Shown here: positions 1 through 64,000 of the stretch, piece by piece | Position numbering within the stretch: the first letter of the stretch is position 1 | How the letters are laid out: every line of letters begins with the position of its first letter | Source of the DNA: Escherichia coli | GTDB lineage: Bacteria; Pseudomonadota; Gammaproteobacteria; Enterobacterales; Enterobacteriaceae | Assembly (NCBI RefSeq): GCF_044647545.1 | Contig: NZ_CP172818.1 | Reading direction: 5' to 3' (one strand) | DNA length: 64,000 bases | The notes under the pieces: model-generated | What the model saw: only the letters and a program-made list of their open reading frames with translations | Told to the model about the DNA's origin: nothing | Databases searched by the model: none | Position numbers and translations under genes: made by a program

Positions 1-261
1 GAAGATACTCTGCGTGCCGTTGGCGTTTTCGTTCAGCTCGAAACGCCTATAGCTTTCGATGCCATCGACAACCAACCGGTGGATTTACTTTTTGCCCTGC
101 TGGTGCCGGCAGACCAAACTAAAACGCACCTGCATACTCTGTCACTGGTGGCGAAACGTCTGGCGGACAAAACCATCTGCCGCCGTTTACGCGCAGCCCA
201 GAGCGATGAAGAGCTGTATCAAATCATTACGGATACCGAAGGTACTCCGGATGAAGCGTAG
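1..261 (+). CDS. ptsN: PTS IIA-Ntr (PtsN), 3' end only; 5' part lies outside the window
   Basis: Frame 1 is open from base 1 to TAG at 259-261; translation ends ...DKTICRRLRAAQSDEELYQIITDTEGTPDEA, recognised as the PtsN C-terminus; followed by rapZ and npr as in the rpoN-operon tail. Confidence 0.85.
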   Translation, partial: EDTLRAVGVFVQLETPIAFDAIDNQPVDLLFALLVPADQTKTHLHTLSLVAKRLADKTICRRLRAAQSDEELYQIITDTEGTPDEA

Positions 262-306
262 TTATTCGGTAATGTCTCTTTTAGACGTTGTGAGGAGAAA
301 CAGTAC

Positions 307-1161
307 ATGGTACTGATGATCGTCAGCGGACGTTCAGGTTCAGGTAAATCTGTCGCCCTGCGTGCGCTGGAAGATATGGGTTTTTACTGCGTGGATAACC
401 TTCCCGTAGTGTTGTTACCCGATCTGGCTCGAACTCTGGCCGATCGCGAGATTTCTGCCGCCGTCAGCATTGATGTTCGTAATATGCCGGAGTCACCAGA
501 AATATTCGAACAGGCGATGAGTAACCTGCCTGACGCTTTCTCACCGCAACTACTGTTCCTGGATGCCGACCGTAATACCTTAATTCGTCGTTACAGTGAC
601 ACGCGCCGACTGCATCCGCTTTCCAGCAAAAACCTGTCGCTGGAAAGTGCTATCGACAAAGAAAGCGATTTGCTGGAGCCTCTGCGTTCGCGAGCGGATC
701 TGATTGTCGATACCTCAGAAATGTCCGTTCACGAGCTGGCTGAAATGCTGCGTACCCGTCTGCTGGGTAAACGTGAACGCGAACTGACCATGGTCTTTGA
801 GTCTTTTGGCTTCAAACACGGTATCCCTATCGATGCAGATTACGTCTTTGACGTGCGCTTCTTGCCGAACCCGCACTGGGATCCGAAACTGCGTCCAATG
901 ACAGGTCTGGATAAGCCTGTCGCCGCGTTCCTCGACCGCCACACAGAAGTACACAATTTTATCTACCAGACGCGAAGCTATCTTGAGCTATGGTTACCTA
1001 TGCTGGAAACCAACAACCGTAGCTACCTGACGGTCGCCATTGGTTGTACCGGCGGGAAGCACCGTTCGGTGTATATTGCAGAGCAACTGGCAGACTACTT
1101 CCGCTCGCGCGGTAAAAACGTCCAGTCACGCCATCGTACGCTGGAAAAACGCAAACCATGA
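307..1161 (+). CDS. rapZ: RNase adaptor protein RapZ (YhbJ), P-loop NTPase
   Basis: 284-aa ORF with Walker A GRSGSGKS near the N-terminus; length and sequence match RapZ; 4-bp overlap with npr. Confidence 0.95.
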
Positions 1162-1430
1162 CCGTCAAGCAAACTGTTGAAATCACAAACAAGCTGGGCA
1201 TGCATGCCCGGCCTGCAATGAAGCTGTTTGAATTAATGCAAGGTTTTGACGCTGAAGTGCTGTTACGTAATGACGAAGGCACCGAGGCTGAAGCCAACAG
1301 CGTTATTGCACTGCTGATGCTGGATTCTGCCAAAGGACGGCAGATTGAAGTTGAAGCGACCGGTCCGCAGGAAGAGGAAGCACTGGCCGCCGTTATCGCC
1401 CTCTTTAACTCTGGTTTTGATGAAGATTAA
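1158..1430 (+). CDS. npr: Phosphocarrier protein NPr (PtsO)
   Basis: 90-aa [23 protein letters not shown]..., HPr-like with active-site His; position after rapZ. Confidence 0.95.
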
Positions 1431-1575
1431 TCTTCATCACTTTGACATTCAAATCCCTTCAAGCTCCCCCGGCAATAAGAAAAGCGCGTACTGAAATCGT
1501 TATCAATCAACGTCAATTGTACATTTCGTGCGCTTTTTACTTTCAGAAGAACCTTAAGAAAACCTTAAGAAGCAT

Positions 1576-1592
1576 TGTTTAGATTTCGTTTA
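1576..1592 (+). promoter_or_regulatory. Putative PhoP box (direct repeat TGTTTA-N5-CGTTTA) upstream of yrbL
   Basis: Sequence tgtttagatttcgttta ~50 bp upstream of the yrbL start matches the PhoP box hexamer direct-repeat architecture; yrbL is a known PhoP-activated gene. Confidence 0.55.
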
Positions 1593-1642
1593 AGTTAATC
1601 GACCATACTGGAGATCGTCAGAAAATATTTCCAGGAGATGGC

Positions 1643-2275
1643 ATGATTCGCTTATCTGAACAAAGTCCCCTGGGCACCGGAAGACATCGGAAATGTTATG
1701 CGCATCCGGAAGATGCCCAACGCTGTATCAAGATTGTCTACCATCGTGGCGATGGTGGCGATAAAGAGATCCGCCGTGAGTTAAAGTACTACGCGCATCT
1801 TGGTCGTCGGTTAAAAGACTGGAGTGGAATACCGCGCTATCACGGTACCGTTGAGACGGATTGCGGAACCGGTTATGTCTACGATGTGATTGCAGATTTT
1901 GACGGCAAACCCTCCATTACGCTGACCGAATTTGCTGAACAATGCCGTTACGAAGAAGACATTGCACAACTGCGCCAGATACTGAAACAGCTGAAGCGTT
2001 ATTTGCAGGATAACCGTATCGTGACGATGTCGCTGAAGCCGCAGAATATCCTCTGTCACCGCATCAGTGAGTCAGAGGTTATCCCCGTCGTCTGCGACAA
2101 CATTGGTGAAAGCACATTGATTCCACTGGCGACCTGGTCGAAGTGGTGTTGTCTGCGTAAGCAAGAGCGGTTATGGAAACGATTTATCGCCCAACCGGCG
2201 CTGACTATTGCCCTGCAGAAAGATCTGCAACCTCGTGAAAGCAAAACGCTGACCCTCACTTCGCGCGAAGCTTAA
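1643..2275 (+). CDS. yrbL: PhoP-regulated protein YrbL
   Basis: 210-aa [31 protein letters not shown]...; length and sequence match YrbL. Confidence 0.9.
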
Positions 2276-3000
2276 TCCAGCTGGTGTTGTTGCATAAACG
2301 ACTCACCGCCTAACTGATACATCTGCCGTAAAATCCACGCCTGACGGCTACGCACGTAGCCCGATGGCGCGGAGACTTTGAAACGAAGTGGATTAGGTAA
2401 TACAGCTGCCAGTAATGCAGCTTCCGACCGGGTAAGCTTGCTCGCGGGTTTGTGGAAATAACGTTGTGCCGCAGCTTCGACGCCAAACACACCGTCGCCA
2501 AATTCGGCGATATTCAGGTAAACCGTCAGGATACGCTTTTTGCTCCAGACCGTTTCTATCCCCAGCGTTAATCCAGCTTCCAGCCCTTTTCGAACCCAGC
2601 TACGCCCATCCCATAAAAAGAGATTTTTGGCAGTCTGCTGAGAAATCGTTGAAGCACCGCGAATACGGTTTTCATTGCGCTCGTTGTGCGCCAGGGCTTT
2701 CTCAATGGAAGCGACATCAAAGCCCCAGTGCTCAGGAAATGTCTGATCTTCTGCGGCAATCACCGCCAGTCCCATCCACGGCGAGATTTGATCCATACTG
2801 ACCCAGTCAGAATGTGCCACGTAACGAAAATTGCCATGCAGCCAGGCGCTGACCTGTCGCTCGACCATTACCGCTGAGAAAGGAACAGGCGCAACGCTAA
2901 ACAACGCGATGCCCCCGCCCCAAAAAACGGCGAGGACAACCATTAACCGCAAAAGAAAACGGCGAACGAAACTAAACACCGTTAAGCGGCTTTTACTCAT
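2272..3000 (-). CDS. mtgA: Monofunctional peptidoglycan glycosyltransferase MtgA
   Basis: 242-aa ORF with N-terminal TM segment and transglycosylase motifs (AAEDQTF, RKGLEA...); 4-bp overlap with elbB. Confidence 0.93.
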
Positions 3001-3650
3001 TCAGCCAGAACCAGCACGCGGGAAACCAGCTTATCAATGCCGCTCGCCGCTTCTGCAATGTTCTGCGCCAGCATATATGCCGGGGTGGTGACAATCTTAT
3101 TGTCTTCATCAACCACGATATCATCGACAGGACACGGCACATGCTCCGCGCCCATCTCTTCCAGCACTTCTGCGGTATCAATATCAGTACCGATGGTCAA
3201 ACGCAGCGGGAAATCGAAAATTTTCGGCAGCATCGCCGGGGCAATACACATAAAACCAAGCGGTTTTCCGGCCTGATGCATCGCTTGTGCCAGCGCCTTT
3301 AATTCACGGTCAACGGTGCATTCGCGACCAAGACTGGCAAAATTGCTTAAATTCTTCGCCGCGCCAAACCCCCCCGGCACAATCAACGCATCCAGTTCAG
3401 CGGCATCGGCCTGGGCCAGAGGACGGATTTCACCGCGCGTTATTCGTGCCGCTTCAATCAGCACATTGCGCGTTTCCGTCATCGCTTCGCCCGTTAAATG
3501 GTTGATAACATCAACCTGCTGCTTATCCGGTGCAAAGCAGACCGCCTGCGCACCGCTGCGTGAAATAGCTAACAACGTCAACACCGCTTCATGAATTTCA
3601 GAACCGTCATAAACGCCGCATCCGCTCAGAATTACGCCAATTTTCTTCAT
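2997..3650 (-). CDS. elbB: Glyoxalase ElbB (DJ-1/PfpI family)
   Basis: ORF 2997..3659; likely start is [16 protein letters not shown] (217 aa) three codons inside the track ORF. Confidence 0.9.
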
Positions 3651-3767
3651 TGTGATCATCCTTTCGCAATTGACTGAAACACATTAATTTTTTTAATAAA
3701 AATGCTACGCATCACACATTTAACTGATTCATGTAACAAATCATTTAAGTTTTGCTATCTTAACTGC

Positions 3768-3889
3768 GTGCGGCCTGAAAAACAGTGCTGTGCCCTTGTA
3801 ACTCATCATAATAATTTACGGCGCAGCCAAGATTTCCCTGGTGTTGGCGCAGTATTCGCGCACCCCGGTCTAGCCGGGGTCATTTTTTA
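3768..3889 (+). ncRNA. arcZ: Hfq-dependent small RNA ArcZ (RyhA/SraH), convergent with and overlapping the arcB 3' end
   Basis: Sequence gtgcggcctgaaaaacagtgctgtgccc ... gcgcaccccggtctagccggggtcatttttt matches ArcZ as I recall it, including the 3' seed region and intrinsic terminator hairpin plus T6; location between elbB and arcB as in K-12. Confidence 0.8.
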
Positions 3890-6216
3890 GTGGCTTTTGC
3901 CACCCACGCTTTCAGTACTTCTACGTCGTGACGCCACTCTTCTTTCATCTCTTCAATCCATTCACCGACGTTATCTTCCCAGGCGGGAAGGTCAGGAGAC
4001 TGAATTTGCTGACCCAGCTGTTGCAGATGGCGTAACCCCACTGACCCCGCCGCACCTTTAATTTTATGTCCTTCCTCAACAATGCCTTTTTTATCCTGCG
4101 CCGTCAGATTCGACTCCAGCACGCTGACATAGCCCGGCATCATCTTCTCAAACACCGCTAACCCGTCGGTGATCAGCTTCGGTCCTACAAGTTCGAGATA
4201 CTGTTCCAGCATGGGAATATCGAGCAATGCTTCTGATTTACTGTTCTCTTCTGTCGTCACCGTACTTTCCTCATCATCCTGGGTATCCCAGAATTTCTTG
4301 ATCATCGCGGTTAGCGCCGGAACAGAAAGCGGCTTACTCAGCACATCATCCATTCCAGCATTGAGGTACTCTTGTTTGTCTTTCAGCACGTTAGCGGTTA
4401 AGGCCACCAGCGGTGGTAAATCCTCGCGCGGATAACGCTTCGTCAGTTCACGAGAGATATCCAGCCCGGTCATATCTGGCAACTGAATATCCAGCAACAC
4501 CAGGTCGTATTCGCCCGGTTTAAACATCTCCAGCGCCGCCTTGCCGGTCATGGCGACATCAACGCTGTTACCTAATTTTTCCAGCACAGAGCGTGCGACA
4601 ATCACGTTCAGTTCAATGTCTTCCACCAGCAGCACATTCAGCGCCGGTAAAGGCATATCGTCTTCATCAAACGCATCATCAACCTCTTCTGCTACCGACG
4701 GTGCGTGGATCGTCAACGTAAAGGTTGAACCTTTGCCCTGTTCGCTGGTAACCGTAATATCGCCGCCCATATTTTTCGCCAGACGACGAGAAACGGCCAG
4801 ACCAATACCGGTGCCGGTGGCAGGTTTACCGCCATGACTGTCTTTCACCTGGTAATACATGGCGAAGATTTTATCCAGCTCATCCTGCGGAATGCCGATA
4901 CCAGAGTCTTCCACTTCAAAATGCAGCATATCGCCTTCATCGTAGCGCACGCGCACGGTAACCTGGCCTTGCTGGGTGAATTTGACGGCGTTACTGATGA
5001 GGTTCCACAGGATCTGCCGTAAACGCGTCCCGTCGGTAATGACCTGATGCGGTAATGGCAGCGTCGGCTCCAGATTAAAGCGCAATCCTTTTTGTTGCGC
5101 CTGCAAGGCGGAGAGATTTTCCAGATCGGCAAGGAAGCTGGTGAAATCAACCGGCTGATTATCAAGCTGGACCTTGCGCCGTTCCATCTTATCCATGTCG
5201 ATAATATCGTTGAAGATATTCCCCAGCGTGACGGCCGAAACATGGATGGTTTTGAGGTATTTTTCCTGCTCGGCGGTGAGTTCGGTATCCAGCAGAATGC
5301 GGCTCAGGCCGACGATACCATTCAGCGGTGTACGCAATTCGTGACTGATGGTGGAGATAAACGTCGTTTTGTCGCGGCTGGCCCGTTCAAGCGCATCCTG
5401 ATACCGCTTACGCTCGGTAATGTCGCGACCAAAGCCCATCAAACCGTGACGTTTACCCACGCGGTCGTAGTACGGCACTTTACGGATTTCAAAGCAGGCT
5501 TTGCGCCCGTCCGGGTAATCCAGCCACTGTTCATAGGTCAGTGACACATTATGACGGAACACTTTTTCATCGGTTTCAATGACTTTTGCGGCGGCTTCCG
5601 GTGAGTAAACATCAGCAGGTTTCAGGTGAACCAGTTGTTTTTCGCTTTTTCCGGTCAGCAGCTCCATCGCGCGGTTACAGCCGGAAAACTCTTTATCTTC
5701 GTTACGATAAAAAACCAGGTCGGGTGAAGCATCAAGGAAGGAACGTAAGAATGAGGATTGCTGCTCGAGCTGAATTTGTGTCTCTTCGCGCTCTTTGATT
5801 TCAATTTTCAGTTGGCCGAAGGTTTCCTGCAGTTCTGCTTCCGCTTTTTCACGAACGGCGATTTCCTGATTTAGCTGGGCAATATTATCTTTTAACTGAA
5901 CGTTGAGGCTCAAATCGCGCTCGCGCATCTCCTCCAGTTTTTGCACCAGTCGTGACAGACGTTGCCGTGACTCCTCCAGTTGCTCGACGACCACCGATAG
6001 AAAGTAGACCGCCCACGGCGTAATCAGCAAACCAAAGAAGATAGAACGAATAACATCAATGCTTTCGACCTGACCATGCAGCACCATGGTTACCGCCATT
6101 TGTACCACAATGGCAAGAACGACGAGGGCCAGCGCCAGCAACATTGAGAAGCGCACCAGACCTAACTTCATCATCAGGTCAACATAATACTGCGCCAGCA
6201 GACGAATTTGCTTCAT
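3880..6216 (-). CDS. arcB: Aerobic respiration control sensor histidine kinase ArcB
   Basis: 778-aa ORF with TM segments, PAS, HisKA (SHELRTPLNG), HATPase, receiver and HPt domains. Confidence 0.97.
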   Translation of the reverse strand: MKQIRLLAQYYVDLMMKLGLVRFSMLLALALVVLAIVVQMAVTMVLHGQVESIDVIRSIFFGLLITPWAVYFLSVVVEQLEESRQRLSRLVQKLEEMRERDLSLNVQLKDNIAQLNQEIAVREKAEAELQETFGQLKIEIKEREETQIQLEQQSSFLRSFLDASPDLVFYRNEDKEFSGCNRAMELLTGKSEKQLVHLKPADVYSPEAAAKVIETDEKVFRHNVSLTYEQWLDYPDGRKACFEIRKVPYYDRVGKRHGLMGFGRDITERKRYQDALERASRDKTTFISTISHELRTPLNGIVGLSRILLDTELTAEQEKYLKTIHVSAVTLGNIFNDIIDMDKMERRKVQLDNQPVDFTSFLADLENLSALQAQQKGLRFNLEPTLPLPHQVITDGTRLRQILWNLISNAVKFTQQGQVTVRVRYDEGDMLHFEVEDSGIGIPQDELDKIFAMYYQVKDSHGGKPATGTGIGLAVSRRLAKNMGGDITVTSEQGKGSTFTLTIHAPSVAEEVDDAFDEDDMPLPALNVLLVEDIELNVIVARSVLEKLGNSVDVAMTGKAALEMFKPGEYDLVLLDIQLPDMTGLDISRELTKRYPREDLPPLVALTANVLKDKQEYLNAGMDDVLSKPLSVPALTAMIKKFWDTQDDEESTVTTEENSKSEALLDIPMLEQYLELVGPKLITDGLAVFEKMMPGYVSVLESNLTAQDKKGIVEEGHKIKGAAGSVGLRHLQQLGQQIQSPDLPAWEDNVGEWIEEMKEEWRHDVEVLKAWVAKATKK

Positions 6217-6311
6217 TAGGGAATTCCTTCACGACAACCTGCCCCAATAATACCCAATTCTGACAGTTACGTTATAAATTGTGTGAGAAATGCGGAATTC
6301 CCCTCAATGGC

Positions 6312-7241
6312 CTACGCCGTTGGAGGTAGCCACGGACGTCCCAGCGCCGATCCCTGTACGCCATGTTCATTCAGATAACGATCCAGCTCGACCATTCCCG
6401 TCCAGCGATTTTCGCACCACAGAGGAGCAAGCAGCGTCGGGCGACGGGCGCTGGCGGAAATGCGGTGGTAGATCACTTCCGGTGGCGTATGGCGAATCAT
6501 TTCTCCGGCAGTGAGCGTGTAATCTTCCAGTTCAATACCGTTCAAACGCCCCGCTTCCCAGGCTTTCGCCATAATGCTGCCTTTCACAATATGCAGCGGA
6601 TGCAGCTTTATGCCGTCCACGCCAGTTTCAACGACTCGCTCCAGCGTTTGCAAACATTCAGCCTGCCCTTCACCAGGCAGGCCGACAATTAAGTGAGAAC
6701 ACACCTTCAGCCCACGCTCACGCGCCAGCTGCGTCGTGCGCTGATAACAGGCAAAATCATGACCGCGATTGATGCGATGCAGCGTTTTGTCGTGGGCGGT
6801 TTGTAGCCCCAGCTCCAGCCACACTTCGTAACCCTGGTCCTTATATTCGCAAAGCAGATCCAGCACCGCATCCGGCACGCAGTCCGGGCGGGTACCAACA
6901 CACAAACCGACAATATTGGCCTGGCTCACCGCCTGCTGATACATAGAACGCAGCACCTGAACTTCCGCAAAGGTGCTGGTATACGCCTGAAAGTAGGCCA
7001 GATAGCGTTTAGCGCGGTTAACTAAATTCGCCTGGTGCGCCAGTTGCTCGGCAATGGAACGATGCTGCTGCGCTTCATCGGCAAACGAGGCCACATTACA
7101 GAATGTGCAGCCACCACGCCCGATGGTACCGTCACGGTTAGGGCAGCTAAAACCGCCGTGCAGCGTCAGCTTATGCACCTTTTGCCCATAACGACGGGTG
7201 AGATCACCACCAAACATATTGACTAATTTCTGTAACTGCAT
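6312..7241 (-). CDS. yhcC: Radical SAM family protein YhcC
   Basis: ORF 6312..7274 with a CxxxCxxC-type cluster (CPNRDGTIGRGGCTFC); likely start at MQLQKLVNMFGG giving ~309 aa; the upstream ATG at 7274 is an alternative. Confidence 0.85.
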   Translation of the reverse strand: MQLQKLVNMFGGDLTRRYGQKVHKLTLHGGFSCPNRDGTIGRGGCTFCNVASFADEAQQHRSIAEQLAHQANLVNRAKRYLAYFQAYTSTFAEVQVLRSMYQQAVSQANIVGLCVGTRPDCVPDAVLDLLCEYKDQGYEVWLELGLQTAHDKTLHRINRGHDFACYQRTTQLARERGLKVCSHLIVGLPGEGQAECLQTLERVVETGVDGIKLHPLHIVKGSIMAKAWEAGRLNGIELEDYTLTAGEMIRHTPPEVIYHRISASARRPTLLAPLWCENRWTGMVELDRYLNEHGVQGSALGRPWLPPTA

Positions 7242-7821
7242 AATCTGATAGACCGCGCCTTGAAAAGAGGCCAAAGCCTGCCATTTTTAGCTCAATTCGG
7301 CGATGACCTGGATCAATCGTCCCGGCCTGCTTTTATCAACTGCATAATCAATCAAAATTACCGAAATTTCATGCACAATCACATAAATCACTTTTGCTTA
7401 TCTTGTGTCAGATTTTTTTATCTCCTTATGGATTTTAGGCAAAAACAGTAGCATGAAACGTTATTACCAATTAAGGCAGTATAAAATGCTGGTTTTCTCG
7501 TCAGTTCAAGGCAGGATAAGGGTTAACACGCCTTTATGACAGTCAGGAATTGACTGTTTCTCTAACGACGCCCTTTTAGCCTTAAATAGAAAATCCACTT
7601 TAATTTCAGACAATTAATAAAGAATTTTGCGCTAAAGCACATTTCTGTACCAATAAGCTTGCCATTTGACCTGTATCAGCTTTCCCGATAAGTTGGAAAT
7701 CCGCTGGAAGCTTTCTGGATGAGCAGCCTGCTCATCATATTTATGCAGTAATTGAGATCCCCTCTTCACCGTATTAACCGATGCGAAAAGGACAACAAGG
7801 GGGCGAATGCGAGGCGCGCGT

Positions 7822-10800
7822 ATGACACGCAAACCCCGTCGCCACGCTCTTACTGTGCCCGTGCGCAGCGGTTCGGAAGTGGGGTTCCCGCAGAGCCTGG
7901 GGGAGGTTCACGATATGTTGTACGATAAATCCCTTGAGAGGGATAACTGTGGTTTCGGCCTGATCGCCCACATAGAAGGCGAACCTAGCCACAAGGTAGT
8001 GCGTACTGCAATACACGCACTGGCCCGCATGCAGCACCGTGGCGCGATTCTCGCCGATGGTAAAACCGGTGACGGTTGCGGCTTGCTGTTACAAAAACCG
8101 GATCGCTTTTTTCGCATCGTTGCGCAGGAGCGCGGCTGGCGTTTAGCAAAAAACTACGCTGTCGGGATGCTCTTCCTGAATAAAGATCCTGAACTCGCCG
8201 CTGCCGCACGCCGCATCGTTGAAGAAGAGCTGCAACGCGAAACATTGTCGATTGTGGGCTGGCGTGATGTCCCCACTAACGAAGGCGTGCTGGGTGAAAT
8301 CGCCCTCTCCTCTCTGCCACGCATTGAGCAAATTTTTGTGAACGCCCCGGCAGGCTGGCGTCCACGCGATATGGAGCGCCGTCTGTTTATCGCCCGCCGC
8401 CGCATTGAAAAGCGTCTCGAAGCCGACAAAGACTTCTACGTCTGTAGCCTGTCGAATCTGGTGAACATCTATAAAGGTCTGTGTATGCCGGCGGATCTGC
8501 CGCGCTTTTATCTGGATCTTGCGGACCTGCGTCTGGAATCGGCCATTTGCCTGTTCCACCAGCGCTTTTCCACTAACACCGTACCGCGCTGGCCGCTGGC
8601 ACAGCCGTTCCGCTACCTCGCGCATAACGGTGAAATCAACACCATCACTGGTAACCGCCAATGGGCGCGTGCGCGTACCTATAAATTCCAGACGCCGCTG
8701 ATCCCTGACCTGCACGACGCCGCGCCGTTCGTCAACGAAACCGGCTCTGACTCCAGTTCCATGGATAACATGCTGGAACTGCTGCTGGCAGGCGGGATGG
8801 ATATCATCCGCGCCATGCGTCTGTTAGTGCCACCCGCCTGGCAGAACAACCCGGATATGGACCCGGAACTGCGTGCCTTCTTTGACTTTAACTCCATGCA
8901 TATGGAGCCGTGGGATGGCCCGGCAGGCATCGTGATGTCTGACGGTCGTTTTGCCGCCTGTAACCTCGACCGTAACGGTCTGCGTCCGGCACGCTATGTC
9001 ATCACCAAAGATAAGCTCATTACCTGCGCCTCTGAAGTCGGTATCTGGGATTATCAGCCTGACGAAGTGGTCGAAAAAGGCCGCGTCGGGCCAGGCGAAC
9101 TGATGGTGATCGACACCCGCAGTGGGCGTATTCTGCACTCGGCAGAAACCGATGACGATCTGAAAAGCCGCCATCCATATAAAGAGTGGATGGAGAAAAA
9201 CGTCCGCCGACTGGTACCGTTTGAAGATCTGCCCGATGAAGAAGTGGGTAGCCGCGAACTGGACGACGACACGCTTGCCAGCTACCAGAAACAGTTTAAC
9301 TACAGCGCGGAAGAGCTGGACTCCGTAATTCGCGTACTGGGTGAAAACGGTCAGGAAGCCGTCGGTTCGATGGGCGATGATACCCCATTCGCCGTGCTCT
9401 CCAGTCAGCCGCGCATTATTTACGACTACTTCCGCCAGCAGTTTGCTCAGGTAACCAACCCGCCAATCGACCCGCTGCGTGAAGCGCATGTTATGTCGCT
9501 CGCCACCAGCATTGGCCGCGAAATGAACGTCTTCTGCGAAGCTGAAGGCCAGGCGCACCGTTTAAGCTTTAAATCGCCGATTCTGCTCTATTCCGATTTC
9601 AAACAGCTCACGACGATGAAAGAGGATCACTACCGCGCAGATACGCTGGATATCACCTTTGACGTCACTAAAACCACGCTCGAAGCGACGGTGAAAGAGC
9701 TGTGCGACAAAGCCGAAAAAATGGTACGTAGCGGCACCGTGCTGCTGGTGCTCTCCGACCGGAATATCGCTAAAGATCGCCTGCCGGTTCCGGCTCCGAT
9801 GGCGGTTGGCGCGATCCAGACCCGTCTGGTCGAGCAAAGCCTGCGTTGCGATGCCAACATCATCGTCGAAACCGCCAGCGCCCGTGATCCGCACCACTTC
9901 GCCGTGTTGCTGGGTTTCGGCGCGACGGCTATTTATCCGTACCTTGCCTATGAAACGCTGGGCCGTCTGGTAGACACCCACGCGATTGCCAAAGATTATC
10001 GTACCGTGATGCTCAACTATCGTAACGGCATCAACAAAGGCTTGTACAAAATCATGTCCAAAATGGGCATCTCCACCATCGCCTCTTATCGCTGCTCGAA
10101 ACTGTTTGAAGCGGTCGGTCTGCACGATGATGTCGTGGGCCTGTGCTTCCAGGGCGCGGTTAGCCGCATTGGCGGGGCGAGCTTTGAAGACTTCCAGCAG
10201 GATCTGCTGAATCTGTCGAAACGTGCCTGGCTGGCGCGTAAGCCCATCAGCCAGGGCGGCCTGCTGAAATACGTGCACGGTGGCGAATACCACGCCTACA
10301 ACCCGGACGTGGTGCGCACACTGCAACAGGCGGTACAAAGCGGCGAGTACAGCGACTATCAGGAATACGCGAAGCTGGTTAATGAGCGTCCGGCAACCAC
10401 GCTGCGCGATCTGCTGGCAATTACGCCGGGTGAAAACGCAGTCAACATTGCCGATGTTGAACCGGCAAGCGAACTGTTTAAACGCTTCGATACCGCTGCG
10501 ATGTCTATCGGCGCGTTAAGCCCGGAAGCCCACGAGGCGCTGGCTGAAGCGATGAACAGCATCGGCGGTAACTCGAACTCCGGTGAAGGGGGTGAAGATC
10601 CGGCGCGCTACGGTACCAACAAAGTCTCACGCATCAAGCAGGTGGCGTCCGGTCGCTTCGGTGTTACTCCGGCGTATCTGGTCAATGCTGACGTCATTCA
10701 GATTAAAGTCGCCCAGGGCGCGAAGCCGGGCGAAGGCGGTCAGTTGCCGGGTGATAAAGTCACTCCTTACATTGCCAAACTGCGCTATTCGGTGCCCGGA

Positions 10801-12375
10801 GTGACGCTGATCTCCCCGCCGCCGCACCACGATATCTACTCTATCGAGGACTTAGCGCAGCTCATTTTCGACCTCAAGCAGGTTAACCCGAAAGCGATGA
10901 TCTCCGTGAAGCTGGTGTCCGAACCGGGCGTCGGCACCATCGCGACTGGCGTGGCGAAAGCTTATGCGGACTTGATCACCATCGCAGGCTATGACGGCGG
11001 CACCGGCGCAAGTCCGCTTTCATCGGTGAAATACGCAGGCTGTCCGTGGGAGCTGGGGCTTGTTGAAACCCAACAGGCGCTGGTTGCCAACGGCTTGCGT
11101 CACAAGATCCGTTTGCAGGTTGATGGCGGCCTGAAAACCGGCGTTGATATCATCAAAGCGGCGATTCTCGGCGCAGAAAGCTTCGGCTTCGGCACTGGCC
11201 CGATGGTGGCGCTCGGCTGTAAATATCTGCGTATTTGCCATCTGAACAACTGCGCGACGGGTGTTGCAACTCAGGATGACAAACTGCGTAAGAATCACTA
11301 TCACGGCCTGCCGTTCAAGGTGACTAATTACTTTGAGTTTATCGCACGTGAAACCCGCGAGCTGATGGCACAGCTGGGGGTAACGCGTCTGGTGGATCTG
11401 ATTGGTCGCACCGACCTGCTGAAAGAGCTGGACGGTTTCACCGCCAAACAGCAGAAACTGGCGCTGTCGAAGCTGCTGGAAACTGCCGAGCCACATGCAG
11501 GTAAGGCACTCTACTGCACCGAAAACAACCCGCCGTTTGATAACGGCCTACTGAACGCGCAGTTGCTGCAACAGGCAAAACCGTTTGTCGATGAACGCCA
11601 GAGCAAAACCTTCTGGTTCGATATCCGCAACACCGATCGTTCTGTCGGCGCGTCGCTTTCAGGCTATATCGCCCAGACGCACGGCGATCAGGGGCTGGCT
11701 GCCGATCCGATCAAAGCATACTTCAACGGCACCGCAGGCCAGAGCTTCGGTGTGTGGAACGCGGGCGGCGTGGAACTGTATCTGACCGGCGATGCTAACG
11801 ACTATGTCGGTAAAGGCATGGCGGGCGGCTTAATTGCCATTCGTCCTCCGGTTGGCTCAGCCTTCCGCAGCCATGAAGCAAGCATTATCGGCAACACCTG
11901 CCTGTATGGCGCGACCGGAGGTCGTCTGTATGCCGCAGGCCGCGCGGGTGAACGTTTCGGCGTACGTAACTCCGGTGCTATCACCGTGGTAGAAGGCATT
12001 GGCGACAACGGCTGTGAATATATGACGGGCGGTATTGTCTGTATTCTGGGTAAAACCGGCGTTAACTTCGGCGCGGGCATGACCGGCGGCTTCGCTTACG
12101 TTCTCGATGAAAGCGGCGATTTCCGCAAACGCGTTAACCCGGAACTGGTCGAGGTCTTAAGCGTTGACGATTTGGCGATCCATGAAGAGCATCTGCGTGG
12201 TCTTATCACCGAGCATGTGCAGCATACCGGTTCCCAGCGCGGTGAAGAGATTCTGGCGAACTGGTCAACCTTCGCCACGAAATTCGCGCTGGTTAAACCG
12301 AAGTCCAGTGATGTAAAAGCACTGCTGGGTCACCGTAGTCGTAGCGCAGCAGAGTTGCGCGTGCAGGCGCAGTAA
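7822..12375 (+). CDS. gltB: Glutamate synthase (NADPH) large subunit GltB
   Basis: Long ORF 7807..12375; likely start MTRKPRRHALTVP (1517 aa); N-terminal amidotransferase with Cys after propeptide (…DNCGFGLIAHIEGEP), FMN and GXGXG domains. Confidence 0.97.
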   Translation: MTRKPRRHALTVPVRSGSEVGFPQSLGEVHDMLYDKSLERDNCGFGLIAHIEGEPSHKVVRTAIHALARMQHRGAILADGKTGDGCGLLLQKPDRFFRIVAQERGWRLAKNYAVGMLFLNKDPELAAAARRIVEEELQRETLSIVGWRDVPTNEGVLGEIALSSLPRIEQIFVNAPAGWRPRDMERRLFIARRRIEKRLEADKDFYVCSLSNLVNIYKGLCMPADLPRFYLDLADLRLESAICLFHQRFSTNTVPRWPLAQPFRYLAHNGEINTITGNRQWARARTYKFQTPLIPDLHDAAPFVNETGSDSSSMDNMLELLLAGGMDIIRAMRLLVPPAWQNNPDMDPELRAFFDFNSMHMEPWDGPAGIVMSDGRFAACNLDRNGLRPARYVITKDKLITCASEVGIWDYQPDEVVEKGRVGPGELMVIDTRSGRILHSAETDDDLKSRHPYKEWMEKNVRRLVPFEDLPDEEVGSRELDDDTLASYQKQFNYSAEELDSVIRVLGENGQEAVGSMGDDTPFAVLSSQPRIIYDYFRQQFAQVTNPPIDPLREAHVMSLATSIGREMNVFCEAEGQAHRLSFKSPILLYSDFKQLTTMKEDHYRADTLDITFDVTKTTLEATVKELCDKAEKMVRSGTVLLVLSDRNIAKDRLPVPAPMAVGAIQTRLVEQSLRCDANIIVETASARDPHHFAVLLGFGATAIYPYLAYETLGRLVDTHAIAKDYRTVMLNYRNGINKGLYKIMSKMGISTIASYRCSKLFEAVGLHDDVVGLCFQGAVSRIGGASFEDFQQDLLNLSKRAWLARKPISQGGLLKYVHGGEYHAYNPDVVRTLQQAVQSGEYSDYQEYAKLVNERPATTLRDLLAITPGENAVNIADVEPASELFKRFDTAAMSIGALSPEAHEALAEAMNSIGGNSNSGEGGEDPARYGTNKVSRIKQVASGRFGVTPAYLVNADVIQIKVAQGAKPGEGGQLPGDKVTPYIAKLRYSVPGVTLISPPPHHDIYSIEDLAQLIFDLKQVNPKAMISVKLVSEPGVGTIATGVAKAYADLITIAGYDGGTGASPLSSVKYAGCPWELGLVETQQALVANGLRHKIRLQVDGGLKTGVDIIKAAILGAESFGFGTGPMVALGCKYLRICHLNNCATGVATQDDKLRKNHYHGLPFKVTNYFEFIARETRELMAQLGVTRLVDLIGRTDLLKELDGFTAKQQKLALSKLLETAEPHAGKALYCTENNPPFDNGLLNAQLLQQAKPFVDERQSKTFWFDIRNTDRSVGASLSGYIAQTHGDQGLAADPIKAYFNGTAGQSFGVWNAGGVELYLTGDANDYVGKGMAGGLIAIRPPVGSAFRSHEASIIGNTCLYGATGGRLYAAGRAGERFGVRNSGAITVVEGIGDNGCEYMTGGIVCILGKTGVNFGAGMTGGFAYVLDESGDFRKRVNPELVEVLSVDDLAIHEEHLRGLITEHVQHTGSQRGEEILANWSTFATKFALVKPKSSDVKALLGHRSRSAAELRVQAQ

Positions 12376-13788
<1,413 letters not shown>

Positions 13789-13909
13789 GGTGTTCTGGAA
13801 AGCGCCTCGCATAATCTGAAGAAAACCAATGTAATACGCACATCTGGATTGTTACCGGCCGATGCAGATCCCGGCGTATAGCTGATTCCATTATTCAACA
13901 CTGCGCCAT

Positions 13910-15037
13910 ATGAAGGGACAGATAATGGAATCGCTCTCAGAAGGAACCACAGCAGGCTACCAGCAAATCCACGACGGCATTATTCATCTGGTCGATAGCG
14001 CCCGGACGGAAACGGTACGTAGTGTTAACGCGTTAATGACCGCCACATACTGGGAAATTGGCCGACAAATTGTCGAATTTGAACAAGGTGGCGAGACCAG
14101 GGCTGCGTATGGTGCGCAGCTAATCAAGCGACTATCAAAGGATTTAAGTCTAAGGTATAAGCGTGGGTTTTCCACCAGGAATTTATGGCAGTTTAAGAAT
14201 TTTTATATTTGTTTTCAACGAATTGAAATTGTGCAGACACTGTCTGCACAATTCACCCCCACAATTCGCCAGACACTATCTGGCGAATCTTGCCATTTAG
14301 CGCAACTTGCCAAATCTTTCCCCCTGCCCTGGTCCACTTACGTCCGTTTGCTTTCTGTTAAAAACGCTGACGCTCGTAGCTTTTATGAGAAAGAAACACT
14401 CCGCTGTGGCTGGTCTGCTCGTCAGCTCGAACGGCAAATTGCGACCCAATTTTATGAGCGGACACTACTGTCACATGACAAATCAGCCATGCTGCAACAA
14501 CACGCTCCTGCCGAGACGCATATTCTTCCGCAACGGGCGATACGCGATCCCTTTGTGCTCGAATTTCTGGAATTGAAAGATGAATATTCAGAATCCGATT
14601 TTGAGGAGGCGCTGATCAACCACCTGATGGATTTCATGCTGGAACTTGGGGATGATTTTGCCTTTGTTAGTCGACAGCGAAGGTTACGCATTGATGACAA
14701 CTGGTTTCGTGTCGATCTGCTGTTTTTCCACCGCCGTTTACGCTGCCTGCTAATCGTCGATCTAAAAGTGGGCAAATTCAGCTATAGCGATGCCGGACAG
14801 ATGAATATGTATCTCAACTACGCCAAAGAGCACTGGACGCTACCGGATGAAAATCCGCCCATCGGTCTGATTCTCTGTGCAGAGAAAGGAGTCGGAGAAG
14901 CGCATTATGCACTGGCTGGTTTACCTAACACCGTTCTGGCGAGTGAATATAAGATGCAACTACCTGATGAAAAACGACTCGCGGATGAACTCGTTCGAAC
15001 ACAGGCGGTGTTAGAGGAAGGCTATAGACGCCGTTAA
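13910..15037 (+). CDS. yhcG: DUF1016-family (PD-(D/E)XK nuclease-like) protein YhcG
   Basis: 375-aa ORF; length matches YhcG; contains two of the palindromic repeats described below. Confidence 0.85.
   Translation: MKGQIMESLSEGTTAGYQQIHDGIIHLVDSARTETVRSVNALMTATYWEIGRQIVEFEQGGETRAAYGAQLIKRLSKDLSLRYKRGFSTRNLWQFKNFYICFQRIEIVQTLSAQFTPTIRQTLSGESCHLAQLAKSFPLPWSTYVRLLSVKNADARSFYEKETLRCGWSARQLERQIATQFYERTLLSHDKSAMLQQHAPAETHILPQRAIRDPFVLEFLELKDEYSESDFEEALINHLMDFMLELGDDFAFVSRQRRLRIDDNWFRVDLLFFHRRLRCLLIVDLKVGKFSYSDAGQMNMYLNYAKEHWTLPDENPPIGLILCAEKGVGEAHYALAGLPNTVLASEYKMQLPDEKRLADELVRTQAVLEEGYRRR
14227..14253. repeat. Palindrome copy 1 (aattgtgcagaca-c-tgtctgcacaatt), perfect 13-bp arms, inside yhcG
   Basis: Read directly; shares the core cagacaCtgtctg with copies 2 and 3. 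Confidence 0.9.
14263..14288. repeat. Palindrome copy 2 (aattcgccagaca-c-tatctggcgaat), one arm mismatch, inside yhcG
   Basis: Read directly; 36 bp downstream of copy 1. Confidence 0.85.
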
Positions 15038-15041
15038 TTTC

Positions 15042-15069
15042 AGCGGTTTCGAATTCTCCAGACACTGTC
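15042..15069. repeat. Palindrome copy 3 (gaattctccagaca-c-tgtctggagaatc), immediately 3' of the yhcG stop codon
   Basis: Read directly; same core, non-coding location. Confidence 0.9.
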
Positions 15070-15096
15070 TGGAGAATCTTTAAAACGAACTAAGTT

Positions 15097-16429
<1,333 letters not shown>

Positions 16430-16433
<4 letters not shown>

Positions 16434-17119
16434 AGCACCGCCTTTTTCATCGCTGTGTTGTACCACTGACAAATGTGTTCAAGACGCGTAATGGCAGAAC
16501 CGACCGTCACCGCCCACGCGCCGTGGCGCATCGCATCCGCCGCCTGAGCAGGCGTGTTGTAACGCCCTTCGGCAATCACCCGACATCCGGCGTCGCTCAA
16601 CGTTTTCACCAGCGCCAGATCCGGCTCTTCTGGCGTTTCAGGTGTGGTATAGCCAGAAAGCGTGGTGCCAATAATTTCGGCTCCCAGCTTTTGGCAAGCC
16701 AGGCCGTCTTCCGGCGTTGAGCAGTCGGTCATCGCCAGTAAACCGTGATGGTGAATACGTGCCAGCAGCGTTTCAACAGGCACCGGACGCGGACGATCGG
16801 TGCCATCAATCGCGATGATATCCGCGCCTGCCTGCGCCAGCGCATCGACATCTTCAATATAGGCCGTGATGCGTACCGGAGAATCCTCCAGATCGCGTTT
16901 CACAATCCCGATAATCGGCACACTCACCACCGCACGCGTGGCTTGCAGATTTGCCACACCTTCAATGCGAATGGCGACCGCACCCGCCTGCTCTGCAGCT
17001 AATGCCATGGCGGCGACGATTTCGGGTTTATCGAGCGGGCTGTCAGGAACCGGCTGGCAGGAGACAATCAGGCCACCGTTAGCAGCGATTTTTTGATCCA
17101 GTTGTGCAAGTAACGACAT
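16430..17119 (-). CDS. nanE: N-acetylmannosamine-6-phosphate 2-epimerase NanE
   Basis: ORF 16430..17161; likely start [22 protein letters not shown] (229 aa); ATGA overlap with nanK. Confidence 0.93.
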
Positions 17120-17166
17120 ACATCTTCCCTTAGCGAAAGGCCCGGTACAGAGACCGGGCAACAGGA

Positions 17167-18657
17167 TTAACTTTTGGTTTTGACTAAATCGTTTTTGGCG
17201 CTGCCAAACGGCACGGCACCGCTAAATGGTTTGCCGTCGATAGCGTCATGAGTACGCAATGCTTCCGGGCGCAGCCAACGCTGAACGCGAGAAGGCATAT
17301 CCAGACCAATCAGCAGGATCACCACAAACGTCAAACTGAACGAGAGCGATGCCAGCGCAGTACCCAGATCCAGACGTTGAGCGATCAACGCGCCGATGAT
17401 TGGGGCCAGTGCGCCGCCCAATGCGCCAACGTTGTAGGTAAAGCCCAGGCCCGCTGCACGCTGGTCGGTATCGAAATAACCGCCAATCAGTTTCGGTAAG
17501 ATCCCGGCGATCCCTTGTCCAAGCATTTGCTGGAAGAACAGTAACAGACCGAGCACCCAGACGTTTGCGCCGCCAATCGCAAATACCGGAATAATCAGCA
17601 GCTGCGAGGCCAGCAGACTACAAACGTACGCTTTGCGGGTTCCCAGCCAGTCACCGAGGAAGCCACCGACGCAGCACCCCACCGCCGCGCCAAAGCCACT
17701 AAAGAACAGCACATTGGCGACAGTATGCGGGTCATAAGCCAGATCGGTTTTCAGATATGTTGGCAGCAGCGCCTGAATCGGCCATGAGTAGAGGAAAGCA
17801 AACAACACGACCACCATCAGCATTACGCCCGTTGGCCAGCGTTTGCCCGTACTCTGCACCATAAAGCTGATAAAGATTGCGGCGCATAACAGCCCAAGAA
17901 CAGCGACGATCGCGGCATTTTGCAGGTTACCGGCGAAGCAGAACCACAGCGCAGTAGCCGCCGCCAGTGTCATTACGATATTGGCAATGCGATGTTCACC
18001 ACGGTAGAGAATATCCACCATTGTGCGTACCGGTGCTTTACCCCCGTGTTTCTCTTTCCAGTCTTCCGCTTCCGGGATGTTTTTACGCAGCCAGAGAGCA
18101 AAGATGATTGGCAAAATGCCGATAAAGAACAGCGCACGCCAGCCCCAGACCGGAACCACCAGACTATAGACCTGAGCGGCAACGACGGCCCCCACTGAGA
18201 AGCCTGAAATCAGAAAACCACTGGCTTTGTTACGCAGATGCTTTGGCCAGCTTTCAATGACATAGGTGGCGCTGGAACCGTATTCACCCGCCATCCCCAT
18301 GCCGATGACCAGACGAGCGATAAACATGGTGATGTAGCCTGGCGCAAAGCCGCAGGCCAGCGTCCCGGCCGAGAAGAGAACGATGCTGGTGACCATTGCC
18401 AGACGACGCCCGTAGCGGTCACCCATAGCGCCGAGCATCAGGCCGCCGAACCAGCGAGAGATAAAGGCTGCGGAGATCAGACTTGCCGCCTGCACCGTCG
18501 TGAGCCCGAATTCACCCTGTACTTCGGTGAGTACTAGGGCGATTAAAACGAAATCAAAACCGTCAAGCAGATATCCCAACCAGGCAGCGGAAAATGCCCG
18601 CCATTGTGCGCGGTTAAGATGGCGATACCACGGGATATTCTGGGTTGTAGTACTCAT
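17167..18657 (-). CDS. nanT: Sialic acid transporter NanT (MFS)
   Basis: ORF 17167..18687; likely start [19 protein letters not shown] (496 aa); multi-TM MFS protein. Confidence 0.93.
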
Positions 18658-18728
18658 TGTGAGTCTCCCGCGGTGGGCGATGCCCACACGCTTTGGTATG
18701 AAAATTGTAGGGTACAGATGCGTTTATT

Positions 18729-18759
18729 TCCCCTCACCCGGTAGGGGCGAGCGAGGGGA
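18729..18759. repeat. GC-rich imperfect inverted repeat in the nanT-nanA intergenic region (tcccctcacccggtaggggcgagcgagggga)
   Basis: Read directly; related to the element at 36576-36612 (shared cccctc ... aggggcgag ... gagggg); family name not assigned. Confidence 0.5.
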
Positions 18760-18765
18760 AAAAAC

Positions 18766-19659
18766 TCACCCGCGCTCTTGCATCAACTGCTGGGCCAGCG
18801 CCTTCAGTTCTGGCAGATATTTTTCATCTACCGGACCAAACGGTTTGCGGCACAGCGGCACAGAAACGACATCCATATAATGCAGGACAGTTTTCAGGCC
18901 GCGGAATACGCCCGTTTTGATCAGTAAATCAATGACTTTGTTGCACTCAGTTTGCAGTTTCTGCGCGGTCTGGATATCGCCTTCTTTCAGCGCCTTAACA
19001 ATGCCCTGATAACGCCAGCCCATGATGTTGTAGGTACTACCGATACCACCATCAGCGCCCGCCAGAAGACCAGAGGCGAAGATTTCGTCGTAACCGTTAT
19101 AGAGCACCAGATCAGGATGTTCACGACGGATCTGCTCCATCTGATAGAGATCGCCAGAAGTCTGTTTCAGCGCACCGACGCCAGGCAACGTAACAAGTGT
19201 GTTGATCTGATCCAGGGTAAGTTTTACCCCACTCAGGGCTGGAATGTTGTACACCACCATCGGCAAACCATCCGCTGAATCAATAATTGCCCGATAGTGA
19301 TCGCAGTGTTCTTCAAAGCTGAAAGGATAGTAGAACGGCGTAACGGCAGAGACGGCATCGAAGCCATAACGTTTAGCCGATGCCGCAAGTTGTTGGCTTT
19401 CAGCAGTGCTGACGCAACCTACGTGAGCGATGAGTTTAATCTTGCCTTTCGCCTCTTCGGCGACGATTTCCAGTACCTGTTCACGCTCGGAAAGGCTTTG
19501 TACAAAGGCTTCGCCGGTAGAACCACCCACGTATAAACCGTCGATGCCCTGCTGAATATTGAACTGAACCAGGCGACGCAGACTCGCTTTATCCAGTGCT
19601 TGTTGTTGATCAAAAGGAGTCAGGAGTGCGGCCATTACGCCACGTAAATTCGTTGCCAT
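18766..19659 (-). CDS. nanA: N-acetylneuraminate lyase NanA
   Basis: 297-aa [53 protein letters not shown]...; DHDPS/NAL family. Confidence 0.96.
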
Positions 19660-19694
19660 AAATACCTCTGAAGTGATGCTTGTCTGATAAACGA

Positions 19695-19717
19695 TATACC
19701 TTTATACCTGTTATACC
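19695..19717 (-). promoter_or_regulatory. NanR operator: three GGTATA repeats (read on the minus strand) in the nanA promoter
   Basis: Plus strand shows tatacc x3 (19695-19700, 19703-19708, 19712-19717); reverse complement GGTATAACAGGTATAAAGGTATA matches the known NanR operator. Confidence 0.8.
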
Positions 19718-19780
19718 AGATCAATTAAGCAACACCCCATACAGAAAGCTTATAATGCGATCTGCTTCACTAAAGTGGCA

Positions 19781-20572
19781 TTATTTCTTTTTGTTGGTGG
19801 TCTGACCGAAGGCGTGCCAGGTAGCAGAGACGCTGTTGAGATGCGATTGCAACGCGCGATCGGCTTCATCGGGATCGTGGCGGCGGATCGCGTCAACGAT
19901 CGCAATATGCTGTTGATAGCTAACGTTGTTATGCTCGTGCAGAGCCTGATCAGCCACGGTTGGACGTGCGGCGATCAGCCAGTCGAGCAGGGCAACGTGG
20001 ATCGCCATGAAGATTGGGTTACCGGGGATCTCCGCCAGCACGCGGTGGAAATCAACGTCTGAACGAATGAATGCCGCGTTGTTATCCAGCGACTGACTGT
20101 TGATTTCCAGTGCTTTTGCCAGCAAATCGATTTGCTCATCGGTGGCGTGTTCAGCCGCATAGCGCACCAGGCTGGATTCAAAGAACAGACGTAATTGTTC
20201 GAAATGGGCAATCCCGCCAGGATGAGAAAGGAAATCTTTCGCCATGCCGGAAAGCTCGCCGATGATGGTGTCCGCAGAAGGACGTGAGACGCGAGCGCGT
20301 TCGCCGTTGTTTATCTGCACCAGACCTTTGCGTTTTAACGCTGCCAGCGCTTCACGCACCGAAGGACGCCCGACATTAAAGAACGCCATCAGTTCGCGTT
20401 CAGACGGTAATTGTTCACCTTCGCCAAATTCACGACGGCGGATCATCTGTTCCAGCTCTTCTTCCACCATTTCGGAGAGTTTTTTACGCGCCAGCGGGCG
20501 GCTGCGTAAGTTGCGGCCAATTACAGGTGAAGAATCTTCGGTTTGCGAATCAAATGCGTTCATAAGGCCCAT
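19781..20572 (-). CDS. nanR: Transcriptional repressor NanR (GntR/FadR family)
   Basis: 263-aa ORF with N-terminal wHTH; divergently placed upstream of the nan operon. Confidence 0.95.
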
Positions 20573-20951
20573 TCTGTAAGGTCAGTGTGATTAACATCAT
20601 CAGTGACATCCTATCACAGGATTGAAAGTAGGGGGAAATGGCGGGGTTTTCTCTTTGTGCCTCATCATTACTATGATTAACTGAATAATTAACTATTGCG
20701 AAAAATTAATGTAACGCAGATAAAAACATCCCGATTGAATTATTCATAAGACTATTAACAAGTATTATGAATATTATGAATGTGTTCTTACAAAATAATC
20801 ATAAGCGCATATTTTTTAATGAAAAATCACCTCATCTACAATTAAAAACACGACATCCGCACCATAAATAGCCTTGCAAAAAATATAACATCATTGTTTT
20901 CAATCTGCCGTTTATGGGATTGACCGTTTTCTTTTGACACGGAGTTCAACA

Positions 20952-22319
20952 ATGTTCGGCATAATTATATCTGTCATCGTATTAATTACGATGGGCTATT
21001 TGATCCTGAAAAACTACAAACCTCAGGTGGTGCTGGCTGCCGCAGGTATCTTCCTGATGATGTGCGGTGTCTGGTTAGGGTTCGGTGGTGTGCTCGATCC
21101 CGCCAAAAGCAGCGGCTACTTGATCGTCGATATTTATAATGAAATCCTGCGCATGCTGTCCAACCGCATTGCCGGATTGGGGCTGTCGATTATGGCAGTG
21201 GGCGGTTATGCCCGCTATATGGAGCGCATAGGGGCAAGTCGCGCGATGGTGAGCTTGTTAAGCCGCCCGTTAAAACTCATTCGCTCGCCGTATATTATTC
21301 TGTCGGCAACTTACGTCATCGGCCAAATCATGGCGCAGTTTATTACCAGCGCCTCCGGTCTGGGTATGTTGCTGATGGTCACCTTATTTCCGACGCTGGT
21401 GAGTCTGGGAGTAAGTCGTCTCTCTGCGGTGGCGGTTATCGCAACCACCATGTCCATTGAGTGGGGGATTCTGGAAACGAACTCCATTTTTGCTGCCCAG
21501 GTCGCAGGAATGAAAATTGCCACTTACTTCTTCCACTACCAGCTTCCGGTCGCCTCTTGCGTCATTATCTCGGTGGCGATCTCCCACTTTTTCGTGCAAC
21601 GCGCTTTCGACAAAAAAGATAAAAATATCAATCACGAACAGGCAGAGCAAAAAGCTCTCGATAATGTCCCACCGCTCTATTACGCCATTTTACCGGTGAT
21701 GCCGTTAATCCTGATGCTCGGCTCGCTGTTCCTTGCCCACGTCGGGCTGATGCAGTCAGAACTGCATCTGGTGGTGGTGATGTTACTGAGTTTGACGGTG
21801 ACGATGTTTGTTGAGTTCTTCCGCAAGCATAACTTGCGCGAAACAATGGACGATGTGCAGGCGTTTTTTGACGGCATGGGTACGCAGTTTGCCAACGTGG
21901 TAACGCTGGTGGTCGCGGGTGAAATATTTGCGAAAGGCTTAACGACGATTGGCACTGTCGATGCGGTTATCAGGGGGGCGGAGCATTCTGGTCTGGGCGG
22001 TATTGGCGTGATGATTATTATGGCGCTGGTCATTGCCATTTGTGCCATCGTGATGGGCTCAGGCAATGCGCCGTTTATGTCATTTGCCAGTCTTATTCCG
22101 AATATCGCAGCCGGACTACATGTACCAGCGGTTGTAATGATTATGCCGATGCATTTTGCCACGACGTTAGCGCGCGCTGTTTCGCCGATTACTGCGGTGG
22201 TGGTCGTTACGTCAGGAATTGCAGGCGTTTCGCCTTTTGCGGTAGTGAAGCGGACAGCGATCCCCATGGCAGTCGGTTTCGTGGTGAATATGATTGCCAC
22301 TATCACGCTATTTTATTAA
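20952..22319 (+). CDS. dcuD: C4-dicarboxylate transporter DcuD (DcuC family)
   Basis: ORF 20934..22319; likely start [20 protein letters not shown] (455 aa); multi-TM. Confidence 0.9.
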
Positions 22320-22332
22320 GCGATTAAAAAGA

Positions 22333-22358
22333 CAAAACAGGCCGCCAGGGCCTGTTTT
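22333..22358. terminator. Intrinsic terminator hairpin between convergent dcuD and sspB
   Basis: caggcc-gccag-ggcctg followed by TTTT, with an A-run upstream (possibly bidirectional). Confidence 0.6.
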
Positions 22359-22362
22359 AGTA

Positions 22363-22860
22363 TTACTTCACAACGCGTAATGCTGGTCGACCACCACGTG
22401 GTGGCTGCGGTGGTTCATCGTCAGGATGAGTGTCATCATCGTGATCTGGCTTGTCGCCATCAATAACCGACATAACGGTTTCGTTGTCTGCCGATGCCTC
22501 TTCATCATTCATGATGCTGGCATCTTCATCGTAGGCAGCTTCAGGTTCAAACATCGTGCCTGCGCCATTTTCACGGGCGTAGATAGCCAGCACGGCAGCC
22601 AGCGGCACAGAAACCTGACGCGGAATGCCACCAAAGCGCGCGTTAAAGCGCACCTCATCATTCGCCAGTTCCAGATTGCCGACAGCTCGCGGCGCAATGT
22701 TGAGTACGATTTGCCCGTCACGCGCATATTCCATAGGAACCTGCACGCCAGGGAGCGTCACATCCACCACCAGGTGCGGCGTGAGCTGGTTATCCAGCAA
22801 CCACTCATAGAATGCACGCAGCAGATAGGGACGACGTGGTGTTAGCTGTGACAAATCCAT
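22363..22860 (-). CDS. sspB: ClpXP adaptor / stringent starvation protein B
   Basis: 165-aa ORF MDLSQLTPRRPYLLRAFYEWLLDNQLTPHLVVD... with acidic C-terminal tail ending ...GGRPALRVVK. Confidence 0.96.
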   Translation of the reverse strand: MDLSQLTPRRPYLLRAFYEWLLDNQLTPHLVVDVTLPGVQVPMEYARDGQIVLNIAPRAVGNLELANDEVRFNARFGGIPRQVSVPLAAVLAIYARENGAGTMFEPEAAYDEDASIMNDEEASADNETVMSVIDGDKPDHDDDTHPDDEPPQPPRGGRPALRVVK

Positions 22861-22865
22861 ACAGA

Positions 22866-23504
22866 TTAACTCCGGCCCAGACGCATTTCACGTTCAGCTT
22901 CAGTTAAAGAAGCAAGGAAAGAGTCACGCTCAAAGACGCGGGTCATATAGCCTTTCAGCTCTTTCGCACCCGGGCCGCTGAACTCGATACCCAGTTGCGG
23001 CAGACGCCACAGCAGCGGAGCAAGGTAGCAATCGACCAGGCTGAATTCATCGCTCAGGAAGTACGGCTTCTGGCCGAAGACCGGCGCAATCGCCAGCAGT
23101 TCTTCGCGCAGTTGCTTACGTGCGGCATCTGCTTCAGAAGCTGAACCGTTGATGATGGTGTTCATCAGCGTGTACCAGTCTTTTTCGATGCGATGCATGT
23201 ACAGACGGCTTTCACCGCGAGCTACCGGGTAAACAGGCATCAGTGGCGGATGCGGGAAACGCTCATCCAGATATTCCATAATGATGCGAGATTCCCACAG
23301 GGTCAGCTCACGATCCACCAGGGTCGGAACGCTCTGATTCGGGTTGAGGTCAATCAGATCCTGAGGCGGATTGTCCTTTTCCACGTGTTCGATCTCGAAA
23401 CTTACACCTTTCTCAGCCAGCACAATGCGGACCTGATGGCTATAGATGTCAGTAGGACCGGAAAACAGCGTCATTACCGAACGTTTGTTGGCAGCGACAG
23501 CCAT
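22866..23504 (-). CDS. sspA: Stringent starvation protein A (GST-like, RNAP-associated)
   Basis: 212-aa ORF MAVAANKRSVMTLFSGPTDIYSHQVRIVLAEKGV... Confidence 0.96.
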   Translation of the reverse strand: MAVAANKRSVMTLFSGPTDIYSHQVRIVLAEKGVSFEIEHVEKDNPPQDLIDLNPNQSVPTLVDRELTLWESRIIMEYLDERFPHPPLMPVYPVARGESRLYMHRIEKDWYTLMNTIINGSASEADAARKQLREELLAIAPVFGQKPYFLSDEFSLVDCYLAPLLWRLPQLGIEFSGPGAKELKGYMTRVFERDSFLASLTEAEREMRLGRS

Positions 23505-23838
23505 GAAAACCTCCAGGTATAGTCAGAATTTTTACTGCTACCAGCCACCAGGTGGCCAGTCAGAAGTTGTGTTACCCAGTAAGGAACGACTCTCTTTGTT
23601 CGAAAATCAAACAAAAAATGAGCAATACCCGACATTTGGGCAGAAAATTGGATGATAGTTTACCAGATTTTGCGACCTTTGTGGTGAGTCGATGCCGGAA
23701 ATGGGGAAAAAGAGATGCGCTTTAGTCTGAAATAGTTGACTTAGTCCCTTATTGGCGATGTGGTTTTTGTTTTGCCTGTTGTCAGACGGCAGCAAAAAGC
23801 AACTTTCCATTTTTTACGCTGATTCAGAATTTAGCCAT

Positions 23839-23866
23839 AAAAAAACCCGCCGAAGCGGGTTTTTTC
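23839..23866 (-). terminator. Intrinsic terminator after rpsI
   Basis: cccgc-cgaa-gcggg hairpin flanked by A7 and T6 runs. Confidence 0.7.
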
Positions 23867-23897
23867 GCAAATTGTTTTCTGCCGGAGCAGAAGCCAA

Positions 23898-24293
<396 letters not shown>

Positions 24294-24305
24294 CTATAAT
24301 CCCGA

Positions 24306-24821
<516 letters not shown>

Positions 24822-24952
24822 CTACCCCTTCGAATAGCCTATGCCAGCACACAAAAAGTTTTGGGAAAAAAACTTTCTTGTAACGTGGGGTCGCAGGATT
24901 ATAGAGAAGTCGGGGTCAAAGATCGACCCCTTTTTGTGATTTGTGGCAGGTT

Positions 24953-26080
24953 TTAACCCGCTAAATGCTCGCGCTTCAGATACTCTTCGCTTTGCATCTC
25001 TTGCAGACGTGACAGGCAACGCTGGAACTCAAATTTCAGCCGCTCGCCCTGATAAATGTCATATAGCGGCACTTCTGCACTCACCACTAATTTGACATGG
25101 CGCTCGTAAAACTCATCCACCAGCGCAATAAAGCGCCGCGCTTCGCTCTCCATCAACCGCGTCATAACTGGTACATCAAACAACATGACCGTGTGAAAGA
25201 GGCGTGAGAGCGCAATATAGTCATGCTGACTGCGGGCGTCGACGCACAGCGTAGTAAAAGAGACCGCCAGCGTCTGGTTCTCGACGCCCATTGTCGCCAA
25301 TGGCCGATGGTTGATTTCTAATGTCGGTGAATTTTCTCGTTTCGCCCCCGCCAGCGCCAACCATAGTTTATCCATTTGCGCCCGGGTTTCATCGTTGAGG
25401 GGCGAAAGCCACAGATGCGCCTGAGTGAGTGTACGCAGTCGATAATCAACACCAGCGTCCACGTTCATTACATCACAATGCTGTTTAATGGCATCGATTG
25501 CAGGCAAAAAACGCGCACGTTGTAGGCCATTTCGATAAAGTTCGTCCGGCGGAATATTTGACGTCGCTACCAGCGTTATTCCGCGAGCGAACAGGGCTTT
25601 CATCAGGCCGCCAAGTAGCATGGCGTCGGTAATATCAGAAACAAAAAATTCGTCAAAACAGAGCACGTCAGTTTCTGCTTTAAAGCGATCGGCAATAATT
25701 TCCAGCGGATCGGTCTGCCCCTGCAAAGCAGTTAGCTCTTCATGTACCCGCAGCATAAACCGGTGAAAGTGCAGACGCTGTTTCCGCTCTCCCGGCAGGC
25801 TTTGATAGAAAAGGTCCATCAGCCAGGTTTTCCCGCGTCCTACCCCGCCCCACATATATAAGCCACGCACTGGCGTATGCTTTGTGTCTTCGCGTTTACC
25901 CCACAGCTTACCGACCCGCGCCATTAGCCCACTCGTCCTGGGGGCTGGTGGCGTGCTATTGATGAGTTCCTGATAAATAATTTCCAGGCGGCTGACGGCC
26001 TCTTTTTGAACGTCGTCGGGTTGATGGCTGCCTTCATTGAGCGCCTTCAGGTATTGCGATGTTGGGGTAATGCTTTGCAT
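24953..26080 (-). CDS. zapE: Cell division ATPase ZapE (YhcM, AFG1-like)
   Basis: 375-aa ORF with Walker A GGVGRGKT. Confidence 0.93.
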   Translation of the reverse strand: MQSITPTSQYLKALNEGSHQPDDVQKEAVSRLEIIYQELINSTPPAPRTSGLMARVGKLWGKREDTKHTPVRGLYMWGGVGRGKTWLMDLFYQSLPGERKQRLHFHRFMLRVHEELTALQGQTDPLEIIADRFKAETDVLCFDEFFVSDITDAMLLGGLMKALFARGITLVATSNIPPDELYRNGLQRARFLPAIDAIKQHCDVMNVDAGVDYRLRTLTQAHLWLSPLNDETRAQMDKLWLALAGAKRENSPTLEINHRPLATMGVENQTLAVSFTTLCVDARSQHDYIALSRLFHTVMLFDVPVMTRLMESEARRFIALVDEFYERHVKLVVSAEVPLYDIYQGERLKFEFQRCLSRLQEMQSEEYLKREHLAG

Positions 26081-26273
26081 GATCTTATTGTTATTCCTTG
26101 AATAATCGGTGCGCCGTTGTTCACGGTTGACGAAAAAAAGGCCGTTCTACACTACGCGATATGCAGTCGGGATTCCACTTCTGTGGAATTAACGGTTATA
26201 GTGGCATAATCAGCCGCAGGCATGGAGCCTGAAGCCAACACCCTACGGAAACAAAAGACAACGGGAGATGTTC

Positions 26274-26672
26274 ATGACCTGGGAATATGCGCTAATTGGG
26301 TTAGTCGTCGGCATCATTATTGGTGCTGTGGCCATGCGTTTTGGTAATCGTAAACTACGCCAGCAACAGGCGTTGCAGTACGAACTGGAAAAGAATAAAG
26401 CTGAACTGGACGAGTATCGCGAAGAGCTGGTTAGCCACTTTGCCCGCAGCGCGGAATTACTGGATACCATGGCGCACGACTATCGCCAGCTGTATCAACA
26501 CATGGCGAAAAGCTCCAGCAGCCTGCTGCCGGAACTGTCTGCTGAAGCAAACCCGTTCCGTAATCGTCTGGCAGAGTCTGAAGCCAGCAACGATCAGGCA
26601 CCGGTGCAAATGCCTCGCGACTATTCTGAAGGCGCATCCGGCCTGCTGCGTACTGGCGCGAAGCGCGACTAA
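26274..26672 (+). CDS. yhcB: Inner-membrane protein YhcB (ZapG), DUF1043
   Basis: ORF 26268..26672; likely start MTWEYALIGLVVGIIIGAVAMRFG (132 aa); single N-terminal TM plus coiled coil. Confidence 0.9.
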   Translation: MTWEYALIGLVVGIIIGAVAMRFGNRKLRQQQALQYELEKNKAELDEYREELVSHFARSAELLDTMAHDYRQLYQHMAKSSSSLLPELSAEANPFRNRLAESEASNDQAPVQMPRDYSEGASGLLRTGAKRD

Positions 26673-26825
26673 TTTATTTTTCGGGCGCAGCCATTGCGCC
26701 CTCCTCTTCTCTCCCTCCCCGACTATCATTTAATCTGGTGTCTCATTGTTAGCCGTCTGAAAATTCAATAACATCAAACTGTTTTGAATCTCTTTTCTTA
26801 TCATTCAGGTACGAGAGCAGGAATA

Positions 26826-28193
26826 ATGAAAAAACAAACCCAGCTGTTGAGTGCATTAGCGTTAAGTGTCGGGTTAACTCTCTCGGCGTCATTTCAGGCC
26901 GTTGCGTCGATTCCAGGCCAAGTTGCCGATCAGGCCCCTCTCCCCAGTCTGGCCCCAATGCTGGAAAAAGTGCTTCCGGCAGTGGTGAGCGTACGGGTGG
27001 AAGGAACGGCCAGTCAGGGACAGAAAATCCCGGAAGAATTCAAAAAGTTTTTTGGTGATGATTTACCGGATCAACCTGCACAACCCTTCGAAGGTTTAGG
27101 CTCCGGTGTCATCATCAACGCCAGTAAAGGCTATGTGCTGACCAACAACCATGTGATTAATCAGGCACAGAAAATCAGTATTCAGCTCAATGATGGGCGC
27201 GAGTTTGATGCAAAACTGATTGGTAGCGATGACCAGAGCGATATCGCCCTGTTACAAATTCAAAACCCGAGCAAATTAACGCAAATCGCTATTGCCGACT
27301 CCGATAAATTGCGCGTCGGTGATTTTGCCGTGGCGGTCGGTAACCCATTTGGCCTTGGGCAAACCGCCACCTCTGGCATTGTTTCCGCATTAGGCCGCAG
27401 CGGGTTGAATCTTGAAGGTCTGGAAAACTTTATCCAGACAGATGCTTCCATTAACCGCGGTAACTCCGGCGGTGCACTGTTAAACCTTAACGGCGAGTTA
27501 ATTGGCATCAACACTGCAATCCTTGCGCCTGGCGGCGGGAGCGTCGGGATTGGATTTGCCATCCCCAGTAATATGGCGCGAACACTGGCGCAGCAGCTTA
27601 TCGACTTTGGTGAAATCAAACGCGGTTTGTTAGGCATCAAAGGCACCGAGATGAGTGCCGATATCGCCAAAGCCTTCAACCTTGACGTGCAGCGTGGCGC
27701 GTTTGTCAGCGAAGTGTTGCCAGGTTCTGGCTCGGCGAAAGCGGGCGTCAAAGCGGGCGATATTATTACCAGCCTCAACGGCAAACCGCTGAATAGCTTT
27801 GCTGAGTTGCGCTCTCGTATCGCGACCACCGAGCCGGGCACAAAAGTGAAACTTGGCCTGCTGCGTAACGGCAAACCACTGGAAGTAGAAGTGACGCTCG
27901 ATACCAGCACCTCTTCGTCGGCCAGCGCTGAAATGATCACGCCAGCGCTGGAAGGTGCAACGTTGAGCGATGGTCAGCTAAAAGATGGCGGCAAAGGTAT
28001 TAAGATCGATGAGGTTGTCAAAGGAAGCCCAGCTGCTCAGGCTGGCTTGCAAAAAGACGATGTGATCATTGGCGTCAACCGCGATCGGGTGAACTCGATT
28101 GCTGAAATGCGTAAAGTGCTGGCGGCAAAACCGGCCATCATCGCCCTGCAAATTGTACGCGGCAATGAAAGCATCTATCTGCTGATGCGTTAA
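26826..28193 (+). CDS. degQ: Periplasmic serine endoprotease DegQ (HtrA family, two PDZ domains)
   Basis: ORF 26784..28193; likely start MKKQTQLLSALALSVGLTLSA (455 aa); catalytic GNSGGAL motif. Confidence 0.95.
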   Translation: MKKQTQLLSALALSVGLTLSASFQAVASIPGQVADQAPLPSLAPMLEKVLPAVVSVRVEGTASQGQKIPEEFKKFFGDDLPDQPAQPFEGLGSGVIINASKGYVLTNNHVINQAQKISIQLNDGREFDAKLIGSDDQSDIALLQIQNPSKLTQIAIADSDKLRVGDFAVAVGNPFGLGQTATSGIVSALGRSGLNLEGLENFIQTDASINRGNSGGALLNLNGELIGINTAILAPGGGSVGIGFAIPSNMARTLAQQLIDFGEIKRGLLGIKGTEMSADIAKAFNLDVQRGAFVSEVLPGSGSAKAGVKAGDIITSLNGKPLNSFAELRSRIATTEPGTKVKLGLLRNGKPLEVEVTLDTSTSSSASAEMITPALEGATLSDGQLKDGGKGIKIDEVVKGSPAAQAGLQKDDVIIGVNRDRVNSIAEMRKVLAAKPAIIALQIVRGNESIYLLMR

Positions 28194-28282
28194 TGTCGTA
28201 AACCGGGCATCAGGCTGACGTGTGATGTCCGGTTAACTCGTGGTATGCTGCTGCCGTTCCCTTTTTTAATGACGCCTCCATC

Positions 28283-29350
28283 ATGTTTGTGAAGCTCTTA
28301 CGTTCCGTTGCGATTGGATTAATTGTCGGCGCTATTCTGCTGGTTGCCATGCCTTCGCTGCGCAGCCTTAACCCGCTTTCCACTCCGCAATTTGACAGTA
28401 CCGATGAGACGCCTGCCAGCTATAATCTGGCGGTTCGCCGCGCCGCGCCAGCGGTGGTTAACGTTTACAACCGTGGTTTGAACACCAACTCTCACAACCA
28501 GCTTGAGATCCGCACCCTGGGATCCGGTGTAATCATGGATCAACGCGGTTATATCATCACCAATAAACACGTCATCAACGACGCCGATCAGATCATCGTC
28601 GCCTTACAGGATGGACGTGTATTTGAAGCATTGCTGGTGGGATCTGACTCTCTAACCGATCTGGCGGTACTTAAAATTAATGCCACTGGCGGTTTACCTA
28701 CCATTCCAATTAATGCACGTCGCGTACCGCACATTGGCGACGTGGTACTGGCGATCGGTAACCCGTACAACCTCGGGCAGACCATTACCCAGGGGATTAT
28801 TAGTGCCACGGGTCGAATCGGTCTGAACCCGACCGGGCGGCAAAACTTCCTGCAAACTGATGCTTCCATTAACCACGGTAACTCTGGCGGCGCGCTGGTG
28901 AACTCGCTGGGCGAACTGATGGGCATTAACACGCTGTCGTTTGATAAGAGTAACGATGGCGAAACGCCGGAAGGTATCGGCTTTGCGATTCCTTTCCAGT
29001 TAGCAACCAAAATTATGGATAAACTGATCCGCGATGGTCGCGTGATCCGCGGCTACATTGGTATCGGCGGACGTGAGATCGCACCACTGCACGCGCAGGG
29101 CGGTGGTATAGATCAACTGCAAGGGATCGTGGTTAATGAAGTGTCACCTGACGGCCCGGCGGCGAATGCGGGTATTCAGGTCAATGATTTGATTATTTCG
29201 GTGGATAACAAACCGGCCATCTCTGCTCTGGAGACGATGGATCAGGTGGCGGAAATTCGCCCTGGCTCGGTGATCCCGGTTGTAGTGATGCGTGATGATA
29301 AGCAGTTAACGCTGCAGGTCACCATTCAGGAATATCCGGCAACCAATTAA
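28283..29350 (+). CDS. degS: Periplasmic serine endoprotease DegS (sigma-E stress sensor)
   Basis: 355-aa ORF with N-terminal anchor, GNSGGAL motif and single PDZ. Confidence 0.95.
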   Translation: MFVKLLRSVAIGLIVGAILLVAMPSLRSLNPLSTPQFDSTDETPASYNLAVRRAAPAVVNVYNRGLNTNSHNQLEIRTLGSGVIMDQRGYIITNKHVINDADQIIVALQDGRVFEALLVGSDSLTDLAVLKINATGGLPTIPINARRVPHIGDVVLAIGNPYNLGQTITQGIISATGRIGLNPTGRQNFLQTDASINHGNSGGALVNSLGELMGINTLSFDKSNDGETPEGIGFAIPFQLATKIMDKLIRDGRVIRGYIGIGGREIAPLHAQGGGIDQLQGIVVNEVSPDGPAANAGIQVNDLIISVDNKPAISALETMDQVAEIRPGSVIPVVVMRDDKQLTLQVTIQEYPATN

Positions 29351-29364
29351 GTCGTGCGCTCAAA

Positions 29365-29397
29365 ACAAAAAACCGGAGTCTGTGCTCCGGTTTTTTA
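29365..29397. terminator. Intrinsic terminator hairpin between convergent degS and mdh
   Basis: ccggag-tctgtg-ctccgg hairpin flanked by A- and T-runs (possibly bidirectional). Confidence 0.7.
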
Positions 29398-29412
29398 TTA
29401 TCCGCTAATCAA

Positions 29413-30426
<1,014 letters not shown>

Positions 30427-30723
30427 TTACAATGACCACATCTCAAGAATGTGTAGTCACGCAAGTTTAGCGTTTATGCATTTAATTGCCGTAATCAGGA
30501 ACCTAACTTACGTAATTAACAGTCGCTTATGCATTAGCGCAACATTCCAACAGGTGGTGACAATATACCCTACCGTTCAGCCAAAACAACATCAATTTGA
30601 TAACAATTAATTTACTTTTAAGCAGAATTTGCATGCCGTGACGCAGGCATGTTTCTCAATAACGAAATTTGATAAAATCCCGCTCTTTCATAACATTATT
30701 TCAGCCTTCTTCAGGGCTGACTG

Positions 30724-30762
30724 TTTGCATAAAAATTCATCTGTATGCACAATAATGTTGTA
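30724..30762 (+). promoter_or_regulatory. Putative tandem ARG boxes (ArgR autoregulatory operator) in the argR promoter
   Basis: tttgcataaaaattcatc / tgtatgcacaataatgtt, ~25-60 bp upstream of the argR start; resembles the ARG box half-site pattern TGAAT-N4-ATTCA (imperfect). Confidence 0.5.
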
Positions 30763-30782
30763 TCAACCACCATATCGGGTGA

Positions 30783-31256
<474 letters not shown>

Positions 31257-31620
31257 TCTCTGCCCCGTCGCTTCTGGCGGCGGGGAAAATGTTGCTTATC
31301 CCTCTCAACCCCCTGCTTTCCCCTGCGATTGATTTAACGAATAGTGCGTTTTACTGCGACATGTCATTCACACAATGAATACATACGGTAAAAAAAGCAC
31401 ATTATGCAAAATTCATTATCTAATTGAAAATACTAGAATTAAAAATAAATAACCGTGTTTTTAATTCTTTTTTGTTATTAAAATTCACATTTTTAACACT
31501 TAGTATCAACTGAAACAGTTAGCGTGGTATTAATTAGTTCAATAATTAGTGTATACTTGATTTTGTGATATGGGTCACGAAACAAAGGCCCAGCTAAAAG
31601 ATTATGTCGAGGTAAAAATC

Positions 31621-31884
31621 ATGAAAATCAAAACCACTGTTGCTGCATTAAGCGTACTTTCTGTTCTCTCTTTCGGTGCATTCGCTGCCGACTCCATTGA
31701 TGCTGCACAAGCACAAAATCGTGAAGCAATCGGGACCGTATCCGTAAGTGGTGTGGCGTCTTCGCCAATGGATATGCGTGAAATGCTGAACAAAAAAGCA
31801 GAAGAGAAAGGCGCAACGGCCTACCAGATTACGGAAGCTCGTAGCGGTGACACCTGGCACGCTACGGCTGAACTGTACAAATAA
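31621..31884 (+). CDS. yhcN: Periplasmic stress-response protein YhcN (DUF1471, YdgH/BhsA/McbA family)
   Basis: ORF 31570..31884; likely start MKIKTTVAALSVLSVLSFGAFA (signal peptide), 87 aa. Confidence 0.88.
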   Translation: MKIKTTVAALSVLSVLSFGAFAADSIDAAQAQNREAIGTVSVSGVASSPMDMREMLNKKAEEKGATAYQITEARSGDTWHATAELYK

Positions 31885-31911
31885 ACCCTCATCGTCTTGT
31901 CCGACGATATT

Positions 31912-31937
31912 GCCCCCGGTTCGGGGGCTTTTTTTTT
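31912..31937. terminator. Intrinsic terminator between convergent yhcN and yhcO
   Basis: gcccccg-gtt-cgggggc hairpin followed by T9. Confidence 0.7.
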
Positions 31938-31940
31938 GCG

Positions 31941-32213
31941 CTAATGACGAACATTAAAACGCAAATGCCCTTCCAGCTCTTCCTCTGCCTCATCAAACAG
32001 CAATATTAACGCGCCAAAACGGCGACGTGTTTTCTCTCCCAGATGAACAAATTCAATCTCAAGTGGTAGCGGCAGGACATCGTTCATTAACACATCCCAT
32101 AGAGAGTCGAGATCGCGTACTTTATCTTTTGCCAGACCAAAGGTTTGGCTAAAGTCGCGATAAAAATCCTCCTGACTCTCAATCTCATCAAAATCAAAGG
32201 TATAAATATTCAT
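31941..32213 (-). CDS. yhcO: Barstar-like protein YhcO
   Basis: 90-aa [45 protein letters not shown]... Confidence 0.88.
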
Positions 32214-32304
32214 CTGTTGCCACCGTCACGTTTCGCGGCGAGTTCTGCCGTTCATTGCTAAGTATAGCCATGAAAAAACCGACGCTTTTGGCGTCGGTTT
32301 TGAC

Positions 32305-34272
32305 TTAACTATCGGTCAACGCATGTTGATACTTATGGAGCATACCCGTAAGCCGATGTACTGGTTCCGTCACCTGCGGTGGCGCTTGCCAGATGCGTAG
32401 CTTTTCCTGGTAGATTTCCAGTTCTTCCAGCAACTGGCCAAAGTACCGACGACGTTTATCATCGCTACGGGCAGATATCACATGGTCTGCTGTGCGGCGC
32501 ATTTGCCGGTGAAACGCCGATAAATCCTCGTTAACCGGGATCGGCGCATCACGCAGGCGCTGGTGCGCGATAATCATCGTCAGTGCCAGGCGAAATTTCG
32601 GCAAATCCCCTGGGAACTTATTCATCAGCAAAAACAGCTGCTGATAAAGTGCCGGGAGGTGATTCTCTTTACGACGTGCCACATTGGTAGTCATCGCGGA
32701 AACAGCGGCAGAAACAAACTGATTAAGCAGTACACGTCCAGTCCTGTCGCGCGATTTATCCCGCACCAGCAAAATAACGGTGAACGCGAGCACACAGCCG
32801 ACGATTTGCCCTAATGCGCTGTCGAGAAACTGACTGAAATGGAAAGTCATCGGGTTATCCAGCACGATAATATTTATGGTGCTGGCCAGCGCCCCCATCG
32901 AGCCCAGTCGCCGTTTCTGTACTTCTATACCGAGGAAAAATCCCAGCACTGCCAGGCTAATACACAGCAGCAACATGCTCTGTTGAGTATTAGGGATAAT
33001 CACCAAAAAGTAGAGCAGCCCTAACGGCAGCGCGGCCAGCGTCCCGTAGATAAAGTCGATCGCCACCATGCGTGGATTTGGCAAACGCATTGCCAGTGAC
33101 GTCACTACCGCAATCATCACCATTGCACCACTGCCGGAAGTCCAGCCCGTCCACAGCCAGAAAAGCGTCCCCAGAATGCAGGAAAGTGTGGTTCGCCAGA
33201 AGTTAACCATCGCATGATGACGTTCGGCTGACTCTACTTTGACTTCCGGTTCGCCTTGCAGGATCTCTTCTTCGGTGGCGTTGATTTTTGTGTTACTGAT
33301 AACGCCGCGCTTGAGAAGCTGATAACGCGTTGCCGCCGCGACCCAGCTATAAATGGTAACAGGCGTTTCCCGTTCCCCGGTCCAGGCGATCACTCTCCGC
33401 AGGCGTTTGAGCTGCTTGTGGACGTCCTGCGCGGTTTCTACCGGCGTGTCAAAAAATTCGCGGAAAGTATCAGTGATCAATTCCGGGCGCGTATTCTGAA
33501 TAAGATAAGTTTCGCAGGATTGTGTAATCAGCGTCAGCGATAGCGTATTGATCGCTTTTAAACGTCGATTGGCCCGCGCCCAGCGGGAAGATTCCATATT
33601 CAGGTTGCTGCGCATACCTTGTAACGCCGTAGTACGTCGCACCAGATCGCCCCAGGCTTTATCGACAACTTCACCATCGCCATGTTTGATACAGAGTTGC
33701 ATTAATTGATATTGCGCGACCAGCAAACTTTCCAGCTCTCGATCCACTTCTTGTTTGATCGATCGCGGAGAAAAGAGCAAATCCGCCATAATTGCACACA
33801 CAATACCGATAACGATCTCGCTACAACGTTCGACGGCAAACTGCGGCGTAAGCAATGGTTCCGGCTGAATAGTGATCACAATGATCAGCGCGGTATAACC
33901 TGCCAGCCCCCACGCATACGAGTTTTCTATTCGTACCAGCGAGGATATCCAGGTACAAAAACCGGCCCAGATACAGCACACCAGAATCATCAATAATGGT
34001 GCGCGGATCATCGCAATGATGATTACCAGTCCGGCAATACAGCCAATAAATGTGCCGATGATGCGCAAAAAGCCACGATAGCGAATGGCGCCAGAATACG
34101 GTTCACCTCCCGCAGCAAAGGCCGGACCGGCGGCAACAATCGCCGCTGTCAGTACCGCCCAGCGTGGCGTTTCCAGCTGGAAGTGAAAGCCAACAAACAG
34201 CGCCAGTACAATGGCGGTCGCCAGTTTTACCGCAAAGCGAATATGTTGATTAGCAATGGAGAAAATACCCAT
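32305..34272 (-). CDS. aaeB: p-Hydroxybenzoic acid efflux pump subunit AaeB
   Basis: 655-aa multi-TM ORF; downstream of aaeA in the aaeXAB operon. Confidence 0.93.
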
Positions 34273-34277
34273 CGTGA

Positions 34278-35210
34278 TTAACCAAACTCACGCAGGCGAT
34301 GGGCCATTTTACGGAAGAACGAATCCTGGCTTTCGTCGCGATCTTGTTTGCCAGTGACCACCACTGTAGCAGTGGTGCCCGCAGGCCAGATGTTCTCTTG
34401 CTGGTTGTCGAGACGAATACGTACCGGAACACGTTGCGCCAAACGTACCCATTCAAGGTTAGAGTCGATGGTCGCCATCCCTTTGTCGTCACGCGTGCTG
34501 CTGGCGTTGGTGACCCCAGCGGCAACACTATCAACAGTCCCTTTCAGCACTTTGTTACTGCCAAGCGGCGTGATCTCCGCACGATACCCAGGGCGCACCC
34601 CTTCCAGCTTGGTTTCTTCCATATAGGCCAGTACATAGAAAGAGTTCTGTTTCACCAGCGCAACCGCCGTTGATCCACGGGTAATAAACTCACCGGTATA
34701 GACGTTGAGGTTGGTCACCCAGCCATCTGCTGGCGCGCGGATGACTGTACGTTCAAGATCCAGTTTTGCCAGATCGCGGGTCGCCTGCGCTTTCGCTAAC
34801 TGATGCAGAACCGTTTGTAGTACGTTGTTGGCCTGGTCGATCTCTTCGCGAGACATCGCCTGCACACCGAGACGGTTACGACGTCCGGCCTCCTGGCGTT
34901 TCTCCTGTGCCAGTACCTGATAATAAGCAACATCGGCTTGCGCTTCCTCAAGCGCCTTTTGATAGCGCGGCTGGTCGATGATGAACAGTACCTGTCCTTT
35001 TTTCACCAGCTGGTTATCATGAACATTCACCTGGGTGATAAGTCCAGAAACGTCCGGCGCGATCGCAACGACGTCAGCGCTAAAGCGCGCGTCACGCGTC
35101 CAGGGGGATTCGGTGTAATAGACCCAGGCATTAAAAATTGCGATGAAGGCCAGAATGACTAATACGACCGTGATGGCCGTACGGGAGAATTTTCTTATTA
35201 GTGTTTTCAC
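34278..35210 (-). CDS. aaeA: p-Hydroxybenzoic acid efflux pump subunit AaeA (membrane fusion protein)
   Basis: 310-aa ORF with N-terminal TM and HlyD-like coiled coil. Confidence 0.93.
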
Positions 35211-35217
35211 TTCAACC

Positions 35218-35421
35218 TCAAACGAACAGTCGCGATATCAAATAAAACAAGCAGCAATAGAGCGCGGTGTTGAACAACGCCGGATGCCAGACAAAGTCGT
35301 AGATACCTGTTGGCACAAGTACCCGGCGCACCAGCCAGAAAATCGCCAGTGATAAAAGCAATTCGAAAAATATCGGTGGGAAGGACAGCCCAAACACCAC
35401 GATAACGGGAAACAGACTCAT
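35218..35421 (-). CDS. aaeX: Small membrane protein AaeX
   Basis: ORF 35218..35490; likely start [33 protein letters not shown] (67 aa). Confidence 0.85.
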
Positions 35422-35570
35422 GTTGACCTTGGTTGTATAGAGAGAGCAGGCGTTATTATTTTCAGCATCTGTCGCCGCAGAGAAGGGCATGGAAAGCCGG
35501 GCGAGAGCAACATTGCTGTAGATTGATATTTAATATATTAGCGTAACTGTTATGCTGTTATCTATATTAT

Positions 35571-35584
35571 GTGATCTAAATCAC
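35571..35584. promoter_or_regulatory. Putative LysR-type (T-N11-A) operator palindrome GTGATCTAAATCAC in the aaeR/aaeXAB divergent promoter region
   Basis: Perfect 14-bp palindrome read directly, located ~20 bp upstream of the aaeR start; assignment to AaeR is inference. Confidence 0.35.
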
Positions 35585-35603
35585 TTTTAAGTCAGAGTGA
35601 ATA

Positions 35604-36533
35604 ATGGAACGACTAAAACGCATGTCGGTGTTTGCCAAAGTAGTTGAATTTGGCTCTTTTACCGCCGCCGCCAGACAGCTACAGATGAGCGTTTCGTCCA
35701 TCAGTCAGACGGTGTCAAAACTGGAAGATGAGTTGCAGGTAAAGCTGTTAAACCGTAGCACACGCAGCATTGGCCTGACCGAAGCCGGTAGAATTTACTA
35801 CCAGGGCTGCCGTCGGATGCTCCATGAAGTGCAGGATGTTCATGAGCAACTGTATGCCTTCAATAACACCCCCATCGGGACGCTGCGCATTGGCTGTTCT
35901 TCAACTATGGCACAAAATGTTCTCGCCGGGCTGACAGCAAAAATGCTGAAAGAATACCCAGGTTTGAGCGTCAATCTGGTTACCGGAATTCCTGCCCCCG
36001 ACCTGATTGCCGATGGTCTGGATGTGGTGATCCGCGTCGGCGCGTTGCAGGATTCCAGCCTGTTTTCCCGCCGTCTGGGCGCGATGCCGATGGTGGTGTG
36101 CGCCGCGAAAAGCTATCTCACACAATACGGCATACCGGAAAAACCCGCCGATTTGAGTAGTCATTCATGGCTTGAATACAGCGTGCGGCCCGACAATGAA
36201 TTTGAACTGATCGCACCGGAAGGGATCTCGACTCGCCTGATCCCACAAGGAAGATTTGTGACTAATGATCCGATGACGCTGGTGCGCTGGCTGACGGCGG
36301 GTGCCGGGATCGCCTACGTGCCGCTGATGTGGGTGATCAACGAGATCAATCGTGGGGAGCTGGAGATCCTGCTGCCGCGTTATCAGTCAGATCCACGCCC
36401 GGTTTATGCGTTATATACCGAAAAAGATAAGCTGCCGCTGAAGGTACAAGTCGTGATCAACTCGCTAACGGATTATTTTGTTGAGGTCGGTAAATTGTTT
36501 CAGGAGATGCACGGGCGCGGGAAAGAGAAGTAA
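35604..36533 (+). CDS. aaeR: LysR-family transcriptional activator AaeR
   Basis: 309-aa ORF with N-terminal HTH (…FTAAARQLQMSVSSISQTVSKLEDEL…). Confidence 0.93.
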   Translation: MERLKRMSVFAKVVEFGSFTAAARQLQMSVSSISQTVSKLEDELQVKLLNRSTRSIGLTEAGRIYYQGCRRMLHEVQDVHEQLYAFNNTPIGTLRIGCSSTMAQNVLAGLTAKMLKEYPGLSVNLVTGIPAPDLIADGLDVVIRVGALQDSSLFSRRLGAMPMVVCAAKSYLTQYGIPEKPADLSSHSWLEYSVRPDNEFELIAPEGISTRLIPQGRFVTNDPMTLVRWLTAGAGIAYVPLMWVINEINRGELEILLPRYQSDPRPVYALYTEKDKLPLKVQVVINSLTDYFVEVGKLFQEMHGRGKEK

Positions 36534-36575
36534 TTAATATTGTACTGTTACGTAGTACAAACCTGTGCCAACGGG

Positions 36576-36612
36576 TTCCCCTCCCCCTAACCCCAGAGGG
36601 GCGAGGGGACCG
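36576..36612. repeat. GC-rich imperfect inverted repeat downstream of aaeR and tldD (ttcccctccccctaaccccagaggggcgaggggacc)
   Basis: Read directly; related to the element at 18729-18759. Confidence 0.5.
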
Positions 36613-36660
36613 TTCGTACACGGAGAAGGATTAATTATCCTTCTGAAAATACTGAAATTA

Positions 36661-38121
<1,461 letters not shown>

Positions 38122-38151
38122 TTAGTTACTGCAGTAGAGGTTTTTACGGCT

Positions 38152-38185
38152 GCCGGATGCGGCGTGAACGCCCTGTCCGGCCTAC
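38152..38185. repeat. REP (repetitive extragenic palindromic) element
   Basis: gccggatgcggcgtgaacgccctgtccggcctac between tldD and yhdP matches the canonical REP consensus. Confidence 0.85.
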
Positions 38186-38259
38186 GGTTATGTTCTGGCT
38201 CGTTGGCCTTTGGCAACGATTATCCTATGAGATTGGGGCAATTACGCGCCCTCGTCAAA

Positions 38260-41200
38260 TCATTGCGCTTTTTCTTTACGCGGTTGTCGCAACACTTCGT
38301 TGATTTGCGGATCGTCCAGCGGACCCGAAATGTGATAGCGCAAAATGGAGACTTTGCTCCACAGCGGTCCCAGCACTTTACTGGCGGCAAACACTGCCGC
38401 GCCAACAATGGGGTTAACCGCAAAGGCCGCAGCCACACCCACCGTCGCAGAAATCTCTGGTGCGACAACCGCTTCCATATTCAGGTCGCGACGTACCAGA
38501 TTTACCGACCCTTTCATAGCGATGTCCGCTTCCAGGCCATCCACCAGCGTGTCGTCGGTGTGCATAACGCCGTCTTTAATCCACGCGGTGCTGCGAATGG
38601 AGTCAAAATAGAACCCTTCGCCAAAAGTGTCTCTGAAATCAAAACGCAGCTTACGCATCAGGGCATCTACGCTCAATAAGCGCAGCAATTGCCCGGCATG
38701 TCCGGTATTGATTTCGGTAATTTCGCCTTTACCCAGTTGAGTATGAATGATGCCATTCAACGTCGCCTCATCTGGCTGCCAGGGTGCTTTGCGCCAGTGT
38801 AAATCGTAATCCACATTAAATGACGACTGGCGTATGGGCGTCGTGACACCAAAAAATTCTGCGGCGGCATCAATTTTCTGCCCGCGCAGTTTTCCTTTCA
38901 GCGAGGTACGTTCATTCCCCGGATTGTTAACCCATTCACCATCGGCAGTGAGCCGCGAAAAACCAGTATCAATCAGTCCATTAGTCAGCGTTAACGTATC
39001 GCCAGAAATGGTGATATCACTGTCAATGCGACCGAATTTTTGCCCCCAGAACCAGCACTCTGCGCATCGTATTTGTGCGTCTGGCCAGCCACGGAAGTTA
39101 ATGCGTTCCGTTGTCGGGAAAGGTGATGACGGCGTTGAATCACCAAGAGTTTTCGCCACGCTTGGGTTGTAATAAAGATATTTGATATTCGCCAGCCACG
39201 GTGCGTTATTACGCATCGCCAGCGTGGCGTTGATTTCACGCCCTTGCGCCTCAACCTGGGTGCCATTTGCCGTCGGTTGCGAAACAATACTCAGGTTATT
39301 CCATTGCTGATTTCCCAGCGACAACATAGGCGTACGTAACGTTATGTGTTGTGGGAAACTCGCTGCACCACCGACACTCTCCGCCGCGCCTTTCTGGAAC
39401 AGGGCCAGCCACTCGGCACCATTCATCGGCGGCATATTGAGTTCAACGCCACTTTGTTCCGGCAACGGCGGGAGCGTTTTACTGTCTGCCGCCCAAATAG
39501 CACGGTCGAGCGTCAGCTTTTGACCAAGCAACCAGCGGCTATTGAAATGGTTATCTGCACCAGCCTGTCCGGTTAACTCAAAGCTGTTGAGATTGCCATC
39601 AACCTTAACGTTTACCGGCAGTGGTTCACCCGCAGGTTTGGCTAACGGTGAAGGTAAGTGACTGCTCACATTCTTCAAATCGCCGTTTAGCTCTACGTTA
39701 TAGGTCGCGCCAGCATGATAAGGCAGATCAATGCCCACTTTACCATCCCACGCCACGCTGCCACTTAATGCTTCGTTCACCGCTTCAGGCAGAACGCCGG
39801 TTTTCGCTGGTTGCCAGTTACCGTTGAGATTCACCGCGACCTGGTAGGCTTTTGCCCCTTCTTTGGTGGAAAAATCCACGTTCAACGGCTGATTAAACCA
39901 GCTTGCTGTCAGTGGTTCACTTTGCAGATCGCCATTAATAAAGCTGAATTTCCCGCTCAAATTTTTCAGGGTGCTGTCGAGTGGTTTGATAAACAGACTG
40001 TTATTACGCAGCGTCACTTCACCTTTCGCGGTTACCAGTTCGCCGTTCAGCGGAATATCGAGATGTAAGCGAGCATTCACATCGCCGTCGAGCTGGAGTT
40101 CTTGCAGGGTCGCCCCCAGAGAATCTTTCAGCGGTGTCTCATCAAAGTAAGGGCCGACGGCTTTACCCGGGCCTTTAATGTCAGCGTCAATCAGCAGTTT
40201 TTCTTTTGAGTAGTCAGGGATCACTGCGGTGAGATTACTCGCACGCACGCCGCCCAGATTAACGCCATCGGTTTTCATCCATAAACCGTCGTTAATAAAG
40301 TCCAGTTCAATATCAAGGTTAGTTAATGCAGGCCAGTCCGGCTGGAAGGCAAACTTCGCGTTGCGCAGCGGCACCAGCACTTCAAACTGACCTTCATTGT
40401 GTTTATAGGGGAAGAGTTGCGGATTGCCACCATAAACCAGCGTCGCGTTATCCGCTTCACCGCCCTGAATCGCGCCACTTAAGTAATCAACCAGGTCTTT
40501 ACCCATCAAGTTTTCCGGGAAATAGCGCCAGGCTTGTGAACCATCATCGGTACTGATGCCAGCCAGAATCCCCAGCCAGGGTTCATCGTTAGCAGGTTGC
40601 AGGTAACGAAAATCGCCGCGCGCATGGACGGCTTTGGCTTTAACGTCAATATTACGTCCATCCAGCTGGAAACCTTTGTCATTGTTCAGCCAGCTTATCG
40701 TTGCCTGGCCGTCGGCGATTTCCAGTGGTGCACGGAATACCGTTTCGTAAGGCATCTTTGCCTGCTTCATCGACGCGGTAAGCAAACCATTTTCTACGCT
40801 GCCGGAAAGCGTCCCGGAGAAGTGTTCCGCACCCGGTAATAATTTCCATTGCTTCCAGGCCAGATCGCTCCACGATGCCTGAAAACGGGTCTTGTCTGCC
40901 GCCTGAAGCGGGATATCCAGCGCCAGAGTGTTAATCTTGCCGCTCGGTTGTGTGGAGCGCCAAACATCACCCAGTGCAGGTGAAAGTTTCGCGACCAGCG
41001 GGCGTACGCCCTCCAGGCCTGCCAGCTCCAGATTACTGGCGCGAATCCGGAGTTCGTCACTGCGTTTATTGTCTTTGCCGCCAACGTCCTGTTTCGGTAT
41101 CCAGGCCAGCGTCAATGCTCCGCTCGGCCAGGGTTTGCCGTCCATCGTGATCCGTGTATCGGGAATAGAGAACTGCCATCCCGGATTTTCACGCGTAATA

Positions 41201-42060
41201 TGCGCAGTCAGATTATCCACCGACAGCGTATGTGTTTCCTTCTCGCCCAACCAGCTGGCACCGCCCTGTTTCAGCCAGACGTCACCGCCGGTTACATCGC
41301 CTTTGTCGATCGTCATCCAGCCTTCAAGGGAGAACTGTGCCGTTTCCAGCGCAATATTGTCCTGCATCCATTTACCGAGCCACGGCTTCAGGTCGATGTC
41401 ATCCGCCTGGAGCCAGACGCGACCATTGCTTAACAACCCCTCATCATCGCGCAAATCCATACGCACCTGCATCACGCCGTGCTGTCCGGTAAGGCTGGAG
41501 AGGCTTACCAGGCCTTCCGCACGGTGTCGACGTGGATCGTTCAGCCAGGTGAGCTGTGGGATCGCCAGCTCGGCGCGCTGACTGGATGGCGTCAGGAAAC
41601 TGACTTCACTGTCGCGGAGATCGAAATGGTCAAATTGACGAAGAAACAGATCGCTGATGTGACTGGCTTCCAGGCTATCATTACCACCGCCGCTGGTGAT
41701 AGGAGTGTTGGTGCGAAAGCGCAGCTGCCAGAAAGTGAGGTCGCGAAACTGCCAGCGCATATGTAACAGGCTCTGCCAGACATCCAGCGCCAGAGTAACG
41801 CGTTTAACCGAAAATTCGCCGCCATCTTTTAGTTCTGCACGGATGTCGTGCGCTTCAAGCGTCGGACCAAAATTCTGCCAGCTGGCTGAGAGCTGACTGG
41901 CTTCTACCGGCATGCCAGTCGCGGATTCTATTTTGTTGAGGATTTCCGGACGCCAGGCGTCAAGATGCGGTAAAGCAATACGCAGGCCGCTAACCAGCAG
42001 GGCAGCGATCACAACGAGCGCAGCTCCAGTAAGCAGTAAAATCCCCGGCAATCGCCTCAC
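38260..42060 (-). CDS. yhdP: AsmA-family envelope protein YhdP (phospholipid transport to the outer membrane)
   Basis: 1266-aa ORF with N-terminal TM anchor (MRRLPGILLLTGAALVVIAALLV...); length matches YhdP. Confidence 0.93.
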   Translation of the reverse strand: MRRLPGILLLTGAALVVIAALLVSGLRIALPHLDAWRPEILNKIESATGMPVEASQLSASWQNFGPTLEAHDIRAELKDGGEFSVKRVTLALDVWQSLLHMRWQFRDLTFWQLRFRTNTPITSGGGNDSLEASHISDLFLRQFDHFDLRDSEVSFLTPSSQRAELAIPQLTWLNDPRRHRAEGLVSLSSLTGQHGVMQVRMDLRDDEGLLSNGRVWLQADDIDLKPWLGKWMQDNIALETAQFSLEGWMTIDKGDVTGGDVWLKQGGASWLGEKETHTLSVDNLTAHITRENPGWQFSIPDTRITMDGKPWPSGALTLAWIPKQDVGGKDNKRSDELRIRASNLELAGLEGVRPLVAKLSPALGDVWRSTQPSGKINTLALDIPLQAADKTRFQASWSDLAWKQWKLLPGAEHFSGTLSGSVENGLLTASMKQAKMPYETVFRAPLEIADGQATISWLNNDKGFQLDGRNIDVKAKAVHARGDFRYLQPANDEPWLGILAGISTDDGSQAWRYFPENLMGKDLVDYLSGAIQGGEADNATLVYGGNPQLFPYKHNEGQFEVLVPLRNAKFAFQPDWPALTNLDIELDFINDGLWMKTDGVNLGGVRASNLTAVIPDYSKEKLLIDADIKGPGKAVGPYFDETPLKDSLGATLQELQLDGDVNARLHLDIPLNGELVTAKGEVTLRNNSLFIKPLDSTLKNLSGKFSFINGDLQSEPLTASWFNQPLNVDFSTKEGAKAYQVAVNLNGNWQPAKTGVLPEAVNEALSGSVAWDGKVGIDLPYHAGATYNVELNGDLKNVSSHLPSPLAKPAGEPLPVNVKVDGNLNSFELTGQAGADNHFNSRWLLGQKLTLDRAIWAADSKTLPPLPEQSGVELNMPPMNGAEWLALFQKGAAESVGGAASFPQHITLRTPMLSLGNQQWNNLSIVSQPTANGTQVEAQGREINATLAMRNNAPWLANIKYLYYNPSVAKTLGDSTPSSPFPTTERINFRGWPDAQIRCAECWFWGQKFGRIDSDITISGDTLTLTNGLIDTGFSRLTADGEWVNNPGNERTSLKGKLRGQKIDAAAEFFGVTTPIRQSSFNVDYDLHWRKAPWQPDEATLNGIIHTQLGKGEITEINTGHAGQLLRLLSVDALMRKLRFDFRDTFGEGFYFDSIRSTAWIKDGVMHTDDTLVDGLEADIAMKGSVNLVRRDLNMEAVVAPEISATVGVAAAFAVNPIVGAAVFAASKVLGPLWSKVSILRYHISGPLDDPQINEVLRQPRKEKAQ

Positions 42061-42127
42061 CCGTCACTCCTTGTCTGCTAAAAATGTGACTCAAAAACCC
42101 TTTGCCGGATGGCGGCCCAGCATCTGT

Positions 42128-43597
42128 TTACATCATTACGACGTCAAACTGCTCCTGGTTATAGAGCGGTTCAATTTGTACTTTAACCTGTTTGCCAACG
42201 AAAATTTCCACTTCCGCCAGCGAGTGTGACTCTTCGCCTTTCAAGGCTTCAGCTACTGCCGGAGAAGCATAGACCAGGAAACGGTCGGAGTCGTAAGCAT
42301 GGTGGACACGAACAATCTCGCGCATGATTTCATAGCATACCGTTTCCACGGTTTTCACCGTTCCGCGACCGTGGCAGGTTGGGCATTCGTTACACAGTAC
42401 GTGCTCAATGCTTTCGCGGGTGCGTTTACGCGTCATCTCCACCAGCCCCAGCGCCGAAAAACCATTAACGCTGGTTTTCACCCGATCTTTGCTCAACGCC
42501 TGCTCCAGCGAGTGCAGCACGCGGCGGCGGTGATCTTCATTATTCATATCGATGAAATCAATAATGATAATCCCGCCCAGATTACGCAACCGTAACTGGC
42601 GAGCGATAGCCTGCGTCGCTTCAATATTGGTATTGAAAATGGTGTCGTCCAGATTGCGATGACCGACAAACGCCCCGGTATTGATGTCCACGGTGGTCAT
42701 CGCTTCGGTCTGGTCGATAATCAGATAGCCACCGGATTTCAGTTCTACTTTGCGTTCCAGCGCCCGCTGGATTTCGTTTTCGACATCAAAGAGATCGAAA
42801 ATCGGCTGGCGTCCGGTGTAATGCTCCAGCTTGCTGGTCATCTCGGGAATGTACTCCGAGGTAAACTCCAGCAATGCTTCGTAAGTCAGGCGTGAGTCAA
42901 CGCGAATGCGGTCGAGTTCGGCGTCGGCGAAATCACGCAGAACACGCTGCGCCAGCGCCAGTTCGCCGTACAGCTGATAACGGGTCTGTGGGCGCTTTTT
43001 ACGCTCCATAACTTTGGTCCAGACGCGTTTCAGATAAGCGGCATCGGAGGCCAGTTCAGCCTCGCCAACCCCTTCCGCTGCGGTACGGATGATAAACCCG
43101 CCCTGCTCGTCGCAATACTCTGCGACCACTTTTTTCAGGCGTTCACGTTCTGATTCGCTTTCAATTCGTTGGGAAACCCCAACGTGAGAAGCCCCTGGCA
43201 TAAATACCAGATAGCGAGAAGGCAGCGTGATATCGGTGGTCAGGCGCGCACCCTTAGTGCCAAGCGGATCTTTCACCACCTGCACCATCAGATCTTGCCC
43301 CTGACGGACCAGCTCCGAGATGTCGCGCACCGTGAATTGCTTTTGTTCTTCACCCGCCACACATTCGGTGTGCGGCATGATGTCGGATGCATGAAGAAAC
43401 GCGGCTTTATCCAGCCCAATATCTACAAAAGCCGCCTGCATACCCGGAAGTACACGACTTACACGACCCTTGTAGATATTGCCTACTATTCCGCGTCGCG
43501 CCTCACGTTCAATATGAATTTCCTGCAGAATACCGCCATCAATATACGCCACTCGCGTTTCCGAAGGCGTTACGTTTACTAACAATTCAGCCGTCAT
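42128..43597 (-). CDS. rng: Ribonuclease G
   Basis: ORF 42128..43615; likely start [22 protein letters not shown] (489 aa); RNase E/G catalytic domain. Confidence 0.95.
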
Positions 43598-44180
43598 GTT
43601 TATCCCTTTTCTCACGCAGTGCGTTAAAATTACTTAATAATTCATACGTTTCAACCAGCGGTAAGCCGACTACGGCGTGATAGCTGCCATTTATCTTCCT
43701 GACAAAACAGCCACCCAGCCCCTGAATACCGTATGCACCTGCTTTATCTAACGGTTCACCGCTGGCGACATAGCCCGCGATGTCTTCGTCTGTTAACGTT
43801 CTGAAAGTCACATCGGTGACCACCAGGCAATCGAGAATGTGCTGGCTGTCGGCCAACGCCACTGCCGTCATTACCTGATGGGTCTGACCCGATAATTTGC
43901 GCAACATCTGCACCGCATGCTCTGCGTCGCGCGGTTTCTCCAGCACTTCTCCATTCAGGATAACGATAGTATCCGCACCCAGCACCGGGAGATCCTGCGC
44001 CGTTTGCGCGACACCCGCCTGTGCTTTCTCGCGCGCCAGACGCACAACATATTGCTGCGCGCTCTCCTGCGGCTGACGCTGCTCCTCAATGCCCGTAACA
44101 ATACGTTCAAAGGTTACGCCAAGTTGCGCAAGTAACTCCTGACGACGCGGAGAACCGGAAGCTAAATACAGAGAAGTCAT
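43587..44180 (-). CDS. yhdE: Maf-like nucleoside triphosphate pyrophosphatase YhdE
   Basis: 197-aa [25 protein letters not shown]...; overlaps the rng start. Confidence 0.93.
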
Positions 44181-44188
44181 AGAAACCT

Positions 44189-45780
<1,592 letters not shown>

Positions 45781-45845
45781 AAGTTATGCGTATTCTCGTA
45801 TCAGACCAGGCAGGGTAAACAGACGCTTCCCCTGCCTGCATCCGA

Positions 45846-47015
<1,170 letters not shown>

Positions 47016-47193
47016 TTACAAATCTCTGCCTGAGTCCAGAAAGGCTTAATGCATCAGCAGCATTCCTCGCCTGTTTGCAACCGCGTAAGGTCATTCATCT
47101 GCATATGTGCTGCAACAATCTGGCGAGCAGACAAGCACACTCCCATGAGACGCAGCGCGCGTTATTCTACGTGAAAACGGATTAAACGGCAGG

Positions 47194-49134
47194 TTAAACC
47201 GAGTATCTTTGTGAATATTTTTTCACGTTAGTATCAAGTGGCTGTGAGGACGCGAAAAAATCCCCTTGCCCACCTGTAACACCGCGCTGAATCAGGGTCT
47301 GCCACTCGCTTCGCGAACGCACGCCGGTGGCGTAAACCTGGGTGCTGGTCCCGGAGCAGGCTTCCACCAGGCTTTGAACCAGCAGCTGGTTCTCCGTTCG
47401 CTTCTCAATGTTTCTGACCAGCCCCGGATGGAGCTTGAGTAACTCAACATTAAGTTCTTTGATCCAACTGGTGCTTACCAGCGTCAAACCAGCCTGGTTG
47501 ACGGCTACCCGTACCCCTAAAGCATTCACTAAACGAATAACAGGTTGTAAGCGACTGATATGTTGACCAACATCGGCCTCTGCAAGTTCAATAATTATGC
47601 GTCTTCGTTGCGATTTTTCACATTGCATTAACGTATCGCGCAGCCAACGCTGAAAACGCGGGCGAATCAGCGACTCAACGGTAACCTGAATCGCCAGATT
47701 TTCCTCTGGCCAGTAACGCAATAGTGGAATAAGACGGCTGATTAGCAGGCGGTCATACTCTTCCGATAAACCAAACTGCAAGACCATCGGCATATACTCT
47801 GCCGAGCTAACCTCTTCATTACCATCGAAGATGCGGCACATGAGTTCACGATGATGAACCCGGCCTTCGCGAGTAACCGCCGGTTTTTGATAAAGGCGCG
47901 GGCCGCCGCGACTCAGCATTTGCTCGATAAGCGTACGCCAGCGAACATTACCGCGTCCTTTTTCAGGCAACGAGTCATCGTAAATAGCCCAGCTATTGCC
48001 GCCCTGCAATCCCGCATTACGCGTGGCAGACTCTGCATGTTCCATTACCTGCTCGGTATCCTGACCACTACGCCAGGCACAGATACCAATGTGGATCATA
48101 TCGTCGCGATCGAGCATTTTATTGTTCGGCAAGGTATCGACGGCTTTGATTAACTGACTGGCGATGCTCTCTGCCTCTTTTAACGTTCGGTGCGGTAACA
48201 GCGCAGCAAAATCACTGCGGTGGTAACGCGCCAGCAGTGCGCCAGGGTAGCGCATCATAAATGTCGATAGCAGATTCGTCAGAGAGAAGAACTGTTCTTC
48301 AACCTGGCTGTGCCCCCAGGTATCACTCAACATATTGAAATCCGGCAGACGAATCATCATCACGATCCCGTGGGTACCTACTTTCTCTTGATCTTCCAGT
48401 AACGTTGCTAACTGATTATCGAAAAAGAGGCGGTTATTGAGGCCGGTTTTCATGTCCTGGGCGGCATAAGAGCGGATCAGCGTATCAAGACGGCTGTGTT
48501 GTTCGCGTGCGTTCTGAATTTCACAAAGCAGCGTATCCAGCGCACTGCTGGTTCTGGGCGGCCATTCATAGATGGTTCCCAACACATTAGAGCCACGCTC
48601 ACCGTTTAAGATACGAGTAGCCCGGGTTTCCAGCAATTCTTGCCCGGCAAGTTGCCGTTGTAACCAGCGTACCGCCAGGAAGAGCATAAGAATGATAAAG
48701 CCAATCGCCCCCGTGAGCGGCGCGGTAGTCATTAAAGAATGGAAATAGTTGCCCATCGGATCCTGATAAACCAGACGCAGCGACATCCCCGGATGCTTTA
48801 TCAACGGAACGCTCAGTTCACGAAATAGATCGTTGGTGCCAACCGGACGATAACTACCATTTCTGGCCAGGGTATAAACCTGTTTATCACCATGCAGCAG
48901 GTCTACACGAACGATATCTGCTGACATCATTAATTCGGTAATTTGTGGCCTTAATGCGCTGAAGTCATTCGACACAAGATGGGTATCAATCGCCGTCGCC
49001 ACCGCCTGAACACGATGACTAAACTTATACTGAATGGCGTTGTAGAAACTTAGCGAACAGCCCAACAAAGTCACAAAAATTGTTAACCCGGTGAGCAGCG
49101 TAACAAAGGCCGAAAATTTCGTCGTTAATCTCAT
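47194..49134 (-). CDS. csrD: RNase E specificity factor CsrD (degenerate GGDEF-EAL membrane protein)
   Basis: 646-aa ORF with N-terminal TM segments followed by GGDEF-like and EAL-like regions. Confidence 0.93.
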   Translation of the reverse strand: MRLTTKFSAFVTLLTGLTIFVTLLGCSLSFYNAIQYKFSHRVQAVATAIDTHLVSNDFSALRPQITELMMSADIVRVDLLHGDKQVYTLARNGSYRPVGTNDLFRELSVPLIKHPGMSLRLVYQDPMGNYFHSLMTTAPLTGAIGFIILMLFLAVRWLQRQLAGQELLETRATRILNGERGSNVLGTIYEWPPRTSSALDTLLCEIQNAREQHSRLDTLIRSYAAQDMKTGLNNRLFFDNQLATLLEDQEKVGTHGIVMMIRLPDFNMLSDTWGHSQVEEQFFSLTNLLSTFMMRYPGALLARYHRSDFAALLPHRTLKEAESIASQLIKAVDTLPNNKMLDRDDMIHIGICAWRSGQDTEQVMEHAESATRNAGLQGGNSWAIYDDSLPEKGRGNVRWRTLIEQMLSRGGPRLYQKPAVTREGRVHHRELMCRIFDGNEEVSSAEYMPMVLQFGLSEEYDRLLISRLIPLLRYWPEENLAIQVTVESLIRPRFQRWLRDTLMQCEKSQRRRIIIELAEADVGQHISRLQPVIRLVNALGVRVAVNQAGLTLVSTSWIKELNVELLKLHPGLVRNIEKRTENQLLVQSLVEACSGTSTQVYATGVRSRSEWQTLIQRGVTGGQGDFFASSQPLDTNVKKYSQRYSV

Positions 49135-49285
49135 CCTTGTGTTAACTCCGATAGTGAGGAAGCGGGCATACTAGCAAATCAGATTTATCTCGCAATTTAT
49201 TGCGCTTCATCGGCTTTGCTTTTCCATTAGCGAGTATAGTCTTCAGAAATTATTTTCCAATCCATCATGCACATGAGGACCACTT

Positions 49286-50260
49286 ATGCAGGCGTTACTT
49301 TTAGAACAGCAGGACGGCAAAACTCTCGTATCGGTACAGACACTGGACGAAAGTCGCCTGCCGGAGGGCGATGTCACGGTTGATGTTCACTGGTCGAGCC
49401 TGAACTACAAAGATGCGCTGGCAATTACCGGTAAGGGAAAAATCATCCGTAATTTTCCGATGATTCCTGGGATCGATTTTGCCGGAACTGTACGCACCAG
49501 CGAAGATCCGCGTTTTCATGCCGGTCAGGACGTATTACTCACTGGCTGGGGCGTTGGTGAAAACCACTGGGGTGGGCTGGCGGAACAGGCGCGAGTGAAA
49601 GGTGACTGGCTGGTTGCCATGCCACAAGGGCTGGACGCGCGTAAAGCAATGATTATCGGTACTGCCGGTTTTACCGCCATGCTGTGTGTGATGGCGCTGG
49701 AAGATGCCGGTGTTCGCCCGCAGGATGGGGAGATTGTCGTGACGGGTGCCAGTGGTGGCGTCGGCAGTACCGCCGTGGCGCTGCTGCATAAGTTGGGTTA
49801 TCAGGTCGTTGCCGTTTCCGGTCGCGAAAGTACCCATGAATATCTGAAAAGTTTAGGTGCCAGCCGTATTCTCCCTCGCGATGAGTTTGCCGAATCCCGT
49901 CCTCTGGAAAAACAAGTCTGGGCAGGGGCAATTGACACCGTTGGCGACAAAGTGCTGGCAAAAGTGCTGGCGCAAATGAATTACGGCGGCTGCGTGGCGG
50001 CCTGTGGTCTGGCGGGTGGTTTTACTCTGCCAACCACGGTCATGCCATTTATTCTGCGTAATGTCCGTTTACAGGGGGTAGATTCAGTGATGACGCCACC
50101 AGCACGCCGCGCACAAGCCTGGCAGCGACTGGTCGCCGATTTACCGGAATCATTCTATACCCAGGCGGCAAAAGAGATATCTCTGGCAGATGCACCGAAG
50201 TTTGCCGAGGCCATCATTAATAACCAGATCCAGGGTCGCACGCTGGTGAAGGTTAACTAA
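49286..50260 (+). CDS. acuI: Acrylyl-CoA reductase AcuI (YhdH), MDR/zinc-ADH superfamily
   Basis: 324-aa ORF MQALLLEQQDGKTLVSVQTLDESRLPEGDVTVDVHWSSLNYKDALAITGKGKIIRNFPMIPGIDFAG... Confidence 0.93.
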   Translation: MQALLLEQQDGKTLVSVQTLDESRLPEGDVTVDVHWSSLNYKDALAITGKGKIIRNFPMIPGIDFAGTVRTSEDPRFHAGQDVLLTGWGVGENHWGGLAEQARVKGDWLVAMPQGLDARKAMIIGTAGFTAMLCVMALEDAGVRPQDGEIVVTGASGGVGSTAVALLHKLGYQVVAVSGRESTHEYLKSLGASRILPRDEFAESRPLEKQVWAGAIDTVGDKVLAKVLAQMNYGGCVAACGLAGGFTLPTTVMPFILRNVRLQGVDSVMTPPARRAQAWQRLVADLPESFYTQAAKEISLADAPKFAEAIINNQIQGRTLVKVN

Positions 50261-50562
50261 CCATTTAGCAAGGATTAATAAGAGAGGGAACTCATTTTGA
50301 AATCATTATTCAATCGGTTAACGGGAAAAGCGGTTAGCCGGACAGCTTTCGTCGAACATCTTGGTCATGAAGTTGTACAACATCATCCAAACTGGAAAGT
50401 CATGATTTCGACTGACCATAAATTGATGCGCATTGATACTCACCAAACGGTAAATCACTCTTGATGATCTACAAATAACAAAAATAATATAAAAAAAACA
50501 TTTAAAAAAAAAAACGCCTCGCTGGATTTTGCCTGGGAAGACTTAACGATGAGTTAATTATC

Positions 50563-50735
50563 TTGTTTGCTGAAGATGGTAGCGAAACCATGCGCTATCT
50601 GATGCGCTACGAAGTGACCATTGACCGCGAACAAGCCATCAATAATTTGAAGCAAATATTGCCGGAAGTTTCGGCTGAAATCGTTGATACAGGCGCAAAC
50701 GCTGGAAAATTTGCCGTTATCTCCCCAGGGGTCTT
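50563..50735 (+). other. Candidate protein-coding start (ORF N-terminus) that runs into the low-complexity tract; product unknown
   Basis: Track ORF 50563..50988; first ~58 codons (…MRYLMRYEVTIDREQAINNLKQILPEVSAEIVDTGANAGKFAVISPG) have E. coli-like codon usage, then the frame enters homopolymer sequence; not recognised. Confidence 0.25.
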
Positions 50736-50736
50736 T

Positions 50737-51120
50737 AGACCCCCCTCTTGTTCCTTTTACCTTTTCGCCAACCCCCCCCCAAATTTTTATCCCCCCCCCC
50801 AAAAAAAATTTTTTTTCCCCACAAAAAAAACCACCCAAAACCCCACCCATAATAAAAAAAAAAAAAAAAAATTCCCCCCTGCAAGAACCACCCCTCCAAA
50901 AAAAAAAATTTATCCCCCCCAAACTCTCTTTTCCCCGGAAAAAACCCTTCATCAACCCACCCCCCCAGATAAAAAAAATTGGGGATGATGGTAAAAATTC
51001 AAAAACACCAAACGCCTTTCCCCAAAAATTTTTTTTTTTTTTTAGCGAAAAAATCAAAAAACAAAAAAACGCACTGCCGCCTGACAAAACAGTTTACCTT
51101 CTGCAAAATGGGGGGAATAA
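50737..51120. other. Anomalous low-complexity tract: A/C/T homopolymer runs, almost no G; probable sequencing/assembly artefact
   Basis: Read directly: runs such as c9, a8, t8, a18, t14 interspersed over ~380 bp; strong strand asymmetry; unlike any surrounding sequence. Confidence 0.8.
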
Positions 51121-51232
51121 TCTGATTTTATTTGATTACAAATTAACCACTTAAACCTATTTCATACTGAGCATTATCAGTCGGTTGATTTTGCGTGCTT
51201 TAGCATTCACATCTATCCAGACGATGCAGTGA

Positions 51233-51400
51233 AAATTGGGCAATCCCCAGCAACCGCTGCGTAATGTCGTCTATCTTGTCGCGATCCTGGCATCCCTACA
51301 TTATTTGTGGTCTGTGAAGATTATCTCATTGCAGCCCCTCATCTTCGCAGGGCTGGCTTTACAGCTTTTCACCTTACGTTATAAGAAGTTCCGTCGATGA
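51233..51400 (+). pseudogene. Possible 3' remnant of an msrQ/yedZ-like heme-binding membrane protein gene (no start codon, <60 codons)
   Basis: Frame translation …[39 protein letters not shown] resembles the MsrQ (YedZ) C-terminus as I recall it (HYLWSVKII…LRYKK); not verified by alignment. Confidence 0.3.
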
Positions 51401-51804
51401 TGGCGCTAATTTCGTGAATTGTGCGGCTTGTTGCAAATTACACGGTGTTGAAGGTTATTTACATGTTAGCTGTTGATTATCTTCCCTGATAAGACCAGTA
51501 TTTAGCTGCCAATTGCTACGAAATCGTTATAATGTGCGACCTCGTCCTCCCTGACGCAGTTTTTGCGCTGCGGAAAAGGTGACATTGGCGCAACGAAGGT
51601 ATATTTTGTTTTTTGCCGGAGGATAGCAGCAGATCGCTGCACAATGTCCGTCAAGTCTAACATTGACACTCTGGGGCAAAATAGACCGGCGTCCCGGCCT
51701 GCTGGAATTTATCGCTATGCATACAGCTGTCGGGGCATACGCTTTACAGACGGCGGTGAAACGCCTGTCACAATCACACTAAACAAAGAGTACGGAACCC
51801 ACTC

Positions 51805-52275
51805 ATGGATATTCGTAAGATTAAAAAACTGATCGAGCTGGTTGAAGAATCAGGCATCTCCGAACTGGAAATTTCTGAAGGCGAAGAGTCAGTACGCATT
51901 AGCCGTGCAGCTCCTGCCGCAAGTTTCCCTGTGATGCAACAAGCTTACGCTGCACCAATGATGCAGCAGCCAGCTCAATCTAACGCAGCCGCTCCGGCGA
52001 CCGTTCCTTCAATGGAAGCGCCAGCAGCAGCGGAAATCAGTGGTCACATCGTACGTTCCCCGATGGTTGGTACTTTCTACCGCACCCCAAGCCCGGACGC
52101 AAAAGCGTTCATCGAAGTGGGTCAGAAAGTCAACGTGGGCGATACCCTGTGCATCGTTGAAGCCATGAAAATGATGAACCAGATCGAAGCAGACAAATCC
52201 GGTACTGTGAAAGCAATTCTGGTCGAAAGTGGACAACCGGTAGAATTTGACGAGCCGCTGGTCGTCATCGAGTAA
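51805..52275 (+). CDS. accB: Biotin carboxyl carrier protein AccB
   Basis: 156-aa [37 protein letters not shown]… with biotinylation motif EAMKMMN. Confidence 0.97.
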
Positions 52276-52285
52276 CGAGGCGAAC

Positions 52286-53635
52286 ATGCTGGATAAAATT
52301 GTTATTGCCAACCGCGGCGAGATTGCATTGCGTATTCTTCGTGCCTGTAAAGAACTGGGCATCAAGACTGTCGCTGTGCACTCCAGCGCGGATCGCGATC
52401 TAAAACACGTATTACTGGCAGATGAAACGGTCTGTATCGGCCCTGCTCCGTCAGTAAAAAGTTATCTGAACATCCCGGCAATCATCAGCGCCGCTGAAAT
52501 CACCGGCGCAGTAGCAATCCATCCGGGCTACGGCTTCCTCTCCGAGAACGCCAACTTTGCCGAGCAGGTTGAGCGCTCCGGCTTTATCTTCATTGGCCCG
52601 AAAGCAGAAACCATTCGCCTGATGGGCGACAAAGTATCCGCAATCGCGGCGATGAAAAAAGCGGGCGTTCCTTGCGTACCGGGTTCTGACGGCCCGCTGG
52701 GCGACGATATGGATAAAAACCGCGCCATTGCTAAACGCATTGGTTATCCGGTAATTATCAAAGCCTCCGGCGGCGGCGGCGGTCGCGGTATGCGCGTAGT
52801 GCGCGGCGACGCTGAACTGGCACAATCCATCTCCATGACCCGTGCGGAAGCGAAAGCTGCTTTCAGCAACGATATGGTTTACATGGAGAAATACCTGGAA
52901 AATCCTCGCCACGTCGAGATTCAGGTACTGGCTGACGGTCAGGGCAACGCTATCTATCTGGCGGAACGTGACTGCTCCATGCAGCGCCGCCACCAGAAAG
53001 TGGTCGAAGAAGCACCAGCACCGGGCATTACCCCGGAACTGCGTCGCTACATCGGCGAACGTTGCGCTAAAGCATGTGTTGATATCGGCTATCGCGGTGC
53101 AGGTACTTTCGAGTTCCTGTTCGAAAATGGCGAGTTCTATTTCATCGAAATGAACACCCGTATTCAGGTAGAACACCCGGTTACTGAAATGATCACCGGC
53201 GTTGACCTGATCAAAGAACAGCTGCGTATCGCTGCCGGTCAACCGCTGTCGATCAAGCAAGAAGAAGTTCACGTTCGCGGCCATGCGGTAGAGTGCCGTA
53301 TCAACGCCGAAGATCCGAACACCTTCCTGCCAAGTCCGGGCAAAATCACCCGTTTCCATGCACCTGGCGGTTTTGGCGTGCGTTGGGAGTCTCATATCTA
53401 CGCGGGCTACACCGTACCGCCGTACTATGACTCAATGATCGGTAAGCTGATTTGCTACGGTGAAAACCGTGACGTGGCGATTGCCCGCATGAAGAATGCG
53501 CTGCAGGAACTGATCATCGACGGTATCAAAACCAACGTTGATCTGCAGATCCGCATCATGAATGACGAGAACTTCCAGCATGGTGGCACTAACATCCACT
53601 ATCTGGAGAAAAAACTCGGTCTTCAGGAAAAATAA
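52286..53635 (+). CDS. accC: Biotin carboxylase AccC
   Basis: ORF 52247..53635; likely start [33 protein letters not shown] (449 aa). Confidence 0.97.
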
Positions 53636-53651
53636 GACTGCAAAAGCGCTC

Positions 53652-53678
53652 AAAAGGCCGGATTTTCCGGCCTTTTTT
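53652..53678 (+). terminator. Intrinsic terminator after accC
   Basis: aaaaggccgg-atttt-ccggcc hairpin followed by T6. Confidence 0.7.
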
Positions 53679-53743
53679 ATTACTGGGGATTGATATCTAC
53701 ATAAGGTACAATCCTCGTTCTCTTCACCCATCAGGGACAAAAA

Positions 53744-53986
53744 ATGGACACTCGTTTTGTTCAGGCCCATAAAGAGGCGCGCTGGGCGCTGGGGCTGACC
53801 CTTTTGTATCTGGCGGTATGGTTAGTAGCCGCTTACTTACCTGGCGTTACCCCCGGTTTTACCGGCTTTCCACGCTGGTTTGAGATGGCTTGCATCCTGA
53901 CGCCGCTGCTGTTTATTGGACTGTGCTGGGCGATGGTGAAATTTATCTATCGCGATATCCCGCTGGAGGATGACGATGCAGCTTGA
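53744..53986 (+). CDS. yhdT: Small membrane protein YhdT (DUF997)
   Basis: 80-aa ORF with two TM segments; overlaps the panF start. Confidence 0.88.
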   Translation: MDTRFVQAHKEARWALGLTLLYLAVWLVAAYLPGVTPGFTGFPRWFEMACILTPLLFIGLCWAMVKFIYRDIPLEDDDAA

Positions 53987-55427
53987 AGTGATTCTACCGC
54001 TGGTCGCCTATCTGGTGGTGGTGTTCGGGATTTCAGTTTATGCAATGCGTAAACGGAACACCGGCACCTTCCTCAATGAGTATTTCCTCGGCAGCCGTTC
54101 TATGGGCGGTATTGTGCTGGCGATGACGCTCACCGCGACCTATATCAGTGCCAGTTCGTTTATCGGCGGGCCAGGAGCTGCTTATAAATACGGCCTGGGT
54201 TGGGTATTGCTGGCGATGATTCAGCTTCCTGCGGTCTGGCTTTCGCTCGGTATTCTCGGCAAGAAGTTCGCGATTCTTGCGCGCCGCTACAATGCGGTGA
54301 CGCTGAACGATATGCTGTTTGCCCGCTATCAGAGTCGTCTGCTGGTGTGGCTGGCGAGTTTAAGTTTGCTGGTTGCGTTCGTTGGTGCGATGACCGTGCA
54401 GTTTATCGGCGGTGCGCGCCTGCTGGAAACCGCGGCGGGTATTCCTTATGAAACCGGGCTGCTGATTTTCGGTATCAGCATTGCGTTGTATACCGCCTTT
54501 GGTGGCTTTCGCGCCAGCGTGCTGAACGACACCATGCAAGGACTGGTGATGCTGATTGGCACCGTTGTGCTGCTTATTGGCGTGGTCCATGCTGCTGGCG
54601 GCTTAAGCAATGCAGTAGAGACGCTGCAAACCATTGATCCGCAACTGGTTACGCCACAAGGCGCTGACGATATTCTGTCACCTGCGTTTATGACGTCGTT
54701 CTGGGTGCTGGTGTGCTTTGGCGTTATTGGCCTGCCGCATACTGCGGTGCGCTGTATCTCCTATAAAGACAGCAAAGCAGTACATCGGGGGATCATCATC
54801 GGTACGATTGTAGTCGCAATCCTGATGTTCGGTATGCACCTAGCCGGAGCATTAGGTCGTGCAGTGATCCCCGATCTCACCGTACCGGACCTGGTGATCC
54901 CGACGTTGATGGTAAAAGTACTGCCACCGTTTGCTGCCGGGATCTTCCTTGCAGCTCCTATGGCTGCGATCATGTCGACGATCAACGCCCAATTGCTGCA
55001 AAGTTCCGCTACGATCATTAAAGATCTCTATCTGAATATCCGTCCGGATCAAATGCAAAACGAGACGCGCCTGAAGCGGATGTCGGCGGTGATTACGTTG
55101 ATTCTCGGCGCGTTGCTGCTGCTTGCTGCATGGAAGCCGCCTGAAATGATCATCTGGCTGAATTTGCTGGCCTTCGGCGGGCTGGAAGCTGTCTTCCTGT
55201 GGCCGCTGGTACTGGGTCTTTACTGGGAACGCGCTAACGCCAAAGGCGCGCTAAGTGCGATGATCGTTGGCGGCGTGCTGTATGCCGTACTTGCGACACT
55301 GAATATTCAGTACCTGGGCTTCCACCCTATCGTGCCCTCGTTGCTGCTAAGTTTGCTGGCTTTCCTGGTCGGAAACCGTTTCGGTACGTCCGTCCCGCAA
55401 GCTACCGTTTTGACTACTGATAAATAA
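53976..55427 (+). CDS. panF: Sodium/pantothenate symporter PanF
   Basis: ORF 53970..55427; likely start [23 protein letters not shown] (483 aa); SSS-family multi-TM. Confidence 0.95.
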
Positions 55428-55438
55428 AGAGTTTTGCC

Positions 55439-56320
55439 ATGCCTTGGATCCAACTGAAACTGAACACCACCGGCGCGAACGCCGAAGATCTTAGCGATGC
55501 GCTGATGGAAGCGGGTGCCGTTTCTATCACTTTTCAGGATACCCACGATACGCCTGTATTTGAGCCGCTTCCGGGCGAAACGCGTCTGTGGGGCGACACC
55601 GATGTGATTGGCCTGTTCGATGCTGAAACCGACATGAAAGAAGTCGTGGCGATTCTGGAGAATCATCCGCTGCTCGGCGCAGGCTTCGCGCACAAAATCG
55701 AACAACTGGAAGATAAAGACTGGGAGCGCGAATGGATGGATAATTTCCACCCAATGCGCTTTGGCGAACGTCTGTGGATCTGCCCAAGCTGGCGTGATGT
55801 GCCGGACGAAAACGCCGTCAACGTAATGTTAGACCCAGGTCTGGCGTTTGGTACAGGGACTCATCCAACTACCTCTCTGTGCCTGCAATGGCTCGACAGC
55901 CTCGATTTAACCGGTAAAACGGTCATCGACTTTGGCTGTGGTTCCGGCATTCTGGCTATCGCGGCGCTGAAACTGGGTGCAGCAAAAGCCATTGGTATTG
56001 ATATTGATCCGCAGGCGATTCAGGCCAGCCGCGACAACGCCGAACGTAATGGCGTTTCTGACCGTCTGGAACTCTACCTACCTAAAGATCAGCCAGAAGA
56101 AATGAAAGCCGACGTGGTGGTCGCTAACATCCTTGCAGGCCCATTACGTGAACTGGCACCGTTAATCAGCGTCCTGCCGGTTTCAGGTGGCTTGCTGGGC
56201 CTTTCCGGTATTCTGGCAAGCCAGGCAGAGAGCGTTTGTGAAGCTTATGCCGACAGCTTCGCTCTGGACCCGGTCGTGGAAAAAGAAGAGTGGTGCCGCA
56301 TTACCGGTCGTAAGAATTAA
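55439..56320 (+). CDS. prmA: Ribosomal protein L11 methyltransferase PrmA
   Basis: 293-aa [37 protein letters not shown]… with SAM-binding [13 protein letters not shown]. Confidence 0.95.
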
Positions 56321-56648
56321 CCTTCGCATCGCCGTAGGGTGACGCAAGGCGAAGTGCGAGCAAGGTCACAAAAGGCACGTTAATTTGCCGATTATTTACG
56401 CAAATTTGCGTGCCAAAATTTTCATTCATAAAGAAAAATTGAGAACTTACTCAAATTTCTTGGAGTGTAAATTTTAGTCACTATTTTCTAATATAATGAT
56501 TTTTATGAGTAATTATCGCGCCAAGCTCATTTTAAATGCAATTCTTTGATCCATCTCAGATGATTGGTCAAAGTTTGGCCTTTCATCTCGTGCAAAAAAT
56601 GCGTAATATACGCCGCCTTGCAGTCACAGTATGGTCATTTCTTAACTC

Positions 56649-57614
56649 ATGCGCATCGGACAATATCAGCTCAGAAATCGCCTGATCGCAGCGCCCATGG
56701 CTGGCATTACAGACAGACCTTTTCGGACGTTGTGCTACGAGATGGGAGCCGGATTGACAGTATCCGAGATGATGTCTTCTAACCCACAGGTTTGGGAAAG
56801 CGACAAATCTCGTTTACGGATGGTGCACATTGATGAACCCGGTATTCGCACCGTGCAAATTGCTGGTAGCGATCCGAAAGAAATGGCAGATGCAGCACGT
56901 ATTAACGTGGAAAGCGGTGCCCAGATTATTGATATCAATATGGGTTGCCCGGCTAAAAAAGTGAATCGCAAGCTCGCAGGTTCAGCCCTTTTGCAGTACC
57001 CGGATGTCGTTAAATCGATCCTAACCGAGGTCGTCAATGCAGTGGACGTTCCTGTTACCCTGAAGATTCGCACTGGCTGGGCACCGGAACACCGTAACTG
57101 CGAAGAGATTGCCCAACTGGCTGAAGACTGTGGCATTCAGGCTCTGACCATTCATGGCCGTACACGCGCCTGTTTGTTCAATGGAGAAGCTGAGTACGAC
57201 AGTATTCGGGCAGTTAAGCAGAAAGTTTCCATTCCGGTTATCGCGAATGGCGACATTACTGACCCGCTTAAAGCCAGAGCTGTGCTCGACTATACAGGGG
57301 CGGATGCCCTGATGATAGGCCGCGCAGCTCAGGGAAGACCCTGGATCTTTCGGGAAATCCAGCATTATCTGGACACTGGGGAGTTGCTGCCCCCGCTGCC
57401 TTTGGCAGAGGTTAAGCGCTTGCTTTGCGCGCACGTTCGGGAACTGCATGACTTTTATGGTCCGGCAAAAGGGTACCGAATTGCACGTAAACACGTTTCC
57501 TGGTATCTCCAGGAACACGCTCCAAATGACCAGTTTCGGCGCACATTCAACGCCATTGAGGATGCCAGCGAACAGCTGGAGGCGTTGGAGGCATACTTCG
57601 AAAATTTTGCGTAA
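56649..57614 (+). CDS. dusB: tRNA-dihydrouridine synthase B
   Basis: 321-aa [38 protein letters not shown]…; first gene of the dusB-fis operon. Confidence 0.96.
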
Positions 57615-57639
57615 ACAGAAATAAAGAGCTGACAGAACT

Positions 57640-57936
57640 ATGTTCGAACAACGCGTAAATTCTGACGTACTGACCGTTTCTACCGTTAACTCTCAGGATC
57701 AGGTAACCCAAAAACCCCTGCGTGACTCGGTTAAACAGGCACTGAAGAACTATTTTGCTCAACTGAACGGTCAGGATGTGAATGACCTCTATGAGCTGGT
57801 ACTGGCTGAAGTAGAACAGCCCCTGTTGGACATGGTGATGCAATACACCCGTGGTAACCAGACCCGTGCTGCGCTGATGATGGGCATCAACCGTGGTACG
57901 CTGCGTAAAAAATTGAAAAAATACGGCATGAACTAA
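57640..57936 (+). CDS. fis: Nucleoid-associated protein Fis
   Basis: 98-aa [101 protein letters not shown]. Confidence 0.99.
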
Positions 57937-57961
57937 TTCAGGTTAGCTAAATGCTTGATTA

Positions 57962-57997
57962 AAAAGGCGCTACTCGGCATGGGGAAGCGCCTTTTTT
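57962..57997 (+). terminator. Intrinsic terminator after fis
   Basis: aggcgc ... gcgcc hairpin followed by T6. Confidence 0.65.
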
Positions 57998-58021
57998 ATA
58001 GGTGTCACAAAGGGAGTGACC

Positions 58022-58906
58022 ATGAGAACAGGATGTGAACCGACCCGATTTGGTAATGAAGCAAAGACCATCATCCAGGGTGATGCATTAACCGAACTTA
58101 AAAAGATCCCCGCCGATAGTGTAGATCTGATCTTTGCCGACCCACCGTATAACATCGGTAAAAATTTTGATGGTCTGATCGAAGCCTGGAAAGAAGATCT
58201 GTTTATCGACTGGCTGTTTGAAGTGATTGCATAGTGCCACCGCGTTCTGAAAAAGCAGGGCAGCATGTACATCATGAACAGCACGGAAAACATGCCCTTT
58301 ATCGATCTCCAGTGCCGCAAGCTTTTTACCATCAAAAGTCGCATCGTCTGGTCATATGACAGTTCTGGAGTGCAGGCGAAAAAACACTACGGCTCCATGT
58401 ACGAACCCATCCTGATGATGGTGAAAGACGCAAAGAACTACACGTTCAACGGTGATGCTATTCTGGTAGAAGCCAAAACCGGATCGCAGCGCGCGTTGAT
58501 CGATTATCGCAAAAATCCTCCACAGCCTTACAATCATCAAAAAGTACCGGGTAACGTCTGGGATTTTCCGCGCGTGCGTTATTTGATGGATGAATATGAA
58601 AACCACCCGACGCAAAAACCGGAAGCCTTACTGAAACGCATTATTCTCGCCTCTTCCAACCCAGGCGATATCGTTCTCGACCCGTTTGCCGGTAGCTTTA
58701 CTACCGGTGCCGTAGCCGTCGCCAGCGGGCGAAAATTCATTGGTATTGAGATCAACAGCGAGTACATCAAAATGGGGCTTCGACGGCTGGATGTCGCGTC
58801 GCATTACTCTGCGGAAGAACTGGCGAAAGTGAAAAAAAGAAAGACCGGCAACCTGTCAAAACGAAGCCGGTTAAGCGAAGTTGACCCCGATCTCATTGCA
58901 AAGTAA
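58022..58906 (+). pseudogene. yhdJ: DNA adenine methyltransferase YhdJ interrupted by a single in-frame TAG stop (codon 71, 58232-58234)
   Basis: Track ORFs 58016..58234 and 58265..58906 are in the same frame separated only by the TAG; both halves match YhdJ (DPPY motif in the N-terminal part, SAM-binding region after it); total span equals 294 codons. Confidence 0.8.
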
Positions 58907-58989
58907 AGGAAGTGTAAGCCTGGTTTTCAGATTATTCATTTCGTGTATATTTCCTGCCAGACTTGGTTAAACATGCACAGGCTCAGGTA

Positions 58990-59169
58990 ATGATTCGCAA
59001 GTATTGGTGGCTCGTCGTTTTCGCTGTCTTCGTTTTTCTGTTTGATACTTTACTGATGCAGTGGATTGAACTGCTGGCAACAGAAACAGACAAATGCCGC
59101 AATATGAACTCAGTTAATCCACTAAAACTGGTTAACTGTGACGAACTGAATTTTCAGGACAGAATGTGA
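58990..59169 (+). CDS. yhdU: Small membrane protein YhdU
   Basis: ORF 58963..59169; likely start MIRKYWWLVVFAVFVFLFDTLLMQW (59 aa). Confidence 0.8.
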   Translation: MIRKYWWLVVFAVFVFLFDTLLMQWIELLATETDKCRNMNSVNPLKLVNCDELNFQDRM

Positions 59170-59171
59170 AT

Positions 59172-59834
59172 TTATATGACACTTAATTCATTCGTTTGAC
59201 GAATTAATTTCGTTATGTTTTCATCTGGCATAAACATTCTTAATACGTTATCGACCAGTGCGGGTGCTTGTTTATAAAGATCATAACCCGCCATATTCAT
59301 TAACCAGTTTTGAACAATTCCGCTGAAGGCACCATCAATAATAATCATCACAACATCTAAATCGAGATTATTTGCTATACAACCTTGTTGCTGACATGCC
59401 TGCAATACTTCGTGGAGAGTCTGCGGATTAAAGCCCATCTTTTCGCGTATCACTCCCTCTGCCAGCATCTCATCATTAAATTCACATTTGTGATATAAGA
59501 TTTTCAGCAACGCCTGCTGGCGGGGAATTTTGGCAATATATTGCAAGCCAACAATCAATTTTTCACGCAATTGTTGAAACGGGTCATGCTCTAACCCAGC
59601 CGTCAAGTGTTCCTGGATTAACTCCCGCAATGAAGGCTGTTGCAACCACATCTCATTAAACAGTTGGGTCTTGTTCTCGAAGTGCCAGTAGATAGCGCCA
59701 CGCGTAACGTTAGCGGCATCGGCAATGTCGTTGAGCGTCGTCTTGCTTACGCCATGTTGCGCAAACTGGGCGATGGCAGTTTCAATCAGTTCTTGCCGGG
59801 TCTTCAGAGCTTCGGCTTTGGTTCTTTTTGCCAT
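59172..59834 (-). CDS. envR: TetR-family repressor EnvR (AcrS)
   Basis: 220-aa ORF MAKRTKAEALKTRQELIETAIAQFAQHGVSKTTLNDIADAANVTRGAIYWHF…; divergent from acrEF. Confidence 0.95.
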   Translation of the reverse strand: MAKRTKAEALKTRQELIETAIAQFAQHGVSKTTLNDIADAANVTRGAIYWHFENKTQLFNEMWLQQPSLRELIQEHLTAGLEHDPFQQLREKLIVGLQYIAKIPRQQALLKILYHKCEFNDEMLAEGVIREKMGFNPQTLHEVLQACQQQGCIANNLDLDVVMIIIDGAFSGIVQNWLMNMAGYDLYKQAPALVDNVLRMFMPDENITKLIRQTNELSVI

Positions 59835-60232
59835 GATTAATTATTCAGGAAATAAATATATTCGACACAGAGTGAGAAAATAGCGAAGGTTAATCTATCA
59901 CCTAATGTGTATTTATACGAGAGGCTAATATTGAGTTGCTATAAATCGTCAAATAAATAACGTTTATTATTTACCTAAAACACATTCACTCTATCAATAT
60001 ATATTTCAATTTACGAGGATTTGATTCTACCTCTTTCAACCCGCGTCAAAATAAAACAGTAGAATATTAATCTTTTTTTGTGTTTATGTGCCTTGAGACG
60101 CTAGTATTCATAACTATTCCTTACATCGACGAATGATAATTTGTAGGATAGCGAACTGTATTTTTCTTTCTGCGAGTTAACGCGTTGCCTTTTTGGGTAA
60201 ATAACGCGCTTTTGGTTTTTTGAGGAATAGTA

Positions 60233-61390
60233 ATGACGAAACATGCCAGGTTTTTCCTCCTGCCCTCCTTTATTCTGATCTCCGCGGCTTTAATCGCCGG
60301 TTGTAACGATAAGGGAGAAGAGAAAGCTCACGTCGGTGAACCGCAGGTTACCGTTCATATTGTGAAAACGGCCCCGTTAGAAGTTAAGACTGAATTACCA
60401 GGCCGCACCAATGCTTACCGTATAGCCGAAGTTCGCCCACAGGTTAGCGGGATCGTACTGAGTCGCAATTTCACTGAAGGCAGCGATGTGCAAGCAGGCC
60501 AGTCTCTGTACCAGATCGATCCCGCGACCTATCAGGCAAGTTATGACAGCGCGAAAGGCGAACTGGCGAAAAGTGAAGCCGCCGCCGCCATCGCGCATTT
60601 GACGGTAAAACGTTACGTTCCGCTCGTGGGTACGAAATACATCAGTCAGCAGGAGTACGACCAGGCCATTGCTGATGCTCGCCAGGCCGATGCCGCCGTG
60701 ATTGCCGCAAAAGCCACGGTCGAAAGCGCTCGCATCAATCTCGCTTATACCAAAGTGACTGCGCCAATTAGTGGACGTATCGGCAAATCGACTGTGACCG
60801 AAGGCGCTCTTGTCACTAATGGGCAAACGACTGAACTGGCGACTGTCCAGCAGCTCGATCCTATCTACGTTGATGTGACCCAATCCAGCAACGATTTTAT
60901 GAGGCTGAAGCAATCCGTAGAGCAAGGAAATTTGCATAAGGAAAACGCCACCAGCAACGTAGAGTTGGTCATGGAAAACGGTCAAACCTATCCCCTGAAA
61001 GGTACGCTGCAATTCTCCGATGTTACCGTTGATGAAAGCACCGGCTCCATAACCCTACGTGCCGTCTTCCCTAACCCGCAACATACGCTTTTACCTGGTA
61101 TGTTTGTGCGCGCACGGATTGATGAAGGCGTCCAATCTGATGCCATTCTTATCCCGCAACAAGGCGTTAGCCGCACACCGCGTGGTGATGCAACCGTGCT
61201 GATTGTTAACGATAAAAGTCAGGTTGAAGCGCGCCCTGTCGTTGCCAGCCAGGCGATTGGCGATAAATGGTTGATTAGCGAAGGGCTGAAATCTGGCGAT
61301 CAAGTCATTGTCAGCGGCCTGCAAAAAGCGCGTCCGGGAGAGCAGGTTAAAGCCACTACCGATACCCCCGCAGATACTGCATCGAAGTAA
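60233..61390 (+). CDS. acrE: Multidrug efflux membrane fusion lipoprotein AcrE
   Basis: 385-aa ORF with lipoprotein signal (…LIAGCNDKG…), AcrA-like. Confidence 0.95.
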
Positions 61391-61401
61391 GGCAATCTGA
61401 C

Positions 61402-64000
61402 ATGGCAAACTTTTTTATTCGACGACCGATATTTGCATGGGTGCTGGCCATTATTCTGATGATGGCGGGTGTACTGGCGATCCTACAATTGCCCGTCGCC
61501 CAATACCCAACCATTGCGCCGCCTGCAGTTTCTGTTTCGGCAAACTATCCGGGCGCTGATGCGCAGACCGTGCAGGATACGGTGACGCAGGTTATCGAAC
61601 AGAATATGAATGGTATCGATAACCTGATGTATATGTCCTCCACCAGCGATTCCGCCGGTAGCGTGACAATTACCCTTACCTTCCAGTCCGGGACCGATCC
61701 AGATATCGCGCAAGTGCAGGTGCAGAACAAACTCCAGCTCGCCACGCCGTTGCTGCCGCAGGAGGTACAACAGCAGGGGATCAGTGTTGAAAAGTCCAGT
61801 AGCAGCTATTTGATGGTGGCGGGCTTTGTCTCTGATAACCCAGGCACCACACAGGACGATATCTCGGACTATGTGGCCTCTAACGTTAAAGATACGCTTA
61901 GCCGTCTGAATGGCGTCGGTGACGTACAACTTTTCGGCGCACAGTATGCGATGCGTATCTGGTTGGACGCCGATCTGCTAAACAAATACAAACTGACGCC
62001 GGTTGATGTGATTAACCAGTTGAAGGTACAGAACGATCAGATCGCTGCCGGACAGTTGGGCGGAACGCCAGCGTTACCAGGGCAACAGTTGAACGCCTCG
62101 ATTATTGCTCAGACGCGGTTAAAAAATCCGGAAGAATTCGGCAAAGTGACCTTGCGCGTAAACAGTGACGGCTCGGTGGTACGCCTGAAAGATGTCGCAC
62201 GGGTTGAACTTGGCGGTGAAAACTATAACGTTATCGCTCGCATCAACGGTAAACCGGCGGCGGGCCTGGGTATTAAGCTGGCAACCGGCGCTAATGCTCT
62301 CGATACCGCGAAAGCCATTAAGGCAAAACTGGCGGAATTACAGCCATTCTTCCCGCAGGGAATGAAGGTTCTCTACCCTTATGACACCACGCCATTCGTC
62401 CAGCTTTCTATTCACGAAGTGGTAAAAACGCTGTTCGAAGCCATTATGCTGGTGTTCCTGGTGATGTATCTGTTCTTGCAGAATATGCGAGCAACGCTGA
62501 TCCCCACCATTGCGGTACCCGTAGTGTTGTTAGGGACGTTTGCCATCCTCGCCGCTTTTGGTTACTCCATCAATACACTAACGATGTTCGGGATGGTGCT
62601 TGCCATCGGGCTGCTCGTCGATGATGCGATAGTGGTGGTGGAGAACGTCGAGCGCGTGATGATGGAGGATAAGCTCCCGCCAAAAGAAGCGACGGAAAAA
62701 TCAATGTCGCAAATCCAGGGCGCACTGGTGGGTATCGCGATGGTGCTGTCAGCGGTATTTATTCCAATGGCATTCTTCGGCGGTTCTACTGGGGCAATTT
62801 ACCGCCAGTTCTCTATCACCATCGTTTCGGCAATGGCGCTTTCTGTTCTGGTGGCATTGATTCTTACCCCAGCGTTATGTGCAACACTGCTCAAACCCGT
62901 CTCTGCTGAGCATCACGAAAATAAGGGCGGTTTCTTCGGCTGGTTTAATACCACCTTCGATCATAGCGTTAACCACTACACCAACAGCGTCGGCAAAATC
63001 CTCGGTTCCACAGGACGATATTTACTGATCTATGCACTAATTGTTGCTGGAATGGTGGTGTTGTTTTTACGTCTTCCGTCTTCCTTCTTACCTGAAGAGG
63101 ATCAGGGAGTCTTCCTGACTATGATTCAGTTACCCGCTGGCGCGACGCAAGAGCGGACGCAAAAAGTGTTGGATCAAGTGACGGATTACTATCTGAAGAA
63201 CGAGAAAGCGAACGTAGAAAGTGTCTTTACGGTTAACGGCTTTAGCTTCAGCGGCCAGGCACAAAACGCCGGTATGGCTTTCGTCAGTCTGAAACCGTGG
63301 GAAGAGCGTAGTGGTGACGAAAACAGTGCGGAAGCGGTAATCCATCGTGCCAAAATGGAGTTGGGCAAGATCCGCGACGGTTTTGTCATTCCATTCAATA
63401 TGCCAGCCATTGTTGAACTGGGCACGGCAACGGGTTTCGACTTTGAGTTAATTGATCAGGCTGGGCTGGGTCACGATGCCCTGACCCAGGCCCGTAACCA
63501 GTTGCTTGGCATGGCGGCGCAACATCCTGCCAGCTTAGTCAGCGTGCGTCCTAATGGTCTGGAAGACACCGCGCAGTTTAAACTGGAAGTTGACCAGGAA
63601 AAGGCGCAGGCATTAGGTGTTTCACTTTCTGACATCAATCAGACTATTTCAACGGCGTTGGGTGGGACTTACGTTAACGACTTCATTGACCGTGGTCGCG
63701 TGAAAAAGGTGTATGTTCAGGCGGATGCCAAATTCCGTATGCTGCCAGAAGATGTCGATAAACTTTATGTCCGCAGCGCCAACGGCGAAATGGTGCCATT
63801 CTCTGCCTTTACCTCTGCACATTGGGTGTATGGCTCTCCGCGACTGGAGCGCTACAACGGTCTGCCGTCAATGGAGATTCAGGGGGAAGCCGCGCCAGGA
63901 ACCAGTTCCGGCGATGCCATGGCGTTGATGGAAAACCTTGCATCACAATTACCAGCTGGCATTGGTTATGACTGGACGGGTATGTCATATCAGGAACGCT
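61402..64000 (+). CDS. acrF: RND multidrug efflux transporter AcrF, 5' portion (continues beyond the window)
   Basis: ATG at 61402 with SD upstream; frame open to the window end; translation [61 protein letters not shown]… is AcrB/AcrF-like. Confidence 0.93.

Follow-up and report, generated by a model that had tools for sequence, protein, structure and literature searches.

BasR, which is the PmrA of Salmonella, is a response regulator of the OmpR family. The PmrA box consists of the half-sites CTTAAG and xTTAAT placed 5 bp apart, and is bound head to tail by a PmrA dimer (PMC3973317). From the K-12 genome we extracted the DNA upstream of three canonical targets of activation by BasR, as a test that is independent of the papers on yrbL, and read the boxes in the direction of transcription as CTTAAGGTTggCTTAAT for eptA (pmrC), CTTAAGGTTaaGTTAAT for arnB (pbgP/pmrH) and CTTAAGGTTcaCTTAAT for pmrR. 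All three begin with CTTAAGGTT and follow the motif CTTAAGGTTnnxTTAAT. By our reading of these three promoters, the box faces its gene and the second half-site stops 10–13 nt short of a -10-like hexamer, an arrangement that is class-II-like.

Other direct-repeat sites of the OmpR/PhoB family, for example the PhoP box, (T/G)GTTTA-N5-(T/G)GTTTA, likewise have paired hexamers that recur after 11 bp on a single helical face. Such sites are read by tandem winged-helix domains, but the sequence of their hexamers differs from that of the yrbL box described below. A close parallel to yrbL in regulatory arrangement is pmrD of Salmonella, a PhoP-activated gene of ‘architecture I’. Its promoter has a PmrA box that precedes a single PhoP box, the latter lying over the -35 region, and it is repressed by PmrA (passages in PMC2681069, PMC3335776 and PMC4196223), which here exerts negative feedback on a gene activated by PhoP. 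The distance between the two boxes is given in a passage of PMC2681069 as approximately 38 bp in pmrD vs approximately 24 bp in yrbL. In K-12, no PmrA/BasR-box pattern was found in the 109-bp region upstream of pmrD.

The yrbL gene is itself part of the published PhoP–PmrA network, and the presence of a BasR/PmrA site in its promoter is already known. PmrA is stated to bind and repress the E. coli yrbL promoter in a passage of PMC3335776 that cites Zwir 2005, and repression of yrbL by PmrA is also stated in a passage of PMC4196223. Excerpts of PMC2681069 attribute both PhoP- and PmrA-binding sites to the E. coli promoter and place the PmrA box of Salmonella yrbL at the distance from the PhoP box given above. 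In the section of PMC4145685 that contains the regulon table, the regulators of yrbL are BasR and PhoP. Furthermore, in E. coli B adapted to iron(III), eptA, the arn genes and basR are strongly up-regulated and yrbL is among the genes with the greatest down-regulation, as reported in part of PMC13405929, although this anticorrelation between yrbL and the BasR regulon, obtained by RNA-seq, comes from evolved populations and not from a basR mutant.

The tandem repeat upstream of yrbL

The window, i.e. the whole 64-kb stretch of E. coli DNA analysed here, contains a perfect head-to-tail repeat of AACCTTAAGAA in the 212 nt that separate npr (ptsO), whose stop is at 1430, from yrbL, whose ATG is at 1643. 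Direct reading of the sequence places the two 11-nt units, with no mismatch between them, at 1550–1560 and 1561–1571, and the repeat as such is assigned to neither strand. Identity with a period of 11 ends at both edges (g at 1549 vs a at 1560, and g at 1572 vs a at 1561), so that the repeat comprises 22 nt in the immediate context ...cagaag AACCTTAAGAA AACCTTAAGAA gcat.... No other perfect tandem duplication in the window has a period of at least 11, and the repeat is also the top-scoring array of the window in Tandem Repeats Finder; first-order Markov shuffles give a chance expectation (mean) of 0.01 such repeats per window. A preliminary description of this DNA had reported an 11-bp duplication at these positions, approximately 5 bp upstream of a candidate PhoP box in the yrbL promoter. 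The duplication is indeed exact, the gap between the repeat and the PhoP box (1576–1592) measures 4 nt, and the placing of the repeat as an upstream promoter element beside a genuine PhoP box is borne out.

Each 11-nt unit contains CTTAAG, and the repeat therefore contains CTTAAG-N5-CTTAAG, with the hexamers at 1553–1558 and 1564–1569. This agrees with the hexamers and spacing of a PmrA/BasR box, YTTAAK-N5-YTTAAK, with 0 mismatches. The resemblance extends beyond the core hexamers. Read on the minus strand, the yrbL site is CTTAAGGTTttCTTAAGGTT (written as CTTAAGGTTttCTTAAGgtt when set beside the K-12 boxes), and is a perfect match to CTTAAGGTT-NN-xTTAAK, the form that is shared, with its 11-bp period and its hexamers 5 bp apart, by the boxes of eptA, arnB and pmrR. 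The putative BasR/PmrA box, CTTAAGGTT-tt-CTTAAGGTT, thus occupies 1550–1569 on the minus strand, as assigned from the motif match, the K-12 boxes and conservation; its half-site 1, nearest to the PhoP box, would run from 1569 to 1561, and its distal half-site 2 from 1558 to 1550. Because one unit of the repeat corresponds to one extended half-site plus two spacer bases, the period of the repeat is one helical turn.

When the 64 kb were scanned with CTTAAGGTTNNBTTAAK, the yrbL site was the lone match with 0 mismatches. Four matches with up to two mismatches were found in the window vs 0.24 expected, and the other three, with two mismatches each, are all located within coding sequence. The yrbL box of E. 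coli differs from those of eptA, arnB and pmrR in that its half-sites are CTTAAG/CTTAAG (two ‘half-1’ sites), whereas the latter have CTTAAG/xTTAAT. The same protein presumably binds the yrbL box and the boxes of these three genes as a head-to-tail dimer.

All of the sequence-level features of a PmrA/BasR box, namely hexamers, spacing, extended motif and conservation (see below), are present at this site. In the window, the first CTTAAG starts 23 bp before the first PhoP hexamer. We estimate a probability of roughly 0.9 that the repeat is the BasR/PmrA operator of the PhoP-activated yrbL promoter. The motif match, the reported distance between the boxes and the conservation together argue strongly for a BasR footprint on exactly these 22 nt.

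An exact copy of AACCTTAAGAA is also present in the region upstream of K-12 eptA (nt 22–45 of 103), immediately 5′ of the BasR box. There the unit and the box form a perfect palindrome, CCAACCTTAAG-AA-CTTAAGGTTGG, which amounts to an extra inverted half-site upstream of the activating box.

Several other elements were looked for in the same region. A consensus scan of both strands found neither a sigma-70 promoter nor an intrinsic terminator overlapping the repeat. Rfam gave only sub-threshold noise for an RNA element or small RNA in the npr–yrbL spacer. An RcsB box of the type TAAGAAnnnnTCCTA (compared by eye) was rejected, its left half alone being matched.

Architecture of the yrbL promoter and orientation of the box

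The PhoP box of yrbL in the window is TGTTTA-gattt-CGTTTA, or TGTTTAgatttCGTTTA (plus strand), as established by direct reading and by comparison with published boxes, and is an activator site lying over the -35 region. It follows (T/G/C)GTTTA-N5-(T/G/C)GTTTA in direct orientation, 11 nt upstream of CATACT. The corresponding box of Shigella yrbL, tTGTTTAggtttTGTTTAa, has been confirmed by EMSA. For Salmonella yrbL, passages of PMC3335776 give TCGTTTAGGTTTTGTTTAA as the PhoP box, the same geometry from this box to the -10 hexamer and, by S1 mapping, CATACT as the -10 hexamer, 2 nt from there to +1 and a leader of 32 nt.

The hexamer CATACT at 1604–1609 (plus strand) is the -10 hexamer of the PhoP-dependent yrbL promoter, and is invariant in 12 species. 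Transferred from Salmonella by homology, the E. coli transcription start would be near 1612; the alignment shows that the leader is 1 nt shorter in E. coli than in Salmonella. Relative to this putative +1, the PhoP box extends from -36 to -20, and the BasR box from -59 to -43 with its centre at approximately -51. The hexamers of the two boxes start at 1553, 1564, 1576 and 1587, i.e. in steps of 11, 12 and 11, and so keep to nearly one continuous 11-bp register along one side of the helix. The yrbL coding sequence (1643–2275, plus strand) encodes 210 amino acids, as recognized from the open reading frame and from the RefSeq annotation of an identical stretch, in which the product is named ‘PhoP regulatory network protein YrbL’.

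For comparison among species, yrbL loci were taken from one genome per species and the upstream regions of 12 loci were aligned, comprising the window, five other Escherichia lineages, E. albertii, four Citrobacter and Salmonella enterica subsp. arizonae. Conservation, expressed as the share of sequences that have the majority base, is 0.93 in the 22-mer and 1.00 in the 5-nt spacer of the box, 0.88 in the PhoP box and 1.00 in the -10 hexamer, and 0.50–0.62 in the DNA flanking the repeat on both sides. The half-sites and their spacing are therefore kept above the flanks in three genera.

The box is inverted relative to yrbL and points away from the gene; CTTAAG being palindromic, this orientation relies on the GGTT next to it and on the asymmetry that CTTAAT gives to the boxes of the other species. 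Unlike the boxes of eptA, arnB and pmrR, that of yrbL is thus inverted, has its centre at approximately -51 and lies upstream of the site of another activator, and the outcome reported for it is repression. An inverted site, compared with those of BasR-activated promoters, fits the role of a repressor.

With two half-sites one helical turn (11 bp) apart, a phosphorylated BasR dimer would bind head to tail. When BasS/BasR is switched on, either by Fe3+ or by PhoP via PmrD, BasR bound to the box would damp the PhoP-dependent transcription of yrbL, so that the gene would be under joint control, activated by PhoP and damped by BasR. Such logic has already been described for the PhoP/PmrA circuit. 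Since the box is inverted and lies upstream of another activator, the usual recruitment of RNA polymerase by BasR would be geometrically impossible here. The geometry of the box leads us to favor repression by steric interference, either with the PhoP dimer bound next to the box or with contacts that RNA polymerase makes upstream.

It is improbable that the site mainly serves another or an additional role, either as a target of the BasR paralogue QseB or another regulator of the OmpR family, or as part of a BasR-activated promoter of a minus-strand transcript. The polarity of the box on the minus strand does equal that of eptA, arnB and pmrR, and just downstream in that direction there is an invariant block of 20 nt, TTGTACATTTCGTGCGCTTT (1517–1536, given on the plus strand), with a conservation of 0.97 in the 12 loci and approximately 0.5 on both sides; however, the stretch between block and box that would have to contain the -10 hexamer (1537–1549) is poorly conserved (0.56), a consensus scan of 1380–1700 detected no sigma-70-like promoter on either strand, and the only minus-strand open reading frame that begins within the block has a length of 3 codons. 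Moreover, Rfam gave no match for such a transcript, and what the passages of PMC3335776 and PMC4196223 describe is repression of yrbL, with no divergent transcript.

The invariant block lies upstream of the repeat at a distance of 13 nt, or 16 nt if measured to the CTTAAG core. It has no match in Rfam and occurs only once in the window, and the RNA pairing predicted for it is inconsistent among species. It probably belongs to the yrbL regulatory region, and may be the site of a further regulator of yrbL. The block was also considered as the 3′ arm of an npr terminator, an assignment that was rejected on account of the inconsistent folds and of several species that have a separate terminator upstream. 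Comparison by eye with the consensuses of RstA, OmpR, marbox, CRP, FNR and sigma-54 gave nothing convincing.

Origin of the repeat and copy-number alleles

Read on the minus strand, the box is CTTAAGGTTTTCTTAATATT in E. albertii and three Citrobacter, CTTAAGGTTTTCCTAATGTT in C. amalonaticus and TTTAAGGTTTTCTTAATGTT in S. arizonae. These outgroup boxes are of the canonical, asymmetric CTTAAG/CTTAAT type in the same 11-bp register, and CTTAAT is their distal half-site. The presence of same-register boxes in the outgroups indicates that the two-half-site operator is older than the divergence of Escherichia, Citrobacter and Salmonella. As judged from the aligned sequences, E. coli and the related cryptic clades share identical units as a derived character, and the perfect repeat would have arisen by one or two point substitutions that changed the distal half-site from CTTAAT(A/G)TT to CTTAAGGTT, not by duplication.

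Among 5,426 complete E. coli genomes, 5,425 have the intergenic region, and the two-half-site layout is found in approximately 5,422 of the latter. The exact 30-mer around the perfect repeat is present in 1,864 genomes (34%). A further 3,159 genomes (58%), including BL21, have the form ...CTTAAGAGgcat, which is identical at 21 of the 22 positions, the change being outside the hexamer. A blastn match covering at least 83% of the length of the 30-mer was obtained in 5,424 of the 5,426 genomes, and only 24 were at 90–95% identity. The outgroups and the cryptic clades have A at position 1571, which suggests that the perfect form is probably the older state in E. coli. According to the preliminary description, a two-unit repeat shared by all E. 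coli and their relatives would be an ordinary promoter feature. For the two-unit layout this is the case, but the exact 22-of-22 form is restricted to approximately one third of E. coli and to some cryptic Escherichia.

Copy numbers other than two were found in three of the 5,426 genomes, each a singleton. The ST131 strain 4993 (NZ_CP103557.1, locus 420–445) is the only genome in the census with one unit, by an exact 11-bp deletion, and retains a single AACCTTAAGAA, and so one putative BasR half-site, followed by a PhoP box that is intact; no one-unit allele on K-12-type flanks was found in the census. Three units, by an exact 11-bp insertion, are present in the O157:H7 strain 493/89 (NZ_CP038412.1) and in the pig isolate HCP4S3_I4 (NZ_CM149872.1), and because their flanking haplotypes differ, these two alleles have independent origins. 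Slippage has therefore occurred independently at least three times in this promoter, and none of the resulting alleles has spread.

The preliminary description had further suggested that the two units could result from a slipped-strand duplication that alters promoter spacing or the contacts of upstream elements. Slippage does act at this site, as the one-unit allele and the two three-unit alleles demonstrate, but it is not the source of the two-unit state, which belongs instead to an old and conserved operator, as seen in the outgroups and in the census. A recent slipped-strand duplication of 11 nt, either neutral or of consequence only by shifting the upstream DNA by one helical turn, is accordingly very unlikely: it would account for the perfect identity of the units and has a parallel in the rare alleles just described, but not for the differing yet in-register units of Citrobacter, E. 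albertii and S. arizonae, for two units in nearly all E. coli genomes, for a conservation of the repeat far above that of its flanks, or for a unit that matches a known transcription-factor half-site. The repeat is neither young nor frequently polymorphic, and hence is not a young or phase-variable slippage repeat. The repeats of phase-variable (contingency) promoters resemble that of yrbL in being perfect short tandems within a promoter that have copy-number variants; unlike them, the yrbL repeat has two copies of a unit that is a transcription-factor half-site and exhibits no sign of switching. A perfect tandem in a promoter can thus be two half-sites of an OmpR-family regulator at a spacing of one helical turn, which should be checked before slippage is invoked. 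That the repeat is a functionless product of chance is the least likely reading of all and can be set aside, since it has in its favor only that short repeats arise in AT-rich intergenic DNA, against the low chance expectation, the conservation across genera and the exact match to the motif.

With the repeat taken as a BasR/PmrA operator, the identity of its half-sites might have made a conserved operator prone to slippage, in which case the one-unit and three-unit alleles would be real mutations that remove or reinforce the repression of yrbL by BasR. We regard this as doubtful. If it were true, a gene controlled by PhoP and BasR would be rewired in a single step, at low frequency but recurrently, and possibly under selection in particular hosts. 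The three natural strains are ready material for the comparison of one versus two units that the preliminary description had proposed. The discovery value of the locus is low, as the BasR/PmrA site of yrbL has been published and, to our knowledge, yrbL has no known function. The additions made here are modest, and consist of the inverted orientation of the box, the E. coli-specific homogenization of its half-sites and the three rare copy-number alleles.

Two further genomes have changes at this locus. In strain CE10 (O7:K1, NC_017646.1), the distal half-site has CTTTAG in place of CTTAAG (locus 185–190), and at the annotated start codon of yrbL (locus 274–276) ATA replaces ATG; this hints at a decay of both the operator and the yrbL gene. 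In E. coli 720632 (NZ_CP025842.1, locus approximately 1680–1710), an IS66-family insertion is located right at the -10 hexamer of yrbL (CATAC|gtaagcg...) and splits the BasR/PhoP control region from the downstream DNA, in which no yrbL is annotated.

Other observations in the window

The gene annotation used here was carried over from the near-identical sequence NZ_CP033850.1, and applies up to position 13788 of the window. The two sequences differ by an indel of approximately 70 bp after gltD (13789–13791), and the window is without the IS4 copy that NZ_CP033850.1 has between degS and mdh (at approximately 29380). Beyond 53635, after accC, the window diverges fully, and NZ_CP033850.1 has a sugar-utilization island there.

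Two stretches of the window, at approximately 50476–50512 and 50732–51069, consist of G-depleted homopolymers of C, A and T (C8–C10, A18, T15; GC skew approximately -0.68), and replace 171 and 384 nt, respectively, of a hypothetical gene (DUF1444) that lies between acuI and accB. The flanking sequence is matched by 5,425 complete E. coli genomes, and in none of them was a counterpart of these stretches found. Both stretches have the appearance of corrupted or poor-quality source sequence and not of real biology.

Finally, a 420-nt contig labelled Tannerella forsythia ATCC 43037 (NZ_JUET01000135.1) encodes a YrbL fragment that is 98% identical to the E. coli protein, and is almost certainly E. 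coli contamination of a draft assembly.

Follow-up and report, generated by a model that had tools for sequence, protein, structure and literature searches.

The window analysed here, a stretch of 64,000 nucleotides (64 kb) of Escherichia coli DNA, carries the small RNA gene arcZ and, running towards it on the opposite strand, the sensor kinase gene arcB, and we read this locus, with a probability of about 0.92, as the canonical E. coli arcZ-arcB convergent pair with antisense-linked feedback. The overlap of the two genes is real, widely conserved and already known. Found in 2001, the sRNA has carried a K-12 annotation ever since, and functional studies of it date back to 2010. The features at the junction are given below in window coordinates.

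3768-3888, plus strand: arcZ gene, giving the 121-nt primary ArcZ sRNA (Rfam RF00081 match and identity with K-12 b4450)
3880-6216, minus strand: arcB coding sequence, a hybrid sensor kinase of 778 aa (NCBIfam NF008302 equivalog and K-12 annotation)
3862-3880, plus strand: Rho-independent terminator stem-loop of ArcZ (terminator scan, RNA fold and covariation)
3880-3882, minus strand: arcB stop codon TGA, between the ArcZ stem and the U-tract (ORF list, minus-strand sequence and K-12 annotation)
3883-3888, both strands: dual-use hexamer, U6 of ArcZ on the plus strand and AAA AAA (Lys-Lys) of arcB on the minus strand (sequence)

The identity of both genes was established by profile searches and by comparison with E. 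coli K-12. When the whole 64-kb window was searched, RF00081 (ArcZ) was the sole Rfam family above threshold, its full covariance model (positions 1-106) aligning to 3768-3875 on the plus strand with 120.8 bits and an E-value of 7.7e-28 (gathering score 66). Window positions 3768-3888 correspond to K-12 MG1655 arcZ (sraH/ryhA, b4450; 3350577-3350697), and all arcZ bases are identical between the two in the alignment (100%). The open reading frame at 3880-6216 on the minus strand is ArcB, aligned end to end with the NF008302 equivalog at 1483 bits (cut-off 838), and coincides with K-12 arcB (b3210), annotated at 3350689-3353025 on the strand opposite to arcZ. The preliminary description, made from the letters alone, had named the locus arcZ/arcB and had left the ArcZ identity to be verified by alignment; both the name and the identity hold. 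Among the features of an ArcZ gene, the model score, a convergent arcB neighbour, the conserved 3' core with the seed region and a Rho-independent terminator were found. The locus shares with K-12 its flanking genes (elbB and arcB), the 9-nt overlap, the terminator and the stop, and differs by two SNPs in the 301 nt compared, C versus G at 3705 upstream of arcZ and T versus C at 3916 within arcB. Of 5426 complete E. coli genomes, 5416 gave a match to a 361-nt query around the junction, 4884 of them at 99% identity or more.

The next minus-strand gene is elbB, and arcZ stands alone on the plus strand between arcB and elbB. The longest elbB frame begins at an ATG at 3659 (220 aa), whereas the K-12 annotation ends at 3350459, window 3650 (217 aa); the NCBIfam profile aligned from ElbB residue 4, which favours the shorter annotated start. 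A plus-strand frame of 62 aa at 3702-3890, which covers arcZ, had no family match and was treated as a chance ORF.

At the junction, the terminator scan placed the ArcZ stem at 3862-3880, with 8 pairs (6 of them G-C) and a loop of 3, followed by CATTTTTT. Read base by base, the element consists of A3862, CCCCGG (3863-3868), UCUAG, CCGGGG (3874-3879), U3880, C3881, A3882 and six U residues, with an A3862-U3880 pair closing the core stem 3863-3868/3874-3879, and the hairpin is contained in both the MFE and the centroid RNA folds. The preliminary description had put the hairpin and T-run at 3866-3889. The element itself is real, but it starts at 3862/3863, so that 3866 lies 3-4 nt inside the 5' arm, and 3889 is one base past the T-run, which occupies 3883-3888. 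The arcB stop had been located exactly, at 3880-3882, where TCA on the plus strand is TGA on the minus strand. Along the minus strand the junction reads ...GCC ACU AAA AAA UGA and then CCCCGGCUAGACCGGGG. The arcZ gene (3768-3888, plus) and the arcB coding sequence (3880-6216, minus) converge and overlap at their 3' ends, as had been claimed, the overlap being 9 nt long (3880-3888), as annotated in K-12; the arrangement had been called already documented, and it is found in a 2024 review (PMC11331407) as well as in the K-12 annotation. The claim that the terminator lies opposite the last arcB codons is correct for the spacer and the U-tract only: TCA and T6 face the stop and the two Lys codons, whereas the stem-loop faces the arcB 3' UTR.

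The scan found 1 terminator-like site against 0.5 expected in shuffles, which taken alone is weak evidence. That the feature is more than a chance occurrence follows from the Rfam E-value, from the covariation of the stem across species and from a mapped 3' end. Among 35 distinct hairpin sequences from at least 120 species, the stem stays paired; at two of its positions GC pairs are exchanged for AU pairs, and G-U pairs occur as intermediates. Published Term-seq data (Adams et al. 2021, PMC7815308, supplementary file 1) place a strong plus-strand 3' end at window 3887 (K-12 3350696), which appears under two of the conditions listed with the class 'internal arcZ, antisense arcB'. Thus, ArcZ ends within the arcB reading frame by experiment. 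The preliminary description had expected that 3'-end mapping would display both termini; that of ArcZ is there, whereas a minus-strand 3' end at the junction, as expected for arcB, is not among the Term-seq entries listed (PMC7815308), which is weak evidence. A second observation from this study lies further along the plus strand. Its supplementary file 2 (Adams et al. 2021, PMC7815308) reports a Rho termination region antisense to arcB at K-12 3351461, with a Rho score of 15.2 and p 9.7e-69, at window ~4652 and ~765 nt past the ArcZ terminator. Its exact position may be a windowing artefact, since scoring used windows of 800 nt, and the one concerned extends just far enough to include the abundant ArcZ 3' end. 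This suggests that transcripts antisense to arcB, whether they arise by read-through from ArcZ or in another way inside arcB, are normally silenced by Rho.

Because the G+C-rich stem at 3862-3880 is palindromic and folds equally well on either strand, and because shared terminators are common among convergent bacterial gene pairs, the hairpin could in principle work in both directions, as an intrinsic terminator shared by ArcZ and the arcB mRNA. We consider this very improbable and rejected it, as the minus strand lacks the U-tract: after the stem it reads UGCGCGAAUACUGCGCC / UGCGCGAAUACU, and the bases that would be needed for a minus-strand U-tract are part of the invariant ArcZ core. The terminator scan recognised the plus-strand terminator only, with no minus-strand terminator-like site in 3500-4100, and the Term-seq entries listed give no minus-strand 3' end at the hairpin (PMC7815308). 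The fold of the arcB 3' UTR (minus strand, 3900-3651) was no more stable than those of shuffles (z = -0.58) and contained no terminator-like element. Since no minus-strand terminator was found from arcB up to the promoter of arcZ, polymerases coming from arcB probably run on through arcZ, and arcB transcription probably either continues in the direction of elbB or is halted by Rho. In both cases the potential ArcZ:arcB duplex would be much longer than 9 bp.

Conservation of the junction was examined in loci L002-L121, which represent at least 120 species carrying the exact 32-nt ArcZ core and of which 118 could be scored for the position of the arcB stop. The ArcB C-terminus was located by tblastn and then extended to the stop codon, locus by locus. 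In 95 of the 118 species the stop, which reads TCA or TTA on the strand of ArcZ, directly follows the last G of the stem, with overlaps of 9, 10 and 11 nt accompanying U-tracts of 6, 7 and 8 in 12, 42 and 41 species, respectively; Yersinia aldovae (L002), which has a variant stem, displays the identical layout by eye and is additional to the 95. This placement is seen in Escherichia, Salmonella, Citrobacter, Enterobacter, Yersinia and Rahnella, and also in Erwinia, Photorhabdus, Xenorhabdus, Proteus and Providencia, at least four families in all. Our tally agrees with the 2024 review, which states that in Enterobacterales the 3' ends of arcZ and arcB usually have ~10 nt in common (PMC11331407), and gives numbers to that 'usually'. 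Compared with ArcZ of other Enterobacterales (Salmonella, Yersinia, Erwinia, Photorhabdus/Xenorhabdus and Dickeya), the processed core is invariant, and U(C/U)A and U6-8 come after the terminator; the E. coli U-tract belongs to the shortest class (6), most other species having 7-8, and the loop sequence differs, many non-Enterobacteriaceae having UUCG- or CUCG-type loops.

The overlap is, however, not indispensable, given that in ~22 of the 118 species it has shrunk to 2 nt or is absent while the ArcZ core and terminator are intact. An overlap of 2 nt is found in nine species (Morganella, Pluralibacter and relatives, and some Pantoea and Mixta), and about a dozen (Pantoea, Mixta and Chimaeribacter) have none, the two genes being 4 to 58 nt apart. 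Simple nonsense or frameshift changes account for the loss in Pantoea, Mixta, Chimaeribacter and Morganella; between the Pantoea loci L066 (...KS*) and L067 (...KSSDARKK*) one nonsense change (TCG to TAG) shifts the stop by 18 nt. The 2024 review also describes Pectobacterium carotovorum as having no arcZ/arcB overlap (PMC11331407); Pectobacterium is absent from the loci listed here. These losses, together with a coding-level overlap of merely 9 nt, would fit an overlap without a selected regulatory role, a by-product of tight convergent packing in which ArcZ matters only as a trans-acting sRNA. We regard this as unlikely, since most of the species, from at least four families, keep the stop at exactly this point between stem and U-tract, and since published reports describe an ArcZ-dependent loss of arcB mRNA and a reciprocal effect (PMC10948607, PMC3937726, PMC4281340). 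Moreover, loss of the overlap between the coding sequence and arcZ is not necessarily loss of antisense pairing, as transcription past the arcB stop may still yield a 3' UTR that is antisense to arcZ.

Several further observations were made on the same set of loci. The triplet T(C/T)A stands between stem and T-run in all of the at least 120 species listed (TCA in 82, TTA in 37, and TTA also in L002 with its variant stem). It is kept in the ~22 species whose arcB stop is elsewhere, even though loops and downstream DNA vary freely. The triplet may be under constraint from ArcZ itself, or it may simply be a relic of recent origin. Terminator loops are of two styles: those in Enterobacteriaceae are of 3-5 nt and A/U-rich (UCUAG, UUAAU, UAA), and those in Yersinia, Rahnella, Erwinia, Pantoea, Photorhabdus, Xenorhabdus, Providencia and Morganella are mostly tetraloops of UUCG or CUCG type on a 7-8-bp stem. 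Two loci labelled Enterobacter ludwigii (L062) and Enterobacter cancerogenus (L090) carry the ArcZ terminator ACCCCAGTTTCGACTGGGGT and an ArcB tail, AEREK...RKK, of Pantoea type; both features agree exactly with the ones in L066 and L067 from Pantoea and are unlike those of other Enterobacter loci, and these public records may be mislabelled or contaminated.

On the protein side, ArcB ends in KK* in 96 of the 118 species, with variable preceding residues (E, R, G, T, A, Q and others), and the KK encoded by AAA AAA is the sole conserved feature of the tail. The Lys-Lys tail would be most simply explained by a nucleotide-level need for the ArcZ U-tract. A stronger proposal is that the junction is jointly constrained and dual-coding, the triplet and U-tract being selected for ArcZ termination or Hfq binding and dictating the ArcB C-terminus, with a ribosome that terminates right at the foot of the hairpin complement gating the access of ArcZ to the arcB 3' UTR. 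We hold this proposal to be improbable; if true, it would couple arcB translation to antisense decay.

The remaining parts of arcZ concern its transcription and processing.

3733-3761, plus strand: probable sigma-70 promoter of arcZ (read from the sequence)
3787-3827, plus strand: ArcZ 5' stem-loop, with its arms at 3787-3794 and 3820-3827 (Rfam alignment, consensus structure)
3833-3888, plus strand: processed active region of ArcZ, ~56 nt (start placed from the published length)

The putative promoter comprises a -35-like GTAACA at 3733-3738, a 17-nt spacer and an extended -10, TGcTATCTT, at 3753-3761, ending 6 nt upstream of the transcription start at 3768. It was missed by our promoter scan because it matches 8/12 hexamer positions and the threshold was 9/12. 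An ArcA box was sought by eye in 3660-3767; minus-strand TGTTA/GTTAA-like repeats are present there, with a spacing that gives no clear fit to the 11-bp direct-repeat consensus. As for processing, Chao et al. reportedly gave the RNase E motif in 2017 as RN|WUU, and GA|UUU at 3831-3835 fits this motif, which we take to be a candidate cleavage site. A 56-nt form would start near 3833 and so coincide with the invariant core, the 32 nt from 3833 to 3864 (TTTCCCTGG...GCGCACC) that are matched exactly in at least 120 species. The 2024 review describes cleavage of ArcZ by RNase E to a 3' form of 55-60 nt (PMC11331407). Hfq dependence of the sRNA, regulation of rpoS, flhDC and others by the processed form, and repression of the arcZ promoter by ArcA-P at low oxygen are likewise described in the literature. 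An arcZ -10 promoter mutant is mentioned in PMC3937726, where the mention itself carries no coordinates.

On our reading, ArcZ is transcribed from 3768 on the plus strand and ends at the intrinsic terminator, whose stem-loop is just outside the arcB frame; its last bases UCA UUUUUU (3880-3888) are the reverse complement of the arcB Lys-Lys-stop. As ArcZ ends inside arcB and a translatable arcB mRNA must pass its stop into the hairpin region, the 3' part of ArcZ should be perfectly complementary to the arcB mRNA end. The preliminary description was right in deducing that the transcripts are complementary at their 3' ends, necessarily over at least 9 nt plus the extension of the arcB mRNA past its stop. 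This complementary segment would be the very one that forms, after RNase E processing, the Hfq-bound trans-acting regulator of rpoS and others. Pairing would allow ArcZ to destabilise the arcB mRNA and the arcB mRNA to lower ArcZ, according to the literature (Mandin & Gottesman 2010, as cited in reviews), and together with repression of the arcZ promoter by ArcA-P, likewise taken from the literature, would give a feedback loop from oxygen sensing to the RpoS stress response. Published statements on the junction vary in firmness. The two transcripts are said to 'negatively regulate each other' (PMC10948607, citing Mandin & Gottesman 2010), the effect of arcB on ArcZ is called 'speculated' in the 2024 review (PMC11331407), and in another account the mechanism 'remains to be determined' (PMC4281340).

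The mutual influence of ArcZ and arcB could also be due to transcriptional interference, that is, head-on polymerase collision or occlusion rather than RNA-RNA pairing. The genes converge with no spacer between them and arcB polymerases probably traverse arcZ; a single-molecule study (a 2022 bioRxiv preprint) reportedly proposed that collisions enforce termination at convergent genes, which we count in favour of interference. We see it as a minor rival of low probability, since ArcZ is described as destabilising arcB mRNA also when overexpressed from a plasmid, a trans effect (PMC3937726, a secondary source citing Mandin & Gottesman 2010). Pairing of ArcZ with the arcB mRNA remains the preferred explanation. 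In GadY/gadX and McaS/abgR, too, an sRNA gene is described as facing a protein gene in convergent orientation and as complementary to the mRNA of that gene at its 3' end (PMC4281340). The outcomes differ: GadY stabilises gadX mRNA, McaS leaves abgR unaffected, and for ArcZ a destabilising action on arcB mRNA is reported (PMC4281340). Unlike in the GadY and McaS cases, ArcZ is above all a trans-acting Hfq sRNA.

Taken together, the locus carries little weight as a discovery and serves as a clean positive control, in that a compact sense/antisense architecture was read correctly from raw sequence. For the Enterobacterales, the comparative tally puts figures on the 'usually' of the review, 95/118 for the position of the arcB stop and 96/118 for the KK* ending of ArcB.

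Follow-up and report, generated by a model that had tools for sequence, protein, structure and literature searches.

A 27-bp palindrome at Escherichia coli yhcG, a probable member of a dyad-symmetric element family in DUF1016/YhcG genes

Short symmetric nucleic-acid sites with a settled relationship to genes are known from several systems. The attC sites of integrons, 57-141 bp in length, combine RYYYAAC/GTTRRRY core sites with extrahelical bases; they follow ORFs and depend on the IntI tyrosine recombinase. In phiX174 gene A with its origin, pT181 repC with the IRII origin hairpin, and hin with the Hin enhancer, the site lies inside the gene of the protein that uses it; these proteins (phiX174 A, RepC, and Hin) belong to the HUH initiators or the serine invertases, and their reactions are known. 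The Rickettsia palindromic elements (RPE) are repeats of 100-150 bp inserted in many unrelated genes of one genus. REP sequences, of ~35 nt, lie outside genes, number in the hundreds per genome, and come with a dedicated RAYT transposase.

The locus studied here is the yhcG gene in a 64-kb window, by which we mean the whole stretch of E. coli DNA that was analyzed, where its neighbors are gltD and the nan genes. RefSeq annotation of a near-identical allele implies a start at 13925 (MESLSEG, 370 aa), and the RefSeq CDS of the L004 allele has 370 aa. The product matches YhcG_C (1.9e-55) and DUF1016_N (5.9e-43) in Pfam and PDC-S02 (1.3e-133) in PADLOC; in NCBIfam, a family match for YhcG was not found. 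The DUF1016/YhcG family has 23,906 representatives at 50% identity (E ≤0.001), distributed among bacteria, archaea, and phages. Type I restriction-modification (R-M) operons often contain a member, the family appears among candidate defense genes (PDC-S02), and no function, ligand, or solved structure is on record for it. The nuclease domain of YhcG has been reported to be closest to archaeal Holliday-junction resolvases and YraN (PMC1189080). We found no description of the palindrome in full-text literature on its core sequences, DUF1016/yhcG, PDC-S02, COG4804, or PF06250. A paper on programmed inversions mentions DUF1016 only as a neighbor of inverted genes, and the yhcG antisense RNA G0-10703 bears on the 5' region rather than on the palindromes.

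The initial annotation described three copies of a palindrome of about 26 bp, two inside yhcG and one after it. All three were located in the window (Table 1), and the element is 27 bp long (13+1+13). The placement of copy 1 was correct, copy 2 ends at 14289 rather than 14288, and copy 3 lies at 15052-15078 and not at 15042-15069. The sequence CAGACA-C-T[G/A]TCTG is common to the three copies, and none would be expected by chance. A search of the window for the 13-nt core with at most one mismatch gave five strand matches at three sites (0.05 expected), and the full pattern with at most three mismatches gave three sites, compared with none in 100 shuffles. Scanning for any 13+1+13 palindrome with at least 11/13 complementary positions found seven (0.85 expected), of which only these three have the core, making them the sole members of the palindrome family in the window. 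At least two of the other window palindromes (centers 32288 and 53664) resemble terminator hairpins.

Table 1. Coordinates of yhcG and of the palindromes, direct repeats, and diverged patch in the 64-kb window
Feature	Coordinates	Strand	Description
yhcG	13910..15037	+	Longest ORF; DUF1016_N + YhcG_C, PD-(D/E)XK nuclease gene
Palindrome copy 1	14227..14253	.	Within yhcG; AATTGTGCAGACA C TGTCTGCACAATT; 13/13 arm positions complementary
Palindrome copy 2	14263..14289	.	Within yhcG; AATTCGCCAGACA C TATCTGGCGAATC; 11/13 complementary
Palindrome copy 3	15052..15078	.	Non-coding, between convergent yhcG and nanQ; AATTCTCCAGACA C TGTCTGGAGAATC; 12/13 complementary
40-nt direct repeat, left member	14213..14252	+	78% identity to 15038-15077, from repeat search
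40-nt direct repeat, right member	15038..15077	+	Begins directly after yhcG stop codon
Mosaic, highly diverged patch among E. coli yhcG alleles	14170..14307	+	Alignment of window with K-12-type, L002, and L004 alleles

The loop-coding stretch of DUF1016_N holds copies 1 and 2, each centered on codon position 1, and copy 2 begins 36 nt (12 codons) beyond copy 1. Numbered from the ORF start at 13910, copy 1 encodes I-V-Q-T-L-S-A-Q-F at about residue 111 and copy 2 encodes I-R-Q-T-L-S-G-E-S at about residue 123 (E-I-V-Q-T-L-S-A-Q-F and T-I-R-Q-T-L-S-G-E-S in wider readings). Copy 3 is extragenic, and if translated in the same register, which is identical in all three, it would read I-L-Q-T-L-S-G-E-S. 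The predicted DNA hairpins of copies 1 and 2 have folding energies of -12.1 and -11.1 kcal/mol (z-scores -5.4 and -9.6). The variable triplet is mirrored between the arms, as originally noted, but the single mismatch assigned to the triplet of copy 2 is not there: CGC/GCG is fully mirrored, and that copy is mismatched once in the core and once at its outermost position. Copies 1 and 3 fit the family pattern (13+1+13, AATT or A/G-ATT ends, CA-N-TG center) in full, whereas copy 2 has TA instead of TG at the center and C as the outermost base.

Copy 3 starts 14 nt past the yhcG stop codon (15035-15037). The likeness of copies 1 and 3 reaches 14 nt further to the left than the palindrome, forming the 40-nt direct repeat, and copy 3 is evidently an in-gene copy that was duplicated along with the 14 nt to its left. 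Copy 3 and an in-gene copy bracket the 3' three-quarters of yhcG, including the nuclease domain.

These palindromes are, to judge from sequence comparisons, local members of a 27-bp dyad-symmetric DNA element that lies within most DUF1016/YhcG genes, whether bacterial, archaeal, or from phages. In general terms the element reads AATT-N7-CA-N-TG-N7-AATT, most often as AATT-NNN-CAGACA-S-TGTCTG-NNN-AATT, a consensus based on 127 canonical sites among the matches listed and 50 other sites. The genome-wide search that had been proposed was made with the pattern AATTNNNCAGACANTGTCTGNNNAAT over 100,044 species genomes; it returned at least 120 stretches among the matches listed, where arithmetic for 19 fixed bases predicts about 1-2. 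Among those listed, 94 of the 127 sites are within or adjoin ORFs matching YhcG, and the same sequence is present in Bacteroidia, Clostridia, Proteobacteria, Planctomycetes, and archaea. We also assembled a palindrome-blind sample of 76 genes, fetched through three C-terminal (nuclease-domain) peptide patterns. A palindrome was present at the expected place in 57 of the 76 at ≥11/13 and in 69 of the 76 (~90%) at ≥10/13, compared with 0/76 at ≥11/13 in control windows of the same genes. Palindrome density in this sample was 2.09 per kb at the expected place and 0.13 per kb elsewhere.

Within the genes, the element occupies the stretch coding for the loop that joins helices three and four in the N-terminal domain, and 117 of 122 in-gene copies share one frame. 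One to four copies occur in tandem; the protein P0191 has four QP.A-type repeats. The combination of two coding copies and one non-coding copy had been considered unusual; two to three in-gene copies are in fact common in the family, and extragenic copies recur in it as well, in ~5% of sampled genes.

Orthologues were compared at the nucleotide level. The triplet is CCG/CGG in Salmonella, CAC/GTG in E. albertii, and CAG/GGT, with one mismatch, in Citrobacter and Kluyvera, and in distant homologues core and peptide are altered with the palindrome retained. The initial annotation had reasoned that a motif no more frequent than chance, together with conservation of amino acids alone in orthologues, would reduce the palindromes to coincidence, and the opposite was found, palindromy being kept while the peptide varies. 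Retention of the palindrome with differing mirrored triplets agrees with its proposal of selection for a hairpin or cruciform, or for a family of dimeric binding sites; the data fit both forms.

Several measurements separate constraint on nucleic acid from constraint on protein. Among the 127 sites in the matches listed, positions 7-9 from the center, which lay outside the search pattern, are complementary in 89, 88, and 73%, compared with 25% by chance, and the symmetry ends at position 13. Changes on both sides occurred in 183 cells (59.8 ± 6.2 in shuffles), and the covariation score was 0.703, compared with 0.181, with slid controls reaching at most 0.18. The inner arms covary. The peptides found at the same place include QT.S, HT.C, ST.W, DA.R, and HP.G, and gene DNA fetched for the four cores other than QT.S is palindromic in each. 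In the AF2 model, the palindrome-coding loop (residues 108-125) has pLDDT <50, and E. coli alleles carry from one to three modules. A peptide that alters with the arms and sits in a low-confidence loop argues that nucleic acid is what selection acts on, and the coordinated changes from QT.S to HT.C, DA.R, and ST.W, with the low pLDDT of the loop, rule out a protein-level account of the repeat. The comparisons as a whole show selection, or a symmetry-restoring process, acting on the nucleic acid, with the encoded peptide as its passenger.

Within E. coli, gene loss, truncation or C-terminal replacement, changes in module number, and the mosaic patch all have their breakpoints at these copies. 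A BLAST search of 5,426 genomes gave one to five places per genome, a count that may include one site on both strands because the query is a palindrome, and every inspected copy is located between gltD and nanQ. The K-12-type allele has CTG/CAG with a central G at the place of copy 3, in flanks that are otherwise identical. An empty site has the order gltD-palindrome-nanQ, in L211 the N-terminal part is joined at the palindrome to an empty-type right flank, and in L002 the C-terminal part is exchanged exactly after the third palindrome. The deletion alleles P0035 and P0063 begin at the palindrome. The mosaic patch spans the palindromes and ~60 nt to their left, ending at the last palindrome in the K-12-type allele, and its flanks on both sides, as judged by eye, have only few scattered differences. 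What replaces the C-terminus in L002-type strains is a 101-aa ORF annotated as "transposase", considered here as a candidate transposase that binds hairpins; neither Pfam nor NCBIfam has a match to it, and it gave no lead.

With moderate confidence, we infer that the encoded PD-(D/E)XK nuclease acts in cis and has the palindrome as its cognate, dyad-symmetric DNA site. The association with this candidate protein consists of co-occurrence in ~90% of the genes and of a copy that stays beside the gene when the internal one is lost. The gene contexts across loci have only the DUF1016 gene in common, and since the same sequence is found across phyla, its reader must be a product of that gene. The nuclease, as a symmetric oligomer, would read the palindrome of its own gene as a duplex or an extruded cruciform, preferentially in cis. 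One possible output would be promoter-independent feedback control of the gene, suggested by some Clostridia in which the palindrome lies between the -10 box and the ribosome-binding site and not inside the ORF. Another would be local breakage and recombination at the palindromes, suggested by their position at the rearrangement breakpoints in E. coli. Several points count against a cognate site. A dimer reading duplex DNA needs no symmetry in an unread triplet; the mirrored triplet calls for pairing in a hairpin or cruciform, or else for quasipalindromes being "corrected" by template switching. A nuclease gene with its own cleavage site would need restraint, and none was identified. The E. 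coli rearrangements could come from ordinary recombination or slippage between repeats of 27-45 bp, with no dedicated enzyme. Extragenic copies are present in only ~5% of the sampled genes, and where DUF1016 is part of an hsdM-DUF1016-hsdS operon, it is closely packed between its neighbors and lacks flanking copies.

The palindrome, conserved and covarying at the nucleotide level, provides the first concrete substrate hypothesis for DUF1016/YhcG. It is also a clean case of a protein segment dictated by a DNA element, and it bears on annotation, on the "conserved motifs" of Pfam DUF1016_N, and on the diversity of yhcG alleles in E. coli.

One alternative, which we consider unlikely, is a cassette recombination site comparable to integron attC, at which DUF1016 and sometimes other genes would be inserted, excised, or exchanged, for example in type I R-M operons; its substrate for the nuclease or host enzymes would be the palindrome when folded or in cruciform shape. 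Direct repeats of 51 nt (98-100% identity), with a palindrome in each, enclose an entire DUF1016 gene in L043, and in L034 palindromes flank the gene on both sides. L096 has the order hsdR, palindrome, 255-aa ORF without a Pfam match, palindrome, DUF4357 ORF. In L090 the order is hsdM, 16 nt, palindrome, 26 nt, hsdS, and this spacer palindrome looks like an empty or scar site where DUF1016 usually sits. Empty, half, and full states all exist in E. coli, joined at the palindrome, and conserved ends with variable paired arms recall the logic of attC. Yet in ~90% of genes the element is in mid-ORF, where recombination would split the gene, and flanked genes are few. In the gene contexts inspected, a recombinase accompanying the element was not seen. 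The direct repeats outrun the palindrome by variable lengths (45-51 nt), which suits homologous recombination or duplication no less than site-specific recombination, and the orphan copies beside hsdR, which come with several degenerate copies in tandem, look like remains of decayed genes.

A more speculative idea, to which we give somewhat less credence than to the cassette site, is that DUF1016/YhcG and its palindrome form a minimal self-mobilizing or self-converting unit. An Hjc/NucS-like nuclease would act as a resolvase on the cruciform that its own 27-bp site extrudes, and repair of the break or rejoining at other copies would insert, excise, swap, or convert gene segments. This would account for DUF1016 genes inside type I R-M operons and for leftover orphan sites, and it would represent an unrecognized recombination system with a structure-defined site embedded in the ORF of the enzyme.

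The palindrome could also function as an RNA hairpin, with a transcript stem of 12-13 bp and a 3-nt loop, which the protein would bind or cut in post-transcriptional feedback or which would stabilize the 3' end. The RNA folding suggested in the initial annotation predicted stable hairpins (-15 to -17 kcal/mol, z-scores -4 to -7). In L017, L034, L025, and L073 the palindrome is 2-6 nt ahead of the ribosome-binding site, which for the clostridial 5' UTR element is the classic place of a translational operator, and copy 3 is in the 3' UTR of two convergent genes. The evidence on strand polarity makes an RNA function improbable. In sense orientation the central base is C in 61 copies and G in 53, giving the loop no polarity relative to transcription. 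Sense-strand mismatches are G.T in 42 cases and A.C in 65 (p = 0.03), so G.U is not preferred; this count is confounded by coding constraints (a T at +9, for example, would make a stop codon) and so argues only weakly against an mRNA function. An unoriented central base with G.T not favored over A.C points to action as DNA rather than as mRNA. In addition, the orphan copies and the copy in yhcG-less strains are not tied to a DUF1016 transcript. An intrinsic terminator (G+C-rich stem followed by a T run) was rejected for copy 3: a scan of both strands called no terminator-like site at 15052-15078, where the tails are TTTAAAACG and TCGAAACC. An Rfam cmscan of 13700-15300 with E up to 10 gave only two chance snoRNA-like matches elsewhere in the gene. 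CRP, LexA, and MetJ-type operators were considered and set aside on half-site spacing.

Among the known mechanisms behind mutational hotspots is template switching that corrects quasipalindromes, which would copy a change in one arm to the other without selection. A self-maintaining quasipalindrome or protein repeat with no function of its own, kept symmetric in this way in a loop that tolerates any sequence, with copy number drifting among alleles and the extra E. coli copies as duplication debris, is very improbable, given that position, frame, 13+1+13 length, and the AATT and CA-N-TG bases are held across phyla in ~90% of genes, that genes with a decayed internal copy have the palindrome again ahead of the ribosome-binding site, and that protein constraint can neither fix synonymous positions nor yield the coordinated peptide changes.

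Set beside the described systems, the YhcG element shares with RPE the form of a short palindromic repeat that may sit in frame in ORFs and add a passenger peptide, and with REP a place past stop codons between convergent genes, as in copy 3. It differs from both in being tied to one gene family across all prokaryotes. At 27 bp, in one gene family and its surroundings, it is not the 100-150 bp insertion in diverse genes that defines RPE, nor does it have the many dispersed extragenic copies of REP/BIME, all three copies in the 64 kb being at yhcG. Like attC, it is an imperfect palindrome with short conserved ends and a variable, self-complementary interior in which structure is conserved over sequence, and both can flank gene cassettes and occur in arrays. 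In contrast to attC, it has AATT ends and a CA-N-TG center, is symmetric on both strands and mostly inside an ORF, and has no GTTRRRY and near-perfect or perfect symmetry in place of extrahelical bases.

The sites of other PD-(D/E)XK enzymes (type II restriction enzymes, I-Ssp6803I) and the operators of R-M C-proteins are also dyad-symmetric, and symmetric oligomers that share the fold recognize them; the commonest palindrome core contains GACNNNGTC, and the family is associated with R-M loci. Restriction sites differ in that they are not conserved in the gene of the enzyme and show no mirroring of unread spacer bases; a homing endonuclease target is lost once the gene inserts into it, and C-boxes are located in promoters. 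With the sites embedded in phiX174 gene A, repC, and hin, the YhcG palindrome differs in that its protein is an uncharacterized PD-(D/E)XK nuclease, to which we assign it by inference. What it would share with them is a nucleic-acid site, often a hairpin or cruciform, in the coding sequence of its own protein, an arrangement that keeps the two linked and favors action in cis.

We found three related palindromes in the gltD-nanQ interval of the window (see table), where chance would give none, and a palindrome scan of the full 64 kb found no further one with the shared core. The initial annotation had correctly called all three, but had placed copy 3 ten bases too far to the left. The family they belong to has the general form AATT-N7-CA-N-TG-N7-AATT, with two 13-nt arms around a central base (n/13 below being the complementary arm positions) and a variable, mirrored triplet at positions 7-9. 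Copies 1 and 2 are in the same frame with 36-nt spacing, and the sequence to the left of copy 1 recurs directly after the yhcG stop as part of a 40-nt direct repeat. The RefSeq annotation of a near-identical allele (L004; L-numbers are loci from other genomes) puts the yhcG start probably at 13925. YhcG residues 24-184 match DUF1016_N and residues 209-360 match YhcG_C, a PD-(D/E)XK nuclease domain (both Pfam); further matches of the protein are to PDC-S02, a candidate defence family of PADLOC (1.3e-133), and to one PHROG of unassigned function.

Genes and palindromes of the window, with yhcG palindromes of other enterobacteria and of variant family members
Feature	Position	Strand	Sequence	Remarks
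gltD	12388-13788	+		gene call in window
yhcG	13910-15037	+		ORF call in window
nanQ	15097-15561	-		gene call in window
Palindrome copy 1	14227-14253			inside yhcG; perfect 13+1+13
Palindrome copy 2	14263-14289			inside yhcG; 11/13 paired
Palindrome copy 3	15052-15078			14 nt past yhcG stop codon; 12/13 paired
Salmonella yhcG palindrome			AATTCCGCAGACACTGTCTGCGGAATC	
Citrobacter yhcG palindrome			GATTCAGCAGACACTGTCTGGTGAATC	
Kluyvera yhcG palindrome			AATTCAGCAGACACTGTCTGGTGAATC	
E. albertii yhcG palindrome			AATTCACCAGACAGTGTCTGGTGAATT	
Variant palindrome 1			GATTCGAGACGCG C TGCGTCTCGAATC	encodes IRDALRLES
Variant palindrome 2			AATTGTGCACCCA C TGGGCGCACAATT	
Variant palindrome 3			GATTCTCCACACG C TGTGTGGAGAATC	
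Variant palindrome 4			AATTCTCTCCACA G TGTGGAGAGAATT	

Three other features of the window were recorded. At the gltD end (13780-13800; compare L004 680-770), the window is missing about 65 bp that the closest E. coli genomes have; ATGAGGTG stands in place of the final six codons (MNWLEV) and of the post-gltD hairpin CAGCGCCG...CGGCGCTG, so that GltD ends ...AADGI. A quasi-palindrome within gltD (12754-12780, centre 12767; GAGCGCTATATCA A CGATAAAGCGTTC, 10/13) has counterparts of 10-11/13 at the corresponding position in gltD of Salmonella, Citrobacter, Kluyvera and E. albertii; as the sequence encodes ERYINDKAF, it may just mirror coding constraint. Unrelated 11/13 palindromes centred at 32288 (AAAACCGACGCTT T TGGCGTCGGTTTT) and 53664 (CAAAAGGCCGGAT T TTCCGGCCTTTTT) resemble ordinary intrinsic terminators.

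The pattern AATTNNNCAGACANTGTCTGNNNAAT, searched in one genome per species (100,044 species), matched at least 120 stretches, against about 1-2 expected by our own arithmetic (19 fixed bases, 298 Gb, two strands). The matches listed come from Bacteroidia, Clostridia, Proteobacteria, Verrucomicrobia, Planctomycetes, Chlorobi and several archaea; 94 of these 127 sites are in or beside YhcG-matching ORFs, and many of the others are fragments of YhcG-type genes. Among the same listed sites (n=127), the three free arm positions are complementary in 89, 88 and 73%, and all three at once in 77 (1.6% expected). Arm symmetry stops at position 13, and the centre is at codon position 1 in 117/122 of the listed in-gene copies. 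Two or three palindromic copies were present in 24 of the listed loci, mostly in tandem within a single DUF1016 gene at distances of 30 to 108 nt. DUF1016 genes themselves also form tandem arrays, with four ORFs or fragments in L079 (997-3797) and two complete genes in L023 (2734-5893).

Because the pattern scan preselects for the palindrome, we took a second sample from viral and proviral contigs, in which genes were found via three nuclease-domain peptide patterns only. The palindrome was at the expected place in 57 of 76 distinct genes at 11/13 or better and in 69 at 10/13 or better; same-size control windows further along these genes gave none at 11/13 and only five at 10/13. The inner arms are highly diverse (GCGAACGCG, GCGTCCGCA, GTCGTATCA, TGCTACACA, CTCTCCACA and others), with the AATT ends and CA-N-TG centre retained despite this. 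In 50 distinct sequences, all 13 pairs have changes on both sides; both-side-changed cells number 183 versus 59.8 +/- 6.2 in shuffles, and the covariation score reaches 0.703, with 0.181 in shuffles and no more than 0.18 for slid partners, these controls ignoring kinship. Choosing the sequences for pairing sets the percentage paired by construction, but not the diversity of pair types. At the sequence level these data show a symmetric, structure-like nucleic-acid element that a single gene family conserves through compensatory change.

The yhcG gene is also downstream of gltBD in Salmonella, Citrobacter and Kluyvera, each with a single in-gene palindrome and no extragenic copy at the locus. 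Palindromy is kept among the orthologues while the triplet differs, the opposite of the conservation of amino acids only that would have made the initial observation a coincidence. Diverse family representatives have the peptides QT.S, HT.C, ST.W, DA.R, QP.A and HP.G at the same place, each of which back-translates into a palindromic core; gene DNA fetched for four variant peptides confirmed the palindrome in each. Protein-level selection cannot explain the fixed synonymous positions and coordinated amino-acid swaps. In an AlphaFold2 model (30-sequence alignment), YhcG residues 108-125, encoded by copies 1 and 2, have pLDDT below 50 and lie between well-predicted helices. The encoded peptide is a passenger.

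Extragenic copies stand beside roughly 5% of the sampled genes. In four clostridial loci (L017, L034, L025, L073) the palindrome stands downstream of an extended -10 box and 2-6 nt ahead of the ribosome-binding site. In L034 and L043 palindromes occur on both flanks of the DUF1016 gene; the L043 flanks are 51-nt direct repeats, and its internal motif has decayed to SQTISAGL, sequence evidence that the palindrome stays beside the gene after the internal copy is lost. Type I R-M genes are neighbours in 25/206 loci by a crude search, usually in the tightly packed order hsdM-DUF1016-hsdS with an in-gene copy only. Orphan palindromes also occur in such loci: between hsdM and hsdS in L090 (16 nt after the former, 26 nt before the latter), and in L096 (3738-4710) in the order hsdR, palindrome, 255-aa ORF (no Pfam match), palindrome, DUF4357 ORF. 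Three tandem palindromes adjoin hsdR in L026 (12384-12512; degenerate, 10/13) and L044 (4518-4747; better kept, 10-13/13), with no DUF1016 coding similarity detected around them; here the palindromes seem to persist longer than the gene. A 175-aa ORF in a Legionellales MAG is followed immediately by two perfect family palindromes (L020 4088-4137) that differ in their triplets and overlap by a common AATT, with a period of 23 nt; the 8-kb locus has no DUF1016 gene.

The gltD-nanQ locus is polymorphic among 5,426 complete E. coli genomes. K-12-type alleles have three in-gene palindromes at 39-nt spacing and one post-stop, the triplet differing copy by copy, and an extra family palindrome, AATTCGCCAGACTGTGTCTGGCGAATC (L005 1504-1530), 14 nt past the gltD stop and before the gltF-yhcA-F fimbrial island; two copies therefore bracket this entire island together with yhcG. 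In yhcG-less E. coli one perfect palindrome remains between gltD and nanQ, flanked on the left as the post-gltD copy is and on the right by sequence homologous to the right flank of the post-yhcG copy; 563 genomes contain this empty site as an exact 34-mer. In strain HH97 the palindrome is the junction between the N-terminal part of yhcG and the empty-type right flank, and in the CFSAN004176-type allele (L002) the C-terminal part is swapped for unrelated DNA exactly past the third palindrome. The replacing DNA (L002 1387-1692, in CFSAN004176 and many other strains) carries a 101-aa ORF annotated "transposase", which matched no family in Pfam or NCBIfam, followed by a 10-bp inverted repeat, GGCACAGAGC...GCTCTGTGCC. 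Among protein clusters, YhcG lengths of 349, 362 and 375-382 aa correspond to one, two and three 12-13-aa modules, and two deletion alleles start at the palindrome. The window and K-12-type yhcG are near-identical save for a ~140-nt patch around the palindromes, and their post-stop copies have otherwise identical flanks but differ in the central base and at two mirrored positions. These junctions show the palindromes to be hotspots and breakpoints of rearrangement, marking where this locus has recombined in E. coli. Rearrangements at 27-45-bp repeats, alone, need no dedicated enzyme. An attC-like cassette site is a possible but unlikely reading: attC sites resemble the palindrome in logic, with conserved ends and variable paired arms, and their defining features are absent from it. 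Those of REP/BIME, RPE and all Rfam families are likewise absent.

Moderate evidence favours a dyad-symmetric DNA site, duplex or cruciform. The palindrome has no polarity relative to the gene, and among the matches listed the central base in sense orientation divides between C (61 copies) and G (53 copies). A functional mRNA hairpin is improbable. The predicted hairpins are stable as RNA and also as DNA; an mRNA hairpin should strongly favour G.U, whereas sense-strand mismatches among the matches listed are A.C in 65 cases and G.T in 42, a count partly confounded by coding constraints. An Rfam search gave no match, and copy 3, not terminator-like in a terminator scan, was rejected as an intrinsic terminator. 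The mirrored, unread triplet would require either real intrastrand pairing or template-switch correction of quasipalindromes, an established mechanism; that the palindrome merely maintains itself, functionless, is very improbable.

Reading function from sequence throughout, we rate the palindrome a putative protein-associated palindromic cis element. As the one factor that all hosts and contexts share, the DUF1016 protein itself is its likely reader; its nuclease domain, of the NucS/archaeal Holliday-junction-resolvase type, would fit a symmetric duplex site or cruciform. A site within the ORF would keep site and gene linked and allow action independent of the local promoter, which would suit a gene often dropped into foreign operons. 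Candidate outputs are feedback control, break-induced recombination, or both. A search of 8 million full texts turned up no description of the palindrome. The phiX174 A origin, pT181 repC IRII and the hin enhancer are similar in logic, being cis sites within the gene of their own protein; special to the present element are its intragenic, family-wide position across domains of life and its passenger peptide.

Follow-up and report, generated by a model that had tools for sequence, protein, structure and literature searches.

The yhcG gene of Escherichia coli encodes a protein in which two QTLS peptides lie close together, and in the 64,000-nucleotide stretch of DNA analysed here (the window) each of them coincides with a palindrome. 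The original prediction, made from the letters of this stretch, saw in the second palindrome a possible in-frame insertion or duplication of about 26 residues, in a protein family taken to have a single such motif. The question that this raises is whether the extra segment is an inserted element, a duplicated stretch, or part of something that belongs to the gene itself.

The yhcG locus and its predicted product

The yhcG coding sequence runs from 13925 to 15037 on the plus strand (start MESLSE...), as judged from the open reading frame list and from the Pfam and PADLOC matches of its product; an in-frame ATG upstream, at 13910, is a possible alternative start. Its conserved left neighbour is gltD (12388-13788, plus strand), and the gltD-yhcG order is retained in Salmonella, Citrobacter and Pseudocitrobacter; on the right, nanQ (yhcH; 15097-15561, minus strand) is convergent with yhcG. 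According to Pfam, the product consists of DUF1016_N and the PD-(D/E)XK nuclease domain YhcG_C, and both matches exceed their gathering scores (PF17761, E 5.6e-43, 146.8 bits against a cut-off of 32.8; PF06250, E 1.2e-55, 188.1 bits against 32.5), which places the protein in the DUF1016/YhcG family. The PADLOC model PDC-S02, a candidate single-gene phage defence, matches YhcG with an E-value of 1.8e-133; in the papers found, PDC-S02 is listed only as a defence candidate. A PDB sequence search and NCBIfam gave no matches. The solved folds nearest to the AF2 model are the nuclease domains of NucS/EndoMS, Bax1 and Can2, and the model thus points to a PD-(D/E)XK nuclease fold for the C-terminal domain. 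Residues 98-118 are modelled as coil with pLDDT below 50. The YhcG/DUF1016 nucleases are uncharacterised and very widespread, with more than 10,000 representatives of 50%-identity clusters found by phmmer at E <= 1e-10; their genes are often met in restriction-modification loci, on mobile elements and in islands of phage defence.

Two in-frame units and three palindromes

The peptide around the two QTLS motifs (...FQRIEIVQTLSAQFTPTIRQTLSGESCHLAQLAKSFPLPWSTYVRLL) is exactly as first quoted, and each QTLS is indeed encoded by the core of one palindrome. At the DNA level, two tandem units of 36 nt (12 codons) fill positions 14228-14299, each with a palindrome at its centre. Unit 1 (14228-14263, plus strand) encodes IVQTLSAQFTPT and unit 2 (14264-14299, plus strand) encodes IRQTLSGESCHL, as seen in the codon view and from the 36-nt spacing of the palindromes. 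The first palindrome, P1 (14227-14253), has perfect 13-nt arms around C14240, AATTGTGCAGACA-C-TGTCTGCACAATT, and folds into a 12-bp stem with a 3-nt loop; the second, P2 (14264-14288), has 12-nt arms with one mismatch (A14278) around C14276, ATTCGCCAGACA-C-TATCTGGCGAAT. Their centres are 36 nt, or 12 codons, apart. A third palindrome, P3 (15053-15077), lies 15 nt past the yhcG stop and has perfect 12-nt arms around C15065, ATTCTCCAGACA-C-TGTCTGGAGAAT. It sits within a plus-strand remnant of the middle of yhcG (15038-15080, reading FQRFRILQTLSGES) that is 78% identical to 14213-14252 and is absent from Salmonella, C. koseri and Pseudocitrobacter. These sites stand out from the window as a whole: allowing one mismatch, the 13-mer core occurs at three sites against 0.05 expected, and P1-P3 account for three of the only eight places in the 64 kb where an 11-bp stem closes on a 3-nt loop (shuffled sequence gives 0.5 such places). 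We also considered P1-P3 as intrinsic (Rho-independent) terminators and rejected this, given that no T run follows them and a terminator scan calls none.

The alignment with homologues from other genera shows what is extra in the window. In Salmonella, Citrobacter, Kluyvera and Superficieibacter there is a single QT[LV]S unit and the protein is 12 residues shorter at exactly this place; diverse homologues sharing the two-QTLS arrangement at equal length were not found. The extra segment is thus in frame, as proposed, and amounts to one 12-residue unit, the remaining ~14 residues (ESCHLAQLAKSFP) being present in single-unit orthologues as well. In the Pfam alignment, the DUF1016_N match covers 161 residues of YhcG for 136 profile positions, an excess of 25. 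Since other genera have a single unit, and since alleles of E. coli and Pseudocitrobacter carry one to three, unit 2 is an in-frame extra copy, and the original prediction is supported in this part. A fresh duplication it is not: identity between the two units is no more than 66%, and none of the three variable stem pairs is shared (GTG/CAC vs CGC/GCG), so that the copy is not recent but old or recombinationally imported. Tandem Repeats Finder reports no array in the window and none in K-12, because the units are too diverged.

Copy number and allele differences

The YhcG alleles of E. coli and Pseudocitrobacter have one, two or three units, giving proteins of 358, 370 or 382 residues where the unit is 36 nt and of 349, 362 or 375 where it is 39 nt. 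The arrays of the window and of Pseudocitrobacter have a period of 36 nt and that of K-12 one of 39 nt, in each case a multiple of three with the units head-to-tail. The K-12 gene has three units at 39-nt spacing, and the O157 gene, with one, corresponds to the K-12 allele minus 78 nt, or two 39-nt units. The window-type two-unit patch was found in 479 E. coli genomes and the K-12 type in 2854. The array thus resembles a coding-region VNTR or minisatellite in its in-frame head-to-tail period and its variable copy number, but not in the similarity of its units.

Sliding identity between the window, K-12 and O157 alleles, together with BLAST breakpoints, defines a hypervariable patch (14166-14340, plus strand) that begins ~55 nt upstream of P1 and spans the array. 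Outside it the three alleles are 95-100% identical, whereas within the patch the agreement of the window allele with K-12 and O157 falls to ~50-65% of aligned positions, and lower still at the O157 deletion. Rearrangement breakpoints fall at hairpin edges. At the P3 site, whole arms differ between E. coli strains, with CTC/GAG in the window, CTG/CAG in K-12 and O157, and CGC/GCG in strains that lack yhcG. In yhcG-less E. coli a lone hairpin has to its left a 13-nt filler, GAGGTAACAATAA, whose source was not found in any fetched locus. In L004-type strains a 101-aa open reading frame replaces the 3' part of yhcG; a link to a hairpin-targeting transposase was considered and dropped, as this frame has no Pfam match. 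At one further locus (L114), a toxin-antitoxin cassette lies between two hairpin-bearing yhcG remnants, beside a tyrosine recombinase (phage-type integrase) gene.

Neighbouring units are direct as well as inverted repeats of each other, and unit number probably varies because this arrangement would promote slipped-strand mispairing, unequal exchange and the uptake of tracts that have diverged. Changes by multiples of 12-13 codons may be tolerated because only a flexible loop would be lengthened. No slippage event was seen directly, and the diverged units of the window do not have the high similarity of recent slippage products. Length variation in this gene is already in practical use, and the two main yhcG alleles in LSPA-6 typing reportedly give amplicons of 394 and 472 bp. 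The polymorphism concerns the same gene and the same region as the unit array, and the unit structure explains the length alleles. In the typing literature on E. coli O157:H7, yhcG amplicon length is known to differ between strains and serves as an LSPA-6 marker (PMC3514354, PMC8733641); in these papers yhcG is an anonymous indel marker, and palindromes, unit structure and family-wide conservation are unmentioned (PMC3514354, PMC8733641).

A hairpin at one position across the family

A palindrome with the consensus 5'-ATT NNN CAGAC (R N Y) GTCTG N'N'N' AAT-3', which gives an 11-bp stem and a 3-nt loop, occurs at the homologous position in 78 of 80 YhcG-family loci from many phyla (117 units; the loci were fetched with a 10-sequence alignment). 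The systematic scan of these loci counts one to three units per gene and apparently four in two (L013 and L083). Five distant DUF1016 genes, chosen from protein data alone and at 35-40% protein identity, all carry a palindrome there too, each time with a core of different sequence. Besides the two exceptions among the 80 loci, some family members (P0157 and P0217, for example) lack the motif. Further copies lie ahead of start codons or past stop codons.

The family norm of a single QTxS stretch, on which the original prediction relied, therefore has to be read with care: other genera do carry one, but the same palindrome encodes it, and linkers with several units recur independently in many phyla. 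On the sequence evidence the QT[LV]S motif is the translation of a nucleic-acid hairpin, and the structural model places the stretch that the hairpin encodes in a loop of low confidence that joins two N-terminal-domain helices. We consider it probable that the palindrome is an ancestral nucleotide-level feature of DUF1016/YhcG genes, kept at a fixed place in one to four units. A scan of 13700-15300 against the Rfam 15 covariance models gave no match to the element at E-values up to 1, and the core sequence was met in the literature only in eukaryotic shRNA constructs; in these sources the family-wide palindrome was found nowhere and is apparently undescribed.

Covariation and codon choice in the hairpin

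Covariation between the two arms is strong. Paired cells make up 93.7% of the alignment against 75.2% in shuffles, two-sided changes occur at 10 of the 11 stem pairs, and compensatory cells number 229 against 62.5±7.5. The covariation score is 0.44, with slid controls at 0.13 or below, and none of 500 shuffles reaches the observed values; compensatory changes thus go beyond the controls, as in a conserved hairpin. There is no covariation at position 1, nor at positions 13 and beyond. The units of the main set were partly selected by complementarity, a bias mitigated by selection on the core only, by the five blind loci and by a test that leaves the NNN arms unconstrained. In this last test the arms are fully complementary at 99 of 159 sites against 1.6% expected, and the sites inside YhcG reading frames carry 23 different NNN triplets. 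What stays conserved is the ATT/AAT lower stem, the loop-adjacent C-G pair and a stem length of exactly 11-12 bp.

Codon choice is skewed inside the hairpin. Compared with the rest of the same genes, the units use ATT for 94% of Ile (vs 29%), AAA for 99% of Lys (vs 43%), ACA or ACG for 98% of Thr (vs 52%) and TCT for 59% of Ser (vs 14%). Amino-acid pairs covary as base pairing predicts (P-A, R-G, V-A+Q, and Q..G vs E..R), and some intact genes read the palindrome in other frames, as PEFARQCLTN (L093) or NWADTVCPI (L172).

Pairing in DNA or in mRNA, and other explanations

The nature of the mismatches bears on which nucleic acid is folded. Only 12 of 1353 cells are G·U, against 85 other mismatches; this amounts to 12% among the non-Watson-Crick cells and does not exceed the chance level, so the tolerance of G·U expected of RNA pairing is not seen. 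The centre base is C in 59 units, G in 48, T in 4 and A in 2, which together with the R..Y loop is strand-symmetric. Because G·U is scarce and the element symmetric, we think, with some reserve, that the arms are kept complementary for pairing within DNA, be it in a cruciform or in a single strand folded into a hairpin, and not for pairing within the mRNA. The whole-arm differences between E. coli strains at the P3 site and the rearrangement breakpoints at hairpin edges point in the same direction; cruciform extrusion from a palindrome of 25-27 bp is, however, difficult. We also looked at whether an excess of A·C over G·T mismatches on the sense strand (28 vs 10) might indicate a hairpin on the antisense strand, and discarded this: in an unconstrained NNN re-count, G·T/T·G number 8 and A·C/C·A 28, but 21 of these 28 are C·A at one position and reflect Glu/Lys codon choice, mostly in one lineage.

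Action in the mRNA is nonetheless the alternative that survives best, although we think it doubtful. The hairpin could cause ribosome pausing at a domain boundary, affect mRNA stability or form an autoregulatory protein-binding site, with unit number a by-product. The element always lies within the yhcG transcript or near its ends, in the coding region or the UTRs, and a role in RNA therefore keeps some plausibility; an 11-bp stem with a 3-nt loop of unpaired positions is typical hairpin geometry, and the P1 region folds as significantly in RNA (-35.8 kcal/mol, z -6.5) as in DNA (z -7.7). Besides the missing G·U enrichment and the missing Rfam match, however, the near-equal use of C and G at the centre is unexpected for an RNA that is read from a single strand, and perfect copies survive in remnants and orphan sites that have no intact gene.

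It is rather unlikely, in our estimate, that the palindrome does nothing for its host cell and merely perpetuates itself, its arms re-symmetrised by intrastrand template switching (quasipalindrome correction) and its units multiplied by slippage within a tolerant protein loop. Such a process would account for compensatory changes that are whole-arm swaps even within E. coli, for the missing G·U intermediates, for the persistence of copies in gene remnants and for the hypervariability of unit number and neighbouring sequence. Yet palindromes are prone to deletion, and the fixed position in nearly all family loci, including the five distant members, is for this reason hard to square with neutrality; the conservation of lower stem, loop-adjacent pair and stem length also speaks against it.

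That the second palindrome is an inserted dispersed element, as first envisaged, proved very improbable. A miniature mobile palindrome of the REP/BIME, Rickettsia palindromic element or MITE kind, inserted in frame, would be in keeping with in-frame palindromic insertions in Rickettsia and with the orphan copies among pattern matches in public contigs (40 of 159 outside recognisable yhcG, 19 of them with perfect variable arms). The other 119 (75%), however, share one homologous position in or beside YhcG genes, whole or fragmentary, many of the non-yhcG matches adjoin second hairpins or short remnants, and the 64-kb window holds no copy beyond the three of yhcG; many scattered copies in unrelated contexts are thus seen neither in the window nor among these matches. 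The arms differ between neighbouring units, and no single master element can therefore have been copied. We thus reject this explanation, the element being limited in essence to genes of the yhcG kind and what is left of them.

Selection on the repeated QT[LV]S peptide, with palindromy incidental, has hardly any probability left and was rejected: QTxS does occur widely among family members, but the other-frame readings, the pairing-driven amino-acid covariation, the extreme synonymous codon bias and the copies outside open reading frames contradict it, and the region is modelled as low-confidence coil.

Possible role of the hairpin

Returning to a palindrome that is probably ancestral to yhcG genes and probably paired as DNA, we tentatively suggest that the hairpin is a cis partner of the gene's own product, which might bind or cut it and so bring about autoregulation, break-induced exchange or both. 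YhcG would then be a structure-specific nuclease with a NucS/Hjc-like fold, acting on the hairpin inside its own gene. A more specific version, which we advance as speculation and hold for less likely, is that the palindrome is the cognate DNA structure of YhcG, with autoregulation of a potentially toxic defence nuclease coupled to break-induced gene conversion. A single gene can contain cores of more than one type (L016, L064, L245), which argues against strict sequence-specific recognition by one protein. If YhcG does act on its own gene, this would account for the hypervariable patch and the expansion of units as well as for the remnants bounded by hairpins and the cassette replacements. 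The gene would then encode a nuclease and carry the structured target of that nuclease, a new type of arrangement that in function comes close to REP-RAYT or homing systems.

Some consequences follow from the hairpin as such. It is a clear case of an element under structural constraint within a coding sequence; it drives variation of copy number in frame, and it marks the points at which rearrangements break. With QTxS as the shadow of a hairpin, the protein alignment and the Pfam model are to be read differently, because nucleic-acid constraints shape the linker. The hairpin also gives a testable handle on an orphan defence candidate, through synonymous mutants of the stem and through substrates in hairpin or cruciform shape.

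Comparison with known systems

Rickettsia palindromic elements (100-150 bp) behave like mobile repeats and sit in frame in many unrelated genes, all within one genus. The yhcG element resembles them in that palindromic DNA is read in frame and adds a peptide segment at a point which the protein can accommodate; it differs in its size of 25-27 bp and in its restriction to one position in one gene family, across phyla, where it is probably ancestral. REP/BIME sequences are extragenic and number hundreds per genome, and the associated RAYT is an HUH/Y1 enzyme. Like these and the hairpin ends of IS200/IS605, the yhcG element is a short hairpin with conserved as well as covarying parts of the stem, locally clustered and linked to a nuclease-type gene, but unlike in REP-RAYT the enzyme is of the PD-(D/E)XK type and the hairpin lies inside its own coding sequence.

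At quasipalindrome template-switch hot spots in E. coli, intrastrand templating turns imperfect palindromes into perfect ones, and two-sided changes without G·T intermediates are common to this process and the yhcG element; quasipalindrome correction is, however, a mutational mechanism that acts on arbitrary sequences, whereas the yhcG element is conserved at a fixed position in the gene. The attC sites of integrons, finally, are hairpin DNA sites, defined by structure and not by sequence, that flank exchangeable cassettes, and the cassette between two hairpin-bearing yhcG remnants in L114 is reminiscent of them as a single anecdotal case; the yhcG element seems to differ from attC in having neither an association with an IntI-type integrase nor the R''/L''-L'/R' architecture with extrahelical bases.

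Hairpin units and unit-number alleles at yhcG

In the window, a segment of an E. coli chromosome, yhcG (13925-15037, plus strand; Pfam matches DUF1016_N and YhcG_C) has gltD (12388-13788 in the ORF listing) as its left neighbour and the convergent nanQ-nanK-nanE on its right; its product also matches the HMM of the PADLOC candidate-defence family PDC-S02. P1 (14227-14253; AATTGTGCAGACA-C-TGTCTGCACAATT) is a perfect palindrome and P2 (14264-14288; ATTCGCCAGACA-C-TATCTGGCGAAT) has one mismatch, their centres being spaced by 36 nt. The third copy, P3 (15053-15077), lies 3' of the yhcG stop codon, in a 43-nt stretch that reads FQRFRILQTLSGES in translation and shares 78% identity with the yhcG mid-gene segment. 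Chance is ruled out as an explanation of P1-P3, since the core has three sites in the window vs 0.05 expected, and the 64 kb hold eight hairpins of this geometry (three of them P1-P3) vs 0.5 expected. A weak sigma-70-like match (TTGAAA, 18-nt spacer, CACAAT; 14223-14252) overlaps P1; shuffled sequence scores equally well. At its 3' end (13780-13800), the window gltD encodes 466 aa ending in ...AADGI*, while gltD of other E. coli, Salmonella and Citrobacter encodes 472 aa ending in ...AADGIMNWLEV; the window has ~7 nt where O157 has ~78 nt, comprising the gltD tail and a GC-rich inverted repeat (CAGCGCCGCC...GGCGCTG).

The original prediction, that a ~26-residue YhcG segment with two QTLS peptides is an in-frame insertion or duplication of the palindrome, quoted a peptide that matches the YhcG codon view exactly, and the palindrome core does form the QTLS codons in both P1 and P2. 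The in-frame extra copy also stands, as close homologues in Salmonella, Citrobacter, Kluyvera and Superficieibacter align with one unit (...IEIPQTLSAE-SSNLIPLAKTFPLPWS) vs two in the window allele (IVQTLSAQFTPT followed by IRQTLSGESCHL...), but the added part is 12 residues and not ~26. The 25 residues by which YhcG exceeds its Pfam profile are thus the 12 of the added unit plus a ~14-residue tail common to single-unit orthologues. Recent slippage does not account for the extra copy, because the window units share no more than 66% identity, none of the three variable stem pairs is the same in both, and TRF reports no array for them.

In the same alignment, the E. coli allele P0005 and Pseudocitrobacter P0010 have three units (the DNA of the latter, L238, holds three palindromes spaced by 36 nt), and P0006 has one. 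Units of the K-12 allele family are 39 nt long; K-12 itself has three palindromes and P0034 two units, while the O157:H7 allele has one palindrome and is exactly 78 nt shorter than K-12. Among 5426 complete E. coli genomes, 479 carry a two-unit patch of window type and 2854 a three-unit patch of K-12 type; the remaining carriers have one-unit or truncated genes, and 946 genomes lack yhcG, with a single palindrome left between gltD and nanQ. The yhcG indel is already known as a typing marker, the length variation serving the LSPA-6 scheme without explanation of its cause (PMC3514354, PMC8733641). The conserved family Trp (FPLPWS/LSWSHY) is replaced by Arg in K-12 MG1655 (FPLPRS; locus L001, ~843-850) and by Cys in locus L006 (FPLPCS); the yhcG allele of this laboratory strain may not be fully functional.

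Covariation of the stem across the family

In a family-wide protein alignment, the linker between 'FY..YP' and 'LSWSHY' is highly variable in length and often holds 2-4 repeats of lineage-specific sequence. DNA was fetched for 80 YhcG relatives from Beta-, Gamma- and Deltaproteobacteria, Acidobacteria, Cyanobacteria, Planctomycetes, Verrucomicrobia, Ignavibacteria, Nitrospirae and others; 78 of the 80 carry in-frame palindromes in the linker, one to three per gene and 117 units in total, of the form ATT NNN CAGAC(R N Y)GTCTG N'N'N' AAT with the centre on a first codon base. Protein data alone guided the choice of five distant members (37-41% identity), and each of them carries a palindrome at this position with another core sequence: TGCCAGACA/TGTCTGGCA, GGGACA/TGTCTC, TCACAC/GTGTGA, TCTCCACA/TGTGGAGA (16-nt arms) and CTACACA/TGTGTAG. 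The hairpin is ancestral to the yhcG gene family.

Pairing is confined to positions 2-12 from the centre, with no covariation at position 1 (58 paired vs 58.2 expected) or at positions ≥13, which gives a stem of 11 bp and a loop of 3 nt. In a formal count over 123 distinct units, partly chosen by complementarity, 93.7% of cells are paired vs 75.2% in shuffles, 10 of the 11 stem pairs show two-sided changes, compensatory cells number 229 vs 62.5±7.5, and the covariation score is 0.44 vs 0.10 (slid controls ≤0.13). Because of this partial selection, three less biased tests were run. With selection on the four core pairs only, position 7, as one example, is paired in 107 of 143 units vs 52 expected. 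When viral and metagenome contigs were scanned with a pattern leaving NNN free, 99 of the 159 matches showed full NNN complementarity vs 1.6% expected, and the matches inside YhcG reading frames hold 23 different NNN triplets. The third test is the set of five distant members described above, with a palindrome in all five. The peptide variants ISETLSRK, ILSTVSRE, ISATLSRK and ISESLIRK are translations of doubly compensated stems.

Constraint on nucleotides rather than on the peptide

The palindrome also occurs in other reading frames of intact genes (PEFARQCLTNLSWS in L093, L104 and L106; three units reading NWADTVCPI in L172), 30-170 nt 5' of yhcG start codons (L154, L178, L190, L013), 3' of the stop codon (P3 of E. 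coli) and within gene remnants. Codon choice inside units departs from that elsewhere in the same genes: ATT for Ile (94% vs 29%), ACA/ACG for Thr (98% vs 52%), AAA for Lys (99% vs 43%) and TCT for Ser (59% vs 14%). In the AF2 model, residues 98-118 (FQRIEIVQTLSAQFTPTIRQT) are coil with pLDDT <50 between helices 85-97 and 119-130, and the protein would thus tolerate any hairpin-encoded peptide, extra units included. Reading frames, copies outside the ORF, codon usage and the modelled coil together show that the nucleotide sequence, not the peptide, is conserved.

Folding of the hairpin is highly significant both as RNA and as DNA. G·U accounts for 12 of 1353 cells, or 12% of the non-canonical ones, which is no enrichment; the element is strand-symmetric, with centre-base counts of C 59, G 48, T 4, A 2 and a loop whose left-hand purine and right-hand pyrimidine vary independently. 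Among E. coli, the P3 arms are CTC/GAG, CTG/CAG or CGC/GCG and the centre base is G in K-12 and C in O157, differences that read as swaps of entire arms and not as stepwise change. Given the scarce G·U, the strand symmetry and the whole-arm swaps, we believe that complementarity probably acts at the DNA level.

Rearrangements and remnants at the hairpins

A dispersed repeat was rejected from the distribution of the 159 matches: full YhcG reading frames account for 83, gene fragments for 29 and nearby sites for 7, and the other 40 lack a recognisable yhcG in the fetched DNA. E. coli yhcG alleles are 95-100% identical outside a ~175-nt patch (14166-14340), which starts ~55 nt 5' of P1 and covers the unit array. 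Strains without yhcG (L141) keep a lone perfect palindrome, AATTCGCCAGACAGTGTCTGGCGAATT, that matches the hairpin inside the O157 allele at 28 of 28 nt; it has the right flank of P3 and a 13-nt filler on its left. Since gltD-yhcG synteny is present in Salmonella, Citrobacter and Pseudocitrobacter, yhcG is ancestral at the locus and the empty E. coli state is a deletion; P3 is absent from these genera and is therefore a scar, specific to E. coli, that an older copy of the mid-gene segment has left.

CFSAN004176 and similar strains (L004) have yhcG cut exactly at the right edge of hairpin 3, its 3' part and P3 being swapped (L004 2515-3000) for ~470 nt with a 101-aa ORF annotated 'transposase', which has no Pfam match. 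In related viral contigs (L114, 4700-6180; L113, 10480-10640; L112, 8380-8900), a cassette of a Panacea-domain antitoxin and a MazF/PemK-like toxin lies between two ~140-nt yhcG mid-gene remnants, each with two adjacent hairpins, and adjoins a tyrosine integrase. The arrangement resembles the replacement of a cassette where the hairpins lie. The hairpin element hence persists after loss of its gene and marks breakpoints. IS629 (L003) and ISKpn26 (L005) have independently destroyed or replaced yhcG in some E. coli strains; L005 retains P3 along with the final 27 nt of yhcG.

Proposed mechanism and relation to known systems

This part of yhcG is made up of hairpin units arrayed in frame, variable in number and under nucleotide-level constraint. 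We suggest that mispairing or unequal exchange between adjacent palindromes would change the unit number, multiples of 12-13 codons being tolerated by the low-confidence loop; less certainly, pairing would act in DNA as a hairpin or cruciform. Rfam has no family matching the hairpin, its core sequence was not found in a bacterial context in the literature searched, and the DUF1016/YhcG literature searched makes no mention of a palindrome; there appears to be no earlier description of the hairpin, of its covariation across the family or of a link between it and the length variation.

A sequence search returned no solved homologue of YhcG; by structure comparison, the YhcG nuclease domain is similar to NucS/EndoMS and Bax1, which are structure-specific enzymes. 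As yhcG itself is the sole gene constantly linked to the element, we can speculate, tentatively, that YhcG might bind or cleave the hairpin of its own gene, for autoregulation or break-induced exchange, though this seems rather unlikely; different core types within one gene (L016, L064, L245) count against a strictly sequence-specific partner. Of the hairpin-bearing distant DUF1016 genes, L245 lies between an N6/N4 methylase and a ResIII helicase and L241 adjoins a relaxase, RM-like and conjugative contexts that fit the reported link of the family to RM loci and mobile elements.

Follow-up and report, generated by a model that had tools for sequence, protein, structure and literature searches.

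Two intergenic hairpins in Escherichia coli as probable two-block remnants of BoxC repeats

Hairpin elements in the nanA-nanT and aaeR-tldD spacers

The window analysed here, a stretch of 64 kb, was identified as Escherichia coli DNA from the ArcZ small RNA gene at positions 3768-3875 (matched over its full length with 120.8 bits) and from the nanA/nanT and aaeR/tldD flanks, which match thousands of E. coli genomes. It holds two short elements, both intergenic. Element 1 (18729-18759; plus strand tCCCCTCACCCGGTAGGGGCGAGCGAGGGGa) lies between the nanA stop codon (18766-18768) and the nanT ATG (18655-18657), and since both genes are on the minus strand it lies inside the nan operon transcript. 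Element 2 (36576-36612; plus strand ttCCCCTCCCCCTAACCCCAGAGGGGCGAGGGGACCg) is found between the convergent genes aaeR (plus strand, ending at 36533) and tldD (minus strand, ending at 36661). An earlier note on this DNA had named the same positions and the same genes, and a reading of the sequence found its positions exact and its gene context correct.

The two elements share the motif CCCCTC…AGGGGCGAG…GAGGGG, which the earlier note had pointed out and which is real: the pattern CCCCTC-N17-GAGGGG occurs once in the window against 0.00 occurrences expected from 100 shuffles, and the exact 9-mer AGGGGCGAG occurs twice in the 64 kb when both strands are counted, each time inside one of the two elements. 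The folding into hairpins that had been claimed is likewise strong. With tools that model Watson-Crick and wobble pairs only, the predicted RNA fold of element 1 reached -33.1 kcal/mol on the sense (minus) strand (z = -5.15) and -20.8 kcal/mol on the plus strand (z = -1.2), the latter being weaker because two stem positions are G.U pairs. The fold of element 2 reached -38.1 kcal/mol on the plus strand (z = -4.7) and -35.2 kcal/mol on the minus strand (z = -2.3). DNA folding parameters returned the same structures for both elements. Neither hairpin is followed by a clear T-run, also as noted before, and the terminator scan was empty at either one. The coordinates of the features discussed below are collected in Table 1.

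Table 1. Features of the two elements, in window coordinates (types A and B are BoxC forms described in the text)
Feature	Position	Strand	Sequence or remark
Element 1 stem-loop, nanA-nanT spacer	18722..18765	-	sense RNA GUUUUUUCCCCUCGCUCG-CCCCUAC-CGGGUGAGGGGAAAUAAAC; begins 1 nt past nanA stop
Element 1 3' arm	18730..18739	-	sense GGGTGAGGGG, identical to distal purine block of BoxC/TMECO consensus
Type-B linker CCG, before element 1 3' arm	18740-18742	sense strand (-)	from flank comparison
Element 1 5' arm	18748..18758	-	sense CCCCTCGCTCG, BoxC pyrimidine block; two positions pair only as G.U
Element 2, BoxC/TMECO no. 14 locus, two-block allele	36577..36609	-	CCCCTCGCCCC-TCT-GGGG^TTA-GGGGGAGGGG; caret marks 6-bp middle-block deletion relative to K-12
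Element 2 deletion junction TAA/CCCC	36589..36592	+	additional CCCTCA or CCCTCT present in K-12, strain 118 and strain 155
Left flanking inverted repeat of element 2	36562..36574	+	has AACGG, reverse complement of the 3' flank GAACCCGTT after the BoxC core (family orientation)
Right flanking inverted repeat of element 2	36610..36623	+	CCGTTCGTACACGG; reverse complement gives the conserved type-A 5' flank ..aACGGTC

The best-matching genome, FDAARGOS_497 (NZ_CP033850.1), is 100% identical at both spacers when window positions 18600-36660 are compared. The distance between the two spacers is 1,438 bp larger in that genome than in the window, so an insertion or deletion must lie between nanA and aaeR in one of the two sequences.

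The BoxC family and its copy between aaeR and tldD

The earlier note had taken the elements for members of a small dispersed repeat family and had named BoxC, RSA, ERIC/IRU and REP as the catalogued families for comparison; the match was BoxC. This family has been known since the 1990s and was renamed PIT (potential intrastrand triplex) and then TMECO, as set out by Holder et al. (2015, PMC4666352), who refer to the BoxC descriptions of that decade and to PIT work from the Maher group. The consensus reads CCCTCNCCC-N3-6-GGGNGAGGG-N3-GGGNGAGGG, a complete copy consisting of the pyrimidine block CCCTCNCCC and, after it, the purine block GGGNGAGGG twice in direct repeat, and a single strand can form a hairpin plus a third strand, that is, an intrastrand triplex, which has been seen in vitro only (PMC4666352). 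The same study tabulated 23 copies in MG1655, of which no. 14 lies at 3,390,494-3,390,529, and reported small deletions, mutated copies and a hairpin-leaving "palindrome effect" at BoxC loci; promoter activity, terminator activity and any effect on RNA polymerase were all absent when complete PIT elements were tested (PMC4666352). Older sources give 32-33 copies of about 56 bp, with 33 features in the first GenBank record of MG1655 and 32 copies in an earlier survey; size and copy number are tabulated by Petrillo et al. 2008 (PMC2267715). Copies of the common "mm" type have a G.T wobble where the pyrimidine block is paired with the distal purine block; pairing with the middle block would bring in a G.A mismatch. 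From a comparison of flanks we distinguish type-A copies, with ..cGGTC and GAA around the core and a TTA linker, from type-B copies, with a T-run before the core, an A-run after it and a CCG linker. The RefSeq annotation of MG1655 shows no repeat at either of our two sites; because this includes the published TMECO no. 14, its silence is uninformative.

In MG1655, TMECO no. 14 is positioned in the aaeR-tldD spacer, and its flanks match those of element 2, making the two orthologous; by that orthology, element 2 is a member of BoxC. The K-12 copy, CCCCTCACCC-TAA-CCCTCACCCC-AAA-GGGGCGAGGGG, satisfies the full three-block pattern, and the window allele differs from it only in lacking 6 bp (CCCTCA) within the middle block, as seen in alignment A1 and as a 6-nt gap in the nhmmer alignment. 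Element 2 is accordingly the only window match to the two-block BoxC pattern (one occurrence against 0.00 expected), and the three-block pattern has no match in the window at all. An nhmmer profile built from the 23 published copies ranked element 2 first in the 64-kb window with a marginal E = 0.019. Its flanks and linker (..cGGTC, GAA, TTA) are those of type A when compared with K-12 and other copies; the flank ..cGGTC is present in eight of the nine K-12 BoxC copies compared, no. 14 included, the exception being the type-B copy no. 3. In the predicted fold, the left flanking inverted repeat (Table 1) lengthens the stem.

The spacer is polymorphic among E. coli genomes. A three-block allele is found in K-12 and in strains 118 and 155, a two-block allele in the window and in E118, NIPH17_0036 and DL21, and a one-block allele in strain 4/4, where a second 6-bp unit is missing upstream of the junction. 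Among 40 megablast hits taken at even intervals from the 4,477, about 24 alleles had two blocks, 10 had three, five had one, and one was interrupted by an IS. This agrees roughly with a short-query BLAST, in which about 55% of genomes lay no more than 5% away from the window allele and about 39% no more than 5% away from that of K-12. The dispersal of the family was estimated from BLAST place counts: per E. coli genome, the 49-nt core of element 2 turned up at a median of 12 places, with a maximum of 22, and for the 57-nt no. 14 allele of K-12 the median was 16.

In E. coli isolate 538, the gene of an IS4-like ISEc13 transposase replaces the aaeR side of the spacer directly beside BoxC, which fits the reported instability around these repeats. 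Element 2 is also flanked by two A+T-rich palindromes, TTGTACTGTTACGTAGTACAA right after the aaeR stop (36540-36560) and AGAAGGATTAATTATCCTTCT right after the tldD stop (36624-36644), so that the aaeR-tldD spacer amounts to three stacked palindromes. Neither of the A+T-rich palindromes has a T-run.

Origin of the nanA-nanT hairpin

In family orientation, element 1 reads ttttttC-CCCTCGCTCGCCCC-TA-CCG-GGTGAGGGG-aaataa. Its distal block is the consensus GGGTGAGGGG, its linker is the CCG of type B, and its flanks, TTTTTC…AAATAAA, are also of type B; these T-run and A-run flanks resemble those of K-12 copy no. 3 and of the copies in Pseudocitrobacter and Enterobacter sp. kpr-6. In E. albertii the 5' arm is the perfect complement CCCTCACCCG. 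From its sequence, element 1 is probably a type-B derivative of BoxC without the middle purine block. It could have arisen in any of three ways: by an internal deletion in a single type-B copy, by the collapse of an inverted pair, or by degeneration of a reverse copy. In contrast to the catalogued copies, element 1 is absent from the published table of 23 (PMC4666352, where nanT is unmentioned), is fixed rather than polymorphic, and lies inside an operon.

A close counterpart was met in the lldD-trmL spacer. In K-12 this spacer holds TMECO no. 18, the complete type-B copy CCCTCGCCCC-TCC-GGGGAGAGGG-CCG-GGGTGAGGGG (3,781,121-3,781,156). In one other genome (locus positions 401-435), 12 bp have been lost between CCGGGG direct repeats, leaving TTTTTTCTCCCTCGCCCCTCCGGGGTGAGGGGAAAA, a near-copy of element 1 that aligns with it over the whole hairpin (alignment A5). 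That genome was reached through the 53-nt element 1 query, which found 1,496 extra BLAST places among 5,412 genomes, the single one read being the lldD-trmL spacer; the count of extra places suggests, with that one genome read, that the deleted allele is carried by about 27% of E. coli genomes. Apart from this convergently decayed copy, element 1 is without a close paralogue.

To place element 1 among its relatives, the nanA loci of 80 species were taken and each nanA-nanT spacer was extracted. The element is present in all six Escherichia species surveyed, single-copy and fixed in the genus, and its core is invariant in the sampled E. coli genomes. At the same position, two complete BoxC copies stand as an inverted pair in Pseudocitrobacter faecalis and Enterobacter sp. 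kpr-6. P. vendiensis carries one reverse type-B copy and an array in which a 73-bp unit is repeated 3.9 times in tandem, with a complete type-A BoxC in each unit. Two Kluyvera species have the third block truncated, and a third Kluyvera has a degenerate hairpin only. Pseudocitrobacter, Enterobacter sp. kpr-6 and Kluyvera have the downstream part of the spacer in common with E. coli (alignment A3). Together with the reverse copy, the P. vendiensis array (locus positions 2158-2442) expands the spacer to 403 bp. At window position 18760, just 5' of the element 1 stem (sense GAGTT[T/G]TTT), the window has T and K-12 and most sampled genomes have G, and the window's 53-nt element 1 sequence is matched at 99% or better in only 185 of 5,412 genomes.

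It seems improbable that element 1 is an independent hairpin which resembles BoxC by chance, leaving element 2 as the only BoxC member. Such a reading would account for a profile score that is not significant (E = 3.6, although second in the 64-kb window), for the median of one place per genome found with the 53-nt query, and for the failure of the published pattern, since element 1 lacks the three-block form and misses even the two-block version by one base. Because of that score, membership rests on the flanks, the lldD-trmL allele and synteny, and each of these argues against chance. The match exceeds the stem, taking in the exact distal block GGGTGAGGGG, the CCG linker and the T-run and A-run flanks; the alignment to the decayed TMECO no. 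18 has a BLAST E = 0.3 against 28 Gb, which rescales to about 5e-5 for one 5-Mb genome; and in related genera this site is taken up by complete BoxC copies, the downstream sequence being shared.

We therefore regard it as very probable that both elements are decayed BoxC copies which have lost the middle block, the outer blocks leaving a plain hairpin. In both window copies the outer two blocks would form an ordinary G+C-rich hairpin, some 11-14 bp long, and with the third block missing neither copy should be able to form the BoxC triplex. As regards the route of loss, in the lowest-energy fold of the three-block K-12 allele the outer blocks are paired and the middle block, itself one of two direct repeats, sits in a 17-nt loop. 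Short direct repeats border both the 6-bp deletion at aaeR-tldD and the 12-bp deletion at lldD-trmL. Replication slippage typically acts on direct repeats that are looped out, and the looped-out middle block and the junction sequences fit slippage as the mechanism. The nanA-nanT copy may have undergone the same kind of slippage deletion long ago, the product now being fixed in Escherichia.

The likeness of the two elements to BoxC thus extends to the blocks CCCTCNCCC and GGGTGAGGGG, to the linkers (TTA of type A in element 2, CCG of type B in element 1), to the conserved flanks, to a strictly intergenic position and, for element 2, to orthology with a catalogued copy in a family whose small internal deletions are already described. 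They differ from complete copies in lacking the middle purine block, so that a hairpin only would be expected of them. Of the repeat-family claim in the earlier note, membership stands: element 2 is the orthologue of TMECO no. 14, with a core at a median of 12 places per genome, and element 1 appears to be a type-B derivative. What needed correction is that the family was already known and that both window copies are decayed two-block forms; since neither fits the strict three-block definition, "BoxC remnants" is the most suitable name for them.

The finding is a rediscovery of the BoxC/PIT/TMECO family and as such matters little: the family, its instability and the aaeR-tldD copy are already published, and the only additions made here are the assignment of the nanA-nanT hairpin to BoxC and an explicit two-block decay route. 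Nevertheless, it provides clear examples of decay in which the middle block, placed between direct repeats and in the loop of the stablest hairpin, disappears, probably through slippage over 6 or 12 bp, to give a plain hairpin. Searches with a three-block pattern miss such remnants (the 23-copy table misses nanA-nanT), so the finding is useful for annotation. The three-, two- and one-block alleles at aaeR-tldD, set against the fixed two-block copy at nanA-nanT, also offer a natural experiment on how far the instability of BoxC depends on the third block.

Another BoxC copy close to a gene end is TMECO no. 19 (K-12 3,908,495-3,908,530), 19 bp past the pstA stop. In the gene order pstSCAB-phoU, this copy would lie between pstA and pstB and would be an intra-operon BoxC like element 1.

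Possible roles in transcripts

The promoter and terminator scans found no promoter-like motif at either element and no terminator-like one on either strand. Transcribed within the nanATEK mRNA, element 1 would form a stem of 24 pairs beginning 1 nt past the nanA stop; element 2 could be transcribed from tldD and possibly from aaeR. Both transcripts would then carry very stable stem-loops without a U-tract, and the most likely effect, if any, would be that of a passive barrier to 3'-to-5' exonucleases. This idea draws on two analogies. REP elements stabilise upstream mRNA. Like REP/BIME (PU) elements, the two hairpins are short G+C-rich extragenic palindromes without a U-tract, found after stop codons and inside operons, and the same nanA-nanT slot is occupied by REP in many other Enterobacteriaceae; they differ in belonging to another sequence family without the GCCGGATG-type core. 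BoxC copies number tens per genome against hundreds for REP, and no BoxC-binding protein is known. The second analogy is with stable stem-loops lacking a U-tract that protect RNA 3' ends in E. coli, in Rho-dependent transcripts (PMC6061677). Similar to these, the elements here are stable stem-loops directly downstream of a coding region with no U-run; they differ in that no 3' end maps to element 1 or 2 in the supplements of PMC7815308, whose conditions left the nan operon uninduced. A published nanA-nanT stem-loop was not found in our literature search.

A bicyclomycin-sensitive (Rho-dependent) region has been reported at K-12 3,390,148 on the minus strand, antisense to aaeR and corresponding to about window position 36230 (PMC7815308). 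This is about 350 nt beyond BoxC no. 14. The likely source of the signal is tldD, in which case tldD transcription would read through BoxC and end inside antisense aaeR.

A question of function rather than origin, and one compatible with descent from BoxC, is whether element 1 now serves the nan operon as a co-opted RNA element under selection, its intercistronic stem-loop either protecting the nanA portion of the nanATEK mRNA against 3' exonucleases or marking a processing site. The level of nanA would then be uncoupled from that of nanT and the downstream genes, and REP, BoxC and other palindromes would do the same job in other genera. We consider this possible but doubtful. The hairpin lies 1 nt past the nanA stop and is stabler on the transcribed strand (-33.1 against -20.8 kcal/mol), its core does not vary among the sampled E. 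coli genomes, and stem-loops of this kind do protect 3' ends in this species (PMC6061677). Across eight Escherichia sequences, pairing is kept in 97.4% of cells, and at the five stem pairs that vary each change keeps a standard pair in the sense RNA by way of G.U wobble. However, compensatory double changes are absent, all of the Escherichia stem changes being one-sided wobble. Transitions that preserve a wobble pair are also the commonest type of mutation. The wobble-only pattern is thus suggestive of selection on the sense RNA of element 1 and is equally expected from mutation alone. Moreover, E. coli and E. albertii are no more alike in the stem region than in the remainder of the spacer.

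The comparison across genera cuts both ways. The nanA-nanT spacer is at least 46 nt long in 78 of the 80 species, and in a crude motif screen 49 of the 80 spacers were REP-like, 11 were BoxC-like and 20 had neither motif. Among those 20 are the short spacers of two Trabulsiella species, which at 32-33 nt have no hairpin, so that a hairpin is not required at nanA-nanT. The sense strand is the stabler one in only 38 of the 80 spacers, which amounts to no strand bias. The nan operon was uninduced where PMC7815308 data lack a 3' end downstream of nanA, and complete PIT elements were without effect on transcription in published tests (PMC4666352). In a fuller version of the idea, the two-block hairpin derived from BoxC would have become fixed in Escherichia as a functional RNA part of the sialic-acid operon, setting the nanA:nanT ratio as a barrier to exonucleases or a mark for processing. 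Unrelated palindromic repeats (REP, BoxC and others) would be functionally interchangeable in this slot across Enterobacteriaceae, and loss of the middle block would have turned an unstable, triplex-prone repeat into a stable, usable stem-loop. To this we give somewhat less credence still, and regard it as unlikely.

That the elements might instead be terminators or attenuators, element 1 attenuating between nanA and nanT and element 2 serving aaeR and tldD in both directions, is very hard to sustain. The stable G+C-rich hairpins do stand just past stop codons, but the U-tract that follows an intrinsic terminator hairpin is absent on either strand of either element; the terminator signature is missing at both, in line with the earlier note's view that these are not ordinary terminators. 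PIT elements also lacked terminator activity in published tests (PMC4666352), and the Rho-dependent region about 350 nt past BoxC (PMC7815308), with tldD as its likely source, would mean read-through of the repeat.

Assignment to another catalogued E. coli repeat (REP/BIME, ERIC/IRU or RSA) can practically be dismissed. In its favour, the elements are intergenic, palindromic and G+C-rich, and in Salmonella, Citrobacter, Enterobacter and Lelliottia it is REP that fills this nanA-nanT slot; against it, element 2 is among the published BoxC loci and the GCCGGATG/…CATCCGGC-type REP core is absent from both. This core, an imperfect palindrome of the form GCCGGATG… / …CATCCGGC (as read from Salmonella and Citrobacter spacers), was looked for in 18657-18766 and 36534-36660 and found in neither interval; it is obvious in the Salmonella and Citrobacter spacers at nanA-nanT. 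ERIC/IRU and RSA are set apart by length, the palindromic spans here being 44 nt and 62 nt against about 127 bp for ERIC and about 150 bp (~152 nt) for RSA. At Rfam gathering thresholds ArcZ was the sole match in the window, and permissive Rfam scans over both elements gave generic hairpin noise only, far below each family cut-off.

Element 1 shares its spacer with a second, smaller hairpin, GTGGGCATCGCCCAC, which sits on the minus strand at window 18673-18687 and abuts the ribosome-binding site of nanT, immediately 5' of its Shine-Dalgarno sequence GGGAGA. A simple motif screen found it in 26 of the 80 species. The two sides of its stem change in step between genera (GTGGGC/GCCCAC, ATGGGG/CCCCAT, TGGGT/ACCCA), and Buttiauxella has an analogous hairpin, CGGGTT…AACCCG. 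The nanT-adjacent hairpin may be a conserved translational or processing element for nanT.

Follow-up and report, generated by a model that had tools for sequence, protein, structure and literature searches.

The window, by which we mean the whole stretch of 64,000 nucleotides of Escherichia coli DNA that was analysed, carries an interval at 50261-51804 between acuI (49286-50260) and accB (51805-52275), in and around which the following features were placed.

49286-50260, plus strand: acuI (yhdH), acrylyl-CoA reductase; intact left flank with an ORF of 324 amino acids, annotated as acuI by PGAP.
50297-50955, plus strand: garbled copy of the 831-bp gene for the 276-amino-acid putative DUF1444/YtpQ-family protein WP_000838294.1, placed by alignment to the intact gene in strain DFL.5 (L001 1598-2428); its 3' end falls within abnormal sequence and is therefore approximate.
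50297-50439, plus strand: gene nt 1-143 (codons 1-47), error-free, an exact match to L001; retained in K-12-type genomes as yrdF.
50440-50512, no strand assigned: first abnormal tract, which disrupts the reading frame.
50513-50731, plus strand: island that is clean but for three errors, corresponding to gene nt 358-577 (codons 120-192).
50563-50988, plus strand: spurious 141-amino-acid ORF in which the real codons 137-192 are fused to translated junk; present in RefSeq as a hypothetical protein.
50732-51069, no strand assigned: second abnormal tract, 338 homopolymer-rich and G-poor bases in place of 384 real bases.
51098-51400, plus strand: msrQ (yedZ)-like pseudogene remnant, equivalent to K-12 yrdE (b4646); MsrQ residues 97-193 plus the stop codon.
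51506-51533, plus strand: best sigma-70-like site upstream of accB, CTGCCA-16-TATAAT, found by consensus match; the same site is present in L001.
51805-52275, plus strand: accB, biotin carboxyl carrier protein; intact right flank with an ORF of 156 amino acids, annotated as accB by PGAP.

The interval is composed of three clean coding-like pieces (50297-50439, 50513-50731, and 51098-51400), which are separated by two abnormal tracts (50440-50512 and 50732-51069). A preliminary description of this DNA had seen gene fragments and no intact gene here, and indeed no known gene is intact among its ORFs. Both coding-like pieces that it named are present, while the third fragment at 50297-50439 and the shorter tract at 50440-50512 had escaped it, and the ORF that it read as an N-terminus at 50563 running into low-complexity sequence does enter the second tract at approximately 50732, although position 50563 corresponds to codon 137 of 276 and not to the beginning of a protein. 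On both sides the interval agrees exactly with one and the same locus of the strains DFL.5 (L001) and FDAARGOS_497, on the left over 50200-50439, including the final 61 bases of acuI, and on the right over 51070-51860, including the initial 56 bases of accB; the whole of accB is identical to FDAARGOS_497 (51070-53635). When 50200-51860 was compared with the complete E. coli genomes by megablast, 5425 of the 5426 matched, and none reached more than 77% query coverage because the abnormal sequence matches nothing. The compared span contains 1661 bases in the window vs. 1849 in the intact allele, which is 188 bases longer in the best matches FDAARGOS_497 and DFL.5. The FDAARGOS_497 locus is NZ_CP033850.1:909221-910952, and the canonical interval measures 1732 bp, as against 1.54 kb in the window.

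The best 30 matches among the complete genomes are all annotated with an intact coding sequence in this interval, named either hypothetical protein or DUF1444 domain-containing protein, and DFL.5 and FDAARGOS_497, which were inspected directly, both carry an 831-bp gene right after acuI. Because these strains with identical flanks have an intact 831-bp ORF, the fragments at 50297-50439 and 50513-50731 and the garbled sequence up to approximately 50955 are read as one gene of 276 codons, the true start of which is the TTG at 50297. Compared with this gene, seven bases (six G and one C) are deleted at 50440-50475, and 37 A-rich bases at 50476-50512 stand in place of 171 real bases (gene nt 187-357). 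The errors of the following island at 50513-50731 are a T lost at 50543, a G>T exchange at 50710, and a G>C exchange at 50725. The real bases under the second tract are gene nt 578-831 including the stop codon and 130 nt downstream including the terminator (L001 2491-2519), which is unrecognizable in the window. In total, the corrupted zone at 50440-51069 presents 630 bases for 818 real ones, which begin at gene nt 144 and extend 130 nt beyond the stop, with a net loss of 188. The window contains no intact DUF1444/YtpQ ORF, the frame being destroyed in 50440-50512 and in 50732-51069, and this absence is attributed to sequence error rather than to biology. The earlier suggestion of a real gene hidden by bad sequence is thereby borne out for 50297 to approximately 50955, with the correction that the gene is of the DUF1444/YtpQ type and neither msrP nor msrQ.

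Of the 5426 complete E. coli genomes, 667 possess the whole gene, which PGAP calls there as a coding sequence, while its first 143 bp are present in 5425; nearly all genomes without the full gene keep just the first 140-143 bp, and most of the gene is deleted in approximately 88% of E. coli. In K-12 the stub is the pseudogene yrdF (b4697, 143 bp). Escherichia albertii has the gene in the same position (92% identity), and this was the only species returned by a scan of genome contigs with the 276-amino-acid protein. The dN/dS of 0.14 between E. coli and E. albertii indicates that the gene is under purifying selection.

An exhaustive HMMER search with a limit of E <= 1e-3 yielded 965 cluster representatives, most of which measure 260-300 amino acids and are about 30-38% identical to the query, while relatives with 61-63% identity reside on plasmid-like contigs together with KfrA_N and Aca2 genes. 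The direct match to PF07285 (DUF1444) is weak (E=0.025), yet it is near full-length (model positions 15-254 of 264), and the match to NCBIfam PRK13668 is likewise weak (E=2.5e-4, 20.7 bits vs. a cut-off of 221). When this protein and 64 of its HMMER relatives (22-60% identity) were aligned, 60 of these 65 sequences matched PF07285 at E<=1e-3. A confident AlphaFold2 model of the protein (pLDDT 91.1, pTM 0.80) was compared by Foldseek with AFDB50 and gave full-length alignments to models named DUF1444 or YtpQ, with E values from 1e-21 to 1e-16 and TM scores of 0.52-0.70; the rmsd of these alignments is high, which is consistent with a hinge movement between domains. Transitive sequence evidence and the full-length fold match point to membership of the DUF1444/UPF0354 family, with a direct Pfam score that is sub-threshold. 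The protein and its profile found no match in PADLOC, in PHROGs, and in PDB sequence searches, and because these searches gave nothing, a reading of the gene as part of a defence system or as a phage gene was rejected.

Downstream of the corrupted zone, 51098-51400 is a genuine and old pseudogene remnant of msrQ that is non-functional. It contains two in-frame stops (TAA and TGA) and lacks the N-terminal half; a complete MsrQ ORF of about 200-211 amino acids with the N-terminal transmembrane half is absent, and residues 97-193 alone remain. The ORF at 51236-51400, which ends ...[33 protein letters not shown], forms part of this remnant. Its 54-amino-acid frame matches NCBIfam NF003831 (MsrQ) with E=2.1e-10 at profile positions 142-193 of 212, with a score of 40 bits that stays below the curated cut-off of 130 bits because only a fragment is scored. 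The conceptual translation of 95 amino acids is 66% identical by BLASTP (E=2e-31) to residues 103-195 of K-12 MsrQ, and by tblastn the remnant (residues 97-193) is 65% identical to K-12 MsrQ and 58% to that of Citrobacter. The likeness to the MsrQ C-terminus that had been noted for a frame at 51233-51400 is confirmed by these scores as going far beyond chance, except that the remnant begins further upstream, at approximately 51098, and runs across the two in-frame stops. In DFL.5, PGAP annotates the remnant as a pseudogene (L001 2587-2889; 'cytochrome b family protein', 'internal stop; incomplete; missing N-terminus'), and in FDAARGOS_497 the identical sequence is unannotated. A shorter remnant exists in E. 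albertii, and window positions 51108-51400 align with K-12 yrdE at approximately 98%. A homologue search with the remnant returned other remnants called as small ORFs and no full-length MsrQ. No remnant of msrP was found by tblastn with the Citrobacter and K-12 MsrP proteins in the intervals of the window, DFL.5, NCTC86, K-12, and E. albertii (best E 0.58).

The working msrPQ genes of K-12 are b1971/b1972, next to hiuH at 2.04 Mb and thus at another locus, as the preliminary description had stated. In two Citrobacter loci (L013 and L014) the gene order is mreB-csrD-acuI-msrP-msrQ-accB-accC, with the genes called by domain (MreB, CsrD-like, ADH_N/ADH_zinc_N, Oxidored_molyb, Ferric_reduct, Biotin_lipoyl, and accC), and the position of the remnant corresponds to that of the Citrobacter msrQ, between acuI-msrP and accB. 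Presumably msrPQ adjoins accB in Salmonella as well, and the STM3377/STM3378 numbering fits this arrangement. These two tags denote msrP and msrQ of Salmonella (PMC10083560). Because Citrobacter keeps acuI-msrP-msrQ-accB at this position, the notion of a decayed ancestral msrPQ locus behind the remnant, which is already catalogued as yrdE, is supported: the ancestral order acuI-msrP-msrQ-accB, still found in Citrobacter, would have decayed in the Escherichia lineage, in which the working msrPQ lies next to hiuH. A decayed msrPQ-like locus had been proposed before, and for 51098-51400 the MsrQ residues 97-193 and the Citrobacter synteny speak for it, while its msrP part has left no detectable trace. 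The locus lost to decay in Escherichia would thus correspond in position to msrPQ of Citrobacter and, judged from the locus tags, of Salmonella.

Taken together, the acuI-accB interval of the organism almost certainly has the haplotype found in a minority of E. coli. The order in this haplotype would be acuI, the intact 831-bp DUF1444/YtpQ gene with its own terminator, the fixed yrdE remnant, the promoter and leader of accBC, and accB, in which the site at 51506-51533 is a predicted candidate for the accBC promoter. K-12-type genomes keep an extra 101 bp of the msrQ remnant (MsrQ residues ~70-100, in another frame) that are absent from the window haplotype, and because of this retention the two haplotypes are best read as different deletions of an ancestor with the DUF1444 gene and a longer msrPQ remnant. 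The content of the locus is already known, as yrdF/yrdE in K-12 and as a DUF1444 coding sequence and an msrQ pseudogene in PGAP records; in the literature, yrdE and yrdF were found solely as marker positions. The K-12 spacer between acuI and accB had been taken as non-coding, which is incorrect in view of the annotated pseudogenes yrdF (b4697) and yrdE (b4646), and the interval does not align with it end to end, since 50449-51107 lacks a K-12 counterpart.

The corrupted tracts stand out from everything else in the window. A scan of the 64 kb found the low-complexity tract to be unique and to account for almost every homopolymer run of at least 8 bases; 50692-51130 is the sole stretch in which >50% of the bases repeat the previous base, and 50730-50981 the sole stretch with G below 6%. 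The second tract contains runs of A18, T15, and C10, and its GC skew falls to -0.9. Over approximately 50 kb, the window differs from FDAARGOS_497 outside the interval by one SNP and a few small indels, as against hundreds of differences inside 50440-51069, and the 19 kb upstream are 100.0% identical to ST648-type genomes. In a global alignment of the second tract with its true counterpart, the score is 32 vs. -76 +/- 9 for shuffled sequences (z = 11.9), and 225 of 387 columns are identical. The bases are retained very unequally (A 82%, C 69%, T 55%, and G 19%), and 100 of the 110 mismatches copy the adjacent called base, so that neighbours appear smeared into homopolymers; in the lightly affected margins, G is removed or replaced in eight of ten errors. 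For the first tract, a reading as the true sequence with G and C dropped was rejected as a poor fit by eye, and its 37 bases for 171 are too short for statistics.

The 141-amino-acid ORF at 50563-50988 corresponds exactly to WP_400165336.1, 'hypothetical protein [Escherichia coli]', which occurs on one contig only (4,499,902 bp) in a search among approximately 15 billion proteins; the other member of its cluster (L015) is a frameshifted Logan contig of the same gene. Because this ORF is on a single contig, we conclude that the window derives from a deposited assembly and that the tract is unique to that record, its uniqueness being judged through the protein since the abnormal DNA itself is masked by BLAST. 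Collinearity with the intact gene, a directional error spectrum, identical flanks, confinement of the abnormal sequence to one record, homology, and synteny are all observed here, and the tracts are very probably an artefact of base calling or assembly and not the product of pseudogenization, where we infer the technical cause, as well as the technical step at which it arose, from the sequence alone. G calls would have been lost and neighbouring bases smeared into homopolymers, by which the frame was broken and the apparent fragments arose. We know of no mutational process that produces loss of G together with copying of neighbours beside approximately 50 kb of near-zero divergence.

A separate observation, which speaks against a plain artefact, is that the almost error-free rest of the window is unusual for a generally poor assembly.

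A refinement of the artefact explanation, which does not contradict it, places the origin of the errors where the sequence differs in structure from a reference or a second haplotype, by reference-guided consensus, gap-filling, or polishing of mixed reads from two E. coli haplotypes, and we regard it as a plausible but tentative proposal. The corrupted zone at 50440-51069 nearly fills 50449-51107, the only part of the window without a counterpart in the K-12 region, and it begins at gene nt 144, which is the point at which yrdF is truncated in K-12-type genomes. As a random low-quality patch is unlikely to fill the K-12-absent segment, an interaction with the structural polymorphism appears likely, and a second oddity is located at another K-12/F-type structural junction, the 3' end of gltD (13785-13792 and 13865-13869). 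This has to be weighed against 220 bp that are nearly perfect inside the K-12-absent segment, and against the accC-yhdT spacer, which differs from K-12 by several SNPs and so excludes a simple carry-over. The window as a simple consensus on a K-12 reference was rejected on account of these SNPs and of a divergence of 2-2.4% from K-12 throughout.

That the low-complexity tracts are real DNA, in which the DUF1444-family gene has truly decayed by substitutions and deletions, is very improbable. The site is a known place of decay, with the gene mostly deleted in approximately 88% of E. coli and with a pseudogene, msrQ, as its neighbour, and the coincidence of the corrupted zone with the polymorphic segment would suit this reading as well. 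Nevertheless, no clock-like decay fits >250 changes in 630 bp beside approximately 50 kb that differ from ST648-type genomes by one SNP, and the changes are directional, in that G is lost and neighbours are copied in 100 of the 110 mismatches; moreover, the tract is found on one contig only, and the other carriers have an intact gene that is under purifying selection. Foreign low-complexity DNA, for example the relic of a mobile element or an expanded simple sequence, that was inserted or took the place of the native sequence could account for the sharp shift in composition with its GC skew to -0.9 and its long A, T, and C runs, but such an origin can practically be dismissed in view of a tract that is collinear with the native sequence (z = 11.9), an interval that is shorter and not longer than the intact allele (1661 vs. 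1849 bases), and the lack of terminal repeats, target duplications, and coding capacity.

If the tracts are an artefact, as we consider very probable, the practical value of the finding lies in quality control, as a public E. coli assembly would contain approximately 630 faulty bases that destroy a real gene. The faulty tract has seeded RefSeq with the spurious protein WP_400165336.1 and could pass for a lineage-specific pseudogenization.

With regard to known systems, the sole characterized member of the family to which the hidden gene probably belongs is Priestia megaterium YtpQ/CgoN, a coproporphyrinogen III oxidase that is oxygen-independent and requires FAD, for which the paper defines no conserved catalytic residues (PMC10965808). 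YtpQ/CgoN would share with the hidden protein the same Pfam family and has a similar length of ~270 amino acids, while it differs in that the structure matches to the hidden protein are about 20-36% identical and the direct Pfam match of the latter has an E value of 0.025. E. coli makes heme by the protoporphyrin route, and because of this and of the identity of only ~20-36%, the activity of CgoN is neither expected in nor transferable to the E. coli protein. That full-length YrdF is a functional enzyme and not a passenger, maybe a flavoprotein like CgoN that would use a porphyrinogen or some related substrate and was originally linked to the heme-binding MsrQ encoded next door, is an unlikely idea by analogy; if it were true, the polymorphism in the presence of YrdF, which ~12% of E. 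coli as well as E. albertii keep, would matter for metabolism.

A close counterpart of the window copy is the gene for WP_000838294.1 of the ST648-type strains FDAARGOS_497 and DFL.5, with which the clean parts are identical at the DNA level and which has the same flanks and gene order, whereas in the window copy 818 bases are replaced by 630 abnormal ones and no readable ORF is left. MsrQ (YedZ; NF003831, PF01794), the heme-binding membrane subunit of the periplasmic methionine sulfoxide reductase MsrPQ, resembles the remnant with the 65% identity to the K-12 protein over residues 97-193, but the remnant comprises the C-terminal half only, contains two in-frame stops, and has no msrP partner. 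Finally, yrdF (b4697) and yrdE (b4646) of K-12 occupy the same chromosomal position, with 50297-50439 equivalent to yrdF and 51108-51400 to yrdE; in contrast to K-12, the haplotype of the window (667 of 5426 genomes) keeps the whole yrdF gene, which in this record is also garbled, whereas K-12-type genomes, unlike this haplotype, retain the extra 101 bp of the msrQ remnant.

Of the whole 64-kb window, solely the segment at 50449-51107 has no equivalent in the K-12 region, and this segment overlaps almost exactly the zone of garbled bases at 50440-51069, which lies inside and downstream of the 831-bp DUF1444/YtpQ-family gene between acuI and accB. Moreover, the corruption sets in at nucleotide 144 of this gene, which is the point at which yrdF, the remaining stub, is truncated in K-12-type genomes. 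Because the corrupted zone matches the K-12-absent segment and begins at the yrdF truncation point, these data suggest that the artefact is linked to the structural polymorphism. The corruption has also entered the databases: in the ORF at 50563-50988, the real codons 137-192 of the gene are followed by translated junk, and RefSeq lists its product under WP_400165336.1 as a "hypothetical protein [Escherichia coli]", which was found on one contig (4,499,902 bp) and is a spurious database protein.

The two haplotypes at this locus differ furthermore in a remnant of msrQ. K-12-type genomes keep 101 bp encoding MsrQ residues ~70-100 (LLIRLRRLLGLWCFAWATL...), which the full-gene haplotype, to which the window belongs, lacks:

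Extra 101-bp msrQ piece: 2644-2744 of L003, the acuI-accB locus of E. coli NCTC86; K-12 region 3404638-3405031

The two haplotypes therefore go back to different deletions of one longer ancestral arrangement.

Apart from the differences noted, the window is ~100% identical to the ST648-type strain FDAARGOS_497. That strain carries an IS4 copy beside mdh, which is absent from the window (29376-29387), and between accC and yhdT an 8.7-kb island encoding a sugar-ABC transporter and a tagatose-bisphosphate aldolase, which the window also lacks (53636-53744); its empty accC-yhdT spacer shows several SNPs compared to K-12. Among the very few differences from FDAARGOS_497 outside the acuI-accB interval is a 2-bp change at 38141 in the tldD-yhdP intergenic region, where AT is missing ahead of a T run. 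When set against either FDAARGOS_497 or K-12, gltD is shortened at its 3' end (13785-13869): one base and then ~73 bases are absent, taking the final six codons and the stop codon, and 5 bp are inserted at 13865-13869. The resulting ORF (12388-13788) encodes 466 instead of 472 amino acids. This site is the junction that holds gltF-yhcF (7.1 kb) in K-12, genes which the lineage of the window lacks, and the loss may be either a true deletion or another defect of the assembly.

Two short Logan contigs, L005 (3898-4731) and L006, encode homologues of the DUF1444-family protein with 61-63% identity, which are neighbored there by KfrA_N and Aca2/YdiL genes. These surroundings are plasmid-like or mobile, which hints at horizontal movement of the DUF1444 gene family among enterobacteria.

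Follow-up and report, generated by a model that had tools for sequence, protein, structure and literature searches.

The window analyzed here is a single stretch of 64,000 nucleotides (64 kb) of Escherichia coli DNA, and the locus in question lies on it between two intact genes of the plus strand. The left neighbor, acuI (acrylyl-CoA reductase; 49286..50260), is an open reading frame (ORF) that carries this name in the reference annotation and whose exact protein occurs on thousands of contigs; the right neighbor, accB (51805..52275), is called from an ORF together with the reference annotation. Between the two, as the first-pass annotation had correctly reported, lies a tract rich in homopolymer runs and depleted of G. 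By its sequence matches the window is assigned to the ST648 lineage of E. coli. Over the 64 kb, this locus excluded, it differs from strain ST648 by about six single nucleotide polymorphisms (SNPs) and a few small indels, and its first 13.8 kb match several ST648-type genomes bar one 1-nt gap.

We compared positions 50100-51900 of the window with 5,426 complete E. coli genomes by megablast. The flanks of this query match in 5,425 of the 5,426, and none of these genomes covers at least 80% of it; the alignment to a closed E. coli reference that had been proposed earlier, run here against the whole collection, reproduced the tract in no complete genome. In the best-matching records this stretch is 1,989 nt long, compared with 1,801 nt in the window, and their acuI-accB gap holds an intact coding sequence (CDS) of 831 nt, the 276-residue product of which (WP_000838294.1) is named 'DUF1444 domain-containing protein' or 'hypothetical protein' in the records. 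The Pfam model DUF1444 (PF07285) matches this product over its full length but weakly (i-Evalue 0.025, residues 29-270), and the NCBIfam model PRK13668 gives 20.7 bits against a cut-off of 221; we refer to the gene as DUF1444-like. The full locus is present in 667 of the 5,426 genomes at no less than 97.7% identity. The remaining complete genomes retain just the first 143 nt or so of the gene as an unannotated remnant, and most E. coli genomes (the K-12, BL21 and O157 types) carry 101 unrelated nucleotides where an 856-nt segment (L001:841-1696, in the coordinates of our reference sequence) stands in the others. Between accB and the DUF1444-like gene of some relatives, RefSeq also annotates a fragment of a cytochrome b/MsrQ (YedZ)-like pseudogene (about 51100-51400; L002:1687-1989 in a second reference sequence), a region that is intact in the window and identical to the relatives.

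Read from left to right on the plus strand, the locus alternates between genuine and corrupted sequence. As far as 50439 the window follows the reference without a difference, and the 5' part of the DUF1444-like gene (50297..50439; codons 1-48, with a TTG start) is 100% identical to L001:698-840 and translates to reference residues 1-48; the 55-residue ORF that begins at 50297 is the true amino terminus minus Gly49. An onset zone follows (50440..50470), still readable, in which the difference lists against the reference record the loss of GGG at 50440, of GG at 50452, and of a G and a C at 50469-50470; the independent run ERR10498640 (Logan) has the reference bases. Beyond it lies a first stretch of junk (50471..50512, no strand assigned), where alignments place 42 nt (32 A, 7 T, 3 C and no G) against 177 nt of true sequence (L001:878-1054, approximately codons 61-119). 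The middle of the gene (50513..50731, plus strand, approximately codons 120-193) is again genuine, with 98.6% identity over 220 columns, a match at the protein level, and three errors: deletion of a T at 50543 and two isolated errors at G, G>T at 50710 and G>C at 50725. The main junk stretch (50732..51069, no strand assigned) has 338 nt for 384 nt of the reference (L001:1275-1658), which comprise the stop and some 84 codons before it (the final 254 nt of the CDS) together with 130 nt downstream; its assignment draws on colinearity, on its error spectrum, on a blur model described below, and on an exact 25-mer from the tract that found no match in either genome_contigs or metagenome_contigs. 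From 51070 onward, 2,566 nt run at 100% identity to relatives (51070-53635 is identical to CFSAN061771 and ST648 genomes), and the first 51 of these, 51070..51120 (plus strand, intergenic, including a G6 run), are genuine sequence that had been counted into the tract. The interval of 50737-51120 proposed in the first-pass annotation did contain the tract, but its limits need revision: the true limits are 50732-51069, its right end was 51 nt too long, and the second, smaller corrupted stretch (G-run deletions from 50440 and A-rich junk at 50471-50512, that is, the damage in 50440-50512) had been missed. Nowhere else in the 64-kb window did we find comparable damage.

The composition of the tract is far beyond chance, and the observation is real. 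In windows of 200 nt, runs of at least 5 nt hold 39-46% of the bases of the tract, compared with a mean of 2.0% (standard deviation 2.7%, maximum 17%) over the remaining 64 kb; G makes up 6-7%, as against a lowest value of 9.5% elsewhere, and the GC skew falls to -0.68. The window has 13 homopolymers that reach at least 8 nt, and twelve of them fall within 50491-51043, the sole outlier being a T9 at 31929. That the tract is homopolymer-rich, G-depleted and unlike the rest of the window is thus borne out.

The main stretch proves to be a colinear but degraded version of the true sequence, and it occurs only in this assembly. Aligned globally with the template (the 384 nt that it replaces), the junk scores 63, compared with -32.6 ± 7.9 for shuffles in which its runs were kept and their order permuted (z = 12.2), and with -31.9 ± 12.9 when 500 other pieces of the reference take the place of the template (z = 7.4); reversed or reverse-complemented, it scores -22 and -41, respectively, against the same template. 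The degradation follows a distinct error spectrum. Template bases are kept in the order A (81%), C (72%), T (57%) and G (22%), with 27% of template G deleted; the errors in the onset zone are G-specific as well. Of 107 wrong bases, 74 equal the preceding called base and 73 the following one, the mean run length is 2.77 in the junk and 1.34 in the template, and the alignment has 56 template bases deleted and 10 inserted. Colinearity is claimed for the main stretch only, because threading the 42 nt of the first junk stretch onto its 177-nt template is uninformative for so A-rich a string; length is not kept there (42 for 177 nt), and this first stretch probably also holds a misjoin or a collapse.

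These results bear directly on readings in which the tract is DNA of the organism. A composition so unlike the rest of the window might speak for a foreign insert, such as the remnant of a mobile element or other low-complexity DNA unrelated to the normal sequence; against this, the tract is strongly colinear with the orthologous sequence that it replaces, is shorter than that sequence, and has no match in any collection searched. Colinearity and net loss of length exclude a foreign insertion, and we give this reading practically no credence; that the alignment is a mere effect of composition is argued against by both controls, the shuffled run order and the other segments. The real simple-sequence insertion that had been entertained earlier finds no support in the same comparison, in which 384 nt are exchanged for 338 nt that track them position by position. 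An insertion of tandem repeats was likewise rejected: Tandem Repeats Finder (TRF) picks up the A18 and T15 runs and otherwise just three short, low-scoring arrays (32-48; two periods are listed for one array), and going from 384 to 338 nt adds nothing.

A second such reading holds that the tract is real DNA, produced by local hypermutation or by the exchange of the gene's 3' part for simple sequence, and it can appeal only to the fact that the sequence was deposited in an assembly and annotated. We consider it very unlikely. The main stretch, at 58.6% identity, departs from the true sequence in about 41% of the aligned columns when gaps are counted, and does so between flanks 100% identical to relatives, at a locus where natural variation is at most 2.3% across 667 genomes, and TRF finds no tandem array in it but homopolymers and three short low-scoring arrays. 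The changes themselves consist of smoothing toward neighboring bases, strand-specific loss of G and indels, and we know of no mutational process that combines these. Natural decay of the gene is excluded by the identity of the flanks with those of the relatives and by the same bound of 2.3% on variation within the segment. The variable regions of diversity-generating retroelements (DGRs) resemble the tract in being colinear with a template and in carrying many differences at one type of base. DGRs alter adenines only, however, and create neither indels nor homopolymers, whereas in the tract A survives best (81%) and G least (22%), with many indels (56 bases deleted, 10 inserted); DGR-like hypermutation was excluded on these grounds. 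An in vivo rewriting of the 3' part of the gene in one isolate, by some strand-specific, template-following process that leaves a smoothed and G-depleted copy (for example, extremely low-fidelity, slippage-prone repair synthesis over about 340 nt), is in our judgment extremely improbable.

We described the degradation with a minimal model of a blurred four-channel trace, in which true bases are rendered as Gaussian peaks, the channels are weighted separately, and evenly spaced calls are made by the strongest channel. The best fit has a sigma of about 2.2 bases and weights of 1 for A, 1 for C, 0.6 for G and 0.8 for T. The true sequence blurred in this way is 76% identical to the junk (score 184), compared with 58.6% (score 63) when unblurred. 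On held-out halves of the tract the model reaches 75% and 69%, compared with 62% and 56% for the raw template, and 300 other segments passed through the same model score 36 ± 19, none of them above 80. It places the A18, C10, A8/T8, A11 and T15 runs where they are observed. Blur alone reduces the number of G from 78 to 44 and gives 71.7% identity; the 18 G that are observed require a G weight of 0.45-0.6. The width of the blur is approximately constant along the tract (sigma 2.2-3.0). The homopolymer runs therefore stand for the base that dominates locally in the true sequence, and they reflect a loss of single-base resolution and neither mutation nor insertion.

We therefore read the tract, with a probability of about 95%, as an artefact of base calling or assembly, that is, as the garbled read-out of an ordinary gene. 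The earlier suggestion that low-quality read sequence had been built into the assembly gains support: the tract is a smeared, G-depleted copy, colinear with the 3' part of the true gene and the 130 nt that follow it. On this account two parts of the locus would have been covered only by data that lack single-base resolution; each call would report the dominant base over roughly two to three positions on either side, G giving the weakest signal, and the calls would be slightly fewer than the true bases (338 versus 384), by which real sequence would turn into alternating runs of A, C and T that are nearly free of G. The sequence replaced was almost certainly the one found in relatives from the ST648 lineage (L001:841-1658), and the isolate would carry their intact 831-nt DUF1444-like gene between acuI and accB. 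Those of these relatives that have identical flanks allow the true sequence, which had been given up as unknown, to be inferred with high confidence.

As to how such an artefact could arise, the damage sets in gradually at the left edge of each corrupted stretch, where G runs disappear first, and stops abruptly at the right edge; such a pattern suggests data from the plus strand that degrade from 5' to 3' and then hand over to good sequence. Our first choice would be the tails of dye-terminator (Sanger-type) reads bridging a gap. Unresolved, low-signal tails of this kind that stay untrimmed in the consensus show runs of the dominant base, loss of the weak channel, a nearly kept number of calls and directional decay. 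The tract shares each of these with them: broad overlapping peaks called at even spacing would give runs of whichever base dominates locally, the dye channel with the weakest signal goes first, the number of calls is roughly kept (338 versus 384), and degradation runs in one direction on one strand. The blur model reproduces all four likenesses. In other respects the tract is unlike such a tail. Clean sequence gives way to junk within about 25-30 nt, faster than the natural decay of one read, so that coverage boundaries must be invoked; two separate stretches are hit; the source contig, at 4.5 Mb, suggests a long-read assembly; and the first stretch, with 42 nt for 177, needs an additional collapse or misjoin. 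A simple read-tail route also does not account for the coincidence of the left boundary with the segment that K-12 lacks. Our second choice would be a failed long-read consensus beyond the repair of short reads. Short-read polishing fails where the consensus is too wrong for short reads to align, and the window resembles such a failure in having a single bad spot in an otherwise essentially perfect sequence, sharp boundaries and a long contig; typical errors in nanopore or PacBio consensus are single-base homopolymer indels, whereas the tract combines an error of about 40% with loss of G and smoothing. Flow-order noise of the kind expected from 454 or Ion Torrent was rejected, since by eye the order of runs follows no fixed nucleotide flow cycle. 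A search of the literature for comparable artefacts returned only general papers on assemblers and gap filling.

The window holds further differences from its relatives. At 13785-13792, one T is deleted, and some 70 nt that every close relative has are then missing, with 'GGT' in their place; the lost sequence comprises the final gltD codons ('AACTGGCTGGAAGTTTAA') and a downstream hairpin, and gltD as assembled would end six residues (MNWLEV) early. None of the complete genomes shares this junction, the best matches there being split in two and spanning 276 nt compared with 211, and the change at the end of gltD could reflect either another defect of the assembly or a true deletion. Nearby, in the intergenic region downstream of gltD, 13860-13869 shows a C/A difference and an insertion of 5 nt ('CAGAT') relative to ST648 and CFSAN061771. 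At 38141, mapped to the tldD-yhdP intergenic region, 'AT' is missing compared with ST648 (GAGGATTTTTT > GAGGTTTTT), and at 60073 the T5 of ST648 is a T7 in the window; these two indels could be real polymorphism or errors in homopolymer length. Finally, at 53636-53744 the window lacks the 8.7 kb accC-yhdT sugar-utilization island of ST648 and CFSAN061771 (which encodes an aldolase, an ABC transporter, kinases and an epimerase) and has a clean spacer of 109 nt instead. The best identity of this spacer is 93.9% among the 4,003 complete genomes without the island, and its 10 differences from K-12 cluster at 53691-53720. Its flanks match ST648, the left over 2,566 nt at 100% and the right over 10.3 kb with one SNP and one 2-nt indel.

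An artefact could also have arisen by another route, in which a reference-guided step supplied a backbone without the segment and the insertion was then voted from noisy long reads lying out of register. The damage starts at 50440, which is the exact left edge and first base of the segment L001:841-1696 missing from the K-12 and O157 types, and lies wholly inside that segment. The source contig is 4.50 Mb long, compared with 4.7-5.3 Mb for the listed chromosomes of the ST648 lineage, and the window is also without the 8.7 kb sugar island of the ST648 and CFSAN061771 genomes examined. A majority vote over misregistered reads would likewise smooth locally, and blur alone already explains much (71.7% identity, and 44 instead of 78 G). 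Other observations fit poorly with this route: the damage ends at 51069, which is 38 nt short of the segment boundary at 51107, and the 219 nt in the middle are nearly perfect; a growing loss of register would widen the blur with distance from the anchor, and sigma stays constant at 2.2-3.0 (register loss was rejected because the blur width does not grow along the tract); and a weak G weight is still required for the observed 18 G. K-12 as the backbone was rejected on the 10 differences in the accC-yhdT spacer, which is at most 93.9% identical to any complete genome, and we found no candidate backbone. We regard this route as a tentative and rather unlikely one.

Under the artefact reading, the proteins called across the tract can be sorted into true and spurious residues. 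Three ORFs listed in the first-pass annotation do cross the tract, and its view that the tract itself makes them spurious holds up. The ORF at 50563..50988 (plus strand, 141 residues; RefSeq WP_400165336.1, UniRef100 UPI0037DC4295) begins with about 55 true residues, which match residues 137-191 of the DUF1444-like reference protein, and continues as translated junk; its product is found on one contig only, of 4,499,902 bp. The frame of good codon usage that had been reported as cut off near 50735 proves to be the genuine middle of the DUF1444-like gene. The other two ORFs are made by the junk, and their exact products are absent from the protein collection: one at 50554..51087 on the minus strand, antisense to the gene (177 residues, poly-F/G/K), and one at 50684..51154 on the plus strand (156 residues, poly-P/K). 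Contig 722 of run ERR10498640 (Logan; L005), which clusters with the spurious ORF, was considered as a second instance of the artefact and rejected, being from a different strain with normal sequence and a few single-G undercalls. On that contig the DUF1444-like gene is broken up into three called ORFs by the undercalling of one G at each of three places within G runs, an ordinary pattern of homopolymer-length error that is unlike the junk of the window.

If the artefact reading is correct, the corruption wiped out a real gene call and placed at least one fake protein, WP_400165336.1 (UniRef100_UPI0037DC4295), in reference databases, and pan-genome or variant analyses would score it as the loss of a gene, the gain of a novel gene and a large indel. 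The test used here, which asks whether local-majority smoothing of the orthologue predicts an odd tract, works without reads; it can separate degraded read-outs from real low-complexity insertions when the raw data are missing, and it may be reusable elsewhere. The practical importance of the case is small and is a matter of database hygiene. For the biology of E. coli it would have none, the locus being that of an ordinary accessory gene, which about 12% of complete E. coli genomes carry.
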